Shown: one piece after another, positions 1-62,876 of the stretch
Numbering within the stretch: position 1 is the first letter of the stretch
How the letters are laid out: each line of letters starts with the position of its first letter
Source of the DNA: a virus
Lineage: Duplodnaviria; Caudoviricetes
IMG/VR virus record: IMGVR_UViG_3300037558_002528
Span: 1-62,876 of that record
Length of the DNA stretch: 62,876 nt
Strand: one strand, 5' to 3'
Program-made: the position numbers and the translations under genes
Notes under the pieces: model-generated
Told to the model about the DNA's origin: nothing
Seen by the model: only the letters and a program-made list of their open reading frames with translations
The model's database searches: none

Positions 1-13
1 GGGTGGCCGCGAG

Positions 14-1522
14 ATGGAGGTGCGTCGCCGCAAGAAGTCCGGCGAGGTGTTCTGGGCCAGCCTGTCGTTGTCGGTCATGCGTGACCAGAGCGGCCATCCG
101 ATCGGCCTGATCGGCTATCTGAACGACATCACCGAACGCAAGAATGCGGAAAAGCTGATCCATCACCTGGCCTATTACGATGCCTTGACGGGCCTGCCCA
201 ACCGCACCTTGCTCACCCGCACCGTGGATCAGGCGCTGACCGAAGCCCGCCATGAAAGCATGCACGGCTGCGTGATGTTCATCGACCTGAATCGCTTCAA
301 GCCCATCAACGATACGCTGGGTCATGTGGCCGGCGACATGCTGCTGGTGGAAGTGGCCCTGCGCTTGCGCCGCGCCTTGCGCGAGCAGGATGTGGTGGCG
401 CGCCTGGGCGCCGACGAATTTGCGGTGGCGCTGTTCGACATCGACAAGGATTACCATCCCGGCTTCGTGGCCCAGAAGCTGCTGGCCGTGTTCGATGATC
501 CGTTCTTCATCGATGGCCACGAGTTGCGCGTGGGCGCCAGCATTGGCGTGAGCATGTATCCGGAAGATGCCAGCGATACCGAAACCTTGCTGCGCCTGGC
601 CGACATCGCCATGTACCGGGCCAAGCAGGGTGGCGACAACAATGAAAACGGCTACGTCTATTACAGCGAAGAGATGAATCGCAACACGCTGGACCTGTTG
701 CGCATCGAAACCGGTTTGCTGCACGCCTTCGAATACAACGAATTGCTGCTGTACTACCAGCCCAAGGTGGATATGAACACCCTGGCCATCACCGGTGGCG
801 AGGCCCTGGTGCGCTGGCAGCATCCGGAGCGCGGATTGCTGCTGCCGGGTGAATTCATCCCGATTGCTGAAGAAACCGGCCTGATCGTGCAGTTGAGCGA
901 TTGGGTGCTGGACGCCGTGTGCCGCCAGGCGCGCTCGTGGAAAGAAGCCGGCCTGGCACCGATCCGCATCGCCCTGAACGTGACGGCGCGCGAATTCACC
1001 CGCTCCCTGCCGGACCGTGTGCGGGCGGCCCTGAACCGGCATGCGCTCAGCGGCGACTGGCTGGAGCTGGAAATCACCGAGAGCATGCTGATGCACAGCA
1101 CCGATCGCGTCATTTCCATCATGGAAAAGATCTGCAGCCTGGGCATCACGATTTCACTGGATGACTTCGGGACCGGCTATTCCAGCCTCTCGTACCTGAA
1201 GCGCTTCCCCATCAATACGCTCAAGATCGACCGCTCCTTCACCATGGGCATCCCTGACGATACCAATGACTGCGCCATTGCCAGCGCCATCATCGGCATC
1301 GCCAAGCAATTGCGCCACAAGGTCATCGCCGAAGGGGTGGAGACCGAAAAGCAATTCAACTTCCTGCGCGAAGCCGGTTGCAACGAATTGCAGGGCTTCC
1401 TCTTCTCGCGCCCCATTCCGGCGGCGGACTTCCATGCCATGCTGCTGGAGGGGCGCAAGCTCAACGTGATGCAGCAGGCGGCTTCGTCCGCCCTGCCTGC
1501 GGCAGGTCTGCCCGAGCAATGA
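14..1522 (+). CDS. Host PAS-GGDEF-EAL c-di-GMP signalling protein (5' end probably outside the window)
   Basis: PAC-like start, [12 protein letters not shown] and [11 protein letters not shown], degenerate GADEF motif, then EAL domain ([22 protein letters not shown]). Confidence 0.93.
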
Positions 1523-1778
1523 GGCCACCGGCCGGTGAGCGCCTTCGCGCTGCCGGTCTCCTGCGTTTTCTCCCCGATTTCCGTGTTGTCCTGCGCTGGA
1601 TGCGGCCCTATGCTGGAGCCCGCCTTGTGAGAAATCTGAGACTTTCGGGCATTCTCTCGAAGTATTTCGGTCCGACTGGAGAATGTTGTCCAGATTTCAT
1701 CACGGATTTCACTGATTTTTGGCGGGCTGCCGTGTCAATGCATATTCTTCACCATACAACCAACGAAGGAGAACGATC

Positions 1779-2315
1779 ATGAAACGACGTATTGCACAGC
1801 TGGCCCTGCTGGCCTGCACCTCTGCAGCATCGCTGGCCATGGCGGCGGAGGCGCCCATCAAGGTGCCGCTGAACCTGGTCAATGGCCAGGGAGTGGTGGC
1901 TGCGGCGGGCGAGGTGACCATCAGCGAGACGCCGTATGGACTGGTGTTCCAGCCGGCATTGACGGGCTTGCCCGCCGGTGTGCACGGCTTCCACGTACAC
2001 CAGAACGCTTCCTGCGCGCCACTGGAGAAGGATGGGAAGATGGAGCCTGCCCTGGCAGCTGGCGGCCATTGGGATCCACAGAAGACGGGCAAGCATGAAG
2101 GACCCTACGGCGAGGGGCATCTGGGAGACCTGCCTGCCCTTTACGTGAGTGCGGATGGCAAGGCCGACTACCCGGTGCTGGCACCGCGCCTGAAGACGCT
2201 GGCTGAAGTGCGGGGACATGCGCTGATGGTGCACGTGGGCGGGGATAATCACTCGGATTATCCGGCTGCGCTGGGTGGCGGAGGCGTGCGGTTGGCGTGT
2301 GGGGTGATCCAGTAA
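1779..2315 (+). CDS. sodC: Host periplasmic Cu/Zn superoxide dismutase
   Basis: Signal peptide, [28 protein letters not shown]; SD AAGGAG before ATG 1779. Confidence 0.95.
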
Positions 2316-2428
2316 GGTTTTGCTCTGCTGGCGGCGCTGCGGGATAGGCGGTCAGGCACCATGCCTTGGATTGCTCTCGTGCAGCCGCATAAATTTGGAG
2401 TGCGGAATATATTGGAATATTGGAAGGA

Positions 2429-2468
2429 CAAATGAAAAACGGGTCCATCAGGACCCGTTTTTCATTTG
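2429..2468. terminator. Bidirectional intrinsic terminator, likely the original terminator of the host tRNA-Ser
   Basis: 18-bp perfect inverted repeat CAAATGAAAAACGGGTCC-atca-GGACCCGTTTTTCATTTG just outside the left att copy. Confidence 0.8.
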
Positions 2469-2473
2469 AAGCT

Positions 2474-2491
2474 TTGGCGGAGACGGAGGGA
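2474..2491. repeat. Left att core TTGGCGGAGACGGAGGGA (duplicated tRNA-Ser 3' end)
   Basis: Identical to 62761-62778. Confidence 0.95.
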
Positions 2492-2516
2492 GCAATATAT
2501 CGGTCCGTAACCCGCT

Positions 2517-2762
2517 TCAGGCGGCAGTCTTGTGGTTTTCGAATCCAGATTCACCAACAGATTCACCATCAGAATTCGCGGCCCGCGAGTTCATGCGTTC
2601 TTTGATCCATTCGTCGACCTCGCTCTCGACCCAGCCGACCGAGTGCGGACCCAACTCGATAGGGGCTGGGAAGCTGCCTTCCTTGACCTTGCGGTGCAGG
2701 GTGGTGCGCCCGATGGCCGTCTTCTTCAGGACGTCCTTGGTTTTCAGGATATTGTGGCTCAT
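2517..2762 (-). CDS. AlpA-family excisionase / recombination directionality factor
   Basis: ILKTKDVLKKTAIGRTTLHRKVKEGSFPAPIELGPHSVGWVESEVDEWI is a typical AlpA pattern; adjacent to att. Confidence 0.9.
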   Translation of the reverse strand: MSHNILKTKDVLKKTAIGRTTLHRKVKEGSFPAPIELGPHSVGWVESEVDEWIKERMNSRAANSDGESVGESGFENHKTAA

Positions 2763-3121
2763 AGGATTCCCTTTCCGCGAGTGTCGATTACCGGTTGCTT
2801 TTCTTTCAGGCGGCGCACCGAGACCTTCAGGCGCTGCTCTTCCTTCTTGAGGGCTGCCACCCGCTCGTTCATCTCGGCCAGGGTACGCTTGACGCTGGCA
2901 TGATCGGACCAGGCGCGCTGCAGCACCACGGCATTGGTAGCCAGGTACTGGAACGGGTCCAAGACGGCTCCGCACTGTACGCAGTTGACCAGTCTGCCAT
3001 GCGAGTCCAAAGAGATCTTCGCATGCTGGCACATGTTGAATGGCTGCTTTTCCAGCGTGATGGTCTGCTCGGGCACTTCCTGCGGCACGCCCGGGAAGCT
3101 GACGACGTTCTGTTCGCTCAT
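2759..3121 (-). CDS. Phage hypothetical protein (CxH...CxxC zinc ribbon plus coiled coil)
   Basis: Coupled by ATGA overlaps in the left operon. Confidence 0.7.
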   Translation of the reverse strand: MSEQNVVSFPGVPQEVPEQTITLEKQPFNMCQHAKISLDSHGRLVNCVQCGAVLDPFQYLATNAVVLQRAWSDHASVKRTLAEMNERVAALKKEEQRLKVSVRRLKEKQPVIDTRGKGIL

Positions 3122-3600
3122 GGTTTCCACTCCACCAGCGGCTGTGCGCTGGACACGTACAAAGGGTGACGCGGCGCGCCGGCGACTACCGTGACGCCCA
3201 GGCACATCAGTCGAGCGCTGCGCTTGCCGAAGATCTCGCGCACCGCAACCACACGATCGGGGTGGGCATTGGCACCCCAGGCGCACACCACCAGGTCATG
3301 CTCGATCGCCGCGCGCTGCAGGTGCCAGTCGTTCTCCGGGCCGACGGGATCCGAGTGCTGCCAGAGCGCGCGCGGGTCGGTGGCTCGCAGGGCGTAGAGA
3401 TTGACCACCACGATGCCGCTGCAGCTCCAGGACCTGGCGAAGTTGCGGCAGCGCCGGATGGTCGGATCGTCCTCCGCCGCATCCGCAGTGCTGGGGTTCA
3501 GCATGATGAACAACGCAGGTCCACGCGTGGCGAAAGCGTCGTCAGCCTTACGCTCCAGCATGTAGCGGTAGGTTCCGCAGTCCGAGATGATCGCGCTCAT
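3118..3600 (-). CDS. DUF1643-family protein
   Basis: SDCGTYRY, FIMLNPSTADA..DDPTIRRC, NLYALRATDP, AWG, PRHPLY. Confidence 0.88.
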   Translation of the reverse strand: MSAIISDCGTYRYMLERKADDAFATRGPALFIMLNPSTADAAEDDPTIRRCRNFARSWSCSGIVVVNLYALRATDPRALWQHSDPVGPENDWHLQRAAIEHDLVVCAWGANAHPDRVVAVREIFGKRSARLMCLGVTVVAGAPRHPLYVSSAQPLVEWKP

Positions 3601-4004
3601 GCCTTGTCTCCTTCTTCTGCTGGCTGGCAGAGTGCGGCGGGTGCAGCCATAAGAGGCTGGTCAATGAGGAAGCCATAGCTATATCCACCGTCATGCCACG
3701 CAGGCCAATCTCGTACCTTCGAATCCTCGCCATCCTCGTCTTCAGCATTGCCAAACATTTCTTCGATGGCCTGGATTAAGCGCTCCTCATCATCGTTGAA
3801 CAGATCTGCCGCATCCTCTAGAGCAGAGTCCACCCGTACAACATAGAAGTTTGGTCGGGTGAAAAGCGGCGTTACCGCAAGAAGCTTGAGTCCATCTCCA
3901 AAGATCTCATCAATTAGAAGGGGCGTTATTTCGTACTCAGTGCCCCAGAATCTCATGATGCGGGCACGTTCGATATGTGCGCGAAGTTGTTCATGGGTCA
4001 TCAT
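3597..4004 (-). CDS. Phage hypothetical protein (acidic)
   Basis: Coupled ORF in left operon. Confidence 0.6.
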   Translation of the reverse strand: MMTHEQLRAHIERARIMRFWGTEYEITPLLIDEIFGDGLKLLAVTPLFTRPNFYVVRVDSALEDAADLFNDDEERLIQAIEEMFGNAEDEDGEDSKVRDWPAWHDGGYSYGFLIDQPLMAAPAALCQPAEEGDKA

Positions 4005-4603
4005 TGCTCCTGATCCTCCACCGACGGGCAGAGTGCGGCGCGGGCTTGCCATCCTTCCCATGCACCTTGTGTCTTTGGATCGATATAGGCGGCGATTCCT
4101 TCTTCAAGGCCGTTTTGCAGGTTCAAGTGCGAGAACTCGCGCTCAAACTTGGCATGCTCATCCGCCACCGGCTGCGCCACCGCTGGCGAGGAGTCATCAC
4201 CGTTCTGAATGGCGTAGTACTGTTCTTCAGTTACGGCGTTCGCGGCCACCAGCAAATCTTCCCAAGTCCAATCTTCTTCGCTCAGAACTTCGCGCATTTC
4301 CGCGTTCAAGTGCATCGGCACCAAGACGAAGCCCTCAGGCACCGGCCCTGCTGGTAGCGCGAGCTGGGAGGCGCGGATGGCAGCGTTATATCCAAGTACA
4401 AAAGCTTTGCGCCCAGCGTCATCATCTTCGAACGACGGCAACTCCGGCAGCGCCTGCCCTTGCGGCTCCAGTGCGCGCTCTGCTAGGGCGAGCAGCGCGG
4501 CCTCTGCACGCTCCATACGCTGGTGCGCGATTGAGCCGGCAACGTGGTCTTGCTTCTCGGCCAGGATCTCCTTCAGGGCGGCTTGGATCAGGTCGGCGTT
4601 CAT
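4001..4603 (-). CDS. Phage hypothetical protein (mosaic early-region, Ea-like)
   Basis: VPEGFVLVP and AWEGWQARAAL modules typical of lambdoid early accessory genes. Confidence 0.65.
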   Translation of the reverse strand: MNADLIQAALKEILAEKQDHVAGSIAHQRMERAEAALLALAERALEPQGQALPELPSFEDDDAGRKAFVLGYNAAIRASQLALPAGPVPEGFVLVPMHLNAEMREVLSEEDWTWEDLLVAANAVTEEQYYAIQNGDDSSPAVAQPVADEHAKFEREFSHLNLQNGLEEGIAAYIDPKTQGAWEGWQARAALCPSVEDQEQ

Positions 4604-4881
4604 GCAGCACCACCTTTCTGCGGGCGCATGGCGTCAAGAATCTCGCGCAGCTTCATGCCCGGGACGCCTGATACCGCATACATCACGCAGTCCTTGCTCT
4701 CACCATCGATGACGATCTCGGCGAGACGCGGGTGGCTCGCCAGCACGTCCAGCCGCGCGGTCTCTGCTTGCTGCTGCACCAGCACCACGCGCAGTGCAAC
4801 CAGGTCCTCGCGCGTGACAGGGGCAACGCCGTTCTCGCAGCTGGCGATCAGGTGGTCGATCTTTTCCAAGTTCATGATCAT
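4600..4881 (-). CDS. Phage hypothetical protein
   Basis: ATGA-coupled to rtcB stop. Confidence 0.6.
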   Translation of the reverse strand: MIMNLEKIDHLIASCENGVAPVTREDLVALRVVLVQQQAETARLDVLASHPRLAEIVIDGESKDCVMYAVSGVPGMKLREILDAMRPQKGGAA

Positions 4882-6098
4882 CCCTTCACGCACAGGACCT
4901 GCTTGAGGGTATGCACCACCTCAACCAGATCAGATTGAGCGGCCATCACCGCATCGATATCCTTATAGGCAGCCGGGGTCTCGTCCAGCACCTCAGCATC
5001 CTTGCGGCATTCGACGCCGGCCGTGGCCGCGATGTGATCCTCGATCGTGAACTGCTTGCGCGCTTCGTTGCGCGACATCTTGCGCCCTGCACCGTGTGAG
5101 CAGGAGCAGAAGGCCTCGCGCTCGCCCTTCCCGCGCACGATGAACGACTTGGCACCCATACTGCCGGGAATGATCCCGAGTCGCCCTTCGTGGGCGTCGA
5201 CCGCACCCTTGCGCGTGACCATCACGTTTTCGCCGAAGTGGCGTTCCCACGAAACATAGTTGTGGTGGCAGTTCACTGCCTCGCAGTCGCACGTGAAGGG
5301 CTTCGGTATCGCCTGGTGCAGGGCCACCAGCGCCGCCTGCATCATCAGCTCGCGATTGATCCGGGCAAAGCCCTGGGCCCAGCCGACGGCCTCGAAATAG
5401 TCATCGAAGAGGTTGGAGCCTTGCGGGATGTAGGCCAGGTCCTGGTCGGGCAGGTTGATGAACCAGCGCTGCATATCGCGCTTGGCGGCCTCGATGAAGT
5501 AGCTTCCGATAGCATTGCCGATGCCACGGGAACCGGAATGCAGCATGATCCAGACGCGCTGCTGCTCATCCAGGCACAGCTCCACAAAGTGGTTACCGGT
5601 GCCTAGGGTGCCGGCGTGCGTGACTGCGCGCTCGGCCGGCCGCGACAGCTTCGGATGCTTGTGGGCCAGGACCGGCAGGAAGTCCATTTGCCGGCGCAGC
5701 GCTTCCGACGCGCCGTAGGGCGACTCGCCCCAGGCGCCGCGATCACCCGGGCCACCGTTGTTGGTCCGGCCATGGGGAATTGCTGCCTCGATCGCGCTGC
5801 GCAGCGGGCCCAAGTTGTCCGGGAGGTCCGAGGCCACGAGCGTGGTGCGCTGCGCGGCCATCCCGCAGCCGATGTCCACGCCGACAGCGGCCGGGATGAC
5901 GGCGCCCTTGGTGGCGATCACGCTGCCCACGGTGGCGCCCATGCCCCAGTGCACATCGGGCATCGCGGCCACGTGCTTATGGATGAAGGGCAGGCTGGCC
6001 AGGTTGCGCAGCTGCTGCTTGGCTGCGTCTTCTACCTGCACGCCACGCGTCCAGGCTTTGATGGGTTTTCCGGTGCTGTCGATGATTTCGAAGGTCAT
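4878..6098 (-). CDS. rtcB: RtcB-family RNA 3'-phosphate/5'-OH ligase
   Basis: MPDVH, VGVDIGCG, GTLGTGNHFVE, HSGSRG, HHNY, PGSMG, HGAGR, DETPAAYK motifs all intact. Confidence 0.95.
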   Translation of the reverse strand: MTFEIIDSTGKPIKAWTRGVQVEDAAKQQLRNLASLPFIHKHVAAMPDVHWGMGATVGSVIATKGAVIPAAVGVDIGCGMAAQRTTLVASDLPDNLGPLRSAIEAAIPHGRTNNGGPGDRGAWGESPYGASEALRRQMDFLPVLAHKHPKLSRPAERAVTHAGTLGTGNHFVELCLDEQQRVWIMLHSGSRGIGNAIGSYFIEAAKRDMQRWFINLPDQDLAYIPQGSNLFDDYFEAVGWAQGFARINRELMMQAALVALHQAIPKPFTCDCEAVNCHHNYVSWERHFGENVMVTRKGAVDAHEGRLGIIPGSMGAKSFIVRGKGEREAFCSCSHGAGRKMSRNEARKQFTIEDHIAATAGVECRKDAEVLDETPAAYKDIDAVMAAQSDLVEVVHTLKQVLCVKG

Positions 6099-6685
6099 GG
6101 CTTCAGTTCCTTTTCTGCTTCGGTGAGTGCGTTGTTCAATTCGGTCATACGTTCGTGGCTGCCACCGTTCTTGTCGGGATGCCTGGCGCTGGCCAGCTGC
6201 CGGTAGCGTTCCTTCACTTGGGGCATGGTCAGCGGCGGATGCTCCTCGCCGAAGTTCATCACCTCACGCCATGTGCGCTTCTTCTGTCCGGCTGGCGCCG
6301 GCAGCGCACGGAAGCCACTGAAGGTGGCGCGTACCAAGGCGAGAGTCCCGTGCCGAAGCTCGACGCGGCGCGCTTCCAGGATGTGGTGGATGGCCTGCAG
6401 GTTGGCTGCCGGCGTCAGGTACCGGTCCACCGGGATGCAAAACTGCTCACCGTCCCAAGTGAACCAGGCGGCGACGCCAGGATCCTGCGGTTTCTCGACG
6501 CCCAGCGAGCAGTTCGAGGAGAGCACCACGTTGGCCAGCGGCTTGCCGCTGTCGGTACCGAACTTGCGGAGGCTGTCCTGCACGTTCTTCAGGGCGCCGG
6601 CCAACGAAGTCTTGAAGCTGCCGGCTTCGCGGTGACGAGCCCGAGGGATGGTGTCAGGCCAATGAAGAGGGTAGGCGGTGGTCAT
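6095..6685 (-). CDS. Phage protein with C-terminal DnaJ (J) domain
   Basis: AYPLHWP N-terminus; YRQLASARHPDKNGGS J-domain HPD motif. Confidence 0.85.
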   Translation of the reverse strand: MTTAYPLHWPDTIPRARHREAGSFKTSLAGALKNVQDSLRKFGTDSGKPLANVVLSSNCSLGVEKPQDPGVAAWFTWDGEQFCIPVDRYLTPAANLQAIHHILEARRVELRHGTLALVRATFSGFRALPAPAGQKKRTWREVMNFGEEHPPLTMPQVKERYRQLASARHPDKNGGSHERMTELNNALTEAEKELKP

Positions 6686-6725
6686 GGTAGGATTAGTTAA
6701 TTAAATAACATCCGGGAGCGCAAGA

Positions 6726-7139
6726 ATGGGGCAATATCAGGTAGTTCAACTCGAAAACGGGCGTTGGATTTGGACGTTCTTGACCGGCGATATGGTGGAT
6801 ACAAGGCGTTCTTTTGGTCACTCTGTTGTTGAATTCCCCAGTGCCGAAGAGGCAAATCAGGATCTGGTACGCCTTCAATCCGCGCAGCAAGTAGAAGGGC
6901 GTTACGTTGTGTCGGAGGGCTATCTGCAATCTCTCGTTAATCTGATTGCCGTAGCAGAGCCGAGCTGCGGAGGAGCGTCCATCGATGGCGTGCATTGGCA
7001 TGAGCCAGAAAACGAACGCGGAGCCAACTGGGATGTGTCTCATATCGGAGGCGCGGACGATGCACCAGCTTGTTACGACGCTATCCGCCCTAAAATCGAA
7101 GAGCTCAGGAGGCGATTCCTCATCGAGGATCCTCAGTAA
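6726..7139 (+). CDS. Hypothetical protein, moron oriented against the left operon
   Basis: 137-aa ORF with GGGAG SD, AT-rich upstream region, lower GC than neighbours. Confidence 0.6.
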   Translation: MGQYQVVQLENGRWIWTFLTGDMVDTRRSFGHSVVEFPSAEEANQDLVRLQSAQQVEGRYVVSEGYLQSLVNLIAVAEPSCGGASIDGVHWHEPENERGANWDVSHIGGADDAPACYDAIRPKIEELRRRFLIEDPQ

Positions 7140-9190
7140 CATTCTGCCGCTCCCTGTGTCACGCTCAGCGCTACGGCCACCGGCCGAACCCAGATCGGCG
7201 CCGCGCTGAGCTGGAACGTCTCGCCGGACCAGGCCAGCAGGAGAGTGCGCCCCATCTCGGAGGCGATGACCTCGGCGGCAGCTGGCGGCACGGCATTGCC
7301 GATGCGCTCGCGCCAGGCTTGATCCGACAGGCCGTCCAGCTCCAGCATCTCTTCCGGATCTACCAGCGACTGCAGTGCGGCCAGCTCCAAGGTCGTGAAG
7401 GGGCGGTGCCAGGTGCCGTCCGGCGCACGGATGACGCAGACTAGCTTGTCGGCCGCCGCCGGCATGCGCGGATCGGCGACCGACCAGCGGCCGTTGTCGT
7501 AGCTGGCCGCCGAGGCGACGGCGCCAGAGTGCGCATCCATGGGCAGCACGCCATAGTGGCCACCGGTCAAGTAGTGGTCGCCCTTCTGGGGAATGCCGGC
7601 CGGGCGCGGGTCGGCAACAGCGTACGCGCCGGTGTCATCGCCGCCGATCACGGTGCCGCTCGCGCCATCCCACTGCGCCACGGGATACTTGCTGAACAAC
7701 TTTCCCTCGCGTGCAGCACGCGGATCGGCGACCGCAAAGGCTCCTTGGCCCGTGGTGCTGCCGCTGATCACTGTGCCCGCTGGATCCTGCCAAGGCGTGA
7801 CGCCATACTTTCCGAACGACTCACCAGCGCGCCGAGGATCCGCCACGGCCTGGCCGCCAGAGCTTGGGCCGTGTCCGGATGTGACGGTACCGGCAGCACG
7901 ATCCCATTCCACCACCCGGTAGACGTTCTTGTGCGTACTCTCGATCGCGCCAGCGCGCGGGTCTGCCACTGAGAAGGTGCCCTGTCCAGGCGACTTGACA
8001 CCGATCACCGCGCCAGACGATTCGCGCCAGTCCAGCACGCCATACTGCTGATATTCGGCGGCACCCGCCGCAGCGCGGGGATCAGCCACTGCGAAGCGCC
8101 CGTTTGATGGCAGGGACTCTCCGGCCACGGCGCCCGAGGTATCGGTCCATGCATTGACTCCGTATCCGGCCGAGTAGAGTTCCTGGCGCGGATCTGCCAC
8201 CGCGAAGGAACCATTGTTCGGCAGGCTGCGGCCGGTCACGGTGCCGCGAGGCTCTTGCCAGTCATCGACGCCCAGGAAGCCGCCGTTGCGGTTCTCCGGC
8301 ACGATCAGGTAATCGCGCAGGTGGCCGTCCTCGATCGCTAGGCGGTTGAGGCTGCGCCAGTCCTTGCCAGCCTCCACGAACGCCAGGCGGACCCAAGTCT
8401 TCCACTGCAGCGACGGGATACGGTGCATCGGGCCGCCGGCCGGATCACCCGGGAGCGGCATCCGGCCCAAGATATCGCCCACCGCCAGCAGGCTGCGCTT
8501 CGGCGGTTCGTAGAGGAAGTTCGGCACCTTGGCCATGTGGCGGCCGACCAGCAGGAAGCGCTTGCGGCTCTGGGCCAGGCCGCCGATCTCGCCGCAGTCG
8601 TGAGTGGTCTCGGCGGTCGCATAGCCATACTGGCGCAGCAGCGCAACGATCTGGTCCAGCAGATGGCGACCGCGCGTGGCGATGCGCGGCACGTTCTCGA
8701 AGATGATCAGCTCCGGGGGATCGTCGGCCCAGGCCTCCAGCATAAGCCAGACGCCGCGCAGGGTCAGGCGGTTGAGTGCTTGGTATTTGTCGGTCTTGCT
8801 CTTGCCCTCGGCCAGCAGGCCGGAGAAGCCCTTGCACGGTGCAGAGAGAAACACGATATGCGGGCGCTCGCCGCTGGCAGCGCGGCGGATGTCGGCGGGG
8901 AGGGCCTCACGCCAACCAGGCGGCGGCATGTGACCGTGGAAGGCAAGGTACTGGTCCAGGTCGAACAGGTCCAGGGTCGTGGCCGGCACGCCCACCAGGC
9001 GGCCGAAATCGCGGTTCGCAGCGGCGTCCACGTCCACGCTGCCGATGCAGCGGAACTTGGCTACCATGTTGCCCACGCGGGCGCAGGCCCGGCTGAAGCC
9101 ACGTGCGCCGCCGCCGATGGCGCCGAACAGGTGGAAGTGGCGGATCTCGCGCACGTCGTCTTTGATGCCGGTGAAGGTGTCGCGCTTCAT
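7133..9190 (-). CDS. DNA (cytosine-5) methyltransferase with seven internal VADPR repeats
   Basis: Variant motif I LFGAIGGG, SAPCKGFS (PC), FENVPR, QSRKRF, RPFTTLELAALQS, IGNAVPP. Confidence 0.9.
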   Translation of the reverse strand: MKRDTFTGIKDDVREIRHFHLFGAIGGGARGFSRACARVGNMVAKFRCIGSVDVDAAANRDFGRLVGVPATTLDLFDLDQYLAFHGHMPPPGWREALPADIRRAASGERPHIVFLSAPCKGFSGLLAEGKSKTDKYQALNRLTLRGVWLMLEAWADDPPELIIFENVPRIATRGRHLLDQIVALLRQYGYATAETTHDCGEIGGLAQSRKRFLLVGRHMAKVPNFLYEPPKRSLLAVGDILGRMPLPGDPAGGPMHRIPSLQWKTWVRLAFVEAGKDWRSLNRLAIEDGHLRDYLIVPENRNGGFLGVDDWQEPRGTVTGRSLPNNGSFAVADPRQELYSAGYGVNAWTDTSGAVAGESLPSNGRFAVADPRAAAGAAEYQQYGVLDWRESSGAVIGVKSPGQGTFSVADPRAGAIESTHKNVYRVVEWDRAAGTVTSGHGPSSGGQAVADPRRAGESFGKYGVTPWQDPAGTVISGSTTGQGAFAVADPRAAREGKLFSKYPVAQWDGASGTVIGGDDTGAYAVADPRPAGIPQKGDHYLTGGHYGVLPMDAHSGAVASAASYDNGRWSVADPRMPAAADKLVCVIRAPDGTWHRPFTTLELAALQSLVDPEEMLELDGLSDQAWRERIGNAVPPAAAEVIASEMGRTLLLAWSGETFQLSAAPIWVRPVAVALSVTQGAAECY

Positions 9191-9222
9191 GCTACGATCG
9201 CTCCAAAAAATGAGGGGGTCTT

Positions 9223-9912
9223 ATGCGTGAATGGTGGGACGAGTGGTACAACAAGTACGCAGCCATTGCCCTGGTGGTCGCGGGTGGCTACGGCGGCTAT
9301 CACGCCTATTGCTGGAGCAATCTCACGTCTTCCGACTGGGGGACATGGTTCGGCGCCATCTTCACTGCGCTGGCGTTCGGCGGCACTATCTTCTTGGCGA
9401 CGAAGGAAAGTCGTGATCGCAGCAGAGAGCAATGGGATACGGCCGTAGTGTTGGCTGCAGGCATTTTGGAGCGCATAGTTGCGATCCAAAATGCAATAAA
9501 GGGCGTCGACCAGTCGATTGAAGCCGCGCTGGAGGAGATTAGGGAGAATGCGGATCCGCAGACCCATGCGGCGACGCACTTCCTCGACTTTGCAGGTCGA
9601 GTGCATAAGGCATTGGCTGAGTGCCCGAAAATCACGGTTGAGGAACTCAAGGGCATTGTTATCCTCCCGGAGCAGTGCGCCGGGCATCTTGCGGCTACTG
9701 CTCAACGAATCGAAATGGTGAGTACCGATGCACGAAAGATCTACTGGGGAGCCGCACCTCCCGGTCTCAATCCGATTGCCTACCTCTTCGGAACGCAGCG
9801 AAACCTTGCTGCTTGTAAGATATCTCTGCGTCGTGCAGAGCGGGTCTGCCGTAAGGCAATTGCCGGGATAAATGCTGATCTCGTAGACCCCGATACGGCG
9901 AAAGCTGATTAG
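9223..9912 (+). CDS. Hypothetical membrane protein (two N-terminal TM helices), moron
   Basis: SD GAGGGGG; hydrophobic segments including WGTWFGAIFTALAFGGTIFLA; opposite strand to operon. Confidence 0.7.
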   Translation: MREWWDEWYNKYAAIALVVAGGYGGYHAYCWSNLTSSDWGTWFGAIFTALAFGGTIFLATKESRDRSREQWDTAVVLAAGILERIVAIQNAIKGVDQSIEAALEEIRENADPQTHAATHFLDFAGRVHKALAECPKITVEELKGIVILPEQCAGHLAATAQRIEMVSTDARKIYWGAAPPGLNPIAYLFGTQRNLAACKISLRRAERVCRKAIAGINADLVDPDTAKAD

Positions 9913-9920
9913 CGTCGGGC

Positions 9921-11714
9921 TCATGCAGCCTCCCGCAGCGCCTCGATCACCCCATTGGCGATCCAGTACGAGGTGAAAGTAGGTGGGAGCTGGGCGGGCA
10001 ACTGCTTGAGCGTGCCGAACACCAACGCAGTTTCGATGTGGCCTTCCTCGGCCAGAGCATGGAGCCAGTTGATAGCATCCGAGCGGCCCGGCAGGTCCAG
10101 CACATCGAAGCGGTCCAGCATCAGGATGCGCAGGCCGGTCACCTGGGCGACAGCCTGGGCGATCATGGCATCGGTGCGCCATTGCTCGGACTCCGAGAGC
10201 AGGGCATAGGCGCGGCCGCCGGCGGTGATCGCCATATCGGCATCAATGTAGACGGATGCCCAGCCGCTGAAGGCCGCCGAGGCGGTGAGGGCGCTGTTGA
10301 TCGGCTTCAGTGCTTCGGCCAGCAGCTCGCCGGGGATGCCGTCGGGTGCGCAGGCATCGGCCACGGCCAGCCACGCCTTGACCTCTTCGTGCACCTTGGT
10401 GGCCTGGGCGGTCAGGGTGTCGGCGGCGTCCAAGGCACGCTGGGCGGCAGCGGCCGCCTCGATCGCTGCGGTCATTTCGGTCAGGCCAGCCCGCAGTTCG
10501 GCAAGATCGTCCTCCAGGGCCTTGATACCAGCCGAATGGTCGATGTCGAAATCCGTCTGCGCTTCCAGCTCGGCCAGGCGCTGGTCGGCACCGGTGGCAG
10601 CATCGAAATCCCGCCTCAGGTTCTTGACGCGGTTCTGCAGCACCTCCAGGCCACGTTCGTACTCAGGAAGTGAGTTCTTGGCATCGATGTCGACTTCGCC
10701 GACCGGCTTGATCGGTCCATGAGCGGCCTCGTAGGCATCCAGAGCAGCCAGGGCAGGGCGGTAGATATCATCGTCCTCGCCGCTGGCCTTGTAGGGGAAT
10801 TTCTCGACCATGCCATCCAGCGCATAGGCCAGGTCATGTACCAGGCCCAGCGGGCGGCCGCCAACGGCGCGGGTGCGCATGGCCACGACCTCCGGCTCGT
10901 ACTTGGCCAGCTCCTCTTCTGCACGCTTCAGGTTGCCGCTGATGTCGGGGGCCTTCTTGGAGAGTTCGCGCAGCTCGATGCGGCGCTGCTTGGCCTGCGC
11001 CTGGGCATTGTGCTTCGCGCGGGCCTCGCCGATCTGTCCATTGATCTTGTCGATTTCCTGGCGCACCTTGGCCACGTCCTCGGCGGTGTGTTCCACTGCC
11101 GGCACCGTCGGCTTCTTAGCTGCCCAGCCATCGCTGGCCACGCCGCCCCAGTGCGCGCCGGTGATCTGCTGCCAGGCACCTTTCTTCTTCTTCGCCCCTT
11201 CAGCCGCGAAGTCCTTGCCGGCCGGGAAGCCGGTGCGCAGGACTGGAATGACCGTATTCACCATCTGCGGATCGAGGTTGCGCGCGAGCAGGCGCTTCTT
11301 GATTTCCTCGGGCGACAGTTTGGTACCGCTGATAGCGAAGAGGAACGCGCGGCGTTCGTCATCCTTCATGGCGGCGAAGCGCTGGCCGTTCAGGGCCACG
11401 CCGATAGCCGCGCCAGTGGGCAGTCCATCCGAGACCTGGGACGCGCCCTTGGGCAGGTTGAATGCGTAGCTGCGGCCATCATCCAGGCCGACCAGCACGC
11501 CGCCGGCCTTGGAACCGGAATATACCAACGCCGGATATTCCTTCTTCAGCTTGGCACGCACGACTTCGCCGCTGATGGCCATGCGTACCGCTTCCTGCAC
11601 GCTGGACTTGCCCGAGCCATTACGGCCGGCGATCAGGGCGACGGGGGTGTGCAGCTTGATTTCGACCGAGCGTGCGCCCAGCACGTTATCGACTTGCAGA
11701 GTGGTGATTTTCAT
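9921..11714 (-). CDS. SbcC/Rad50-like ABC ATPase with coiled coil
   Basis: Walker A GRNGSGKSS, signature LSESEQ, Walker B LMLDRFDVLD. Confidence 0.85.
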   Translation of the reverse strand: MKITTLQVDNVLGARSVEIKLHTPVALIAGRNGSGKSSVQEAVRMAISGEVVRAKLKKEYPALVYSGSKAGGVLVGLDDGRSYAFNLPKGASQVSDGLPTGAAIGVALNGQRFAAMKDDERRAFLFAISGTKLSPEEIKKRLLARNLDPQMVNTVIPVLRTGFPAGKDFAAEGAKKKKGAWQQITGAHWGGVASDGWAAKKPTVPAVEHTAEDVAKVRQEIDKINGQIGEARAKHNAQAQAKQRRIELRELSKKAPDISGNLKRAEEELAKYEPEVVAMRTRAVGGRPLGLVHDLAYALDGMVEKFPYKASGEDDDIYRPALAALDAYEAAHGPIKPVGEVDIDAKNSLPEYERGLEVLQNRVKNLRRDFDAATGADQRLAELEAQTDFDIDHSAGIKALEDDLAELRAGLTEMTAAIEAAAAAQRALDAADTLTAQATKVHEEVKAWLAVADACAPDGIPGELLAEALKPINSALTASAAFSGWASVYIDADMAITAGGRAYALLSESEQWRTDAMIAQAVAQVTGLRILMLDRFDVLDLPGRSDAINWLHALAEEGHIETALVFGTLKQLPAQLPPTFTSYWIANGVIEALREAA

Positions 11715-11770
11715 CGTAGTGCTTCCTTGTTGTTGTCGAGGCGGGCCGCACTGGGCGGCCGTCCTGCTGG

Positions 11771-12457
11771 TTATTCGACTTGGTACTGGCCCTGGCCAGT
11801 GGATTCCGGCGGATTGACTTCGCGGAAGTCCGGATCCTGGCCGCCGTCACCATCGTGACCGTCCAGCTGCAGGTTGCCGGTCTGGTCATCGTCGTCCGGG
11901 TCTTGAGCGGGCTGGCTGCCGCTGAAGTGGTCTTCCAGGTTCTGCCGGCGTTTTTTCTTGACCTGCTGTTCCTCGAAAGTCTTCTTCTCCGCTGGCGGGA
12001 TCAGGCTGATGTGCACCTCCTTGTTCAGCAGGGTGCTCAGCTTGGCGATGTCTTCCGGTGTGGCGCGGGCGCGCACGATGTATTCCATGTCCACCGCTGC
12101 CTTATCCTTCATCAGGAAGTGCACCTTGTTGATGTCGGCCTCGGTAAGCTTGATCTCGGACGGGCCGCCGGTGCCGGTGTGGGCGACGAAGGTGTAATCC
12201 TCCAGCGTGCCCTTCCAGGGGAAGCGAGGCATGGGCAGGCGCAGGACTGTCAGGCGTTCGCCGCTGACCATGTCGGTCTGGCCATCGCCCTTGTAGAAGG
12301 CCGGGCGCAGCTCTTCGTGGAAGTGGTCGAGCACATCGTTTTCCATCGGCGCCGAGACACCGATATCGACGGCGCCATGCTCTTCGCCTTTCTCGTCGGT
12401 CTCGTTGCGGAAATTCAGGCCGGTGATCTTCACCATCTTGTTTTCAATCTGGAACAT
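11771..12457 (-). CDS. Phage hypothetical protein
   Basis: Long ORF with SD in recombination cluster. Confidence 0.7.
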   Translation of the reverse strand: MFQIENKMVKITGLNFRNETDEKGEEHGAVDIGVSAPMENDVLDHFHEELRPAFYKGDGQTDMVSGERLTVLRLPMPRFPWKGTLEDYTFVAHTGTGGPSEIKLTEADINKVHFLMKDKAAVDMEYIVRARATPEDIAKLSTLLNKEVHISLIPPAEKKTFEEQQVKKKRRQNLEDHFSGSQPAQDPDDDDQTGNLQLDGHDGDGGQDPDFREVNPPESTGQGQYQVE

Positions 12458-12492
12458 TCGTTTCTCCGTAGTTGCAGGGTGGTGGTGGGCGA

Positions 12493-13110
12493 TCAGGGGG
12501 CGGCCTGGGTGTTGCGGTCCTGCAGCGCGAAGAAGATGACGCGGCAGGCGGCCACATCGGCACCAGCATCGTGCGCGTTCTGCAGCGGCTGGCCGGTGAA
12601 GAATTCATAGGCCTCGGAGAGCTTTGGCTGCTTGGGGTTGTTGCGGCCCGCCTTTACCATGGCCGGGGAGGGCGGCAGGTTCACGATGTTGGTGGACGAG
12701 GTGCAGGTGCAGAAAGCAGGGCCAGCCTTCCAGTGGTCGGCGAAGGCGGCATCACGGTGGCGCATGCAGGCGATGCGCACCAGGCGAGCGTCAAACTGCT
12801 CGTTGTGGGCGATGCGGCCGTGCGTGGCCATTGCCCACATGCTGAAGAACATATCCAGCACCACTTTGGCGTCCAGGCCGAACATGGCGGCACGCTCGGT
12901 GCTGACACCGGTCAGGGCCTCGACGTCAGGAGGGATGACCCAGCCGGCCGGCTTGATCAGCTGGCTCATGCTGGCCACCGTGCGGCGGGTATCGAGGTCG
13001 ACCAGGTCGGCGGCCAGTTGGAAGATATGGGGCTGGCGCGGGTCCTCGGACGGTTCCTTGAAGAGGGGCAGGCCGGTGGTCTCGGTATCGTAGAAGAGAG
13101 CAGTGCGCAT
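12493..13110 (-). CDS. DEDDh 3'-5' exonuclease (DnaQ-like)
   Basis: YDTETTG, AHNEQFD, AHDAGADV. Confidence 0.9.
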   Translation of the reverse strand: MRTALFYDTETTGLPLFKEPSEDPRQPHIFQLAADLVDLDTRRTVASMSQLIKPAGWVIPPDVEALTGVSTERAAMFGLDAKVVLDMFFSMWAMATHGRIAHNEQFDARLVRIACMRHRDAAFADHWKAGPAFCTCTSSTNIVNLPPSPAMVKAGRNNPKQPKLSEAYEFFTGQPLQNAHDAGADVAACRVIFFALQDRNTQAAP

Positions 13111-13124
13111 GGTGGCGATCATCC

Positions 13125-14291
13125 TTATTCGGCGGTGTAGGTCTGCTGCGGCTTGGCGCGGCGGGTGGTGGTGCCGGCGGCAACCGGCTGAGTGGCGAAG
13201 GCTTCCTTGCGCTCGCGGTAGAAGGCGCGCAGTTCTTCCTGCTGGGCAGGGTCGGGCACATCGCCGATCAGGTCTGCGGCAACGTCCAGGACATCCGAAT
13301 CGGTCGCCTTTTCGAGAGAGTCGCGCACCTTGGCATAGGACAGCCCTTGGTCCTGGCCGCCGCCATCCTTCTGCTGGCCCTGGGCTGCCTGCTGGCTGGT
13401 CTCACCAGCAGGCCCGGCTGCCGTGCCGGTTTGGGCTGCCCCAGTTTCCTGCTGGGGACTTGCGGGGGAGTTCGGGTTGTCGTCTTCTTCGTCTTCGGCG
13501 TGAGAGGGTGCTGCAGCACTGCCCTGCGAAGGTGTGCGCAAATGGTTGATGTCTGCGGCCGGACGCGACTGCGCTTCGGGCATTTCGATATCGATGATGT
13601 CTGCAGCCTCCTCAACGGTCTGCAGGCCCATCAACAGCTCGGGGGCATAGAGCTTTCCGAAGAAACTAGCGGTCCGGTAGCGAAGCATCACCTCTGGCAT
13701 GGTCTGCCACTTGGATCCGCTCTTGCCGTACCAGCCTTCCTTGACCGCCATTTCGATCGAGACACGCGGGCTGTCGATACGTGCGCCCGTCTCGCGCTCG
13801 ATTGCCCAGGCGATGCATTCCAGGTTAGGGACAGTCACCTTGTGCTTGGTGGTCACGCGCTCACGGTTCACCCATTTGGTAGTCTCGTACTCGACTTCTT
13901 TCGGCCCAAGGTCCTTGAGGTCGAAGCGCAACGGAGAGAAGCGGCCGCAGCCGTTGATGGCGGCGATGATCCACTGTGAAGACCAAGAAGGACGGCCCTC
14001 GACGATGTACAGGTTCTGCATGACCATCAGAGGGTCAGCGCCCATGCGCTGGGCCATATTCAGTGACACCACGCAGTTGGCCAGGGCATTGGGATTTTCT
14101 CCCTTCTTTTCGTCCCATTGCCGGTAAGCCGCCGGCACCAGGGTGGATGAGGAAAGGAGTCGTGCCGCACGCTGCATGAGCTCGAAGGACTGCAGGCTGC
14201 CGAAGCCCATGGTCACTGCCGGCATGCTCTGTTCACGCGGCGATGGGCTCTTAATTTCCTGCAGGGTGGTGGTTTGCTGCTGTTGGGACAT
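13125..14291 (-). CDS. Probable RecT/Red-beta-like single-strand annealing protein
   Basis: DPLMVMQNLYIVEGRPSW and KWQTMPEVMLRYR core next to a PD-(D/E)XK nuclease; SD GGAGA before ATG 14291. Confidence 0.65.
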   Translation of the reverse strand: MSQQQQTTTLQEIKSPSPREQSMPAVTMGFGSLQSFELMQRAARLLSSSTLVPAAYRQWDEKKGENPNALANCVVSLNMAQRMGADPLMVMQNLYIVEGRPSWSSQWIIAAINGCGRFSPLRFDLKDLGPKEVEYETTKWVNRERVTTKHKVTVPNLECIAWAIERETGARIDSPRVSIEMAVKEGWYGKSGSKWQTMPEVMLRYRTASFFGKLYAPELLMGLQTVEEAADIIDIEMPEAQSRPAADINHLRTPSQGSAAAPSHAEDEEDDNPNSPASPQQETGAAQTGTAAGPAGETSQQAAQGQQKDGGGQDQGLSYAKVRDSLEKATDSDVLDVAADLIGDVPDPAQQEELRAFYRERKEAFATQPVAAGTTTRRAKPQQTYTAE

Positions 14292-14314
14292 GATCTCTCC
14301 AGATTGAAGGTGGG

Positions 14315-15115
14315 TCATTCGTGGTACATGCACGTGTTCCAGCGCGCGCAGTACTTGGGGCTGCACAGCTGGGACTGCGGGTTGGGATAAAAAAGGCCGG
14401 TCTGGAACATCACGGCGGCATACTCGATCAGGCCCTTCTGGGTTTCGGTGCCGACCATGACCCGCTTGGCATCGAAGATGCGTGACACGCCGACATTGGC
14501 CGAGGCCGTCGTTTGCAGCGCGATGATCTGGGCGCCGTCGGTAGGTTCGCCGTCGGTGTTCTCGGACATGAGCTGGTAGGCGCCGAGCTGGGCGGCACGG
14601 CCTTGGGTGTTCACCTCGCCGTTCGCAATTACCCGGGCACCGGTCTTGATGTCGGGGATGATCTTGCGGCCATCCACGCGCGCCACCCGGGCCCGGTCCA
14701 TGGTGCCGGTCAGGCGCACCAGGATCCCGTTGCCGCAATCAATCACCAGCGGCTCCAGTGCCATTTCGACGGACTGGTAGTCCATGTGCGGTGCGATCTG
14801 CGAGCAGTAGCGGGCCAGCAGCTTCAGGCCGATGGCTTCGCCCTCGCGCGGCTTCAGGTCATCCTGGCTGTAGTCGATTTCCTGCTCAGGGTTATGCAGC
14901 TTCTCTACGAACACACCGGCCGCGTCATCGATGCTTATGGGCGCGCCGTCCAGGTTGGCCTGGTCGTACGCGGCGGTGCCGGCATGGACGGCCGTGCCCA
15001 GCTGTGCGCGGAACCCACTCGGCTTGCGCATGCCCAGGATGTGTTCGCCTTCCCAGCGGTGGGCGCAATCAAAGAGGGAGCCCCAGGAGGAGGCGCGGAC
15101 GCGGATCTCGCTCAT
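14315..15115 (-). CDS. PD-(D/E)XK nuclease (RecB/RecE-like exonuclease with Cys cluster)
   Basis: GTAVH, GTMD, DIKTG, QLGAY, C-terminal CSPKYC...C. Confidence 0.85.
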   Translation of the reverse strand: MSEIRVRASSWGSLFDCAHRWEGEHILGMRKPSGFRAQLGTAVHAGTAAYDQANLDGAPISIDDAAGVFVEKLHNPEQEIDYSQDDLKPREGEAIGLKLLARYCSQIAPHMDYQSVEMALEPLVIDCGNGILVRLTGTMDRARVARVDGRKIIPDIKTGARVIANGEVNTQGRAAQLGAYQLMSENTDGEPTDGAQIIALQTTASANVGVSRIFDAKRVMVGTETQKGLIEYAAVMFQTGLFYPNPQSQLCSPKYCARWNTCMYHE

Positions 15116-15300
15116 GGCTCGTCTCCCTGCACCGGCGTGGCCAGCTGCGCCAGCTCGGCGGCCGGGAATTTGTGCACCAGGCGCTGGTTCAACTGGAGCA
15201 GGCCAGCTTCCTCGGCGCGCCGGTCGGAGTCGGTCATCAGCAGGATCACGCCGATCATCAATGCGGCGCCGGCATAGGTGAGGGCGGTGGAGCGCTTCAT
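15112..15300 (-). CDS. Small phage membrane protein
   Basis: N-terminal TM, coupled ORF. Confidence 0.55.
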   Translation of the reverse strand: MKRSTALTYAGAALMIGVILLMTDSDRRAEEAGLLQLNQRLVHKFPAAELAQLATPVQGDEP

Positions 15301-15554
15301 CAGAAATCTCCCTTATTGGGGTCGTGGTCCTCGATGCTCAAGGCGCAGCCGACGAAGGTCGGGCCATTGAGGTCTTCGCGCTCACGGTGCGCGATATAGC
15401 CTTGATGCGCACGGTGTTGGCCGGTCCGCTGCTCTTGCTTGATGGCCTTGCAGCTCTTGCTGCAGAACCGAGCCCAGCCGCGTTTCCGGTCTGCCACGCG
15501 GGCTTCGAAGGGCTTGCCGCAGGTCCTGCATTTGTAGGTAGCCTTCGCAGCCAT
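15300..15554 (-). CDS. Small zinc-finger protein
   Basis: CRTCGKPF...FCSKSC. Confidence 0.7.
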   Translation of the reverse strand: MAAKATYKCRTCGKPFEARVADRKRGWARFCSKSCKAIKQEQRTGQHRAHQGYIAHREREDLNGPTFVGCALSIEDHDPNKGDF

Positions 15555-16060
15555 CAGGAGGCCCTCCGCAGCACGGCCTTCACATGCAGCGCGATCTTCT
15601 CGGGCGCCGACAGGTAGCCGGCTTCCGCGTTGCACAGCTTGTGCGCAAGGAAAAGGTTGCTGATATGGTTCGGTCCGCCGTGGGTGGCCGGCACCAGGTG
15701 CTCTTCCGATTCTTCCTCGACGGCCACGGGCTCCAGACAGAAGAAGCAGGCTCCGCCATCGCGCTCGCGGATCGCGGCCAGACGCGGCGGGCTCTTTTTC
15801 TTCTTCGGTGAACGGGCATTGCCGCGCCAGGCGGTCCCGGACGTGAAGGCGTCGAACGCCAAGCGGGAGTCGCTACCCACAAAGGTGATCTGGCCCTTGG
15901 CGTTCCGGTAGACGATCTGCACGGATCCATTGGCCGAGAAGCGCAGCAGCTCGTACTCATTGGTGGGCGTGAGCAGTTCCGCGCCGTGCGATGCCAAGAA
16001 GGCCTTGAACGTCTTGGCCTTCCTGCGGAACACCGCTTCTGTGATCGGAGACTCGCTCAT
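15554..16060 (-). CDS. HNH endonuclease
   Basis: RDGGACFFC, EHLVP..HGG, NLFLAHKLCN. Confidence 0.85.
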   Translation of the reverse strand: MSESPITEAVFRRKAKTFKAFLASHGAELLTPTNEYELLRFSANGSVQIVYRNAKGQITFVGSDSRLAFDAFTSGTAWRGNARSPKKKKSPPRLAAIRERDGGACFFCLEPVAVEEESEEHLVPATHGGPNHISNLFLAHKLCNAEAGYLSAPEKIALHVKAVLRRAS

Positions 16061-16332
16061 TGCGCACGCTCCTTCAGCATCTTGTCGGCGTACGCGCCGC
16101 GCAGCTCTACCAGCTGCTCCAGCGACTCCTGCCAAGCGGCGTTACGTCCCATGCGACGGAAGAAAATCTCGTTCGCCCAGGCCAGGTCGATCGGCGCATA
16201 CGCGGCAAAGTAGTCGCGCAGGCTCATCCCCTCGGGGATCCCGTGCAATATGGCTGGAATGACTTCGCCACTCGGGCCAATGGCCACGCCGCCCGGGAAG
16301 GCCGGTCCGCCAGTCTTGTCGGTGGCCATCAC
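16057..16332 (-). CDS. Conserved phage early protein
   Basis: TGGPAFP...GMSLRDYFAA...YADKMLKER pattern. Confidence 0.75.
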   Translation of the reverse strand: MMATDKTGGPAFPGGVAIGPSGEVIPAILHGIPEGMSLRDYFAAYAPIDLAWANEIFFRRMGRNAAWQESLEQLVELRGAYADKMLKERAQ

Positions 16333-16589
16333 ACACCGCTCCCAGACTTGGCTGCAGGGGCCACGACAGTTGCCTCCGTGGGCATGGTGGTCAGCGGCGC
16401 GCGCAGGGCCTCCTGAAGCAAGATCAGCATGATGATGGCGCCGGCCACGAACGAGGCGCCGTACAGCGCCCAGGTGGCGCAGCGCTTCGCCACGCGCACC
16501 ACGCGCCGGCGCAGGCGGGAGACAGTCGGGCGCGGCTTCTTGGCGGTATCGACGCCGGCGCGCCAGTCGATCAAATGCAGATGGCTCAT
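16329..16589 (-). CDS. Small phage membrane protein
   Basis: Coupled ORF with one TM. Confidence 0.5.
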   Translation of the reverse strand: MSHLHLIDWRAGVDTAKKPRPTVSRLRRRVVRVAKRCATWALYGASFVAGAIIMLILLQEALRAPLTTMPTEATVVAPAAKSGSGV

Positions 16590-16717
16590 GCTATGGCTCC
16601 AGAGAAAGCGGCCAGCACGGCGCACAGCGCCATGAGGGCCACGGTTGCTGTGCGAGGAAGGCCGGCGGTAGCGATCACCGGCATCAAGACCAGGAAGAAG
16701 AGGGCGGGGAAGTTCAT
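16586..16717 (-). CDS. Small hydrophobic peptide (43 aa)
   Basis: ATGA-coupled on both sides. Confidence 0.45.
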   Translation of the reverse strand: MNFPALFFLVLMPVIATAGLPRTATVALMALCAVLAAFSGAIA

Positions 16718-16977
16718 GCTGCAGCTCCGTCCGCATCGATGTCGGCGTTGGCCGCAGCCTTCTCGGCCGCGCGCGCCCGGCGGGCCAGATAGGCCTGCTT
16801 GGCCGGCTCGTCGCCGATGCGGTTCATAATCGACAGGTGCTGTTCGTGCCGCTGGCCATAGGTCATGCCCAGGGCCTTCATCGCGATCTCGTTGATGACC
16901 TGGACGCGGCGGGTGTAAGTGCGCGACTGCGCACACTGGCGCATGATCTGTTCGAGGGCTTGGCGGTGGGAGCTCAT
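16714..16977 (-). CDS. Phage hypothetical protein
   Basis: Coupled ORF. Confidence 0.6.
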   Translation of the reverse strand: MSSHRQALEQIMRQCAQSRTYTRRVQVINEIAMKALGMTYGQRHEQHLSIMNRIGDEPAKQAYLARRARAAEKAAANADIDADGAAA

Positions 16978-17312
16978 TGCGCACCTGCCTTGGCCAAGGT
17001 GGCCTTCATCGAGTCGAGGTCTGAAAAGGACCAGAAAGCCTGGTGCGCCTCGATGGTTTCGATGGCCAGCCGGAGCAATTCCACCAGGTGGTCATGAGCA
17101 TTGCAAGCGCGGACAATGAATTCAGCGGTGGCCTGCGCCACGTCGTTGCCATCGCCATCGGTCATGCCAGTGACGATGAAGGCAAAGGCGGAATGATCCT
17201 TTGCATTGACCTCGGTCCAGCGCCCGCCTTCGGTCATGAGCTCATGAACGGCCGCGCTCGGATACTCGGTGCCAAGGGAATAAGGTGTAGCGGTGTGAGC
17301 CGTGATGCTCAT
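16974..17312 (-). CDS. Phage hypothetical protein
   Basis: HTATP...AEFIVRACNAHDHLVELL pattern; SD GAGGAG. Confidence 0.7.
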   Translation of the reverse strand: MSITAHTATPYSLGTEYPSAAVHELMTEGGRWTEVNAKDHSAFAFIVTGMTDGDGNDVAQATAEFIVRACNAHDHLVELLRLAIETIEAHQAFWSFSDLDSMKATLAKAGAQ

Positions 17313-17403
17313 GGTTTTCTCCTCGTTATAGGCGGCCAGGTCAACCAACCTGGCCGGCGCTTCGGCTTTCGCTGCATGTTTCAACGGCAAAGGAATGTTT
17401 CGC

Positions 17404-17544
17404 GCCAACATCAGAGCGGGCCGGATTGGGTACCGGCTGGGCGAGGAAGTCTGTTACCTCGTGGCTCGCCGGCTTACAAAGTCCGGTGCCTTCCCACTGT
17501 GGCCAGCAGTGCGCCTGCTTGTGCGCTCCCGCTCTGATGTTGGC
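17404..17544 (-). ncRNA. Candidate structured RNA in the early-left leader (multi-branch, tRNA-like 3' end)
   Basis: 17-bp perfect inverted repeat GCCAACATCAGAGCGGG enclosing several hairpins. Confidence 0.45.
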
Positions 17545-17810
17545 CCTGGCCTTTCTCGACGCCAGGGCGGTCTACTCGCAGGGGCCGCTGCGATACCGGG
17601 GCGCTGGCCAGAATCAAATTCGGTGTTTTGTTTCGGAGAACACCCAGGCATGCAGGCCTGTTTGAAACTCCACCATCTAGCCGTAATCCAGCTGGCCCGG
17701 CCTCGCCGGTTCGGCCCCGCTGCCGGCGGCATCTGCATATGCGTCAGGCTTCAGCGGAGCAGTTGTGCTGCACATGGCAGCGATCAAAATCAGCAGGAGC
17801 ATTGCCGTCA

Positions 17811-18164
17811 CTAAGCCCCGATGCCGTACTCGGCAACGAAATCGGCGTAGTCCTGGACTTGGCGGTGCGTCATGTCGAGGGCATCTGTACGGTCGCCATC
17901 GGCCTGGGCGCGGAAGAAGCGGTCGGCATGCGCCTGGCAACCGGCAATGAACGAATCGCTGGCGATCTGGAAGAGGTCGAAGCCGTCGCCCGGCACCGTG
18001 GCCGCTTCGACGCTGTAGCCGATGACGCGCCAGCCATCACGCTGGGTGGTCACCCACAGGTGGAAGGTCTGGCCGTCGCGCTGGTAGGTATCTCCGAGCA
18101 GGCCGGCGCTATCCCTCAGGTTGGCCGGGCGGATCGGATGAAGTTGGGTAGGGGTGTTGGGCAT
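17811..18164 (-). CDS. First gene of the left early operon, hypothetical
   Basis: SD GGAG, directly downstream of OL-like operators. Confidence 0.6.
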   Translation of the reverse strand: MPNTPTQLHPIRPANLRDSAGLLGDTYQRDGQTFHLWVTTQRDGWRVIGYSVEAATVPGDGFDLFQIASDSFIAGCQAHADRFFRAQADGDRTDALDMTHRQVQDYADFVAEYGIGA

Positions 18165-18171
18165 CGCTTGC

Positions 18172-18266
18172 TCCAGCATTCGGTTGTAAGTGACTACAAC
18201 CAAAGGTTACAACAAGCGATTTGGTTCTGCAACACAAAGTTGTAGAAATTGTGAAAAAAAGTTGTA
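18172..18266. promoter_or_regulatory. OL-like operator cluster (TACAAC-N5-GTTGTA consensus)
   Basis: Sites at 18172, 18195, 18228 and 18250 match the sites between cI and cro. Confidence 0.75.
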
Positions 18267-18332
18267 GTCTGGATGATGAGGCGAAAAAAAACCGCCTGGC
18301 GGCGGCTTCTGTACTACGGAAAAAGTTGAGAC

Positions 18333-18890
18333 TTATGCTTTAACTTCGATGCTCTGGCGGTCGAAATCCCAGAAGTGAGCTAGCAACTGTTTGTAGAAAG
18401 GGATCTTTACCACCGAGGCCTTATCGTTTCTCGCAATCTTGAGCTGATTTTCACAGATGATGACAAGGGCAGTAAGAGCTGGCGGCTCACCTCCCTCTAT
18501 TGTTAAGAGCCGGGATTCCCACTTGGAAAGATCGGACTCCACAAAATCACGTTCCCCAGCAAGAGCAATGTCAGCCAATAGAGCTTTGTAGCTCTTCGCA
18601 AACTCGGCATGTTTCTTTGAGCGGTCCGCGAATGAAAACACCAGGGAAAGAGTAGACGAAGCTGTAATAGCCAGGGCAATACGAGTGAGGGCAACTGGAT
18701 CGGCTAATTTTGCGAGTGCAGCCGAGCCGCCAATAACCGCAATTGCCTTACCGCATTTATCGAAAAGTTCAAAAAAGCGTTCCCGCTTCTGATGATAGAC
18801 GCAGGAAATCTCTGCCCTGCAGAGGATTTCATCACGCTTTTCCCAAAGGTAATCTTCGGCGGTCTTTTCAGTTTGCGGATTATCACTCAT
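18333..18890 (-). CDS. SLATT-like two-TM protein at the rexAB position (candidate defence effector)
   Basis: YHQKRERFF helix, two TM helices, then KKHAEFAKSYKAL...EPP; low GC; downstream of cI. Confidence 0.6.
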   Translation of the reverse strand: MSDNPQTEKTAEDYLWEKRDEILCRAEISCVYHQKRERFFELFDKCGKAIAVIGGSAALAKLADPVALTRIALAITASSTLSLVFSFADRSKKHAEFAKSYKALLADIALAGERDFVESDLSKWESRLLTIEGGEPPALTALVIICENQLKIARNDKASVVKIPFYKQLLAHFWDFDRQSIEVKA

Positions 18891-19087
18891 TTTTTTGGTG
18901 GCCTTGGAGGCGTTCTGGCTTTCGTTGAGACAGGCATGATTTCTTTGCCGTCCATTCCAATACTACACCCGTCAGTCGATCGGTGTCGAATTGATCCTCT
19001 TTGGGAGGCGAGCGGCTTTTCCGCTTTTGCTTTATTGGCAGAATTTGATGAACTGGACGTCGAAGGCGTTCTCTTGATGTTTGACAT
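18887..19087 (-). CDS. Small disordered peptide ending TPPRPPKK, coupled to the 2TM gene
   Basis: SD AAGGG, ATGA overlap with 18890 start. Confidence 0.55.
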   Translation of the reverse strand: MSNIKRTPSTSSSSNSANKAKAEKPLASQRGSIRHRSTDGCSIGMDGKEIMPVSTKARTPPRPPKK

Positions 19088-19120
19088 GATGCCCTTTCTT
19101 GGCACAACGGGAGCGTTTTG

Positions 19121-19804
19121 TTAGAAGTGTTCTCTCTGCAATAGAACGACACGACCAATCACAATGCACGTCGCCTGAGTGCATTCGTGCCGGTGATAGC
19201 GCTTCTGGTCCGGGTTATCCGAAACCAGGAACCATCGACCAAAGTCGCGCACCATGCGCTTGATGATGTCTTCGCCATCAAAGTTGATCGCATAGACCTC
19301 ACCATCCTTCGGGACGGTGTCCGCGACGTTGATGACGACCGTATCCCCATCGGACATGGTTGGTTCCATACTCTCACCCTTGACCCCCACGGCGATGAGC
19401 TTGGCGGCGCTGTATCCCTTCTTAAGCAGCCATTCCTTTCGGAAAGTGATCGGACGGCCTTCGTCCGGCACCTCGATTGATTCGAAGCCGGTGATGCCGG
19501 CAGACAGTTTCAACTTCACTTTTTTTATTTCTATAAAGTCGGGGTTGTCTGGATCGTGCTCGATAACCCTGGTGTAGTTCTTCGGCAACGCGGGCGCCTC
19601 GGCCTCGCCGTAGCGGAGAAACACTTCCGACACGCCCAGGTACTCCGCCGTCAGGCGAAGATTGTCCCCTCGCGGCTCGGAAGCGCCAGCGATCCACTTT
19701 TGCACGGCCTGCGGGCTGACCCCGACGAATCGGGCCATCTCGGACTGGTTGCCACCGTTCTTGGCATTCAGTGCCTGGCGTATGCGGTCATTCATATTTT
19801 CCAT
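19121..19804 (-). CDS. CI-like repressor (XRE HTH plus S24 autoprotease)
   Basis: NQSEMARFVGVSPQAVQKW HTH, SAG cleavage site, VKGESMEP, IIKR; start may be 19795. Confidence 0.93.
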   Translation of the reverse strand: MENMNDRIRQALNAKNGGNQSEMARFVGVSPQAVQKWIAGASEPRGDNLRLTAEYLGVSEVFLRYGEAEAPALPKNYTRVIEHDPDNPDFIEIKKVKLKLSAGITGFESIEVPDEGRPITFRKEWLLKKGYSAAKLIAVGVKGESMEPTMSDGDTVVINVADTVPKDGEVYAINFDGEDIIKRMVRDFGRWFLVSDNPDQKRYHRHECTQATCIVIGRVVLLQREHF

Positions 19805-19815
19805 TCTCGCGAGAT

Positions 19816-19890
19816 TACAAATAGCCGTTGTAAATTGCACTGCAAATATTGGTTGTAGAAATTCGCTCGTTGTTGTAACTTATGGTTGTA
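19816..19890. promoter_or_regulatory. OR-like operators (three 17-bp sites)
   Basis: TACAAA-tagcc-GTTGTA, TGCAAA-tattg-GTTGTA, TGTAAC-ttatg-GTTGTA between divergent cI and cro. Confidence 0.8.
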
Positions 19891-19911
19891 ATCAACTCGT
19901 CTCTTACAACC

Positions 19912-20208
19912 ATGGACCTCATCGAAGAAACTGGCATTGCCAAGGCGGTGCGCCTTGCCGGTAGCCAAACGGCACTGGCCAACGGCATATCCCAGATTGC
20001 GGAGGCCAAGGGCGGCAAAGGCGTCACGCCTCAAGCAGTGCAGAAATGGGCCGCTCAGGGCTTTGCGCCGCCGGAGCGCTGTCGCGAAATCGAGGACTTC
20101 CTCGAGAAACGCGTTACCCGATACCAGCTGAACCCGGCCATCTTCGGTTCCGCTGAGGATGCAATTGCCGCCGCTCAGGTGCCGACAGCTGAACAGGTGC
20201 AACCGTGA
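19912..20208 (+). CDS. Cro/YdaS-like repressor
   Basis: KAVRLAGSQTALA, VTPQAVQKW, VTRYQLNPAIF; divergent from cI. Confidence 0.88.
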   Translation: MDLIEETGIAKAVRLAGSQTALANGISQIAEAKGGKGVTPQAVQKWAAQGFAPPERCREIEDFLEKRVTRYQLNPAIFGSAEDAIAAAQVPTAEQVQP

Positions 20209-20522
20209 GCACCGCCGCAGACCCAGTCTCGCCGGACCTTGCGGAAATTACACGCAAGACCGGTGCACGAATTCAATCCGACATCTTGTCGCGCCTTGCA
20301 CACGTCACGCAGGAGCATGCAGCGACTTGCATGAACGTTGATCCGAGCACGGTCAGCCGCCTGAAATCCGGTCTGGACCAGTTCTGCCTGCTGCTGGCCG
20401 CCATCGGCTTCCAGGTCGCCGCCTCCGATTCCGTCGTCATCAGCCAGAAGGAGCTGTCCGGCCTGAAGTACTTGGCCGCGCGGTACCTGGAGGCCGACAT
20501 GCAGAAGGACATCCGGCTGTGA
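20205..20522 (+). CDS. CII-like transcription activator
   Basis: Position after cro; IQSDILSRL...QEHAA..MNVDPSTVSRLK. Confidence 0.8.
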   Translation: MSTAADPVSPDLAEITRKTGARIQSDILSRLAHVTQEHAATCMNVDPSTVSRLKSGLDQFCLLLAAIGFQVAASDSVVISQKELSGLKYLAARYLEADMQKDIRL

Positions 20523-20848
20523 AACACAATCCCGCCGTCAGCGAACAGATCGTCGCCTTCCTGGAAGCGAATCCGGGCAGCCGCTTGGGCGAAGTCCAGC
20601 AGCATGTGCTAGGCCTGGGCCTGTCCACGGAGAAGGGCATCCAGAACGTCATTCACCACCTGGTGAAAAAGGAAGCGCTGAAGGTCGACCGAACCAAATA
20701 CAACGCCTTCCGCTACTCGATCAACGATGAGACGCGCCATGTGATCCGCGTCGAAGCCGCGCGCTTCGAGATACCCGCGGAGTTGGCCGGGCCCGTCGTG
20801 CCGCCCATGGTCTGGTCGATGCGGCATCTGCTGGGAGCCGCGTCATGA
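20519..20848 (+). CDS. Winged-HTH-like hypothetical protein
   Basis: QIVAFLEANPG pattern, coupled ORF. Confidence 0.55.
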   Translation: MKHNPAVSEQIVAFLEANPGSRLGEVQQHVLGLGLSTEKGIQNVIHHLVKKEALKVDRTKYNAFRYSINDETRHVIRVEAARFEIPAELAGPVVPPMVWSMRHLLGAAS

Positions 20849-21429
20849 TGCCCGTCAAAGCCTTGGATGCAGCCCGTTACGGCAGGCTGGTTCCTATCGT
20901 CCATCAGCGTGGAGGGTGGCTATGTCGCTGCGATTGTGGCGCTGAATGCGTGGTCACGGGCTCTCATTTGCGCGAGGGACGAGTGCAGTCCTGTGGCTGC
21001 CTGAATCGCGAAAAACGCGCTCAGGCGAAGAAGCACGGTATGCGTCACAGCCGAACCTGGACCATCTGGAATCTGATGCGCCAACGCTGCACCAATCCGA
21101 AAAATGGTTCGTTCAAGAACTATGGCGCGCGCGGCATCACCGTCTGCGAGCGCTGGTCGGACTTTTCAGCATTTCTTGCTGATATGGGAGAAGCCCCCGC
21201 TGACCGGACTATCGAACGCATCCGCAACAACGAAGGGTATGCACCGGAAAACTGCCGGTGGGCGACTCGTGCTGAACAGGCCCTGAACACTCGCCGGAAC
21301 CGGCTTATCACGCTCGCCGGACGGACCCAACCGCTCCTGCTTTGGTGCCAGGAATTGCAAATTCCATATTGGACTGCACACGCTCGTCTTCGTCGTGGGG
21401 CATCACCTGAAAAGGCCCTTGCCAAATGA
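20845..21429 (+). CDS. HNH-type (homing-endonuclease-like) nuclease
   Basis: WLCRCDCG, RCTNP...YGARGITVCERW, TIERIRNNEGYAPENCRWAT. Confidence 0.85.
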   Translation: MMPVKALDAARYGRLVPIVHQRGGWLCRCDCGAECVVTGSHLREGRVQSCGCLNREKRAQAKKHGMRHSRTWTIWNLMRQRCTNPKNGSFKNYGARGITVCERWSDFSAFLADMGEAPADRTIERIRNNEGYAPENCRWATRAEQALNTRRNRLITLAGRTQPLLLWCQELQIPYWTAHARLRRGASPEKALAK

Positions 21430-23942
21430 AAGATTACGAAGACTTTTTGCGCGAGAAAATTCGACTTGCATCATTCGCTGGCTTTGCCATTGAGGATAGT
21501 GAGCTGAATCCAAATCTCCGTCCCCATACTCGCGATATTGTCAAATGGGCCTTACTGGGCGGCCAGCGCGCCATTTTCGCCAGCTTCGGCCTGCACAAGA
21601 CAGCAACCCAGCTCGAGATCATGCGCCAGGTCGGTATCCATCGCCCCGGCCTGCGCCTGATCTGCATGCCGCTGGGCGTGCGACAGGAGTTCGTGCGCGA
21701 GGCCGCCGAGCGCTTCGCCGGCGACTGCGCCATGGACCTGCGCTTCATCCGCTCGGACGCCGAGATCGGCGACGAACGCACCGTCTACCTGACCAATTAC
21801 GAGAGCATCCGCGAGGGCAAGCTTGATGTCTCCCGCTTCCGGGCGACCAGCCTGGACGAGGCGAGCGTGCTGCGCAGCTACGGCAGCAAGACCTATCAGG
21901 AATTCCTCCCGGCGTTCGCGCCCGTCGAATTCAAGTTCGTGGCCACGGCCACGCCCAGCCCCAACCGGTTCAAGGAATTGATCCACTACGCCGGCTACCT
22001 GGGTGTCATGGACACCGGCCAGGCGCTGACCCGCTTCTTCCAGCGTGATGCGGAGAAGGCCGGGAACCTGACCCTGTACCCGCATAAGACTGAAGAGTTT
22101 TGGATGTGGGTGGCCAGCTGGGCGGTGTTCATCCAGCGCCCGAGCGATCTCGGCCACAGCGACGAGGGCTACGTGCTGCCCGAGCTGGACGTTCGGTACC
22201 ACGAGGTGCCCAGCAACTACGGCGCGGCCGGTACCGAGAAGAACGGGCAGGGCCTGCTCATCCCCGACGTGGCCATGGGCCTGTCCGCTGCAGCCGAAGA
22301 GAAGCGCAACAGCATGCCGGCGCGCGTGGCCCTGGTGGCCGACCTGGTCGCCCAGGATCCGGAAGATCACTTCATCGTCTGGCACGACCTGGAAGACGAG
22401 CGCCATGCCATCCAGCAGGCCGTCCCGGAAGCGGTCAGCGTCTGGGGCACCCAGGACTTGGAGGTGCGCGAAGAGCGTATTCGTGACTTCAGCGATGGGA
22501 AATGCCGCGTGCTATCCACTAAGCCGATCATCGCGGGCTCCGGCTGCAACCTGCAGCGGCATTGCCACCGCGAGATCTTCGCGGGGATCGGCTTCAAGTT
22601 CAACGATTTCATTCAGTCAATTCACCGGGTCCACCGCTTCGGCCAGCGCCAGCGCGTGCGCATCGACATCGTGCACACGGAATCCGAGCGCGAGGTCCTG
22701 CGCACGCTGCGCGCCAAGTGGGACCAGCACATCGAAATGGGCAACAAGATGACAGAAATTATCCGGAAATTCGGGCTGAGCCAGCTGGCCATGCAGGAGA
22801 CGCTGTCCCGCTCCATCGGCGTCGAGCGGATCGAGGTGCGCGGCGACCGCTTCGCGGTGGCGAACAATGACTGCGTGGCCGAGGCTAAGCTCCAGCCCGA
22901 CAACTCGGTCGGCCTGATCGTCACCAGCATCCCTTTCGCCAACCACTACGAATACACCCCGAGTTACAACGACTTCGGCCACACCCAGGACAACGCCCAC
23001 TTCTGGGCCCAGATGGATTTCCTCACGCCCGAGCTGCACCGGATCCTGCAGCCCGGTCGCATCTACTGCTGCCACGTGAAGGACCGCATCAACTTCGGGA
23101 ACGTCACCGGTGCGGGTGTCCCCACCGTCAGCCCGTTCCACGCGGAAGCCCTGTTCCATGGCCTGAAGCATGGCTTCGACTACATGGGCATGATCACCGT
23201 GGTCACCGACGTGGTGCGCGAGAACAACCAGACCTACCGCCTGGGCTACACCGAGATGTGCAAGGACGGCACGAAGATGGGCGTAGGCTCCCCCGAGTAC
23301 GTCCTGCTCTTCCACAAGCCGCAGTCCGACCGCTCGCGTGGCTACGCCGACGTCCCGGTGAAGAAATCGAAGGACGAATACAGCCTGGCCCGGTGGCAGG
23401 TCGATGCGCATGCCTTCTGGCGCTCCAGTGGCAACCGCCTGCTGTCGGCCGACGAGATGGCCGCCTACGGCCCGGAGAAGCTCGCCAAGATGTTCACCGA
23501 GCACAGCCTCGAGAACGTCTATGACTTTGATTTCCACGTGCGCGTGGGCGAGCAGCTGCTGGAGCGCCAGGCGCTGCCCAGCACCTTCATGAGCCTCGCG
23601 CCCGGCAGCCATCACCCTGACGTGTGGCACGACGTGCTGCGGATGAAGACTCTCAACGGCGAGCAGGCCAACCGCGCGGTCGAGAAACACATCTGCCCCC
23701 TGCAGTTCGACATCGTGGACCGGCTCATTGAGCGCTACAGCAATCCCGGCGACCTTGTCTATGACCCGTTCCATGGCCTGGGCACGGTCGGTGTGCGCGC
23801 CATCAAGGCAAGTCGGCGCGCTGGCGGCTCCGAGTTGAACCCGGCCTATTTCCTTGATCAGGTCCACTACCTGCGCGCCATGGAGCGCGAGGTCAGCATG
23901 CCGACCCTGTTCGACTTCGATGAAATCGAGCGTGCTGCATGA
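21426..23942 (+). CDS. SNF2-like helicase fused to an N6A/N4C DNA methyltransferase
   Basis: GLHKT, LDEAS, ATATP, QSIHRVHRFGQ; then TSIPF, HICPLQ, DPFHGLGT. Confidence 0.88.
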   Translation: MKDYEDFLREKIRLASFAGFAIEDSELNPNLRPHTRDIVKWALLGGQRAIFASFGLHKTATQLEIMRQVGIHRPGLRLICMPLGVRQEFVREAAERFAGDCAMDLRFIRSDAEIGDERTVYLTNYESIREGKLDVSRFRATSLDEASVLRSYGSKTYQEFLPAFAPVEFKFVATATPSPNRFKELIHYAGYLGVMDTGQALTRFFQRDAEKAGNLTLYPHKTEEFWMWVASWAVFIQRPSDLGHSDEGYVLPELDVRYHEVPSNYGAAGTEKNGQGLLIPDVAMGLSAAAEEKRNSMPARVALVADLVAQDPEDHFIVWHDLEDERHAIQQAVPEAVSVWGTQDLEVREERIRDFSDGKCRVLSTKPIIAGSGCNLQRHCHREIFAGIGFKFNDFIQSIHRVHRFGQRQRVRIDIVHTESEREVLRTLRAKWDQHIEMGNKMTEIIRKFGLSQLAMQETLSRSIGVERIEVRGDRFAVANNDCVAEAKLQPDNSVGLIVTSIPFANHYEYTPSYNDFGHTQDNAHFWAQMDFLTPELHRILQPGRIYCCHVKDRINFGNVTGAGVPTVSPFHAEALFHGLKHGFDYMGMITVVTDVVRENNQTYRLGYTEMCKDGTKMGVGSPEYVLLFHKPQSDRSRGYADVPVKKSKDEYSLARWQVDAHAFWRSSGNRLLSADEMAAYGPEKLAKMFTEHSLENVYDFDFHVRVGEQLLERQALPSTFMSLAPGSHHPDVWHDVLRMKTLNGEQANRAVEKHICPLQFDIVDRLIERYSNPGDLVYDPFHGLGTVGVRAIKASRRAGGSELNPAYFLDQVHYLRAMEREVSMPTLFDFDEIERAA

Positions 23943-24396
23943 TCCCGGTTGAGCAACCATTCCTGGCCACTGGCGAGACCTGGATGCAGGTCCGCGACGG
24001 CAATGCGACAGCTAGAGCACTGTTCGACCGCCACTACTCTCGGTACCGATACAAGGACGGCCGCGACCAATCGCGCTTCGTCGGCCCGGGCGAGAAGATG
24101 GTGCTGCTCACCCCATGCGCCCGCGCTCTGTGCGCCTGGCGCCGCTTTATCAGCGCTGACGATCAGGTCGGCGTGAACTGCGCAATTTTCAGGAACGAGG
24201 GCGCTGGGCTCTCCAGTCTCCTCATTCAAGCCGCCATGCAGATGGCTTGGCAGCGTTGGCCTGGCCAGCGCCTCTACACCTACGTCAATCCCCGCAAAGT
24301 CGCCAGTGCAAATCCCGGCTACTGCTTCAAGCAGGCCGGCTGGCGCCTTTGCGGCATCACCAAGACCCGAAGGCTCTTGGTGCTGGAGGTATTCCC

Positions 24397-24400
<4 letters not shown>
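23939..24400 (+). CDS. Phage protein, possibly Mom/XF1762-like GNAT fold
   Basis: RHYS, IFRNEG...SS.LI, LYTYV...NPGYCFKQAGW..CG.TK; directly after the MTase; function tentative. Confidence 0.5.
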
Positions 24401-25559
<1,159 letters not shown>

Positions 25560-25563
<4 letters not shown>

Positions 25564-25991
25564 CCGCCGCGCCCGGCATGTGCTCCGCCTACGGCTGCCC
25601 GTGCGCGGCCACCGCCTCCAACGGCGGCAGCAGCTGGTTCTGCACCTACCACTTCGGCACCGAGGCCACCTCATGGGCGCGCATCACCCTGGAGCTCAAG
25701 CGCCTGGAGTGGCTGCTGACCGTCTGCCGTGGCATCCGCGTCTGGTACGGCACCGAGCGCTGGGAGCGCGTGTACCGGCTGATCCAGAAGGACATCGTCC
25801 TGCACCAGCGCAGCGACCTGCTGTTCAACCGAGAGGTCGACGGCAACGTCACGAACTGGCTGCGCCGGCCGGAGACGTTCATCGACCACTCCGTGCGCGG
25901 TTCCATGCAGCCAAGCCTCCCCGTGACACCCCAGCAGGTCGCCGTCCAGGACCCCGTTCAGCGCGTGCAGTTCGCTGCGCCCACCGCATAA
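25560..25991 (+). CDS. Phage hypothetical protein after initiator (CSAYGCP...C..H)
   Basis: Coupled ORF. Confidence 0.7.
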
Positions 25992-26020
25992 CCCACCACC
26001 ACCGAAAAGGAGAAACACCC

Positions 26021-26236
26021 ATGCCCACCTACCAAATCGGCTCCCGCCCCGCCCAAGGGAAAGACATCAGCCGCCCTGTGCGCCTTGGTGAGAAGTCGGC
26101 CACCGGCGGTGGCTATCGCCCAGGCGATCGCGTTCCCATCGTCGCCACCATGTCCAAGCCCGGCAAATACCAGCCGCACATCGGGGCGAAGGAATCGGCC
26201 AAGTTCGTTGCCCGCACCCGCGCTACGCACCGCTGA
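26021..26236 (+). CDS. Small basic phage protein
   Basis: SD AAGGAG. Confidence 0.55.
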   Translation: MPTYQIGSRPAQGKDISRPVRLGEKSATGGGYRPGDRVPIVATMSKPGKYQPHIGAKESAKFVARTRATHR

Positions 26237-26423
26237 CAGGGCGATTCGACCCCCATGCCCTCCGGCCGCTATGACCTGACCAAACTTGACGATTGCATAA
26301 GGCTCGTCAGGTCGACGGCCCCGAGGCAGGACCTGGCCAACGTGATGTTGGCCGCCATCGAAAGGATGCCCGGTGCACCTACCCGGGTTGAGATTCTGGA
26401 AACGATGAAAAAGGAGAAACACG

Positions 26424-27101
26424 ATGAAAGACGATGAGAGCCTGGACAGCCCGCTGGAGACCTCCGAGGACGAGGCGCGGCCGTATCGTGCTGGCGGTAA
26501 GAAGGCCGGCCAGGTGGTCGATGCCAACTACTGGGCCGGCGACGAGGAGGCCATCAGCAAGGCGCTGGTGGAGCTGGACGACATCGCCACGGCACATGAC
26601 CGGCACGAGCTGGGCCTGCCGCTGTGGCTGCCCGAGCAGCACGAGAAGCTGGCCGAGGTGCTGCGCAAGATGCTGGTGAAGCAGCGCGCCGACCTGATGC
26701 AGGCCCAGCCCGCCGACCCCACCAAGTATCTGCTCGGCGTCAAGTTCAGCGCCTCGGACGCCACCAAGATGGTGGAGGATGCCATCGCTGCGTCCGGTTA
26801 TCCCTGGACCGCCGCCGCCCGCGATGTCCTGGCCGAGCGCCGCCGGCAGCAGGAGGTGGAGGGCTGGACGCCTGAGCGTGATGACATGTACACCAATTGC
26901 GAGCTGGCACGTGCTGCTGCGACCTATTCGGTCTGCACGAGAGCCCATGAGCTGAAGGTCTGTGACGTCGTAGCTTGGCCGTGGCCGATTCACTGGTGGA
27001 AGCCGAGCACCTACCGCCGCAACCTCGAAAAGGCCGGCGCCCTCATCCTGGCCGAAATGGACCGCCTGGACCGCGCAGCGGAGAAGGGCGGTGCCGCATG
27101 A
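26424..27101 (+). CDS. Phage hypothetical protein
   Basis: AARDVLAERRRQ..VEGWTPE.DD, WPW...WWKP, KAGALILAE module common in lambdoid phages. Confidence 0.75.
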   Translation: MKDDESLDSPLETSEDEARPYRAGGKKAGQVVDANYWAGDEEAISKALVELDDIATAHDRHELGLPLWLPEQHEKLAEVLRKMLVKQRADLMQAQPADPTKYLLGVKFSASDATKMVEDAIAASGYPWTAAARDVLAERRRQQEVEGWTPERDDMYTNCELARAAATYSVCTRAHELKVCDVVAWPWPIHWWKPSTYRRNLEKAGALILAEMDRLDRAAEKGGAA

Positions 27102-27331
27102 CCACCGCAACCCTGTTCGACCAGGTCATCGCGCACCTGAACCTGAAGAACGACGCCGCCCTGGCGCGGCACCTGCAGACGGCCCCGCCGACCATCAGCA
27201 AGATGCGCAACAACGTCATCCCCCTGAGCGCCATCCTGATGGTGCGCATCAGCGAGGACACCGGCTGGCCGACCAAGCAGATCAAGGCGGTGATCGCCGA
27301 GGGCGATGGCCAGGAAGGCGGTGCCCGATGA
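27098..27331 (+). CDS. Small XRE-like HTH protein
   Basis: LKNDAALARHLQTAPPTISKMR. Confidence 0.75.
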   Translation: MTTATLFDQVIAHLNLKNDAALARHLQTAPPTISKMRNNVIPLSAILMVRISEDTGWPTKQIKAVIAEGDGQEGGAR

Positions 27332-27525
27332 GCAAGCTCACCATCCGCTTGGCTGTCCTGGAGGACGGCGACGAGGCCATGGCAGTCGATATCGGCTTCG
27401 CTGAGATGCATCAGGCGCTGGACGCATATTTCGACATGGTTTCGCGGCTGCTGTCTTGCGAAGAATTCGCCAAGTATCTGCAGGAGGTGAAGGATCACGT
27501 GGCCAGCATGGGGAGGTTGCAATGA
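27328..27525 (+). CDS. Phage hypothetical protein
   Basis: Coupled ORF. Confidence 0.5.
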   Translation: MSKLTIRLAVLEDGDEAMAVDIGFAEMHQALDAYFDMVSRLLSCEEFAKYLQEVKDHVASMGRLQ

Positions 27526-27848
27526 TCGCCGCCATTCCCGACGACGACCAGCCTCGCATCATTGAGCAGGTCGTCCGCCTTCCCGGCGTGGTTCATCGCG
27601 TCAACATCGGCACGATCACGGTCGAGGATCTGCCTGCGCCACCTTCGCGCGACCAGATGGTTGATATCGATGCGCTGGCCCAGCGCTTGGGCATCAAGCG
27701 TCAGCCCTCCAAATTGACGGAGTTCCAGGACATGCTACTGCAGGAGCTGGAGCGCCACGCCCACATGCCAACTCGGTTCCCGCCTCGTCGCTGCCTGTCC
27801 TGCGGAGCCCAGACCGACGCCGACGGCGACCTGCCGTGCGACCACTGA
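27522..27848 (+). CDS. Phage hypothetical protein (C-terminal CxxC...CDH)
   Basis: Coupled ORF. Confidence 0.55.
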   Translation: MIAAIPDDDQPRIIEQVVRLPGVVHRVNIGTITVEDLPAPPSRDQMVDIDALAQRLGIKRQPSKLTEFQDMLLQELERHAHMPTRFPPRRCLSCGAQTDADGDLPCDH

Positions 27849-28028
27849 GGAGAACCCCATGAACGCCATCCTTGCCGCCGCTCTGGTTCTGATCGCCGCC
27901 GTCGTGTTCCGTGGCGAGCCCTCCATCGCCGAGCTGGCCCGCCAGTACGTGCAGCTGCGCGTGCAGATCTATGCCGAGACCCATCCTGTCGCCGACGAAG
28001 AGCCGGCCACTACCGAAGGAGCATCCAA

Positions 28029-28229
28029 GTGACCAAGCGCAAAGTGATTTCCCGCAAGAACCTGCCCACCCGCATGCCGCTCGCGCTGACGATCGCGCTC
28101 GGTCTACTGCTCGACCGCTGCGCGGCTCCTGGCTGGGTCTGGGGCGTCGTCGGTACCCTCATGGCCGTGGTCTGGATCGCGGTGATCTTCGGCATGCTCA
28201 GCGAGGACGATGTTGAGGTGCTGAAGTGA
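28029..28229 (+). CDS. Small two-TM phage protein
   Basis: Hydrophobic pattern, coupled to rusA-like gene. Confidence 0.55.
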   Translation: MTKRKVISRKNLPTRMPLALTIALGLLLDRCAAPGWVWGVVGTLMAVVWIAVIFGMLSEDDVEVLK

Positions 28230-28711
28230 AGCCCATCACCCTGATCCTGCCGTATCCAGTCTCGGCCAACGCCTACTGGGCCACGCGCATCATCCCGGCC
28301 AACCGCGTGAAGCAGAAGCCGGCCATGGCCATCACCTACGTCACAAAGGAAGCCGAGGCCTACAAGACCGAGGTCGGCTGGAAGATCCGAGCCGCCGGCC
28401 TGGTGCAGCCCATCACCGGCCGCGTGCAGATCGACGTGCGCCTCTACCCGGCGCGCCCCCAGGACTGGCAGAAGCGCCAGCGCCAGGAGGGCGCCGCCTG
28501 GGATGACACAGTGCGCTGCATTGACCTCGACAACGCGAACAAGGTGCTGCTCGATGCCCTCAAGGGCGTGGCCATCGAGGATGACAAGTGGGTGCGCCGC
28601 ATCGTGGCCGAGCGCATGGAGCCCGACGCCGATGGCGCGCGCGTGGTGCTGACCATCACGCCGCTGGCCGTGGCGCAGCCGCAGGCTGGGCTGTTCGGGG
28701 AGGCGGCATGA
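28226..28711 (+). CDS. RusA-family Holliday junction resolvase
   Basis: LPYPVSANAYW, DLDNANKVLLDALKG, EDDKWV. Confidence 0.88.
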   Translation: MKPITLILPYPVSANAYWATRIIPANRVKQKPAMAITYVTKEAEAYKTEVGWKIRAAGLVQPITGRVQIDVRLYPARPQDWQKRQRQEGAAWDDTVRCIDLDNANKVLLDALKGVAIEDDKWVRRIVAERMEPDADGARVVLTITPLAVAQPQAGLFGEAA

Positions 28712-28938
28712 ATACCGTCGGGAAATGCTCGGGCCTGATGGGGAAGCTTCTCGGGCACCGCTTTGAAGCGCGCTACGACTACGGCGCGCCGACCATTCTC
28801 CCGGAGTATCTGCAAGGGCCTGCTTACCGGGTAATCGAACTCACCAAGTCAAGCCGCCCGATGGCCTACAAGCACGACATCTGTGCCCGTTGCGGGATGG
28901 TCAGGACATTGCACAGCCAGCAAAAGGTGATTTCATGA
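28708..28938 (+). CDS. Phage hypothetical protein (GH...CARCG)
   Basis: Coupled ORF. Confidence 0.6.
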   Translation: MNTVGKCSGLMGKLLGHRFEARYDYGAPTILPEYLQGPAYRVIELTKSSRPMAYKHDICARCGMVRTLHSQQKVIS

Positions 28939-29816
28939 GCTGGCGCCACGACCAACTGGCCAACGACCTGGCCAAGCACCTGCGCAGCGTGGGCGACCGT
29001 GTGGTGTGGACCGACATGCAGTTGGGCCCGTCCGGATCGCCGCGCCCGGACGTCTACACCATCCCGAAGAGCTACGCCAAGTTCCGACCGCTGGCCTACG
29101 AGGTCAAGATCTCGGTGGCCGACTTCCGCCGCGACATCACCGCCGGCAAGTGGCAGTCGTACCTCAAGTTCGCCTCGGGCGTCATCTTCGCGGTGCCGGC
29201 CGGGTTGATCCGGAAGGAGGAGGTCCCTGCAGGCTGCGGCCTCATCGCCCGCAACGACAGCGGCTGGCACAACCTCAAGGGCCCGACGCTGGCCAAGGTC
29301 GACACGCTGCCGCAGGAGGTCTGGCTGAAGCTGCTCATCGATGGGATCGGGCGGGAGGTCACGCGCAACGACCCAGTGACGCGCACGGCTTCGGAGTTCC
29401 ACGCGGAGGACCAGATCCGCAAGAAGTTCGGCGAGGACCTCGCCCGCGCCCTGAGCGATCGGGGCATGGCGCGATACAAACTCGAACTGGAGACGGCGAA
29501 GCTGAAGACGTCGACCAAGGAACTGGAGGACGCCGAGCGCGAGCGCATGCAACACGCCCGCAAGCGGATTGAGGAAGAGCTGGCGCACCTTCGGTATTCG
29601 CAGTCTGCCTTTGCCGTGGCCCTGGGCGTGCCGAAGGATGCTTCCGGCTACGACATTGCGCACGCCGCGCTTGAGGCCCGCCAGCGCCTGGTGGGCAACG
29701 GAGAGATCGAGCGCCTGCGCGAGAAGTTGCGGCACGCGCGCCGGTACTTGGACGATGGCCTTGAGGATCTGCCCACCGTCGATCCTGGCGCTTTCCAAGC
29801 GGAGGAGCTGCTGTGA
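28935..29816 (+). CDS. MmcB-like PD-(D/E)XK protein
   Basis: RPDVY, YEVKISVADFRRD, KWQSYL, PAGCGLI. Confidence 0.75.
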   Translation: MSWRHDQLANDLAKHLRSVGDRVVWTDMQLGPSGSPRPDVYTIPKSYAKFRPLAYEVKISVADFRRDITAGKWQSYLKFASGVIFAVPAGLIRKEEVPAGCGLIARNDSGWHNLKGPTLAKVDTLPQEVWLKLLIDGIGREVTRNDPVTRTASEFHAEDQIRKKFGEDLARALSDRGMARYKLELETAKLKTSTKELEDAERERMQHARKRIEEELAHLRYSQSAFAVALGVPKDASGYDIAHAALEARQRLVGNGEIERLREKLRHARRYLDDGLEDLPTVDPGAFQAEELL

Positions 29817-29916
29817 GCACCGACACCGTGGATCTGGTCCTGACCATCATCCTGTTGGCCGCCCCGTTCGCAGGCGTCCTGGCCATGTTCGTCCATCACG
29901 CAGCACGGGAGGGCCA

Positions 29917-30225
29917 ATGACGCGCGTGTACGTGGCCGGGCCCATGACCGGCCTGCCCGAACTGAACTTCCCCGCCTTCCACGCGGCCGCCGCCGAGCTG
30001 CGCGCCCAGGGCTTCGACGTGGTGAACCCCGCCGAGATCAACGCCGACCCGTCCGCCGGCTGGGTGGCCTGCATGCGCGCCGACATCGCGCAGCTGGTCA
30101 CCTGCGACGAGATCCTGCTGCTGCCCGGCTGGGAGAACTCGCGCGGCGCGACGCTGGAGCGCCACATCGCCCTGAAGCTGGAGATGGGCGTCCGCTACCA
30201 CCAACACCCGAGGAACGAATCATGA
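29917..30225 (+). CDS. DUF4406 (nucleoside deoxyribosyltransferase-like) protein
   Basis: RVYVAGPMTG...NFPAF, VNPAE, LPGWENSRGATLE. Confidence 0.88.
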   Translation: MTRVYVAGPMTGLPELNFPAFHAAAAELRAQGFDVVNPAEINADPSAGWVACMRADIAQLVTCDEILLLPGWENSRGATLERHIALKLEMGVRYHQHPRNES

Positions 30226-30385
30226 TGAAGGTCCGCAACATGGCCAAGCTAGTGCGCCTGGAGGCCGAGCGCCGGCAGTACATCCGCATGAAGAACCGGC
30301 TTCTGTACGGGCGCATGACCGCAGCAACGGCGCGCCTGCCAGGTGGCCTGCGCGGCATTGGCGCAGTTCGTGGGGAGCTCGCGCC

Positions 30386-30715
30386 ATGAGCCGCCAGCCC
30401 ACCATCAACGAGGATTTGGCCGAGACCATCCTGCTCACCATGGAGCGCGGCGTCGATTACGAGGCCAGCGAGCTCGCTGACCGGATGGAGCTGCCCACCA
30501 GGTCGATTTACCTGATGCTGCGCCAGCTGGAGGATCGCGGCGACCTGACCAGCAAGCGTGCCGGCCGGGAACGTCTCTTCCAGAAGCGGGACCCGGCCAT
30601 GGTCGCCGCCCGTGTGCAGCCGCCCATCGAGGCCAAGCCGCTCACCGGCTACGACCTTGGGCGCCACATGCGCCTGTGCCAGGGCAGCCGCAAGCCGGAC
30701 ACGGGGATGGCCTGA
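30386..30715 (+). CDS. Winged-HTH protein
   Basis: ASELADRMELPTRSIYLMLRQLEDRG. Confidence 0.65.
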   Translation: MSRQPTINEDLAETILLTMERGVDYEASELADRMELPTRSIYLMLRQLEDRGDLTSKRAGRERLFQKRDPAMVAARVQPPIEAKPLTGYDLGRHMRLCQGSRKPDTGMA

Positions 30716-30945
30716 TGGCGCTGCCGTCACGGAACTACCGGGATCCGCTGGAGCAGCTCATCGAGCGCGAGGCGGCGACGTGCAAGGGGTGCGCGTTCCA
30801 GGTGGTGGTCTTTACCCGCCAGACCTGCAGCAAACAGAATCAGCAACACGGCCGGCGCTGCCGGCACTACACGGAGAAAGAGGGAAAGAGCCATGTTCAA
30901 TGCGACCGCAAAACGGGTGCCACGCAAGATCGAGGCGATGAATGA
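30715..30945 (+). CDS. Small Cys-rich phage protein preceding Q
   Basis: YRDPLEQL...CKGC...C...RC..Y. Confidence 0.6.
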   Translation: MALPSRNYRDPLEQLIEREAATCKGCAFQVVVFTRQTCSKQNQQHGRRCRHYTEKEGKSHVQCDRKTGATQDRGDE

Positions 30946-31273
30946 TCGCCAGCGCGATGGGACGGAGTACTGCCTCGACGTCTGGGCCGCCTGGATGCGT
31001 AAGGATGACCGGGACCTGGGCGTGCAGAGCATGAGGGGCGAGAGCGAAGGGGACGCCGCGCTGGCGCGCCGTGACAACGAAATCGCCGAGGCCACCGACG
31101 CCATGATGCAGAGCCTGGTCCTGCGCCACCGGTGGGCGATCTGGAAGAAGTTCGGCATCACGACTGCCTGGCGCTTTCCGAACGCCGACCTGGCTGAGAC
31201 GTACGTGGAGGCTGTTGCGGCCCTGGAACCGCTCTTGCGGAAAAATGTTGCAACTCGAATGCAGTTCGGGTAA
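30893..31273 (+). CDS. Probable late antiterminator (Q-like)
   Basis: Last early gene, followed by a sigma70 promoter and terminator; LDVWAAWM helix; start may be 30938. Confidence 0.6.
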   Translation: MFNATAKRVPRKIEAMNDRQRDGTEYCLDVWAAWMRKDDRDLGVQSMRGESEGDAALARRDNEIAEATDAMMQSLVLRHRWAIWKKFGITTAWRFPNADLAETYVEAVAALEPLLRKNVATRMQFG

Positions 31274-31276
31274 ATT
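31248..31276 (+). promoter_or_regulatory. pR'-like late promoter
   Basis: TTGCAA-17 nt-TAAATT overlapping the end of the Q-like gene. Confidence 0.65.
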
Positions 31277-31329
31277 TCGCGTCACGGGGTGTTTCTGCTC
31301 GCCTGAAGGAAAGTAGAGACACCACATCG

Positions 31330-31363
31330 AAGCCTCGTTTCTCATCGGAAGCGGGGCTTTTTT
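31330..31363 (+). terminator. tR'-like intrinsic terminator
   Basis: AAGCCTCGTTTC...GAAGCGGGGCTT followed by a T tract. Confidence 0.7.
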
Positions 31364-31421
31364 GTTTCCGCTTTTTCATTATTGGCCGCTCTTGCGGCTT
31401 TTTTCATTTCTGGAGCCCAGA

Positions 31422-31661
31422 ATGCCTAAGATGCGCGCCAAGATGCAGTTGAACAAGATCGAGCAGCACGTCGGCTGCGAAGTGCTGCACTTCAATGCCG
31501 TTGCCGCCGCGAGCTACCCCTCGGATGGTAGCGACGAAGACAACACCTTCGCCAAGTTCTCGCCCTCGGCCACCCTGAGCCTGACCGTCGCCAACCCTGC
31601 GCTGATCGGCCAGTTCAAGGTCGGCCAGAAGTATTACGTGGATTTCAGCCCGGCCGAATAA
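31422..31661 (+). CDS. Small conserved phage protein, first late gene
   Basis: MRAKM...EDNTFAKFSPSA.LSLTVANP...F.VGQKYYVDF; SD GGAG. Confidence 0.75.
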   Translation: MPKMRAKMQLNKIEQHVGCEVLHFNAVAAASYPSDGSDEDNTFAKFSPSATLSLTVANPALIGQFKVGQKYYVDFSPAE

Positions 31662-31897
31662 GGCCTGGCAGCGAGCTTCCTCTGGCCGCGTAGGAATGGA
31701 AACATAACGCGTGCATAAGCCCAGTCGAGCGATTGACTGGGCTTTCTTTTTTGGGATGCGAAACCCGATCCCTGTCCGTTTGAGGCAGGGCACCACCGGT
31801 GAGCATTGTGAGCAGTGCCAGCGGAGTGACCAGTCACGCTGGGGCGCTTGACGCCCTAACCGCCGCCGGGACGCTGTAACCCGGCACCAGTTTCCGT

Positions 31898-31972
31898 TTG
31901 CCCTAAAGATTGCGGTGGTCGGCTGGTCTCCAAAACCGTGCAGCGGCGGTTCGAATCCGTCAGGGCATGCCA
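31898..31972 (+). tRNA. Degenerate tRNA-Trp(CCA)
   Basis: TGCCCT/AGGGCA acceptor, CTCCAAA loop, GGCGG-TTCGAAT-CCGTC T arm, GCCA end; D arm eroded. Confidence 0.55.
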
Positions 31973-31973
31973 T

Positions 31974-32048
31974 GCAGCCGTAGCTCAGTGGTAGAGCTAC
32001 AGCCTTCCAAGCTGAGGACGAAGGGTTCGATTCCCACCGGCTGCTCCA
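31974..32048 (+). tRNA. tRNA-Gly(TCC), with mismatches in the T stem
   Basis: GCAGCCG/CGGCTGC acceptor, GCTC/GAGC D stem, CTTCCAA loop, TTCGATT, TCCA end. Confidence 0.8.
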
Positions 32049-32132
32049 CCATCATCGTAGTGTCTCCCTGGAGAAATCCAGCTTGCCCGCAGCCCGCAAG
32101 GGTCGCGGGCTTTTTCATTTCGGAAGAATCCA

Positions 32133-32381
32133 ATGTCGCAAGTCAACATCAATGGCTCTCTGTTCGATGCCGGCTTCACGCTCTCGGGCTGCGTGCTGGA
32201 TTCGACCAACACCTACGTGATCCATCCGGATTCCTTGCAGCAGGCGCTGACCTACAACGGTCCGGGCGGTGCGGTGGACTCCGTGACCGTCGGGCCCGAC
32301 CTGCGCGGGTTTTTCTACAAACAGACCGTGACCTACACCGGGGCAAATCCTACGGGCTTCTCTGCGTGGGTGAAGCAATGA
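32133..32381 (+). CDS. Small beta-rich phage protein coupled to the SGNH gene
   Basis: ATGA overlap with 32378. Confidence 0.65.
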   Translation: MSQVNINGSLFDAGFTLSGCVLDSTNTYVIHPDSLQQALTYNGPGGAVDSVTVGPDLRGFFYKQTVTYTGANPTGFSAWVKQ

Positions 32382-34570
32382 GCATCGTCGACCAGATCAA
32401 GAGCGCTGCCATTCTGGGGCTGGCAAAGAATCCAGTCGTCATCACCGGCACCCTGGGCGCGGGCAATGTTCTCACTGCCTCGCTGCGCGCCGGCTTCTCG
32501 GCCACAGGCTTTCAGTGGACCAGCAACGGGTCGGACATCTCCGGCCAGACCGCCAACACCTATACCCAGCTCACTACGGACCGAGGATCTGTGATCGGGT
32601 GTCGCGCAATCGGGCTGGCATATGCGGGCAGCGCGGGCACCGTGCCAGTGGCCGTTCCCGGCGTACCGACAGGCTTGACGGCCACGGCAGGTAATGGCCA
32701 GATTTCTGGTGTAGCCATTGCACCTGCCGACAATGGAGGGGCAGCAATCACCGGCTATCAGATGCCCGTGTATCGTGCTTCGGACAATGTGTTGTTGGGA
32801 ACAGCAGCAGGCGCAGCGCCGAACCTGACATTGACAGGAATTGCGAACGGCGTCGCAGTCTATGTGAAAATGGCAGCGGTCAATTCGGTCGGAGTTGGTC
32901 CGCTTACTGCTGCCTCCAATATTGTGACACCCGCAGCTGGTCCGGCCGTTACCAGCGCTCCGACGATCAATTCCGAACCGCGCGTTTACGAATTGCTGGA
33001 TGCAACGCCGGCCACATTTAGCGGCGCGGATACCGTCGTCAGCAGTGTTTATGCCGATGGTGTGTTGCAAGGCCCGTTGCCTTTCCGCGTCACGATTGCC
33101 TGCATCAATAAAACGCTTACGGTTCTCTCCGTGGGGACCAACTCTTCGGGCAGCACGCCGAGCAGCTCATCCGGTTCGCAGTGTCGTCCTGTGCTTTCTG
33201 CGTCCAAACGCACAGTCCTTTCGCCTTCGGTGTCGACGGCTGGTACGAACAACGTGCGCACCTCGCGTTTGGGGGATATCAGCAACGAAACGGTAGTTGA
33301 CCCATTCTTTGAAATCTGGAATGGTTGGGTTGACGCGTCGGCCACAACTGTTGCGGGCGAAAAAGGCGTGGGTAACGTGGTGCCATACCGCCTAGCGCTT
33401 TTGTTGAACCTGAACGGGATCAGCCAAGACCAATCGTCGGCCACGCAGTACCTGCCGACATGGTTCAAAGCTGCGGCGGGCAACTCCGGCTACCTGTACA
33501 AATTGGATGGTAGCGAAGCTACGGCAGCGGAGTTCACGGCGGCCGGTGGCCTGCTATCGGGCGACGGCTACACCATCACGATGCCGGATGGCTGGCGCGC
33601 GAACTCTGACCGGCTTACCGGCGTAACAATCGTCAAAAACACCCGTTACATGGTGGTCAGCGAGTGCGCCCCGGCGGTCGGTGCCAAATATCCGAGCGGC
33701 GTCGTGTCGTCCGGTCGCGCTGATCTTGGCGACATGAACAAAGACGCCACATTCTCGAATGCCATTACGGTCAAGAACTGGACGACTCTTTCCGGCGTGG
33801 CGACGGGTTCTGTTATCGCCGCACCGTGCAATGTGTACGGGTTCGGAACGTTCGGCAAAAAGACGGTTACAGCAGGCGGCGACAGTATTGCTCGCGAAAA
33901 CCACGATAGCCAAACACCGACGGGCGTGCTGTATGGCGATGCGGATGGTTGCTGCGCGTTCCTGAATCGTGCGCTCAACATCGGCGGCTATAACTGGACT
34001 CGTGCAGCAGTCAGCGGGACCAGCGCAACCAACGTTGCCAAAAACGGCGGCTATGCGCAACGTGCATTGCAAGGCCGGTTCGCAGATGCCGACATTTGCA
34101 ACATGGGGAACAACGACCGTGGCTTACCGTGGCTTGGTGCAGCCGGAACGGGGCTCTATCAAACATTGCGGTTCTTGTGGGCCACCATTCGTAACTACCG
34201 CAAGAACGGCAGTACGTCGGCAATTTGCGCTGTGACGTTTCCCCCGCAAGCCACTTCTACCGATCTTTGGGCAACGACTGCAAATCAGACCGTAACCTAT
34301 CTGTCCACAGCGGCAGGTAACGCAAACTATCGACCGTTCCTCAATGCGGGAGTCTTTGGCGCTGGAGACTGCACAGCAGGATACGACATGTATGCCGCGT
34401 TGTACGCTGCCGCGACTGCTGCTGGGTTCACGGATATTGTGGATCTTAAAATTCCGGCTAATGGCACGGCACAGGCAGGTTATTTCGACAGCACACACCA
34501 GCAAGCAGTCTTGCACGCTGGAGTTGCATCCGACATGGCGTCGAAGATGCCGGCATTGATTGGGTTCTAA
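32378..34570 (+). CDS. Ig/FN3-domain protein with C-terminal SGNH/GDSL esterase
   Basis: FN3 (PGVPTGLTATAGNG...APADNGGAAITGY...AVNSVGVG), GDSI, MGNND, DSTH catalytic blocks. Confidence 0.8.
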   Translation: MSIVDQIKSAAILGLAKNPVVITGTLGAGNVLTASLRAGFSATGFQWTSNGSDISGQTANTYTQLTTDRGSVIGCRAIGLAYAGSAGTVPVAVPGVPTGLTATAGNGQISGVAIAPADNGGAAITGYQMPVYRASDNVLLGTAAGAAPNLTLTGIANGVAVYVKMAAVNSVGVGPLTAASNIVTPAAGPAVTSAPTINSEPRVYELLDATPATFSGADTVVSSVYADGVLQGPLPFRVTIACINKTLTVLSVGTNSSGSTPSSSSGSQCRPVLSASKRTVLSPSVSTAGTNNVRTSRLGDISNETVVDPFFEIWNGWVDASATTVAGEKGVGNVVPYRLALLLNLNGISQDQSSATQYLPTWFKAAAGNSGYLYKLDGSEATAAEFTAAGGLLSGDGYTITMPDGWRANSDRLTGVTIVKNTRYMVVSECAPAVGAKYPSGVVSSGRADLGDMNKDATFSNAITVKNWTTLSGVATGSVIAAPCNVYGFGTFGKKTVTAGGDSIARENHDSQTPTGVLYGDADGCCAFLNRALNIGGYNWTRAAVSGTSATNVAKNGGYAQRALQGRFADADICNMGNNDRGLPWLGAAGTGLYQTLRFLWATIRNYRKNGSTSAICAVTFPPQATSTDLWATTANQTVTYLSTAAGNANYRPFLNAGVFGAGDCTAGYDMYAALYAAATAAGFTDIVDLKIPANGTAQAGYFDSTHQQAVLHAGVASDMASKMPALIGF

Positions 34571-34741
34571 GTTATTTTGGGGCTGCTAGATCCGTAAGGG
34601 CCTCAAGCAATTATTTCCCCGCTCGCCGGCAACACGGGTAAATGACCGGCATGGCTCGCACGATATGGAAGCCCTCCTTCTCCGGGCGCAATGCCCGTTT
34701 TATTCGGCGCGGGGCGAGCAGTAGTTCAAGAGGTTTTTCCC

Positions 34742-35521
34742 ATGAGGATCACAGACAAAATCCGGCGTCTGGTCGATGAGTACTTGATCGACCTGAACGC
34801 GGCGCAGGCGGCTATCCGCGCTGGCTACAGCCCGCGCACCGCCAAGCAGATCGCGTACGAGACGCTCAATAAGCCGGAGGTGCAGGAGCTGGTGCGCGAG
34901 CGCCAGGCCGCTCTGGCCGAGCGCACCGAGATCACCCAGGACGCTGTGCTGCAGCGCCTGTGGGCAATCGCAACCGCCGACCCCTCGCAGCTGATGCAGT
35001 TTCGCCGCACCTGCTGCCGGTACTGCTGGGGCAAGAAGTTCGGCTACCAGCGCACCGCGCAGGAGATGAAGGCCGACCGGGCCAGCCACGCTAAGACGAT
35101 GGCCGAGAAGAAGGCCGAAGCCACCCGCGCTGGCCAGGCGTTCATGGAAACGCCCTTCGACCAGGCCGGCGGCACCGGGTACGACGCGCGCAAAGATCCG
35201 AATCCGAAGTGCCCGGAGTGCTTCGGCCAGGGCCACGGGAACGCTTACTTCGAAGACACCCGGAAGCTGCAGGGCAATGCCAAGTTCCTGTATGCCGGTG
35301 TGAAGCAGGGCAAAGAGGGCCTGGAGGTCAAGACCCTGGACCCGATCGAGGCCCTGAAGCTGGTTGGCCAGCACCTGGGCATGTTCAAGACGAAGGTGGA
35401 ACACAGCGGCGCGAATGGCCAGCCGCTCGCGCCTCCAGTGTTCCACGTCACATTTGCGGGAGAGGAAGGCGATGGCGGCGGTCAATCTGACGTTCGCGCC
35501 CAAGTTCCGCCCCCTGTTTAA
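34742..35521 (+). CDS. Terminase small subunit with zinc-finger insertion
   Basis: [23 protein letters not shown]...[18 protein letters not shown]. Confidence 0.9.
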
Positions 35522-36746
35522 ACCGAAGCGCTACAAGGTCTTCTACGGTGGCCGCGGCGGCGCCAAATCCTGGGAAATCGCTCGGGCACTGATCTTGATC
35601 GCGAGCAGCCGGAAGGTGCGTATCCTCTGCGCGCGCGAGGTGCAGAACACGATCAAGGACTCTGTCCTGAAGCTGTTGAAGGACCAGATCGATAAGTTGG
35701 GTCTCGGGCCGTGGTTTCATACGACGGATAGCAGCATCCGCAGCTCGGTCGGTTCTGAATTCATCTTCAAGGGCCTGCGTACGGACCCGAACGGGGTGAA
35801 GTCGACCGAGGGCATCGATATCTGCTGGGTGGAGGAAGCGCAGACGGTCTCCGCCGACTCTTGGGAGGTCCTGACTCCAACCATCCGCCAGGAAGGATCC
35901 GAAATCTGGATCAGTCTGAATCCAGGTGAGGAGGATGATCCGACCTACCAGCGCTTCGTGGCCAATCCGCCGGACAATTCGGTGGTGGTCGAGGTGAATT
36001 ATTACGACAACCCCTGGTTCCCCGATGTGCTCCGCCAGGAGATGGAGTATTGCAAGCGCGTCGATTACGATGCCTACGAGCACATTTGGCTGGGCAGGCC
36101 GAAGAAGATCAGCGCCGCAGTTATCTTCGCGGGCAAGTACCGCGTGGACGCGTTCAGCGATGACCTCTGGCGCCAGGCAGATCGCCTGTTCTTCGGTGCC
36201 GACTTCGGTTTTGCACAGGATCCATCCACGCTGATCCGATCCTTCGTGATTGGTAACAAGCTCTACATCGAGTACGAGGCCTACGGAATCGGCGTGGAGC
36301 TGGACGAGATGTGGAAGCTGTATGCAGGCAAGGAGGGCGCAACCGCTGAGCAGCTAGCCACCTGGAAGCCGGGCGACGATGCCAAGTTCCCCGGGATCCC
36401 TGGGGCGCGCGACTGGCCGATCAAGGCCGATAACTCTCGGCCGGAAACAATCAGCTTCCTCAAGCGCCAGGGTTTCAACATCGCGGCAGCGGCCAAGTGG
36501 CAGGGTAGCGTCGAGGACGGCATTAGCCACCTGCGTGGCTTCGAAGAGATCGTGATTCACGAGCGCTGCAAGCACATGGCCGCCGAAGCGCGCCTTTATT
36601 CATACAAGGTCGACAAGACGACGAAGGAGATCCTTCCTGTCATCGTCGACAAGCACAATCACTGCTGGGACGGCGTGCGGTACGGTCTGGATGGCTACAT
36701 CCAGCAGCGCGGCGGCCTGGGCGTCTGGTCGCGCCTAGCTCAGTAA
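35472..36746 (+). CDS. Terminase large subunit (PBSX family)
   Basis: [33 protein letters not shown]. Confidence 0.93.
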
Positions 36747-36764
36747 AACCGAGGAATTGACACC

Positions 36765-38207
36765 ATGACCCGCAAATCGAAGCGATCTGCAGGCCACGCC
36801 GGCGCACGCCAGCAGACCAACGACTCGTTCCAGAACGCCCAGGCCCGCCTGGGCTGGGGCACGAACAACCAGTCCTCGGGCGCTACCTACTCGCTGTCGT
36901 ACCAAAGCCGAAACCGCGTGCAGCTGGAGGCCGCCTATCGCGGATCCTGGATCGTTCGGGCGGCCGTGGACGCCATCCCAGAGGACATGACCCGCTGCGG
37001 CGTGGAGATGTCGGGCATCGACCCGGCCTCCATCACCGAGATGGAGACTGCCATGGTCTCCCTGGGGATCTGGGACAAGTTGTGCGAGACCGGCAAGTGG
37101 GCGCGCCTGTATGGCGGCGCCATCGGCGTCATGCTGATCGAGGGCCAGGACCTGACCACACCGCTGCGCGTCGAGTCGATCGGCAAGGGCCAGTTCAAAG
37201 GGCTGGTGGTGCTGGACCGTTGGATGGTGGCGCCGCCGGTGGGCAAGGTGGTCACCGAGTTCGGCCCTGACATGGGCAAGCCGGTGTTCTACGACATCCT
37301 GGCCGAGTTCATGGGCCTGCCGAAGGGACGCATTCACTACAGCCGGGTCATCCGTCTGGAGGGCGATGATCTGCCGTATTACCAGCGCATCGCGGAGAAC
37401 GGCTGGGGCCTGTCTGTACTGGAACCTCTCTGGGACCGCCTGATCGCCTTTGATAGTGCCTCGGTCGGTGCCGGCCAACTGGTCTACAAGGCGCACCTGC
37501 GCACCTACTCCATTGAAGGCTTGCGGCAGATTATCGCGACGGGAGGGGATGCCCTGAAGGGTCTGCTGTCGCAGATCGAGTTCACCCGGCTTTCCCAGAC
37601 CAATGAGGGCATGACGGTGATCGACTCGACCGACAAATTCGAGGCGCACACCTATACCTTCGCCGGCCTCTCGGACATGCTGATCCAGTTCGCGCAGCAG
37701 CTGTCGGGCGCCCTGGGCATCCCACTGTCTCGCATCTTCGGGCAGTCCCCGGCCGGCCTGAGCGATACCGGCGAAGGGCCGCGGCGCCAGTACCACGAGA
37801 AGGTGCACCAGAAGCAGGAGAAAGACCTGCGCACGCCGCTGCAGCGCCTGTTCTCGGTGATGTCTATGTCGGTGCTGGGCAAAGAGCTCGATCCGAGCTT
37901 CCAATTTGCGTTCAAGACGCTGGACGAACCTACCGAGGTGGAGAAGGCGGAAGTGGCCGACAAGAAAACCACCACAGTGGTGAGTGCCCTGGACGCGAAC
38001 CTGATCAAGCGCTCTACGGCCATGAAAGAGCTCAAGGGCATGGCATCAGGCACCGGCATGTTCGGCAACATCACGGATGAAGAGATCCAAGATGCCGAGA
38101 AGCAAGAGCAGGACGAACCGCCCCCGGGCGCAGGGCTGGATCTGCCTGACCTGAGCTCCCTCACGACCAAGGACTCACTGCTCAAGCGGCTCTGGAAAAG
38201 ACGATGA
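36765..38207 (+). CDS. Portal protein (DUF1073 type)
   Basis: Position after TerL; WARLYGG, IHYSRVIR, GWGLSVLE, IPLSRIFGQSPAGL. Confidence 0.88.
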   Translation: MTRKSKRSAGHAGARQQTNDSFQNAQARLGWGTNNQSSGATYSLSYQSRNRVQLEAAYRGSWIVRAAVDAIPEDMTRCGVEMSGIDPASITEMETAMVSLGIWDKLCETGKWARLYGGAIGVMLIEGQDLTTPLRVESIGKGQFKGLVVLDRWMVAPPVGKVVTEFGPDMGKPVFYDILAEFMGLPKGRIHYSRVIRLEGDDLPYYQRIAENGWGLSVLEPLWDRLIAFDSASVGAGQLVYKAHLRTYSIEGLRQIIATGGDALKGLLSQIEFTRLSQTNEGMTVIDSTDKFEAHTYTFAGLSDMLIQFAQQLSGALGIPLSRIFGQSPAGLSDTGEGPRRQYHEKVHQKQEKDLRTPLQRLFSVMSMSVLGKELDPSFQFAFKTLDEPTEVEKAEVADKKTTTVVSALDANLIKRSTAMKELKGMASGTGMFGNITDEEIQDAEKQEQDEPPPGAGLDLPDLSSLTTKDSLLKRLWKRR

Positions 38208-38953
38208 TCATCACCCTGGATCGCCGGAAGAAGAACCGGAACCCGGTGCGCACCACTGGCGCCGAACAGCGCTACGCCATGCAACTAAAGAAGGTGGCGG
38301 CGCAGGTCCAGGCGATCATCAGCCCGTTCGAGCCCGGTGACATCCGGTCGGTGCCGACCATCCAGCAGCTACTGGATGCCTACGCCCAGATGCTCAAGCC
38401 GTGGGCCACCCAGACCGCCAGCAACATGCTGATGGACGTGGCGCTGCGCGATGAGAGCGCCTGGAGGACCATGGCCAAGGAAATGTCTCGGGCGCTACGC
38501 CTGGAGATCGCCGAGGCACCGACGGGCCGGGTGCTGCAGGATCTGCTGGCCGAGCAGGTCACCCTGATCACCAGCCTGCCGGTGGAGGCCGGCCAGCGCG
38601 TGCATGAGCTGACGCTCAAGGGCCTGGAGGACTCCACGCGCGCCAGCGAGATCGCCAAGGAGATCATGCGCTCGGGCGAGGTGACCAAGAGCCGGGCGCT
38701 GCTGATCGCCCAGACCGAGGTCAGCCGCACGGCCACCTCGCTCACCCAGGCCCGGGCCGAGTACGTCGGGAGCCCAGGGTATATCTGGCGCACCAGCGGT
38801 GACAGCGATGTTCGTGAGGATCATCGGGAACTGGAAGGCCAGTTCATCCCATGGAACCAGCCGCCCATCGCGGACAAGCGCACCGGCCGCCGGGCGCACG
38901 CCGGCTGCATCTATCGGTGCCGCTGTTTCCCAGAAGTAGTTATTCCTGATTGA
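38204..38953 (+). CDS. MuF/SPP1 gp7-like minor head protein
   Basis: RALLIAQTE, YIWRTSGDSDVREDH, HAGCIYRCRC. Confidence 0.9.
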   Translation: MIITLDRRKKNRNPVRTTGAEQRYAMQLKKVAAQVQAIISPFEPGDIRSVPTIQQLLDAYAQMLKPWATQTASNMLMDVALRDESAWRTMAKEMSRALRLEIAEAPTGRVLQDLLAEQVTLITSLPVEAGQRVHELTLKGLEDSTRASEIAKEIMRSGEVTKSRALLIAQTEVSRTATSLTQARAEYVGSPGYIWRTSGDSDVREDHRELEGQFIPWNQPPIADKRTGRRAHAGCIYRCRCFPEVVIPD

Positions 38954-38955
38954 CC

Positions 38956-39471
38956 ATGGCACGACATATTCACGTTCATTTCTACACCGGTGACGCCGGC
39001 GAGTGGAAGGAGGGCGATCACCCGCGCGCGGAGAACGGCCAGTTCGGTACCGGTGCCGCTGGCGCCGCAGCGGGGCAGGGCAGTGTCACACTGCGCGGCA
39101 ATGAGCTTGGCGGCTATGCCGATATCAAGGAGCTGCGCCAGAAGGCCCTGGTCTATGCCGAGCGGTTCATCGGAAAGCGCTTCAAGAACGCGGCCACCGG
39201 CAACGAGATCCAGGTGACGCGCTCGGGCGTGAAGCACACGGTGTTCGGCAGCCGAGACGACCTGATCAAGAGCATCCCTGCGATCCCCGATCTGCTGGAG
39301 AGATCCAAGTTGGTGGCCACCTCGCCGGACAAGCGCGGCGACCCGAACATCCTGGCGGTGGAGACCTACGAGGCCCAGCTGCATCTGGCCGGGGAGCCGC
39401 ACAAGGTGATTTTGACGGTCAAGGCGTACCAGGACGGGCGCCGCTACTACGACCATGGCTTGGTGAAATGA
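38956..39471 (+). CDS. MuF-associated cargo protein: HPRxxxGQF motif plus LPD3/BECR-like domain
   Basis: WKEGDHPRAENGQFG; NAATGNEIQVTRSGVKH...IPDLLE...VILTVK...YYDH. Confidence 0.65.
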   Translation: MARHIHVHFYTGDAGEWKEGDHPRAENGQFGTGAAGAAAGQGSVTLRGNELGGYADIKELRQKALVYAERFIGKRFKNAATGNEIQVTRSGVKHTVFGSRDDLIKSIPAIPDLLERSKLVATSPDKRGDPNILAVETYEAQLHLAGEPHKVILTVKAYQDGRRYYDHGLVK

Positions 39472-39549
39472 AAAAGGACCGCCAATTGACTTTCAAGTCT
39501 CGGTTCCTCGCACGCTGCGGAGGCGTGGTGGTTTAAACCTTGGCGATCC
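39471..39549 (-). ncRNA. Candidate ~80-nt structured RNA convergent on the LPD3-like gene
   Basis: Minus-strand TATAAT at 39557-39562, paired ends GGATCGCCAA/TTGGCGGTCC, terminal T5. Confidence 0.55.
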
Positions 39550-39588
39550 AGAAACAATTATACGCCGCTTCCCGAAAACTGAAGATCC

Positions 39589-39612
39589 AGCCCGCCCCGC
39601 GCGGGCTTTTTT
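39589..39612 (+). terminator. Intrinsic terminator
   Basis: AGCCCGC-ccc-GCGCGGGCT hairpin followed by a T tract. Confidence 0.65.
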
Positions 39613-39625
39613 ACGTGCCTACGCC

Positions 39626-40414
39626 ATGAGCAAGCCCTGCAGCTGCAAAAAATGTAGCGCCCCCGCTACGAAGACGACCGATTCCATCACCGCCAGCGGC
39701 TTCCTGACCAATGAGCAGCTGGGGCCGAAGCAGTCGATCACCGCCGAGGGCTTCCTGCTGTGCGAGGAGGTGCCCATCGCCCGCATCGGCCCGCAGATGT
39801 ACGCGGCCATCGAGCTTCCGGACCTGGAGGACAAGGACGGCGTGATCGAGGTCGAGCGCGATGCCGACGTCGTTTTCAGCGCCGAGACCATTGCCAGCTT
39901 CACCGGCAAGCCCGTGACCATCGAGCATCCCTCCGAATTGGTCACGCCGCTGACCTGGAAGAACGTCGCCAAGGGCACCGTGCACAACGTGCGGCGCGGC
40001 GAGGGCGACAAGGCAAATCTGCTGCTGGCCGACCTGCTGATCACTGACCAGGAGCTGATTGAGCTCATCGTCAAGAAGAAGCTGAAGGAGATCAGCTGCG
40101 GCTACGACGCCGAATACGAGCAAATCGCGCCTGGGCGGGCGCGGCAATCGACCATCGTGGGCAACCACGTGGCGTTTGTAGAAAGCGCCCGCTGTGGACC
40201 TGTGTGTTCTGTGCAGGATTCTGGAAAATTGATTGGAGAAACCCCCATGGCTGTAAAGCTGACCAAGTCGGCCATTGCCGACAAACTGCGCAAGATTTTC
40301 AACACCCGTGACTCGGAGGCCCTGGAGAAGGTCCTGGACGAGATGCCCGACGGCGCCGGTGGTGACGACAAGGACACCCATGTCCACATCCACATGGGGG
40401 GGGCGAACCGGTGA
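39626..40414 (+). CDS. DUF2213 prohead protease domain (5' part, ends after a G8 run)
   Basis: TAEGFLLC..VPIARIG, GKPVTIEHP, EISCGYDA, NHVAFV..ARCG. Confidence 0.85.
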   Translation: MSKPCSCKKCSAPATKTTDSITASGFLTNEQLGPKQSITAEGFLLCEEVPIARIGPQMYAAIELPDLEDKDGVIEVERDADVVFSAETIASFTGKPVTIEHPSELVTPLTWKNVAKGTVHNVRRGEGDKANLLLADLLITDQELIELIVKKKLKEISCGYDAEYEQIAPGRARQSTIVGNHVAFVESARCGPVCSVQDSGKLIGETPMAVKLTKSAIADKLRKIFNTRDSEALEKVLDEMPDGAGGDDKDTHVHIHMGGANR

Positions 40415-41019
40415 AGCCGTCCGGCACCACCGATGAGGATGATCCCGCTGCTGGCAAGGGCGACGACCCGGTGCTGGCGGCTATCGCCAAGGTGGCCGCC
40501 GCTGTCGAAGTCCTCGGCCAGCGCGTATCGGCGCTGGAGTCCGGCAAGACCACCGACTCGGAAGAGAAGGTGCCGCCGGAGGCCAAGACCACCGATGCCG
40601 ATGAAAAGGATCCTCCGGAAGCCAAAATGACCGGCGACTCCTCTTCCCTGGTGGCCGAGTTCCAGGACGCCAAGTCCCGCGCCGAAATCCTGGCACCGGG
40701 CATCAAGTTCCCGACCTTCGATGCCAAGGCTGACTTGAAGACCTCGGTCGACGCGCTGTGCAGCTTCCGCCGCCGCGCCCTGACCGTGGCCCTGGCCGGC
40801 GAGCACGAAGATCTGATCAAGGTGGTCACCGGCGATGCTGACGTCGGCAAGTTGACCTGCGACTCGGCCAAGGCCTTCTTCAATGCGGCTTCCGAGCTGG
40901 TGAAGAACAAGAACGCCTCGGTGCAGACCCACCAGCAGCAGGTCCAGTCGCAACCCACATCGTCCTTCCAGGACATCAACAAGACGCACGCCGCTTTCTG
41001 GGCGCGCAAACCCAACTAA
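40411..41019 (+). CDS. Scaffold-like region, probable -1-frame continuation of the DUF2213 protein
   Basis: TxD-rich acidic region, RAEILAPGI, DINK.HAAFW; joins upstream ORF if G8 is read as G9 or G6. Confidence 0.7.
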   Translation: MKPSGTTDEDDPAAGKGDDPVLAAIAKVAAAVEVLGQRVSALESGKTTDSEEKVPPEAKTTDADEKDPPEAKMTGDSSSLVAEFQDAKSRAEILAPGIKFPTFDAKADLKTSVDALCSFRRRALTVALAGEHEDLIKVVTGDADVGKLTCDSAKAFFNAASELVKNKNASVQTHQQQVQSQPTSSFQDINKTHAAFWARKPN

Positions 41020-41028
41020 GGAGCTGTC

Positions 41029-41778
41029 ATGCCCTCTCTGCAAGCCTATCAATACCGCATGCCGGCTGGTTTTGCCGGCGACCTGCAGCGCGCCGAAGTC
41101 GCTGTTATCGAGCCCCAGATCATTGACCCTGCCGCACCCCCGCTGTCCTTCGGCGTGCCGGTGAAGCTGGTGTCCGGGAAGATCCAACCCATCAACAGCG
41201 CCTCCGACGGCGTCAACTCGGTCTACGGCGTGAACCTGCGTCCGTACCCGATCCAAGGCAACGGCACCGATCCCCTGGGCACCTCGACCCCGCCGAGCTC
41301 CGGCGTGGCCGACATCCTCAAGCGCGGCTACGTCAACATCGTGCTGGGCGGCAGTACTGCTGCAGCAAAGGACGGCCGCGTGTATGTGCGTACCGCCAAC
41401 CCCAGTGCCGGCAAGCCGCTGGGCGGTTTCGAAGCCGCGCCCGAGTATGCAGTGACCGCCGGTGCCAATACTGGCAACGGCACTCTCGGCTCCGTCTCGA
41501 CTGGCGCCTCGCCGATGAGCGGTTCCTACAGCATCAAGTTCACCAGCTCCACCGCGTTCAACGTCACTGCTCCGGACGGCTCCAACCTTCCCGCTGGCGT
41601 CGTCGGCACCCCGTACACCAACGCCCAGATCAACTTCACGGTCACCGCTGGTGGCACCGCGTTCGCGGCCAACGACTCGTTCACCATCGGCCAGAACCTG
41701 ATCGTGCTGCCCAAGCGCTGGTACTTCACCGGCCCGGCCGATGCCTACGGCATCACCGAGCTGGCCGTCAACTACTAA
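41029..41778 (+). CDS. Head decoration/cement protein with an inserted beta domain
   Basis: Between scaffold and capsid; YRMPAGFAGD, ILKRGY, VYVR. Confidence 0.75.
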   Translation: MPSLQAYQYRMPAGFAGDLQRAEVAVIEPQIIDPAAPPLSFGVPVKLVSGKIQPINSASDGVNSVYGVNLRPYPIQGNGTDPLGTSTPPSSGVADILKRGYVNIVLGGSTAAAKDGRVYVRTANPSAGKPLGGFEAAPEYAVTAGANTGNGTLGSVSTGASPMSGSYSIKFTSSTAFNVTAPDGSNLPAGVVGTPYTNAQINFTVTAGGTAFAANDSFTIGQNLIVLPKRWYFTGPADAYGITELAVNY

Positions 41779-41850
41779 TCCCGGCGCCGCAAGCGCATCA
41801 ACTCACAGGGCCCCGCTCCGGCGGGGTTCTGCATTTTTGGAGCCATAGAA

Positions 41851-42918
41851 ATGGATATGTCCGTACAGAAGCACCTCAAGGCCCGGGAGATCGCCATCGC
41901 GTCGAGCCGTGTCGCCCGCGCCTACACCCGTGACCAGCAGTACACCTACGACCAGGCCACCGTCGACTCGACCGGCGCCTTCCTGGTGGGCCAGCTGGAA
42001 CGCCTGGACCAGACCCTGAACGAACCGCTGGTCGAATACACCTGGTCGCGCGACATCGAGATCCGCACCGACGTCTCGGCGGCCGATGAAGTCGCCTCGT
42101 TCACCAACTCGGCGTTCGCCATGTCCGGCGGCATCAACCCGGGTGGCCTGAACTGGATCTCCAACGAGGGCAATGCCCTGGCCGGTCCCTCGCTGGACAT
42201 CGGCAAGACCCCGCAGCCCATGCGCCTGTGGGGCGCGGAAGTCCGCTACACCGTGCCTGAGCTGGTGAAGGCCCAGAAGCTGGGCATGCCCATCGATGCG
42301 CAGAAGGTCGAGGCCATGAACCTCAAGCGCAACATGGACCTGGACAACATCGTCTACATCGGCGATGCGAATCAGGGCTTCACCGGCCTGGTCAACTCCA
42401 CCAGCTTGGTGGGCAGCGTCTCGAACGTGGCCAATGGCGCCGCTGGCACCCCGCAGTGGACCACCAAGACCCCCAACGAGATCCTGAAGGATGTCAACGA
42501 GCTGCTGACCACCGCCTGGCAGAACGCCGGCTGGAAGGTGATGCCCAATCGCCTGCTGCTGCCCCCGGCTCAGTACGGATATCTGGCCTCGACCCTGGTG
42601 AGCCTCTCCGGCAATCAGTCGATCCTGACCTACGTGCTGGAGAACAACATCTGCACCAAGTCCGGCACCCCGCTCGAGATCCTGCCGCTGAAGTGGCTGA
42701 TCGGCGGCGGTACGGGCGGTACCCTGGGCCAACTCGGCACCGTTGACCGCATGGTCGCGTACAACAAGGACAAGAAGTATGTCCAGTTCCCCATGACCGA
42801 GCTGCAGCGCACCCCGCTGGAATATCGTTCGCTGTTCCAGATCACCACCTACTGGGCGCGCTTCGGTCAGGTCGAGTTCCGTTACGGCACGACCCTGGCC
42901 TACCGCGACGGTATCTAA
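41851..42918 (+). CDS. Major capsid protein (DUF2184 type)
   Basis: GAFLVGQLERLD, TWSRDI, GLVN, W..KTP.EILKDVN, DRMVAY, YRDGI. Confidence 0.9.
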   Translation: MDMSVQKHLKAREIAIASSRVARAYTRDQQYTYDQATVDSTGAFLVGQLERLDQTLNEPLVEYTWSRDIEIRTDVSAADEVASFTNSAFAMSGGINPGGLNWISNEGNALAGPSLDIGKTPQPMRLWGAEVRYTVPELVKAQKLGMPIDAQKVEAMNLKRNMDLDNIVYIGDANQGFTGLVNSTSLVGSVSNVANGAAGTPQWTTKTPNEILKDVNELLTTAWQNAGWKVMPNRLLLPPAQYGYLASTLVSLSGNQSILTYVLENNICTKSGTPLEILPLKWLIGGGTGGTLGQLGTVDRMVAYNKDKKYVQFPMTELQRTPLEYRSLFQITTYWARFGQVEFRYGTTLAYRDGI

Positions 42919-42929
42919 GGAGAGGGCGA

Positions 42930-43391
42930 ATGGCTAAAATCTATGTCCATACGCCCTTCGAACTCCAGCATGGGCCGGAAAAGCTGGAGTTCGGGGTAGG
43001 CGTGCACGAGGTCGCCCGCGACGTCGCTGACCACTGGTACGTGCAGCACTTCATCGGCGAGGATCCTGGCGCTGGCAAGTCCGAGGACAGCCAGGCCGCC
43101 GACGCCCTGCTGGTCGAGCTGGACGGCCGCGAGCAGGAACTGCGCAAGCAGCTCGGCCTGCTGGAAGCCGAGAAGGCCGACCTGATCGAGCGCGAGAAGA
43201 AGCTTGCCGAGGCCGAAGAAGCCGCCAAGGCCAGGGCAGCGGAGCTGGAGAAGCGTGACCTGGCCCTGGCAGATGCCGAGGCCGATGTCCGGGCCAAAGC
43301 GGCGGCAGTCGATCTGCGCGAGGCCGCGGTGGCCGAGCGCGAGAAGGGTGCGGACGCCAAGACCGAAGGCAGCACCAAAAACAAGAAGTGA
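42930..43391 (+). CDS. Phage protein after capsid (VADHWYV motif plus coiled coil)
   Basis: SD GGAGAGG, synteny. Confidence 0.7.
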   Translation: MAKIYVHTPFELQHGPEKLEFGVGVHEVARDVADHWYVQHFIGEDPGAGKSEDSQAADALLVELDGREQELRKQLGLLEAEKADLIEREKKLAEAEEAAKARAAELEKRDLALADAEADVRAKAAAVDLREAAVAEREKGADAKTEGSTKNKK

Positions 43392-43400
43392 CGGGAAACC

Positions 43401-43784
43401 ATGGACTCAGCGACTTTCAGGCAGGACTTTCCAGAGTTTGGCGACACAGGTGTCTATACCGATGCCCAGGTCACGTTCTGGCTGACGGTCGCTGAGAACC
43501 TGGTGAACCGTGAGCGCTGGGGTGGTCTGGCTGACCAGGGTGTGGAACTGGTTACCTCTCACCACTTGGTGCTGGCGCGGCGCGATGAGCTGGCCTCCTC
43601 GGTCGGCGGCGTACCCGGCCTGATGACGGGGCCGCAGTCGAGCAAATCTGTCGACAAGGTAAGTGCCAGCTTCGACACCGGCAGCGCCACAGTGGACGGC
43701 GCCGGCTTCTGGAACCTCACCACCTACGGCGTGCGATACGCCTCTCTCGCAAAACTCTTCGGCGCCGGCGGCTTGCAGGTATAA
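43401..43784 (+). CDS. Head-tail adaptor (DUF4054 type)
   Basis: FRQDFPEF, SVDKVS, WNLTTYG. Confidence 0.85.
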   Translation: MDSATFRQDFPEFGDTGVYTDAQVTFWLTVAENLVNRERWGGLADQGVELVTSHHLVLARRDELASSVGGVPGLMTGPQSSKSVDKVSASFDTGSATVDGAGFWNLTTYGVRYASLAKLFGAGGLQV

Positions 43785-43808
43785 CGCCCGGCCGCCAGCA
43801 AGGCGGCC

Positions 43809-44360
43809 ATGCCCGATTTCATCAAGATAGACAACCTCGCAAAGGTCCTCCAGGCGATCAACGATCTGGCGGGCAAGGACGTGCTCGTCGGTATCCCTGA
43901 CAGTGCGCCGGAGCGGGAGCCGGACGATGACGGCGGCATGCCGCCACCCAGCAACGCCGTCATCGGCTACCTGCAGGAAACGGGCATGCCCGAGCACAAC
44001 GTGCCGGCGCGGCCGTTCCTGGTCCCTGGCGTGGCCAGCGTGCAGGACAAGGTGGCCAGCCGCTTGGGTAAGGCGGCCGAGGCGGTGCTGAGCGGCGACA
44101 AGAGCGGTGCAGAGTCCCAGATGGGACGTGCGGGCCTGGAAGCCCAGAACGCCGTGCGTGCGCGCATCAACAGCGGCATCGGCCCGGCGCTTTCCGAAGC
44201 AACCCTGCGCCAGCGCGCGCGGCGCGGCCGGAAGGGCGCCATGCTGGAGCTGGAGCGGCGCGCCGGGGGCATGGAGCCCAGCACCGAATACGCCAAGCCG
44301 CTGGTCGACACCGGCCAGTTGCGCAATTCAATCACCTATGTCATTCGGAAGAAAAGCTGA
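43809..44360 (+). CDS. Neck / virion morphogenesis protein
   Basis: VLVGIP, PARPFL, KPLVDTGQLRNSITY. Confidence 0.8.
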   Translation: MPDFIKIDNLAKVLQAINDLAGKDVLVGIPDSAPEREPDDDGGMPPPSNAVIGYLQETGMPEHNVPARPFLVPGVASVQDKVASRLGKAAEAVLSGDKSGAESQMGRAGLEAQNAVRARINSGIGPALSEATLRQRARRGRKGAMLELERRAGGMEPSTEYAKPLVDTGQLRNSITYVIRKKS

Positions 44361-44362
44361 CC

Positions 44363-44734
44363 ATGGCGTTGCTTGATGTCACCGACGTGCTGCTGGACCC
44401 CGATTTCATGGATCTCGGGATCATCTGCTGCCGGCAGGACCAGGTCGTCGGAGACGACGGCCGGGCCGCCAACACCGAAACGCAGACACCATTTGCGGGT
44501 GTGGTGACCAGCGACAGCGGCGATGTGCTGCAGCGGATCGCCGAGGGCAGCAGGATCGTCGGATCCATCACGATCCACACGATCTTCCGCCTGCAGGATG
44601 GCGGTGCCGGCCGTGATGCCGATGAGGTGATCTGGAGCGGTACCCGCTACACGGTCTCGAACGTCAACAACTACTCCCACTTCGGCCGCGGCTTCGTCGC
44701 TGCGACCTGTGACCTGAAACCACTCTCCGGATAG
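44363..44734 (+). CDS. Head closure-like protein
   Basis: LDVTDVLLDPDF; synteny. Confidence 0.7.
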   Translation: MALLDVTDVLLDPDFMDLGIICCRQDQVVGDDGRAANTETQTPFAGVVTSDSGDVLQRIAEGSRIVGSITIHTIFRLQDGGAGRDADEVIWSGTRYTVSNVNNYSHFGRGFVAATCDLKPLSG

Positions 44735-44737
44735 ACC

Positions 44738-45328
44738 ATGAATACGAGCGCAACAGGCGGCTACCTGGTGCCGGCTGTTGCCTCGCCGCCGCTGGAAGAC
44801 GACGCCCTCGATACCCTGCTGCAAAACATGATCGCGGGCATCTCTGGTCTCCAGGGCGCCATGGTGCGCCCGCGGTGGCAGCCCACGGTACCGAAACAGC
44901 CGGAGCCGGGCGTGAACTGGTGCGCCTTCGGCGTGATGAGCCAGCAGAACGATGCCGGCCCGGCCCTCCAGCATGACCCTGCTGGCCAGGGCAACGACGT
45001 CTATATCCGCCACCAGGATCTGACCGTGCTGTGCAGCTTCTACGGTCCTGGCGCCAAGGGCCTCGCCCAGGCGCTGGCCGATGGCCTGACGATCCCGCAG
45101 AACAACGAGGCTATCGGCGCCCAGGGCATGCGCTTCGTCGATGCAGAAGTCATCCGCGCAGTGCCCGACCTAGTGAACCAGCAGTGGATTCGTCGGTACG
45201 ACTTGAACATCAGGATGCGCCGCAAGATCCAGCGCACCTACCCAGTTTTGAATCTCCTGTCGGCCACAGTGCAGACGCAAACCGACGGCAGCCTGCCGAT
45301 CACCCCGAACCAAACCATCACCGAATAA
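44738..45328 (+). CDS. Tail terminator / completion protein
   Basis: VRPRWQP, SFYGP; immediately before sheath. Confidence 0.7.
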   Translation: MNTSATGGYLVPAVASPPLEDDALDTLLQNMIAGISGLQGAMVRPRWQPTVPKQPEPGVNWCAFGVMSQQNDAGPALQHDPAGQGNDVYIRHQDLTVLCSFYGPGAKGLAQALADGLTIPQNNEAIGAQGMRFVDAEVIRAVPDLVNQQWIRRYDLNIRMRRKIQRTYPVLNLLSATVQTQTDGSLPITPNQTITE

Positions 45329-45340
45329 AGGAAGGCCACC

Positions 45341-46816
45341 ATGAACAATGGATTGCCCGTGTCGCGCCTGATCGACGTCACCATCAACATGTCGCCGGCG
45401 GCCGCCCAAGGCGCGAACCTGAACACGGCGCTGTATCTTGGGGCCACCCCCGTGATCGACACCGCAGAGCGCATGCGCGCTTATGGCTCGATTGGCGAGG
45501 TCGGCAACGACTACAGCACTACCGATCCGGAATATCTGGCCGCGAAATTCCACTTCCAGCAGACTCCGCAGCCGTCCGAGGTGCTCATTGGCCGCTGGGC
45601 CAAGACGGCGACGTCTGGCCTGCTGCGTGGTGCTGCGCTGTCGACCGCCCAGCAGGCGCTGGCGACCTGGAAGGCTGTGACTGCCGGATCGTTCCGGGTC
45701 ACCATCGACGCCACTGTCAAGACGCTCTCCGCCCTAGACTTCTCGGGCGTGAGCAACTTGAACGGCGTGGCCACCATCATCACCACGGCCCTGGCCGGCG
45801 CGATCTGCGTATGGAATGGCACCCAGTTCGTGATCACGTCGCCCACCACCGGAGCGAACTCCAAGGTCAGTTACGCCAGTGCCACCGGATCCGGCACCGA
45901 CATCTCGGCCATGCTCGGCATGACCAGCAGCGTGGCGCCGGCACCGGTCGACGGTATCGTGGCCGAGGCCCCGGACGCCTGCGTTTCGCTGTTCCTGAAT
46001 CGCTTTGCGAACAAGTTCCTCGGCCTGGCGTTTGCAGATACCTCGCTGACCAATGACCAGCATGTGGCGGTCGCGGACCTGATTGAGGCAGATCAGGCAC
46101 ATATTTACGGAGCTACCACTCAAGAGCCGGGCACCCTGGACAGCACCGTCACGACCGACCTGCTGTCTCGGTTCAAGGCCAAGGGCTACAAATATTCGTT
46201 CGCTCAGTACTCCAGCACCAGCCCATACGCTGCGGCATCGATGTTCGGTCGCCTGCTGACGACGGATTTCGATGCGAACAACACCACGATCACCCTGATG
46301 TTCAAGCAGGAGCCGGGCATCGTGGCCGAGACACTGACCACGTCCCAGGCCAATACGCTGCAGGACAAGCGCGGCAACGTGTTCGTGGCCTACAGCAACG
46401 ACACCGCGATCATCCAATACGGCATCACCCCCAGCGGCATCTACATCGACTCGGTCTACAACTCGATCTGGTTCCAGAACCGTGTGCAGACTGACGTCTA
46501 CAACCTCCTGTACCAGAGCACGACCAAGATCCCGCAGACCGATGCGGGCAATGCGCTGATTGCTTCGGTGATCGAGGGTGCGTGCGAGGCAGCGGTGAAC
46601 AACGGTTACCTGGCACCGGGCGTGTGGAACGCCGGCGGCTTCGGTGTGCTGAAGCAGGGCGATACCCTGAGCAAGGGCTACTACGTCTACGCACCACCGA
46701 TTGCCTCGCAATCGCAGTCGGACCGCGAGGCACGCAAGTCGGTGCCGTTCCAGATCGCGGCCAAGGAAGCCGGCGCCATCCACACCGCTGACATCCTGAT
46801 CAACGTCAACCGCTAA
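45341..46816 (+). CDS. Contractile tail sheath protein (DUF3383 type)
   Basis: [33 protein letters not shown]. Confidence 0.88.
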
Positions 46817-46830
46817 GAAAAGGCTGAAAA

Positions 46831-47271
46831 ATGGCAACTTATTCCTTGATGGATGTGCAGGCGTCGTTCGCCGGCCCCTCGGGTGCATTCGAGCTGGGCT
46901 ATGGAGAAGCGGTAGCCGAAGAGGGTATCGACATCGTCCGCAACGGCGACAAGAACACCATGACCATGGGCGGCGATGGTGAGGGCATGCACAGCCTGCA
47001 TGCTGACAAGTCCGGCCAGATCACTCTGCGCTACCTGAAGACTGCACCGATCAATGCCAAGCTGATGGCCGCCTACAACGCCCAGACCATGGACAGCCGC
47101 TTGCACGGTAAGAACATCATCACGGTGACGAACTCCGCCAGCGGCGATGTGCATGCCGGGCGCCAGTGCGCCTTCAAGAAGGTCCCCGACATGAAATACG
47201 CCAAGGATGGCGATATCGTGGCCTGGGTCTTCGACGTGATCAAGCTCGACTCGATGCTGGGTACCTACTGA
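46831..47271 (+). CDS. Tail tube protein (DUF3277 type)
   Basis: TYS..DV, AEEGI, MGGDGEGMHSL; follows sheath. Confidence 0.82.
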   Translation: MATYSLMDVQASFAGPSGAFELGYGEAVAEEGIDIVRNGDKNTMTMGGDGEGMHSLHADKSGQITLRYLKTAPINAKLMAAYNAQTMDSRLHGKNIITVTNSASGDVHAGRQCAFKKVPDMKYAKDGDIVAWVFDVIKLDSMLGTY

Positions 47272-47273
47272 TC

Positions 47274-47720
47274 ATGGGCATCGAACTCGAAGTGGCCGGG
47301 AAGGCCTATTCCATCGGCAAGATGTCCGCGATGAAACAGTTTCACGTCTCGCGCCGCATCGCGCCGCTCATCCCCAAGCTGATTCCCCTGTTCACCCGCG
47401 TGAAATCGTCCGGGGGCGCCATTTCTGCCGACCTGGACGGCATGGCCGAAGTGCTGCAGCCGTTTGCTGATGCCTTGGCCGAGATGAATGACGCCGATGC
47501 GGAATACGTGATGGGCGCCTGCATGGCCGCAGTTCAGCGGAAGAATGAGTATGGTTGGACAGCGGCCTGGAACGAGCAGGCAAAGGGCCCGATGTTCGAT
47601 GACATCGACCTGGGTGTCATGCTCCCGCTCACCGTGCGCTGCATCGTGGCGAACCTTGGCCCTTTTATTCAAGGGCTGCTTACAAGCCCAGGGGGCAGCC
47701 CGGAGACTCCAGCTGGCTGA
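47274..47720 (+). CDS. Tail assembly chaperone (G-like)
   Basis: Between tube and tape measure; KMSAMKQFHVSRRIAP. Confidence 0.8.
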   Translation: MGIELEVAGKAYSIGKMSAMKQFHVSRRIAPLIPKLIPLFTRVKSSGGAISADLDGMAEVLQPFADALAEMNDADAEYVMGACMAAVQRKNEYGWTAAWNEQAKGPMFDDIDLGVMLPLTVRCIVANLGPFIQGLLTSPGGSPETPAG

Positions 47721-47905
47721 AGTCCTTGCCGGATGGTGAGGACTGGCTGCTGGCCCCGGCGCTGGCCGGTGTCTGCCGGTATGAATCCATCATCGACGGC
47801 ACGCTCGGGCTGCACGACATCGCCCTGATGAATGATGCCATGGCGGTGAAGGCTGACAACGAAGCAGAGGCGCGCCGGCGGGCGCGGAACGAGGAAAATG
47901 GCTGA
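47660..47905 (+). CDS. -1 frameshift extension of the tail chaperone (GT-like)
   Basis: Slippery C CCT TTT at 47660-47666; -1 frame open to TGA 47903-47905 (LPDGEDWLLAP...DGTLGLHDIALMND). Confidence 0.75.
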   Translation, partial: PFYSRAAYKPRGQPGDSSWLKSLPDGEDWLLAPALAGVCRYESIIDGTLGLHDIALMNDAMAVKADNEAEARRRARNEENG

Positions 47906-49592
47906 TACCGCGATCATCAAGGAGTTCCTGGTCGCCCTGGGTTTCAAGGTCGATGAAAAAGGCCTGAAGAACTTCAAGGAGGGCGTGGATGGTGCGACCA
48001 AGGGAGTGGTGCGCCTGGTTGGCACGATCCAGGGTGCTGCGCTCACCATCGGGGCGGGCGTCTCGGCCATGGCCTCCAAACTGGAGGGCCTGTATTTCGT
48101 CAGCCAGCGCACCGGTGCCGCGGCCACCAGCCTGAAGGCCTTTGAGTATGCAGCCAAGAACCTGGGCATCAGCAGTCAGGCCGCCTTCGGCACCGTCGAG
48201 AACCTGGCCAAGTTCCTGCGCGAGAACCCGGCCGGCGAGGGTTATCTCCAGGCCATCGGTGTGCAGACGCGAGACGCCAATGGCCAGCTGCGCGACACGG
48301 TGGACATCCTGTCGGACCTTGGCCAGGAGCTGGGCAAGCGGCCGACCTGGCTCGCGTCCCAATACGGCAATGTGCTGGGTATCGACCAGAACCTGCTGCT
48401 GGCCATGCGCAATGGCGATTTCGCCAGCTTCATGCAGCAGTACCGCGAGATGTCCAAGAACAACGGCCTCGACAAGGCCGCCGAGGATGCTCATAAGTTC
48501 ATGATCCAGCTGCGGGATCTGAGCACGACCTTCGAGAACTTTGCCATCCGGCTGGAAGGGGCGCTCGTCCAGAAGATCGGCCCGAAGCTGCAGGCCTTCC
48601 GCGAGTGGTTCGAGAAGAATTCACCGCTGATCGCTGATCGCATCGCCTCGATCGCCTCCGCCATCATCGATGCGGCTGCCGCCATGGGGCCGCCACTGGC
48701 CGCCCTGGCCGACATCTTCATCAGCCTGGACAAGGCTACCGACGGTTGGAGCTCGAAGATCCTGGTGGCCATTGCCGCTTTCAAGATTCTCGGCGGCTTC
48801 CAACTGGTGGCCGGCATCTGGAAGATGGTGACCGCTCTGCGCGCCATGGGCGCGGCCTCGGCCGCTGCCGGTGCGGCTGCCGGAGGCGGGGGCGCAGCTG
48901 CAGGTGCCGCGGCGGGCGGTGGGCTGCTGGCCAGGATGTTTCCGTGGCTGGCCAGGGCAGGAGTCGGTCTGGGCCTGTTGCTGCACAGCGGTGACCTGAA
49001 CTCAGGTGAAAAAGAGGAACTGCAGAAGCGTTGGAAAGCCGCTGGCATCAATCTGGACAAAGAACCCGGCCGATCAGCCGCCGACCTCGTGGGATTCTTC
49101 AAGAATCTTGGCTGGTCGCATGACCAAGCAGCCGGGATAGTTGCGAATTTGAAAGCGGAGAACTCCTCATTCGACCCGCGTCAATCCGGAGATGGTGGGC
49201 GCGCCTATGGAATTGGTCAATGGCACCCGGATCGCCAAGCCAACTTCCGGGCCTGGTCTGGCAAGGACATCCGTGAATCCAGCCTGATGGAGCAGCTCCA
49301 GTTCGTGAACTACGAGCTCACACGTGGTGCTGAGCAGCGCGCCGGCCAGCTCCTGCGGGCAGCGCAGAACGCTCAACAGGCCGGCGACATTGTTTCCCGG
49401 TATTACGAGCGGCCGCGTGACACCGAGGGCGAGGCTGCCCGTCGAGGCGCATCGGCAGTCGAACTGGCCCAGCAGACCAACATCAACATCTATGGCGTCA
49501 ACGATGCCAGCAGCGCAGCGCAGTCGGTTTCGGCTGCCCAGCGCGAGGTCAATGCTGACATCGTGAGAAACCTGCAAGGGGCAATTCAGTGA
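47898..49592 (+). CDS. Tape measure protein with C-terminal phage tail lysozyme domain
   Basis: IKEFLVALGF, Ala-rich helices, QAAGIVANL.AE...GDGG.AYGIGQW...YERP. Confidence 0.88.
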   Translation: MADTAIIKEFLVALGFKVDEKGLKNFKEGVDGATKGVVRLVGTIQGAALTIGAGVSAMASKLEGLYFVSQRTGAAATSLKAFEYAAKNLGISSQAAFGTVENLAKFLRENPAGEGYLQAIGVQTRDANGQLRDTVDILSDLGQELGKRPTWLASQYGNVLGIDQNLLLAMRNGDFASFMQQYREMSKNNGLDKAAEDAHKFMIQLRDLSTTFENFAIRLEGALVQKIGPKLQAFREWFEKNSPLIADRIASIASAIIDAAAAMGPPLAALADIFISLDKATDGWSSKILVAIAAFKILGGFQLVAGIWKMVTALRAMGAASAAAGAAAGGGGAAAGAAAGGGLLARMFPWLARAGVGLGLLLHSGDLNSGEKEELQKRWKAAGINLDKEPGRSAADLVGFFKNLGWSHDQAAGIVANLKAENSSFDPRQSGDGGRAYGIGQWHPDRQANFRAWSGKDIRESSLMEQLQFVNYELTRGAEQRAGQLLRAAQNAQQAGDIVSRYYERPRDTEGEAARRGASAVELAQQTNINIYGVNDASSAAQSVSAAQREVNADIVRNLQGAIQ

Positions 49593-50164
49593 TCTTGGAC
49601 AACGTGCTCATCACCCCAAAGAAGATCGGGGCGATCTCCATTCAAGTCGCCATCGAGGAGACTTGGGAGGATGAGATGCAGATCACCGAGCACCCTGTGG
49701 AGAGGGGGGCGGAGATCTCGGATCACGCCTTCAAGCGCAATCCGATGGTGACAATGCAGTGCGGCTGGAGCAACTCGGACTATGCGGCGATCCTGGGCAC
49801 CGCTGAGGGCGTCTTCTTCGGCGGCTCACTACCTTCGTCCGAGTACATCCAGCTGGTGTATTCGCAGCTGCTGGAACTGCAGGAGTCGGCGCAGCCATTC
49901 AGCGTGATGACCAGCATGCGGATCTACGACAGCATGCTTTTCAAATCGCTGGTGGTGAAACGGGATCCGCGCACGGGTAACGCCCTGATGGCGCAGGCCA
50001 CGCTGAAGGCTGTCCGGATCGTGGATACGCGGGCGACGTCGTTGCCGGCCCGCACCGACCAGGCGCAGCCGGCGAAGACCGCTGAAACCCAGAACACTGG
50101 GGTGAAGGCTGCGCTGCCCGCAACGCCCGCGCCCGGCGGCACGGTTTCGCCGGAGAACATGTGA
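49589..50164 (+). CDS. Baseplate / tube initiator protein
   Basis: ITEHPVERGA.ISDHA. Confidence 0.8.
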   Translation: MILDNVLITPKKIGAISIQVAIEETWEDEMQITEHPVERGAEISDHAFKRNPMVTMQCGWSNSDYAAILGTAEGVFFGGSLPSSEYIQLVYSQLLELQESAQPFSVMTSMRIYDSMLFKSLVVKRDPRTGNALMAQATLKAVRIVDTRATSLPARTDQAQPAKTAETQNTGVKAALPATPAPGGTVSPENM

Positions 50165-50484
50165 TGCCGAACTTCTTTGAAATCCCGCTGGATCCGACGC
50201 CCCAGAAGTTCTCGGTCACGTTGGGCAACGTCACCTACCAGATGACCGTGCAGTACCGTGCAGCGGGCGGCGCAGGCTGGGTGCTGGACATTGCCGACGT
50301 GAATGGGAATTCACTGGTCAACGGCCTCCCGCTGGTGACCGGGTGCAATCTGCTGGAGCAATACGACTATCTCGGCTTCGCCGGCCGCCTTTGGGTTCAG
50401 GGTGTGGGCGATCCCGACAACACGCCCACCTATGAGGATCTGGGTGTCGGATCGCATGTGTTCTGGGTGACTGATAGCACCTGA
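50161..50484 (+). CDS. Baseplate plug-like protein
   Basis: EIPL...PQ.F, WVLDI, GLPLVTGCNLL.QY. Confidence 0.75.
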   Translation: MMPNFFEIPLDPTPQKFSVTLGNVTYQMTVQYRAAGGAGWVLDIADVNGNSLVNGLPLVTGCNLLEQYDYLGFAGRLWVQGVGDPDNTPTYEDLGVGSHVFWVTDST

Positions 50485-50623
50485 TCAATAAAGCAGCCTC
50501 ATTTTGAGGAAAAAAACAGGTAGTAAAGCAATAAAACCGAAAGAGGGTACCCACGGCGACACTTTTCGGGATCCGGAAAAAGAAATACTTCGGCCACGTT
50601 GATCTCGCGCGTGGCAAGCCGCA

Positions 50624-50705
50624 AAAGCAAAAGCCCGCTGATGTTGACGCATCAGCGGGCTTTCTATTTCCACCACCTATCGGAAACATAGGCAAATGAA
50701 ACATG
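50624..50705 (-). ncRNA. Candidate antisense RNA covering the start region of the 50696 ORF
   Basis: Minus-strand TTGATT-16-TAGAAT with TG extension; 14-bp hairpin 50630-50663 plus T tract. Confidence 0.5.
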
Positions 50706-50884
50706 AGAAGAATTCTAGCACTCGACGGCCTGGAATCAAGCTGGCCATCGATTGGCTGAAAGGGGTCAAGATGGATATTCCATACAGTCGTTGGGTGATG
50801 TTCGCGATCGGCACCTATGTGCTGTGCGCAGCATTCGACAAGCTGGCAGCCGCGCTGTGCAGCCTTCTGCCGCTCTTGCATTGA
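50696..50884 (+). CDS. Small single-TM protein, candidate type I toxin (alternative start 50771)
   Basis: WVMFAIGTYVLCAAFDKLAAALCSLLPLLH hydrophobic tail; AT-rich insert in the baseplate operon. Confidence 0.5.
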   Translation: MKHEKNSSTRRPGIKLAIDWLKGVKMDIPYSRWVMFAIGTYVLCAAFDKLAAALCSLLPLLH

Positions 50885-50891
50885 GGTCACC

Positions 50892-51866
50892 ATGAGCACG
50901 ATGCAATACGGCCGAAAGGTATCGCTGATCGTCGGCCAGGATGCTGGTGCAGCGCTGGACCTGTCGGAGTTGCGCATCGTGTTCGACGTGAGACGCGGCG
51001 ACCTGCAGACTCCAAATTCGTTGCGCGCGCGCGTCTACAACGTCTCGGAAACCACCCGACAGCGTATCGAGCGGGAGTTCACGCGCATCGTGCTGCAGGC
51101 GGGCTACGAGGGCAACTTCGGCATCATCTTCGATGGCACCATCAAGCAGGTCCGGCGTGGCAGGGAAAACCAGACGGATACCTACCTGGACATCACGGCG
51201 GCCGATGGTGACAGCGCCTACAACTTCGCGGTGGTGAATACCTCGCTGGCAGCGGGGTCGACGCTTGATCAACGCGTCAGGGCCGCTTGTACTGCCATGG
51301 AACCTTTTGGCGTGAGCCTCGACTACATGTTCGAAGTGCCGAAGAACCCGCTGCCGCGCGGCAAGGTTATGTTCGGCATGGCCCGGGACTTCATGCGGGG
51401 TGCGGCACGCACGGCGCAGGCGGTGTGGAGCATTCAGGACGGCAAGGTGCAGCTGGTGCCGGAGACCTCATACCGGCCCGGGAACATCCCGGTCATCACA
51501 TCGGAGACGGGCATGGTCGGCCTGCCGGAGCAGACCCAGAATGGCATCACGGTCAAGATGCTGCTTAATCCTTACGTGAAGATCAGCCAACTGATCTGGT
51601 TGGACAACGCCAGCATCCAGCGCTATGAATACAGCCTGAATACGCAGCAGCAGGCGCAGAACTTCCGGGTGGGGCTGCAGGCAAAGATTCAAGATGACGG
51701 CTTTTACTACGTCATGACGGCCGAGCACCACGGGGATACACGCGGACAGGACTTCTATACAGACGTCATCTGCCTGGCAGCCGATGTTACGGTACTGCCC
51801 GACAGCTTCAAGGATAAGCACACGGTGCCGCCTGCAGATGTGGCCATCATCAAGAAGTTCGGTTAG
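50892..51866 (+). CDS. Baseplate hub protein
   Basis: RVYNVS, LQAGY.GN.G.IF.G.I, DGD, WSIQDG, TGMVG.P. Confidence 0.82.
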   Translation: MSTMQYGRKVSLIVGQDAGAALDLSELRIVFDVRRGDLQTPNSLRARVYNVSETTRQRIEREFTRIVLQAGYEGNFGIIFDGTIKQVRRGRENQTDTYLDITAADGDSAYNFAVVNTSLAAGSTLDQRVRAACTAMEPFGVSLDYMFEVPKNPLPRGKVMFGMARDFMRGAARTAQAVWSIQDGKVQLVPETSYRPGNIPVITSETGMVGLPEQTQNGITVKMLLNPYVKISQLIWLDNASIQRYEYSLNTQQQAQNFRVGLQAKIQDDGFYYVMTAEHHGDTRGQDFYTDVICLAADVTVLPDSFKDKHTVPPADVAIIKKFG

Positions 51867-51899
51867 CGACAACGATCTTCGAACACTTCCACCGAATCT

Positions 51900-52643
51900 A
51901 TGGATCGACGAGAAAGGGTAGCGGACCCAGAAACCGCCTTGCGCGAAGCCTTTGATGGCCTCCGTACCGGCATCTGGACGGCTCTGCCTTGCATTATTGA
52001 ATCATTCGACGAGGATGCACAAACCTGCTCCGCGCAGCCGACCATCAAGATGCTGCAGCGTCAGGTGGATGGCACGATCATCAGCGTCTCGCTGCCGCTG
52101 CTCTTGGACTGCCCTGTGCAGTACCCGGGCGCCGGCGGCTGCAGCATGACCTTCCCTGTCACCCAGGGCGACGAGTGCCTGGTGGTGTTCGCCTCCAGGT
52201 GCATCGACAGCTGGTGGCAGTCTGGCGGGATCCAGGAGCAGGCGGAGCTGCGCATGCACGACCTGTCGGATGGCTTTGCCATCCTGGGCTTCCGCTCCCG
52301 GCCGCGCGCCCTGGCCAACGTCAGCACCACTTCCGCGCAATTGCGCTCGGACGATGGGGCCACCTTCATTGACCTGAACCCCGGCACCGGCGAGATCAAG
52401 GTGGTTGCACCTGGTGGCTTTGATGTGTTGGCCCCGCACAGCTCGTTCTCCGGATCGGTCCTGATCAAGGGCGTTTTCACCTTCATCGCCGGCATGGTGG
52501 GCTCGTCGGTCAGCGGTGCCGCTGCCGTCTTCACCGGCATCTTGAATGTGATCGGCCAGATCACCGCCAATGGCAAGCGCGTGGACGACACGCACACCCA
52601 TACCACCACGACGGCGGGCAATCCGACCAGCTCCGTGAACTGA
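51900..52643 (+). CDS. Baseplate spike (Gp138/gpV-like)
   Basis: TALPCII, GDECLVVFASRCID.WW, RMHDLSDG, C-terminal HTH metal motif. Confidence 0.88.
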   Translation: MDRRERVADPETALREAFDGLRTGIWTALPCIIESFDEDAQTCSAQPTIKMLQRQVDGTIISVSLPLLLDCPVQYPGAGGCSMTFPVTQGDECLVVFASRCIDSWWQSGGIQEQAELRMHDLSDGFAILGFRSRPRALANVSTTSAQLRSDDGATFIDLNPGTGEIKVVAPGGFDVLAPHSSFSGSVLIKGVFTFIAGMVGSSVSGAAAVFTGILNVIGQITANGKRVDDTHTHTTTTAGNPTSSVN

Positions 52644-52653
52644 GGAACCCTCC

Positions 52654-53007
52654 ATGCGGTACAGAAAAGAGGATGCCGACGGCGATTACGTCTTCGGCAG
52701 GCAGGAACTCGACTTTTACAAGGACAGCCCGGAGGCCGTCGCCCAGGCCGTGGACACGCGCCTGAAGTTGCTGAAGGGCGAATGGTTCGTGGATACCAGC
52801 GATGGCACGCCATGGAGCACAGAGGTCCTAGGTAACAACACTCAGAGCACCTACGACGCAGCAATCCGACAGCGGATCCTGCGCACGCCTGGCGTGCTGC
52901 GCCTGACCGCCTACAGCAGCACCGCCAATGCGGAAACGAGACATCTGTCGGTCAACGCGACCATCGACACGATCTACGGAACAACCCAAGTCCAGAGCCT
53001 ACTGTGA
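52654..53007 (+). CDS. Baseplate wedge / sheath initiator (gp25/W-like)
   Basis: DGDY.FG, AVAQAV.TRL.L..GEWF, TIYG. Confidence 0.8.
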   Translation: MRYRKEDADGDYVFGRQELDFYKDSPEAVAQAVDTRLKLLKGEWFVDTSDGTPWSTEVLGNNTQSTYDAAIRQRILRTPGVLRLTAYSSTANAETRHLSVNATIDTIYGTTQVQSLL

Positions 53008-54182
53008 TCACGACGACTGCACCGACCATCGACGCCAACGGCATCACGGCGCCCACCTATGCGGACATCCTGGACTTTCTCAAGACCAAGTACCGCGCGA
53101 TCTACGGTGAGGACATCTATCTGGAAAACGACAGCAAGGATGGCCAACTTCTGGGCGTCTTTGCCGCAGCGATCAACGATGCCAATTCCGTGTCGGTCGC
53201 GATCTACCGATCATTCAGCCCGTCGACGGCGCAGGATGAGGCCCTGGCCAGCAACGTGAAGATCAACGGCATCAAGAAGAACAGCGCCAGCTATTCCACG
53301 GCCGATATTCTGATCGTTGGCCAAGCTGGAACCCCCATCAATGGCGGTTCAGTTCGCGACCAGAACAACAACATCTGGGCGCTCCCGGCCAGCGTGAGCA
53401 TCCCGCCCGCCGGATCCATCACGGTGACCGCGACATGCACCACCATCGGCGCGATCGAGGCACCTGCCGGAACGATCGATACGATTAACACACCCACCCG
53501 TGGATGGCAGACCGCGAGCAATTCGGCCGATGCGGTACCAGGTGCCGAGGTGGAGACCGATGCAGCGCTGAGGGCGCGCCAGAAGATCTCGACGGCCATT
53601 CCATCCCTGACCGTCTTCGACGGAATCGTCGGGGCGGTGGCCGGAGTCCCAGGAGTTACCCGGTACCGCGGCTACGAGAATGATACCGACAGCACCGACA
53701 GCAACGGCATCCCTGAGCACTCGATCTCCCTGGTGGTGGAGGGGGGCGACTCATTGGCGATTGCCAATGCAATCGCGGCCAAGAAGACGCCCGGTACGCC
53801 CACCTACGGGACAACGTCCCAGGTGGTCACCGATATCTATGGGCGTCCAATCACCATCAAGTACTTCCGTCCGACGAATGCCCCGATCACGGCAGTGCTC
53901 ACGATCAAGGCATTGACCGGCTATACATCGCTTGTCGGTACCGCAGCCCAGCAGGCCATCGTCGACTACATCAATGGCACCGGCATCGGTGGTGGCCAAG
54001 CAGCGTGCGTCGAATGGGATAGCTGCATTGCAGCTGCCAAGGCAGTGGACGGCTCGTCCACCTTCAAGATCGTTTCGCTGGCCCTGACCGGGCCGCATGG
54101 CGCTGGCACCCCCGACGCCTCGCTGCTGTTCAACGAGGCAGCCAGCGCCGCGCTGGCCTCCATCACCCTGAACGTGACATGA
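53004..54182 (+). CDS. Baseplate J-like protein
   Basis: DSKDGQ, G...ETDAALRARQ, YENDT, HSISLVVEGG. Confidence 0.88.
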   Translation: MITTTAPTIDANGITAPTYADILDFLKTKYRAIYGEDIYLENDSKDGQLLGVFAAAINDANSVSVAIYRSFSPSTAQDEALASNVKINGIKKNSASYSTADILIVGQAGTPINGGSVRDQNNNIWALPASVSIPPAGSITVTATCTTIGAIEAPAGTIDTINTPTRGWQTASNSADAVPGAEVETDAALRARQKISTAIPSLTVFDGIVGAVAGVPGVTRYRGYENDTDSTDSNGIPEHSISLVVEGGDSLAIANAIAAKKTPGTPTYGTTSQVVTDIYGRPITIKYFRPTNAPITAVLTIKALTGYTSLVGTAAQQAIVDYINGTGIGGGQAACVEWDSCIAAAKAVDGSSTFKIVSLALTGPHGAGTPDASLLFNEAASAALASITLNVT

Positions 54183-54183
54183 C

Positions 54184-54846
54184 ATGGCAGACATCGCTGA
54201 TTACACCGGGCTGATCACATCGGAGCATAACCAGAAGCCCAAGTTCATGGCCGTGATTGAGGCGATCTGCCAGCCCATGGTCGATAGCATCAACTTCCTG
54301 GAAGAGCTGCCTTTTGATTTCGATCTGGATGAAGCCATCGGCGTCCAGCTTGATGCGGTGGGCGAGTGGGTGGGAATTTCACGGCACATCAGCGTCCCGC
54401 TGGCTGGCGTCTATTTCTCATTTGATATTGCGGGCGTGGGTTTTGATCAAGGCGTATGGAAGGGGCCATTCGACCCGGATACCGGACTCACCACGCTGGA
54501 CGATGAGACCTACCGTCTGCTCATCAAGGCCAAGATCGGAGCGAACCACTGGGATGGAACCTTAGCGGGTTCAGCCGCGATCTTGAACAGCATTTTCGAT
54601 TCTGGCACTCACGTGTTCATCGAAGACCACCAGGATATGTCGATGACCATCGGGGTGTCCGGCGCTATTCCATCGCCCGTGTTCCTGGCGCTTTTGGCCG
54701 GTGGATACATTCCTATCAAACCAGCTGGCGTGAGGATTTCCATCTCAGTCGTCACGACCGTTGACGGTGCGCCGCTTTTCGGCTTCGACATGAATAACCA
54801 GTTTGTAGCCGGCTTCGACACCGGTGCCTGGGCCCGCACTCTTTAA
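54184..54846 (+). CDS. Baseplate wedge protein (DUF2612 type)
   Basis: FDLDEAIGVQLD.VG.WVG..R, LDDETYR..IKAKI..N.WDGT. Confidence 0.85.
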   Translation: MADIADYTGLITSEHNQKPKFMAVIEAICQPMVDSINFLEELPFDFDLDEAIGVQLDAVGEWVGISRHISVPLAGVYFSFDIAGVGFDQGVWKGPFDPDTGLTTLDDETYRLLIKAKIGANHWDGTLAGSAAILNSIFDSGTHVFIEDHQDMSMTIGVSGAIPSPVFLALLAGGYIPIKPAGVRISISVVTTVDGAPLFGFDMNNQFVAGFDTGAWARTL

Positions 54847-54855
54847 AGGAACAAC

Positions 54856-55623
54856 ATGGCAGTCAATAACTTTCTTCCGTTCGGTACCGCAGGCGGTGCA
54901 AACGTCATTGATCAGGTGACCTACTCGGGCCTGGCAGCTCGCTCCGCCGGCTTTTCTTCTGGTACTGCGCAATCCGCACAGTTGAACAAGGTGTGGCGCC
55001 AATCCAGCATCATGGCCGCCGTGCTGGCGCAGCTGATCGTCGATCGCACGGGAGCAGACGCGATTGATGACGGCACCACCAGCACACTGCTGGCCAACCT
55101 GAAGTCGGCGACCGCCGCCTTGAACGGCGACAGCACGCAAGTTTTCAACGCTGCGAATCCTGTTGCTGGATCTACTGGGAATAGCCAGGTGTTGAATCGT
55201 CAATATGCCGACGGCCGATATTTGCAAGGCTCTGTCGTCACTCCGGCATCAGACCCGACCTATGCGGATAGCAGCGTGAATCCGCCCAGCACGAGCTGGG
55301 TGCGTGGCGCAATGTCCGCAATCGCAACGGCGGCAGGGTTCGTGTTCTCGGTCAATGCCACGGGCTACATCAAGCTGCCTAGCTGGCTTGGCGGTTTCAT
55401 CATGCAATGGGGAAGCACCTCTTCCATTGCTGTAAATGGCTCCGTCACAACCGCGCTGCCGCTGACGTTCCCGAACAACCATCTGATTTCGTTGGGCGTG
55501 CTGAATACCGCAAATGCCGCATGGGTTGGCGTTTCCAGCAAGACACTGAGCAGCGTAACCATCGCCAATAGCAACGCATCAAGCAACCCTACATCTGCCT
55601 TCTTCCTTTCCATCGGAAATTGA
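54856..55623 (+). CDS. Short tail fibre protein
   Basis: N-terminal NNFLPF...SAQLNKVWRQ anchor; C-terminal GYIKLP...MQWG...LPLTFPN...IGN. Confidence 0.8.
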   Translation: MAVNNFLPFGTAGGANVIDQVTYSGLAARSAGFSSGTAQSAQLNKVWRQSSIMAAVLAQLIVDRTGADAIDDGTTSTLLANLKSATAALNGDSTQVFNAANPVAGSTGNSQVLNRQYADGRYLQGSVVTPASDPTYADSSVNPPSTSWVRGAMSAIATAAGFVFSVNATGYIKLPSWLGGFIMQWGSTSSIAVNGSVTTALPLTFPNNHLISLGVLNTANAAWVGVSSKTLSSVTIANSNASSNPTSAFFLSIGN

Positions 55624-55624
55624 T

Positions 55625-55963
55625 ATGCCGACATACTTTTTCACCAAAAATCCCGTTGCCTTCTACGTCAAGGAAATTTCCGGTGATGCCATTCCGGAAG
55701 ATGCCGTAGAGATCACGGAGGAAGAGCATGCAGCACTCTTGGTAGGCCAGGCTGCCGGCAAGGTGATCAGTGGAGATGCTGAAGGGCGCCCAATTTTGAT
55801 CGACCAGGCCGCGCCGTCTGGCCAAGCCGTGGCCATGGCAGCGATCATGGCCCTGGAGGCCACCGTGACCCAGCGCCGACTGAGGGATGCCATCTTGGGG
55901 ACTGATGGAGGTTGGTTGAAGGACGTCGAAGCCAAGATCTCGGTACTGCGCTCCAAGCTGTGA
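55625..55963 (+). CDS. Tail fibre assembly chaperone
   Basis: FY...IPEDAVEITEEEH.ALL..Q..GK.I..D..GRP.L. Confidence 0.8.
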   Translation: MPTYFFTKNPVAFYVKEISGDAIPEDAVEITEEEHAALLVGQAAGKVISGDAEGRPILIDQAAPSGQAVAMAAIMALEATVTQRRLRDAILGTDGGWLKDVEAKISVLRSKL

Positions 55964-57025
55964 TTACTTATGGCTAAGTGCCGGTGCGGCCTGTAAAGAA
56001 TGCGCTCGGTGCTCTCCGTACAATGCCGCGCTTAAGATAGAACTTCGGCGCAACACGAAATACAGGCCGAGTGAAAAGGCGATGGCAAATGTGGTCATCG
56101 AGATAGCTTTTGTCCATCCGCCTCCAAAGTAGAGCGGGAACATTCCGAGACCAGTGAAACTGAAGTGGGCAACATACACCGGCAACGTCAGCCTACCCAG
56201 TTTTGCAAGCCATTTTGAGGCACGGGTGCTCTGAAGGCCGTAAAGAACTGCCCAGGTGCAGAGCATCGCAAGCAATGGCAGGCCGATGATATAGGTTTTA
56301 TCTACCCAGATCTTGCGAGAGCCTACCAACTCTATGATGTGTGCTGGCAATAATGGGACATCGTAGAACTGCCAATAGGGGAGCAACACCATGTATGCGA
56401 AACCTGCGACAGCGGCGGTCAGCCAGTTGAATCGGCCGAACGAACTGAGCCACGCTTGATACTTCGCAACCGTGTAACCAGCAATGAAAAAGGGGAAGTA
56501 CCAACTGACGTAGACCAGCGTACCCGGTAACGGCCACGCCTGGTACTTTCTGTCGAGCACGATGTAAAAAGCGATAAATGCGAAAGTCTCCAGCGCAGAG
56601 GAAACGCGTGGGCTTCGAAAAAAAAATGACGACGCATTGTGAATTAGCCAAGCCATCGCCTGGATGAGAAAAAGCACCAAGAGAAACCACACGTAGTCTG
56701 GGCCGTGAATCCACGTATTCAGATAGTCGAGCAAAGTGGAATTCTTAAATTTTCCGTACAGCAGATACCCGAGTAACACCCAGGTAGCGCAAGGCAAAAG
56801 CAGTGAGAATGCCTTACGTCGGATGAAGTCCGGCGTCTCGAATCGGCCATATGCAGTGAAGCCAGCAAGAAGCATGAAAAATGCCACGTGATAGGTATAG
56901 ATGACCTTTCCGATAATCCCGGCGGGGATTATGTGTCCGGCCACAACCAGCAAGATGGCAAAGCCTCGCAAACTATCGAGAAGTCCGTTTCTTTCGTTAT
57001 CAGCCACTATTTCCCCGACCCTCAT
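55964..57025 (-). CDS. Acyltransferase-3 family membrane O-acyltransferase (surface-conversion moron)
   Basis: LDSLRGFAILLVVAGH, FFMLLAGF, WFLLVLF, LGRLTLPVYVAH; about 10 TM; low GC. Confidence 0.9.
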   Translation of the reverse strand: MRVGEIVADNERNGLLDSLRGFAILLVVAGHIIPAGIIGKVIYTYHVAFFMLLAGFTAYGRFETPDFIRRKAFSLLLPCATWVLLGYLLYGKFKNSTLLDYLNTWIHGPDYVWFLLVLFLIQAMAWLIHNASSFFFRSPRVSSALETFAFIAFYIVLDRKYQAWPLPGTLVYVSWYFPFFIAGYTVAKYQAWLSSFGRFNWLTAAVAGFAYMVLLPYWQFYDVPLLPAHIIELVGSRKIWVDKTYIIGLPLLAMLCTWAVLYGLQSTRASKWLAKLGRLTLPVYVAHFSFTGLGMFPLYFGGGWTKAISMTTFAIAFSLGLYFVLRRSSILSAALYGEHRAHSLQAAPALSHK

Positions 57026-57108
57026 ATTTGTATTTAACTAATTTTTCTTAATTTTACAGGTTTGCTTTTCTGCCCGCCCAGCGCGGGCTTTTTCATTTTG
57101 GGGGCTCA

Positions 57109-57504
57109 ATGCCAGAACCAACAACCAGCGCGGCGACGGGGTATGCCGTCTCGATCGGCACAGTGACTCTGACGGGTGCATTTCTTGGCCTGCAGTATGA
57201 CCTGCTGCTCGCCGGAATCTTCGGCGGCTGCGTGGCGCTCTCGTTCACTCGGCAGACGTCGCTGCTGCGCATGGCCATCACGTTGGTCACCAGCGCCTTA
57301 GTAGCGGCCTACGGGGGGCCGGTGGCCATGGCCTGGGCAGCGCAGTCGTCCTATTTCGAATGGACGGCCAAGATTCCAGAACAAATGCGCTTCTTCAGCG
57401 CCTTCGCCATCGGAGTCTGCTCTCAGACCTTGGTGCCGCTGGCGCTGCAGCAGCTGCAAAGTCGATTCGGAGGGGGTAATCCACAACCAGGAGCCTCCCA
57501 ATGA
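57109..57504 (+). CDS. Putative holin
   Basis: MPEPTTS start, multiple TMs, first gene of lysis cassette. Confidence 0.75.
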   Translation: MPEPTTSAATGYAVSIGTVTLTGAFLGLQYDLLLAGIFGGCVALSFTRQTSLLRMAITLVTSALVAAYGGPVAMAWAAQSSYFEWTAKIPEQMRFFSAFAIGVCSQTLVPLALQQLQSRFGGGNPQPGASQ

Positions 57505-57788
57505 CCAATTACCTTCTGATCATCAACCTCGTGGCCGCCGGTCTGATCTTGCTGCGCGCGCTGTGTGCCCTCAACGAAATGACTACAGGTGTCGAGCATC
57601 ACCTCGACAGGCTGTTTTGCTCGGTACTGGCAACCGGTGCAGTAGCCGTTCTGCTGGGCCCGCTGTATGGCTATACGTCGCCGCAGACAGGCGAAGTGGC
57701 CATGAATGCCGGGTTCGCCGGCCTCTACGCTGTTCCCTGGCTCTACGTGGCGGCGCGCCAGCGCCTATGGAGAAAATCAAATGGATAA
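57501..57788 (+). CDS. Second membrane protein of lysis cassette (holin/antiholin)
   Basis: Three hydrophobic segments, basic C-terminus. Confidence 0.65.
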   Translation: MTNYLLIINLVAAGLILLRALCALNEMTTGVEHHLDRLFCSVLATGAVAVLLGPLYGYTSPQTGEVAMNAGFAGLYAVPWLYVAARQRLWRKSNG

Positions 57789-58245
57789 TCGCAAGGCATT
57801 TCTCGACACCCTGGCCTTCAGCGAGATCGGCGCGCCGCTGCTGAAGGTCTCCGACAACGGCTACAACGTCATCGTGGGCTCCACGCCATGGAAGCCCATT
57901 CTGTTCGACAGCTATGCCGATCACCCCCGCCGTCTGATCGCGCTCAATCCTACGCTGTCCTCGACGGCCGCCGGCCGCTACCAGCTCCTGGCCCGCTACT
58001 TCGACGCCTACAAGAAGCAGCTGAACCTGCCTGACTTCTCGCCAGAGAGCCAGGATGCCATCGCGCTGCAGCAGATCATGGAACGGGGCGCGCTCGCTGA
58101 CGTCGACGCCGGGCGCTTTGATATAGCGGTCGGCAAGGTTCGCAACATCTGGGCTTCCCTGCCGGGCGCGGGCTATGGCCAGCGCGAGAATAAGCTGGAG
58201 ATCCTGCGCGCGCAATTCGCTGCCGCCGGCGGGATGCTGGCATGA
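57781..58245 (+). CDS. Endolysin, lambda R-like lytic transglycosylase
   Basis: NRKAFLD..A.SE, GYNVIVG, STAAGRYQ, DFSP.SQD, IWASLPGAGYGQ. Confidence 0.92.
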   Translation: MDNRKAFLDTLAFSEIGAPLLKVSDNGYNVIVGSTPWKPILFDSYADHPRRLIALNPTLSSTAAGRYQLLARYFDAYKKQLNLPDFSPESQDAIALQQIMERGALADVDAGRFDIAVGKVRNIWASLPGAGYGQRENKLEILRAQFAAAGGMLA

Positions 58246-58766
58246 GCGTCCTGGCCATGCTGCGCATCGTCCCGTCCTGGTGCTACTGGATCCTGGCCCT
58301 GGTGGCGCTGTGCTTGGGCTGCGAGATCCACGGCGCCGGCCGCGTGCAGGCCAAGTGGGATGCGCAGGTGAAGCAAGAGCAGGGCGCCGCCGAAGCCGCG
58401 CTGGACCTGCGGCGCGAACAAAACCGGGCCATCGGCGCCGAGCAGGCGCTCAAGTCGGCCCAGATCCAGAAAGGTCATGATGATGAAATGGCAAAAGTGC
58501 GTGCTGATCTGCGCAATTCTGAGCGGCTGCGCCTCGGTGCAGCCTGGTGCGACGGTGGCACTCCCGGACCCGCCCAAGCCAGTGGCGCCGCCGGCGGCGA
58601 TGGAGCCGGTACCGCCGGCTGGTTACTTCCTCCAGAGCTGGACAGCGCTGTTCGCGCGCTGATCGGCCAGGCCGAAGAGGCTGCGGCCACGGCGCGTGCA
58701 GCGCAGGCATTCATCAGAGAAAACGGGATGGCGGAACCACAATCCGCCTCGGATTCCGGTGGGTGA
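58242..58766 (+). CDS. i-spanin (Rz-like)
   Basis: N-terminal TM plus coiled coil after endolysin. Confidence 0.8.
   Translation: MSVLAMLRIVPSWCYWILALVALCLGCEIHGAGRVQAKWDAQVKQEQGAAEAALDLRREQNRAIGAEQALKSAQIQKGHDDEMAKVRADLRNSERLRLGAAWCDGGTPGPAQASGAAGGDGAGTAGWLLPPELDSAVRALIGQAEEAAATARAAQAFIRENGMAEPQSASDSGG
58477..58662 (+). CDS. o-spanin lipoprotein (Rz1-like), nested in +1 frame
   Basis: Lipobox ILSG-C and proline-rich mature part. Confidence 0.82.
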   Translation: MMMKWQKCVLICAILSGCASVQPGATVALPDPPKPVAPPAAMEPVPPAGYFLQSWTALFAR

Positions 58767-58944
58767 CTAAGAGGGTTGCGGTGGGCAAATTCGCAGCACA
58801 TATCGACAGGAATTTCAACATTAAAAACCGAAGTAGATTAATGGAGACCGACCCGCGAGCTGCATGGGGAGGAGATGGATCAATCGTGACCAACTTGACC
58901 ACGGTTCAGCCTGTGCGCCAGGGCTGCCTCACCATCACGATGTG

Positions 58945-59391
58945 TCAGCTTTTCTTGCGAGATTTTGGCGCTACTGGATCTTTGCCGAGGTGCTTGATGA
59001 GAGCCATTTTGTCGACCTTAACTGAGGTCTTTTCCCTGTAAAAATCACTCAATTTTTTGGCCTCAGGTTGGCGCAAGCTGCTTGAAACCATATCGGGCGT
59101 CACGATGACGTTTTCGAACGCGACCGTTGGCTTGGAAATTACCTTCCGGATAGCCCTCAGGTGCTCATCCACCTCGTCCCAAGATTGAGGATAGCCGCTG
59201 GAGTCCAGAATCACTCGAACAAGGGGGGCCCCGTGCTTCTCGGTCGGCATTGTCGTAAATGAATCAGTCAGGCGCGCGATGATCTCCGCATTCAGACTGC
59301 GACCAACCGCATCGGCAGCTTGCTGAAGGGCGTCCCGAAGTTCATCCGTCATGCGGAGCGGGTAGGGGGCTTTTTGGTGGCGGTCGGTCAT
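58945..59391 (-). CDS. Arc/Mnt-family RHH repressor (Mnt-like) with C-terminal extension
   Basis: PYPLRMTDELRDALQQAA...GRSLNAEIIARL. Confidence 0.85.
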   Translation of the reverse strand: MTDRHQKAPYPLRMTDELRDALQQAADAVGRSLNAEIIARLTDSFTTMPTEKHGAPLVRVILDSSGYPQSWDEVDEHLRAIRKVISKPTVAFENVIVTPDMVSSSLRQPEAKKLSDFYREKTSVKVDKMALIKHLGKDPVAPKSRKKS

Positions 59392-59435
59392 GGGTTAGAT
59401 TATCTAACTGACGCCAAAAAGAATCAAGATTCCAC

Positions 59436-59465
59436 TTGACTCTAGAATCATGTGGATTCTATGAT
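59436..59465 (+). promoter_or_regulatory. Pant-like promoter with palindromic operator
   Basis: TTGACT-18-TATGAT; AGAATC-atgtg-GATTCT palindrome in the spacer. Confidence 0.7.
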
Positions 59466-59511
59466 GATGTTTATGCGGTGCTGATTCCGCGTTACGACCG
59501 AAAGGATAACC

Positions 59512-59676
59512 ATGAAGAAACAGGCGGCACCTTACCCCCTGCGCCTTCCGCCGGATCTGCGGAGCTGGGTTGAGCAGTGCGCTGAGAAAGAGGCGCGAAG
59601 TGTGAATAATTTCCTCATCTTGCTGGTTTCACAAGCAAAAGAGGCGATGGCATCGACTGCAAATGCGGCGCAATAA
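59512..59676 (+). CDS. Arc-like RHH repressor (54 aa, missing from ORF track)
   Basis: MKKQAAPYPLRLPPDLRSWVEQCAEKEARSVNNFLILLV; SD AAGGA. Confidence 0.82.
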   Translation: MKKQAAPYPLRLPPDLRSWVEQCAEKEARSVNNFLILLVSQAKEAMASTANAAQ

Positions 59677-59746
59677 AAGAAAACCCCGAACAAGCTTGGC
59701 GGCCAGGTTCGGGGTTAATAGTGAACCCATCAGAAAGGAAACACTA
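59675..59746 (-). ncRNA. Sar-like antisense RNA over the RBS of the downstream operon
   Basis: Minus-strand TTGACC-17-TATGAT (59781-59753); terminator hairpin 59682-59716 with T tract. Confidence 0.65.
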
Positions 59747-59901
59747 TGCAAGATCATAGTACGCCGGCGGACGCCGGTCAAACTCAGCGCGAGCAGCGCG
59801 TCATTCGAACCACGGATGGCGGCCGTTTCTCCAAGCAATCCCGCGAGCTGCTTGCGCGAGCCTATGCCGTCCTGGCGCTGACTGGAGGCCGTCATGAGTA
59901 A
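59746..59901 (+). CDS. 51-aa ORF, first gene after arc
   Basis: SD AAAGGAA; MQDHSTPADAGQ...; overlaps next start. Confidence 0.55.
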   Translation: MQDHSTPADAGQTQREQRVIRTTDGGRFSKQSRELLARAYAVLALTGGRHE

Positions 59902-60190
59902 CGTCGCCTCCATCAAGAAGATGGTGTCCGGCTCCAAGGTCGTCTCGCGCTACGGCGTGCACGCCTCTCACAGCGGAAACTGCACGCGCGTTGAGCAAAG
60001 CTTCGTCGCCCAGGGGCCGGCAGAAACGGCGGCAAACAAGGCTGCGCAGTTGCAGGCCTTGCTCCACATGACCTACGGAGAACAGGATTCTGCCTTTTCC
60101 CGCATGAACGAAGAGCTCCGGGACAACCTGATGTGGCTTGCCGCGGATCTGAGCGGCCAAATCCGCGTGCTGTGCGACTTGGCGAAGTGA
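59894..60190 (+). CDS. Hypothetical protein of immI-like operon
   Basis: SD GGAGG; QLQALLHMTYGE...F..MN...RDN.MWLA. Confidence 0.7.
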   Translation: MSNVASIKKMVSGSKVVSRYGVHASHSGNCTRVEQSFVAQGPAETAANKAAQLQALLHMTYGEQDSAFSRMNEELRDNLMWLAADLSGQIRVLCDLAK

Positions 60191-60197
60191 GGGCACG

Positions 60198-60806
60198 ATG
60201 ACGACTATTCAATTGGCAAATATCCAAGGTGAGGCGCGGGTGGATACCCGTGCAATGGCCGATCACCTTGGCAGGCAGCACCATAGCGTCTATAAGATGG
60301 TGAAAGACTACAAAGCCGACTTCGAGCAGCTCGGAATACTTCGATTTGAAATCGAAGAAATGGGAGGTAAGCGCGGGCAGCCTGAAAAGTACGCCATGCT
60401 GAACGAGGATCAGTGCTACCTGCTGCTGACCTTCTCGCGTAATACAGCGAAAGTCCGGCAATTGAAGGTCAATTTGGTGAGGGCCTTCAAACAGGCCCGC
60501 CTGGGCCAGAAACATACTACGGCGCGGGACCGCCTGCCGATGCAGCACAAGGTTCTGGAAATTGGCGTTGACCGTCGCGTTTCGCCCACAGTAGTGCAGG
60601 CGAACGTGAACCGCTATATGGGTGTCCGCCGCAGCCGGTACGCGTCGATGTTGCAGCTGGAGCAGGGCATTGGCCTTTGTGATAGATATCTCTCGCGCAC
60701 CGAAACCGCTGAGGACCAAAAGTGCATCAGCGAGAACCACGATGCCTTGTATGGCGAGTCGCGACAACTTTGCCTTCTCACCCTGGCGTATGTGCCTGAT
60801 CGTTAA
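60198..60806 (+). CDS. Rha-family phage regulatory / antirepressor-like protein
   Basis: RVDTRAMA..LG..H, LNEDQCYLLLTFSRNT..V..LK..LV.AF. Confidence 0.85.
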   Translation: MTTIQLANIQGEARVDTRAMADHLGRQHHSVYKMVKDYKADFEQLGILRFEIEEMGGKRGQPEKYAMLNEDQCYLLLTFSRNTAKVRQLKVNLVRAFKQARLGQKHTTARDRLPMQHKVLEIGVDRRVSPTVVQANVNRYMGVRRSRYASMLQLEQGIGLCDRYLSRTETAEDQKCISENHDALYGESRQLCLLTLAYVPDR

Positions 60807-60822
60807 GTCACAGCAGAACCAG

Positions 60823-60860
60823 GCCCCGAGCTTCCCGCGTGGAGGCTCGGGGCTTTTTTG
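60823..60860 (+). terminator. Intrinsic terminator
   Basis: GCCCCGAGCTTCC...GGAGGCTCGGGGC followed by T6. Confidence 0.8.
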
Positions 60861-60947
60861 CGTTCCTGCTGTCGTATCGGCTACAGCTTGTAAAGCGGAA
60901 ATATCGGCTGTGGCTTATGAGGCAGCCTATCTCTGCAGGTGTGGATA

Positions 60948-60967
60948 TACTGTTTGCTCATACAGTA
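60948..60967. promoter_or_regulatory. LexA (SOS) box
   Basis: TACTGT-ttgctcat-ACAGTA, overlapping a TATACT -10 element. Confidence 0.85.
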
Positions 60968-60976
60968 TTTCTGACC

Positions 60977-61363
60977 ATGCCAAAGCGTCCCCTACACCTG
61001 AAGGATCCCCTATCGGTAGCCGAGCTGCGCCAGCTCTACCGCCAGAACCCAACGCCCGAGCTCGCCCGTGCGCTGTGGGAGATCGCGCGCCTGAAGCACC
61101 GCATGGAGCAATTCACCGAGGAATACATCAAGCTCATGGCCATGTGGCCACGGAACACCGGCGGCCGGCCTGTGCTGCTGGAAACCCTGAAGGCCGATAT
61201 GCTGGCCGAGACGCGTGAGGCATGGCCACGCCCGCGCGAGAAGGAAAATCCGCTGGATTTCAGGAAGGGAACCCAGTTCGCAGACCTGGACGATGAGCAC
61301 CCGGAAGACCGGTGGCTGATGGGGCAGTGGATCAAGAAGTACGGGCAACCGCCGGACTCCTGA
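60977..61363 (+). CDS. Predicted SOS-inducible phage protein of unknown function
   Basis: ATG 10 nt after the LexA box; PLS..ELR.....NP......ALWEIARL. Confidence 0.7.
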   Translation: MPKRPLHLKDPLSVAELRQLYRQNPTPELARALWEIARLKHRMEQFTEEYIKLMAMWPRNTGGRPVLLETLKADMLAETREAWPRPREKENPLDFRKGTQFADLDDEHPEDRWLMGQWIKKYGQPPDS

Positions 61364-61376
61364 CGATGCCGCAGTT

Positions 61377-62597
61377 CTATGCAACCAGGTGCAGCGGCGG
61401 CCTGGCGGCTTCAACCAGCCGATCGATGTAATCTGACCAGTCCTGCATCATCTTGGTCCGCTCTGCGAGAAACTTGGCACGGTCGTATGCTTTATCCACC
61501 TTATTGCCCTTGGCGTGCGAGAGCTGCAGGTCCACTACCTCATGCCGATAGCCAAGCTCCTGCTTGAGCACGCCCATGGCAAGAGACCGGAAGCCATGCC
61601 CAGTCATCCTGCCGCCATAGCCGATGTTCTCCAGCACTTTCAGGATTGCACCGTCCGACATGTGGGTATCCGGACGGCGCTGGTTTGGGAAGACAAATTG
61701 GTGTCGTCCTGAAATTGGCTGCATCTCTCGGAAGAGTGCAACGCATTGCCAGGAGAGGGGTACCACGTGGCCGCGCCCCTTTTTCATCCGCTCAGGTGGA
61801 ATATCCCATACCGCCTTATCCAGATCCGGCTCCGTCCAGGGCACAGCGATCAGCTCGGTTGTCCGGACGAATGTCCTCATCATCAGCCACAGAGCTACCC
61901 GCGTGGCCGGGAACATGTGGTGCTTGCTGTTGACCAGGTCCTTGATGAACTGGGGAAATTCCTCGACGGTGATCGACGCGAAGTGGCCCTTCTTGGGCTT
62001 TTTCATCACGTCCTTGAGCGCGGCAGCCGGGTTGCCCTGGGTATCGCCGCAGACAATTGCAAAATTGAAAATACGGGCAACCATGCCACGGCAGCGGCTG
62101 GCGATCTCCAGTGCGCCGCGCTTCTCGATCTCGCGGAAGACCAGCAGCAGGCGCTGGGGGGTGATCTTGGCAATCGGATCCTGGCCGATCACAGGGAAGA
62201 CATCGGTCACAAGGCGATGCAGGTTCTCTTTCGCCGTGCCATCGCCCCATTCATCGCTGGCGGCCATGTGCGCATGCCACTCCCTGGCCACCACCTCAAA
62301 CGTTCGGGCCTGGGCCACTACTTGGGCGATCTTGCTGATCTGTTTCTCGACTGCAGGGTCATTGCCAGCCTTCAACATCCGGCGGGCGTCTTCCCATTTT
62401 TCCCTGGCATCGGCCAGCGAGACATCCGGATAGGTGCCCAGAGAAAGAGACTTTTGCTTGCCCCCGAACCGGTAAGCCCCAGTCCAGTACTTGCCGCCGC
62501 CAGGGTGGACTGACAGGGATAGTCCGCGCGCGTCGGACAACTTGTAGAGCTTTTCTTTCGGCTTTGCAGCACGGCATCCGGCGTCGGTAAGGGGCAT
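61377..62597 (-). CDS. Tyrosine integrase, P4-like with arm-binding domain
   Basis: MPLTD...AKP..K.YKLSD..GL, R(TTE), HGFR, QLSH, AYDR. Confidence 0.95.
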   Translation of the reverse strand: MPLTDAGCRAAKPKEKLYKLSDARGLSLSVHPGGGKYWTGAYRFGGKQKSLSLGTYPDVSLADAREKWEDARRMLKAGNDPAVEKQISKIAQVVAQARTFEVVAREWHAHMAASDEWGDGTAKENLHRLVTDVFPVIGQDPIAKITPQRLLLVFREIEKRGALEIASRCRGMVARIFNFAIVCGDTQGNPAAALKDVMKKPKKGHFASITVEEFPQFIKDLVNSKHHMFPATRVALWLMMRTFVRTTELIAVPWTEPDLDKAVWDIPPERMKKGRGHVVPLSWQCVALFREMQPISGRHQFVFPNQRRPDTHMSDGAILKVLENIGYGGRMTGHGFRSLAMGVLKQELGYRHEVVDLQLSHAKGNKVDKAYDRAKFLAERTKMMQDWSDYIDRLVEAARPPLHLVA

Positions 62598-62598
62598 T

Positions 62599-62650
62599 TG
62601 TTGGTGAATTTTTCAATGTTGGTGAAATTCACCAACGAATTTACCAACAA
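62599..62650. repeat. Integrase arm-type sites (ATTCACCAAC consensus, four copies)
   Basis: Two inverted and two direct copies; two more at 2548-2571. Confidence 0.75.
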
Positions 62651-62691
62651 AATTTTGGGCACGCAACGCACAATGCGGAACAACATGAAAC

Positions 62692-62728
62692 AAAAAAGCC
62701 GCTGAGACTTAGCGTCAAAGCGGCTTTT
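62692..62728 (-). terminator. Phage-supplied terminator downstream of the tRNA-Ser
   Basis: AAAAAGCCGCT...AGCGGCTTTTT. Confidence 0.7.
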
Positions 62729-62760
62729 TGGAACAACTCAGAACTTCTTGGAACAATTCA

Positions 62761-62778
62761 TTGGCGGAGACGGAGGGA
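62761..62778. repeat. Right att core
   Basis: Identical to 2474-2491; overlaps the tRNA 3' end. Confidence 0.95.
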
Positions 62779-62855
62779 TTCGAACCCTCGATACAGGTTT
62801 AAGCCCGTATGCTTCCTTAGCAGGGAAGTGCCTTCGACCACTCGGCCACGTCTCC
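62762..62855 (-). tRNA. Host tRNA-Ser(GCT)
   Basis: GGAGACG acceptor, CTTCC-CTGCTAA-GGAAG anticodon arm, long variable arm, GGTTCGAATCC, GCCA end. Confidence 0.96.
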
Positions 62856-62876
62856 ACACTGAAGGCTGTTATCGCA

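Follow-up and report, generated by a model that had tools for sequence, protein, structure and literature searches.

The window, by which we mean the whole stretch of 62,876 nucleotides of the IMG/VR record IMGVR_UViG_3300037558_002528, is a temperate prophage equipped with an integrase, a LexA-like repressor and att repeats. The head module is encoded on the plus strand in the order large terminase, portal, MuF, LPD3, a gap of 154 nt, DUF2213, cement protein and major capsid protein. The following features frame the locus.

2474-2491 and 62761-62778: 18-nt direct repeat that brackets the prophage, at the 3' end of a tRNA-Ser gene
19121-19840: LexA-like repressor gene
61377-62597: integrase gene
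38204-38953, plus strand: gene for a MuF-like minor head protein (Pfam PF04233, E 4.2e-14)
38956-39471, plus strand: stand-alone LPD3 gene of 171 aa (Pfam PF18798, E 2.4e-28)
39471-39549, minus strand: structured small RNA of ~79 nt (fold and match to covariance model R1)
39589-39613, plus strand: intrinsic terminator (7-pair stem with 6 G-C, T-run)
39626-40414, plus strand: gene for a DUF2213 head protein, the next late gene (Pfam PF09979, E 2.8e-48)

The LPD3 reading frame opens with an ATG at 38956, 2 nt after the MuF stop codon, and closes with the TGA at 39469-39471. MuF and LPD3 are separate ORFs in the window and LPD3 is not fused to the C-terminus of MuF. An initial annotation of this DNA had described the gene as a MuF-linked LPD3 gene; the PF18798 match bears out the name and the position directly after MuF the linkage. 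It had also stated that LPD3 is not followed by a protein immunity gene. This holds, as the next ORF 3' of LPD3 encodes the DUF2213 head protein and is not immunity-sized; homologues of the DUF2213 protein in BgManors32 and Magia are annotated as head maturation protease (RefSeq relatives). An LPD3 message ending at the plus-strand terminator would hold the whole complement of the RNA in its 3' UTR. Sub-threshold Rfam matches to the Trp leader and to isrK were traced to the hairpin of this terminator only, not to the RNA element, and a repeat search within the record returned a sole copy, a 22-nt match to part of the terminator at 57072-57093.

The LPD3 protein matches PF18798 over residues 56-165 with 99 bits against a cut-off of 27. 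A disordered N-terminal part carrying the motif W-E-x2-HPR-x3-G-x-F precedes the LPD3 domain, and in the AF2 model (pLDDT 80) residues 44-171 are well folded, helices being followed by a four-stranded antiparallel sheet. The protein is basic, with a pI of 9.1 for the window protein, 9.5 for its domain and about 9.5 in 7 of 8 homologues. In total 40 homologues were gathered, and alignment A1 of 18 members, all matching PF18798, has H94, T95, K126, Y138, T154, K156, R162, R163 and H167 as invariant residues.

LPD3 had been proposed to be a BECR-like RNase, a description for which the comparison of structures yielded leads below significance. Foldseek searches of the PDB with the LPD3 model gave no match at E <= 0.001; the best E-value was 0.026, weak NTF2-like matches were among the best, and TM values of the PDB matches did not exceed 0.33 when normalised to the query or 0.44 when normalised to the target. 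Chain G of 6cp9, either the toxin or the immunity protein of a Klebsiella CDI toxin/immunity entry, aligned with a probability of 0.98 over 54 columns only. PBECR3 clusters of the protein atlas reached 0.86, under the 0.9 line for more than a lead. A sequence search of the PDB with LPD3 was empty, and Foldseek against BFVD returned other LPD3 domains only. According to the available text of PMC9086364, the Klebsiella CDI toxin CdiA-CT Kp342 is a BECR tRNase with helices followed by four strands and a Lys-Tyr-Thr/His/Arg site. The types of the invariant LPD3 residues resemble those given there, a comparison made by residue type without superposition. The available text of Iyer et al. 2017 gives no function for LPD3 and does not list it among the likely enzymatic domains. 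An RNase-like LPD3 is possible, the BECR likeness being a weak lead.

The gap downstream of LPD3 is occupied on the minus strand by the RNA element, which folds into the following parts.

39549-39540 with 39485-39476, minus strand: stem P1, GGAUCGCCAA paired with UUGGCGGUCC
39539-39536 with 39505-39502, minus strand: stem P2
39535-39532, minus strand: 4-nt bulge UAAA
39531-39506, minus strand: P3 hairpin
39499-39488, minus strand: extra small hairpin
39475-39471, minus strand: U-run UUUUU, its final U being the complement of the A of the LPD3 stop codon

Covariance model R1 matches the window at 39471-39548 with 53.2 bits (E 3.3e-12), and no tRNA or tmRNA was found at the site with ARAGORN. 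The coordinates confirm from sequence what the initial annotation had seen on the minus strand, namely an RNA with paired ends, two inner arms and a U tract. The RNA was also said to barely overlap the LPD3 ORF; the overlap in the window is 1 nt. Upstream of the RNA, two promoter elements can be placed.

39557-39562, minus strand: perfect sigma-70-type -10 box TATAAT, separated from the RNA by a 7-nt spacer (39556-39550)
39578-39583, minus strand: weak -35 candidate TTCAGT (3/6 match, 15-nt spacer)

The two elements had been read from the window as a TATAAT with an RNA beginning 7 nt on and as a weak -35, and both readings stand; the -10 box is moreover kept among the relatives. A TAnnnT box was found 6-12 nt upstream in 20 of 24 distinct copies, as TATAAT in 12 and as a 5-of-6 variant in 8. 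In control windows from the same loci, 5-of-6 matches occurred at a chance rate of 1.7% and perfect matches at 0.135%. All four copies that have no box are Neisseria copies with another RNA gene immediately upstream. In the -35 position, for which sigma-70 promoters have a spacing of 16-18 nt, TTGnnn is found at 16-17 nt in several relatives. A scan for two-hexamer promoters called no promoter at the window site, which was attributed to the weak -35.

Model R1 was built on six copies, with a MAFFT alignment as the seed and a hand-set structure, and was run on 42 sources after ten further sources had been excluded as duplicates. The covariance model yielded 28 distinct copies of the RNA in prophages of Burkholderiales and Neisseria, between whose loci LPD3 identity is only 46-50%. 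The RNA has the architecture of a rod, made up of P1, a conserved G.U, P2, a 4-nt bulge, the P3 hairpin and a 3' bulge. P1 comprises 8-10 pairs, interrupted at a single constant position by a bulge or mismatch, and P2 comprises 5 pairs, the opening G.U being retained in 25 of the 28 copies. The 4-nt bulge has the consensus UYAA and the 7-nt loop of the P3 hairpin ends in GCA. Most relatives carry a 7-nt 3' bulge, ACUYAAA, in place of which the window and one relative (L020) have a small hairpin; the two inner arms of the window RNA are explained by this substitution. The hexamer UYAAAC occurs in both single-stranded segments of the RNA, with the window copy being without the 3' UYAAAC bulge. 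Identity reaches at least 90% at eleven unpaired columns over the 28 copies. At least 4 U within the 6 nt past P1 were counted in only 16 of the 28.

Covariation was evaluated on the 28 copies aligned to the model. In this model-fitted alignment, which somewhat favours the structure, standard pairs filled 95.5% of 601 cells, compared to 31-46% when the 3' partners were slid by 1-3 columns, and two-sided changes were observed at 18 of the 22 pairs. The observed covariation score was reached by none of 500 shuffles, and the first copy set gave a similar outcome. A conserved downstream RNA with covariation among LPD3 homologues had been set as a check by the initial annotation, and the covarying pairs provide it. 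Taken together, these comparisons make it very probable that the RNA is a real, conserved small-RNA gene.

The family is undescribed, and its tie to a polyvalent-protein domain is likewise new. Searches against Rfam (Rfam 15) gave nothing on the element, at E <= 10 for the window stretch and at E <= 1 for 12 related loci. In the literature on LPD3, on polyvalent proteins with noncoding or antisense RNA, on MuF with antisense RNA and on Burkholderia small RNAs, no description was found. The Burkholderia sRNAs BTH_s1/s39 were considered as a possible identity of the RNA and rejected, as the available text of PMC4035088 describes a different, core-genome RNA. When R1 was run over 151 Burkholderiales genomes, a match was obtained in the centre genome only, and the RNA is therefore not a common host element.

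The DNA 3' of the stop codons of LPD3 homologues repeatedly shows the same folded unit as the window. R1 matched 26 of 29 stand-alone LPD3 sources, invariably on the strand opposite LPD3, and in the three that were missed (L016, L035 and L037) other folded units occupy the place. Burkholderia phage Magia, which has the same head module, carries neither LPD3 nor the gap, the MuF stop codon being immediately followed by the protease start. The phages vB_E192a, BgManors32 and 'Phage WC36-2' have both LPD3 and the RNA-bearing gap. As both are absent from Magia and both are present in its relatives, LPD3 and the RNA behave as a single inserted cassette. The comparison shows RNA and LPD3 as a two-gene cassette that temperate phages carry between their MuF and head protease genes. 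The idea of an RNA dedicated to LPD3 within one cassette fits this co-presence, the co-absence in Magia, and the occurrence of orphan and tandem RNA copies.

Such orphan copies were encountered when the RNA itself was searched for. A DNA pattern for the RNA was found in 12 viral contigs, with LPD3 adjacent in 10: nine contain LPD3 by tblastn, one (L062) is the contig of L024, and two (L063 and L069) are without it. Scanning metagenomes with the RNA pattern gave 9 stretches, LPD3 being present in 6 and absent from 3; two of the latter repeat L063 and L069 and the third (L076) holds a tandem pair of differing copies. In the L063 provirus, rated complete, no PF18798 match was found in six frames by the same search that finds LPD3 in the window. 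All three contexts without LPD3 retain the TAnnnT box. The copies in them lie near either a serine recombinase and a SRAP gene or repressor-like genes, and in these three contexts no convergent gene ending at the RNA was evident. At the level of these sequences, the linkage between RNA and LPD3 is strong, not absolute.

Other RNA units were observed at LPD3 genes as well. In Pasteurellaceae and Neisseria loci a second unit, 'type B', combines a long stem that closes around AAGAGGU with a hairpin and AAGGUGCUGG; eight distinct copies were recognised, by eye and single folds only. The Neisseria loci carry arrays of two or three RNA genes as whole 70-90-nt units, downstream and convergent, and in L039 and L040 the minus strand 3' of LPD3 reads B, A, B. 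A small ORF in the type B RNAs was considered and rejected, as the position after AAGAGGU is AUG, UUG, ACG or absent among the copies when inspected by eye, and the ORF is therefore not coding. At distant loci LPD3 is internal to large proteins, in arrangements that include Acb1-LPD3, PBECR1-LPD3-DUF6900, LPD37-ART-LPD3 and a portal-LPD3 fusion. The RNA unit of the polyvalent genes lies inside the reading frame, and in L014 the ORF extends ~40 nt into the RNA. Model R2, run with filters off on 15 other loci, detected neither type B nor polyvalent-type units, and these are accordingly not demonstrably homologous to type A. A strict composite was defined as a -10-like box, a closing stem in which 8 or more of 9 positions pair, and a T-rich tail. 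Of 12 LPD3 loci that are distant or not of type A, 7 have this composite 3' of the domain, as against 356 of 2532 control windows, the position in L058, one of the seven, being doubtful. In four of four fused loci (L019, L051, L056 and L058) the -10 box is, as read by eye, spelled by the Ser-Ile codons AGT-AT(A/C).

The element could in principle be read from either strand. Folding of the window element gives -29.1 kcal/mol (z -3.1) for the minus strand as against -28.3 (z -1.8) for the plus strand, and over the 28 copies the minus strand is the more stable in 15 (Wilcoxon p 0.54). This near equality in folding, together with the location of the element inside a plus-strand transcription unit, could speak for a functional plus strand, with the late message carrying the element as a structured 3' UTR or as a processing signal, or else for conservation at the DNA level, the minus-strand promoter being fortuitous in both cases. 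The base pairs speak otherwise, with 36 G.U against 4 A.C cells in the consensus pairs read on the minus strand (18 against 4 excluding the conserved G.U), and the conserved G.U itself becomes an A.C mismatch on the plus strand. The TAnnnT box, which 20 of 24 copies keep at a fixed distance, shows precisely the variation seen in -10 boxes. The plus version has an A-run before it and not a U-run after it, and the stand-alone L069/L074 has, by eye, a terminator-like hairpin after the RNA on the strand of the RNA itself. A functional plus strand is consequently very improbable, and we conclude that the minus strand is the predicted RNA strand. With regard to public data, 24 runs, listed as contigs, were considered and four were compared with the window. 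In run X2 no contig matching the window was found. An RNA-library run, X3, holds one 684-nt contig of a roughly 93% relative spanning 39013-39696, which carries information on neither strand nor ends and is not evidence of transcription; among the 40 differences listed for this contig, with 32 more beyond the listing, none falls within 39439-39585.

As to the role of the RNA, the reading that we place first, tentatively, is a constitutive RNA acting in trans as an antidote to, or partner of, LPD3. A constitutive promoter would drive its synthesis in every cell that carries the prophage, whether or not the late genes are transcribed, and the RNA would serve LPD3 as a dedicated partner. Most likely the RNA would then be an antidote or immunity factor, its conserved unpaired bases binding the basic domain of LPD3, so that LPD3 does no harm to the lysogen or to the cell that produces it. 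Orphan copies carried by other prophages would in the same way counteract LPD3 that arrives from outside. With the convergent orientation, the lysogen could make the RNA and transcription would not run on into the late head genes. We infer that the RNA is made in the lysogen and acts on LPD3. Conserved unpaired bases, together with copies that are LPD3-less, promoter-bearing and sometimes tandem, argue for action in trans with sequence-specific recognition. An antisense role that depends on position is supported by the placement, which is always convergent, and by the occurrence of unrelated RNA classes at this spot.

Such a cis-antisense role, in the style of lambda OOP or of convergent type I systems, is somewhat doubtful in itself and nearly as likely as the trans antidote. 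The RNA would pair with its perfect complement, located in the 3' UTR of the late LPD3 message or, for fused genes, in the coding region; cleavage of the duplex would strip the message of its protective 3' end and rid the lysogen of leaky late transcripts. Small convergent RNAs of phages usually act as antisense, and here the RNA runs towards LPD3 in every case, terminating at or within the 3' end of the gene. Different RNA families are found at this position. The ORF that runs into the RNA in L014 and the units held in frame by polyvalent genes point the same way, as does the plus-strand terminator, which would put the whole complement into the LPD3 message. This terminator is however seen, by eye, in only some relatives, and the ORF overlap in the window is a single base. 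Pairing of this kind needs no conserved loops or bulges, yet eleven unpaired columns are conserved, and it does not account for the three RNA contexts that have neither LPD3 nor an evident convergent gene ending there. An antisense role fits the convergent placement and the unrelated RNA classes at least as well as an antidote does. The stand-alone copies, with their own promoter and in one case their own terminator, near repressor-like and recombinase genes, would agree with an sRNA that acts in trans by base-pairing or protein sponging on host or other phage targets and whose link to LPD3 reflects no more than shared descent within a mobile block. Tandem and sibling copies point to the same reading, and the repeated unpaired UYAAAC could be a seed. 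The 3' UYAAAC bulge is, on the other hand, lost in the window copy, and the association with LPD3 holds over very different contexts, as the composite counts show. No target emerged, and base-pairing between the RNA and the start of LPD3 was no better than in shuffles (z -1.6 to +0.5 over 11 loci, the start in L004 being approximate). An sRNA with unrelated targets is on balance unlikely.

The trans antidote can be extended to a broader proposal, which we regard as speculative and improbable as a whole. LPD3 would be a virion-delivered effector and its immunity factor would be a structured RNA that blocks LPD3 in prophage carriers, orphan and arrayed copies protecting against LPD3-bearing phages. 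Giant polyvalent virion proteins would have acquired the domain and the RNA by shuffling of the whole block, the RNA gene being concealed on the opposite strand of the linker. The LPD3 domain is widespread in polyvalent proteins and in proteins associated with phage heads, and the RNA gives a first experimental handle on it; an undescribed structured RNA family with strong covariation is added to phage biology.

The general kind to which the RNA belongs, a small convergent phage RNA or an RNA antidote, is already known. Lambda OOP RNA (pO-oop-tO), which acts on cII, is ~77 nt long, has a constitutive promoter and an intrinsic terminator, and is convergent to a phage protein gene. Both OOP and the LPD3 RNA are short, have their own promoter and converge on a phage protein gene. 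They differ in that OOP overlaps the 3' end of the cII coding region whereas the LPD3 RNA overlaps its ORF by one base. OOP is not known to have a conserved multi-helix fold. The LPD3 RNA is further set apart by its covarying fold (18/22), its conserved unpaired bases and its partner-less copies. Should it nevertheless be an OOP-like regulator, it would represent a widespread safety catch on the late head operons of temperate phages.

In the type I systems txpA/RatA and bsrG/SR4 of Bacillus subtilis prophages, a convergent RNA antidote with a constitutive promoter meets the 3' end of the message, and the toxins are small hydrophobic peptides. The LPD3 locus is similarly convergent and prophage-borne, with the RNA at the 3' end of its partner. 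In contrast to a small hydrophobic peptide, LPD3 is a 171-aa basic, soluble alpha+beta domain that is also found inside giant virion proteins. The overlap with the opposite-strand message in the window is 1 nt of ORF, and more only if the message reaches 39589-39613.

A type III-like arrangement, as had been suggested in the initial annotation, was not borne out, as its formal features are absent and there is no upstream same-strand repeat array. In type III systems such as ToxIN, the antitoxin ToxI consists of short direct repeats whose array precedes the toxin gene on the same strand, with a terminator between the two, and the toxin is an endoribonuclease that processes the RNA it binds. The likeness lies in the concept that a protein is neutralised when a structured RNA binds it, and in the tandem RNA units of some loci. 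The LPD3 RNA is instead a single 70-80-nt unit, downstream and on the opposite strand, and LPD3 is without a significant structural match to solved proteins in the Foldseek search of the PDB. The c4 immunity RNAs of P1/P7 and the CI immunity RNA of P4 are structured, ~77 nt long and expressed in the lysogen. They share with the LPD3 RNA that they are phage-encoded, structured and of similar length. The LPD3 RNA differs in being without an Rfam C4 match (E <= 10 for the window, E <= 1 for relatives) and in lying in the head module rather than in an immunity region.

In polymorphic toxin cassettes the protecting gene encodes a protein and runs in the same direction as the toxin gene, and MuF toxins are fused to the C-terminus of MuF. 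The LPD3 locus resembles these cassettes in that a putative effector domain is directly followed by its putative protecting gene, in that the cassette is gained and lost as a unit, and in the occurrence of orphan or arrayed protecting genes. It differs in that the putative partner of LPD3 is an RNA on the opposite strand, that MuF and LPD3 are separate genes, and that LPD3 is not an established toxin. Polymorphic toxin/immunity cassettes, including MuF-fused phage toxins, were reportedly treated by Zhang et al. in 2012 and by Jamet et al. in 2017. If the RNA is a protein-directed antidote, RNA-based immunity would extend from abortive-infection toxins to virion-delivered effectors, and this would explain the antisense units hidden in giant phage genes.

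Beyond single occurrences, the type A RNA, a structured minus-strand RNA of ~79 nt convergent on the 3' end of the LPD3 gene, was found in paired copies at two loci. In L014 both copies lie after LPD3, at 2522-2592 and 2746-2815, about 150 nt apart; in L076 they are directly tandem (478-548 and 554-622), and no LPD3 was found within that 2.7-kb contig. The hexamer UYAAAC is itself present twice in the RNA, once per single-stranded segment (columns 14-19 and 67-73 of A6, the alignment of type A copies). The window copy keeps it only at 39535-39530, as the 3' hexamer is absent, having been displaced by an inserted hairpin.

In prophages of Pasteurellaceae and Neisseria, LPD3 is followed by a candidate second class of folded RNA, type B, recognised by eye and from single folds. 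Its elements are a long closing stem around AAGAGGU, a hairpin and AAGGUGCUGG, and it was observed in eight distinct copies. At L039 and L040 the two classes are arrayed in the order B-A-B.

Type B units at related loci (locus coordinates)
2468-2617 of L035, minus strand of locus, type B unit
2484-2634 of L037, minus strand of locus, type B unit
2469-2817 of L039 and L040, minus strand of locus, array with type B units
2546-2700 of L013, L015 and L044, minus strand of locus, type B unit

An opposite-strand unit of promoter plus stem is also visible after the LPD3 domain in each of four loci where LPD3 is fused to other domains.

Fused LPD3 loci (locus coordinates)
3-2327 of L056, portal protein then LPD3
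1161-4280 of L019, anti-CBASS Acb1 then LPD3
978-4280 of L049, PBECR1 then LPD3
3-4328 of L051, LPD37 and ADP-ribosyltransferase then LPD3

Stand-alone LPD3 proteins carry the N-terminal motif W-x-E-x2-HPR-x3-G-x-F-G (residues 16-31 of the window protein P0001; LPD3 alignment A1), followed by a disordered Gly/Ala-rich linker. The shortest homologues lack the motif, which perhaps has a role in capsid targeting.

The prophage ends are marked by an 18-nt direct repeat (2474-2491 and 62761-62778), the right-hand copy of which lies at the 3' end of tRNA-Ser (62762-62855). The element measures about 60.3 kb and is flanked on the left by host-like genes (GGDEF/EAL, Cu/Zn superoxide dismutase).

Other RNA-related genes inside the prophage
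4878-6098, minus strand, RtcB RNA ligase gene (Pfam E-value 1.6e-129)
31898-32048, plus strand, adjacent tRNA-Trp and tRNA-Gly genes

An 886-aa reading frame predicted by the ORF tool lies just after the tRNA pair and overlaps both genes. A match to the twister-sister ribozyme model within the MuF coding region (38546-38628, plus strand), at 23.7 bits against a gathering score of 34, is most likely due to chance. The RtcB gene adjoins the left attachment site; a connection between this RNA-repair enzyme and a possibly RNA-directed domain in the same phage may be conceived.
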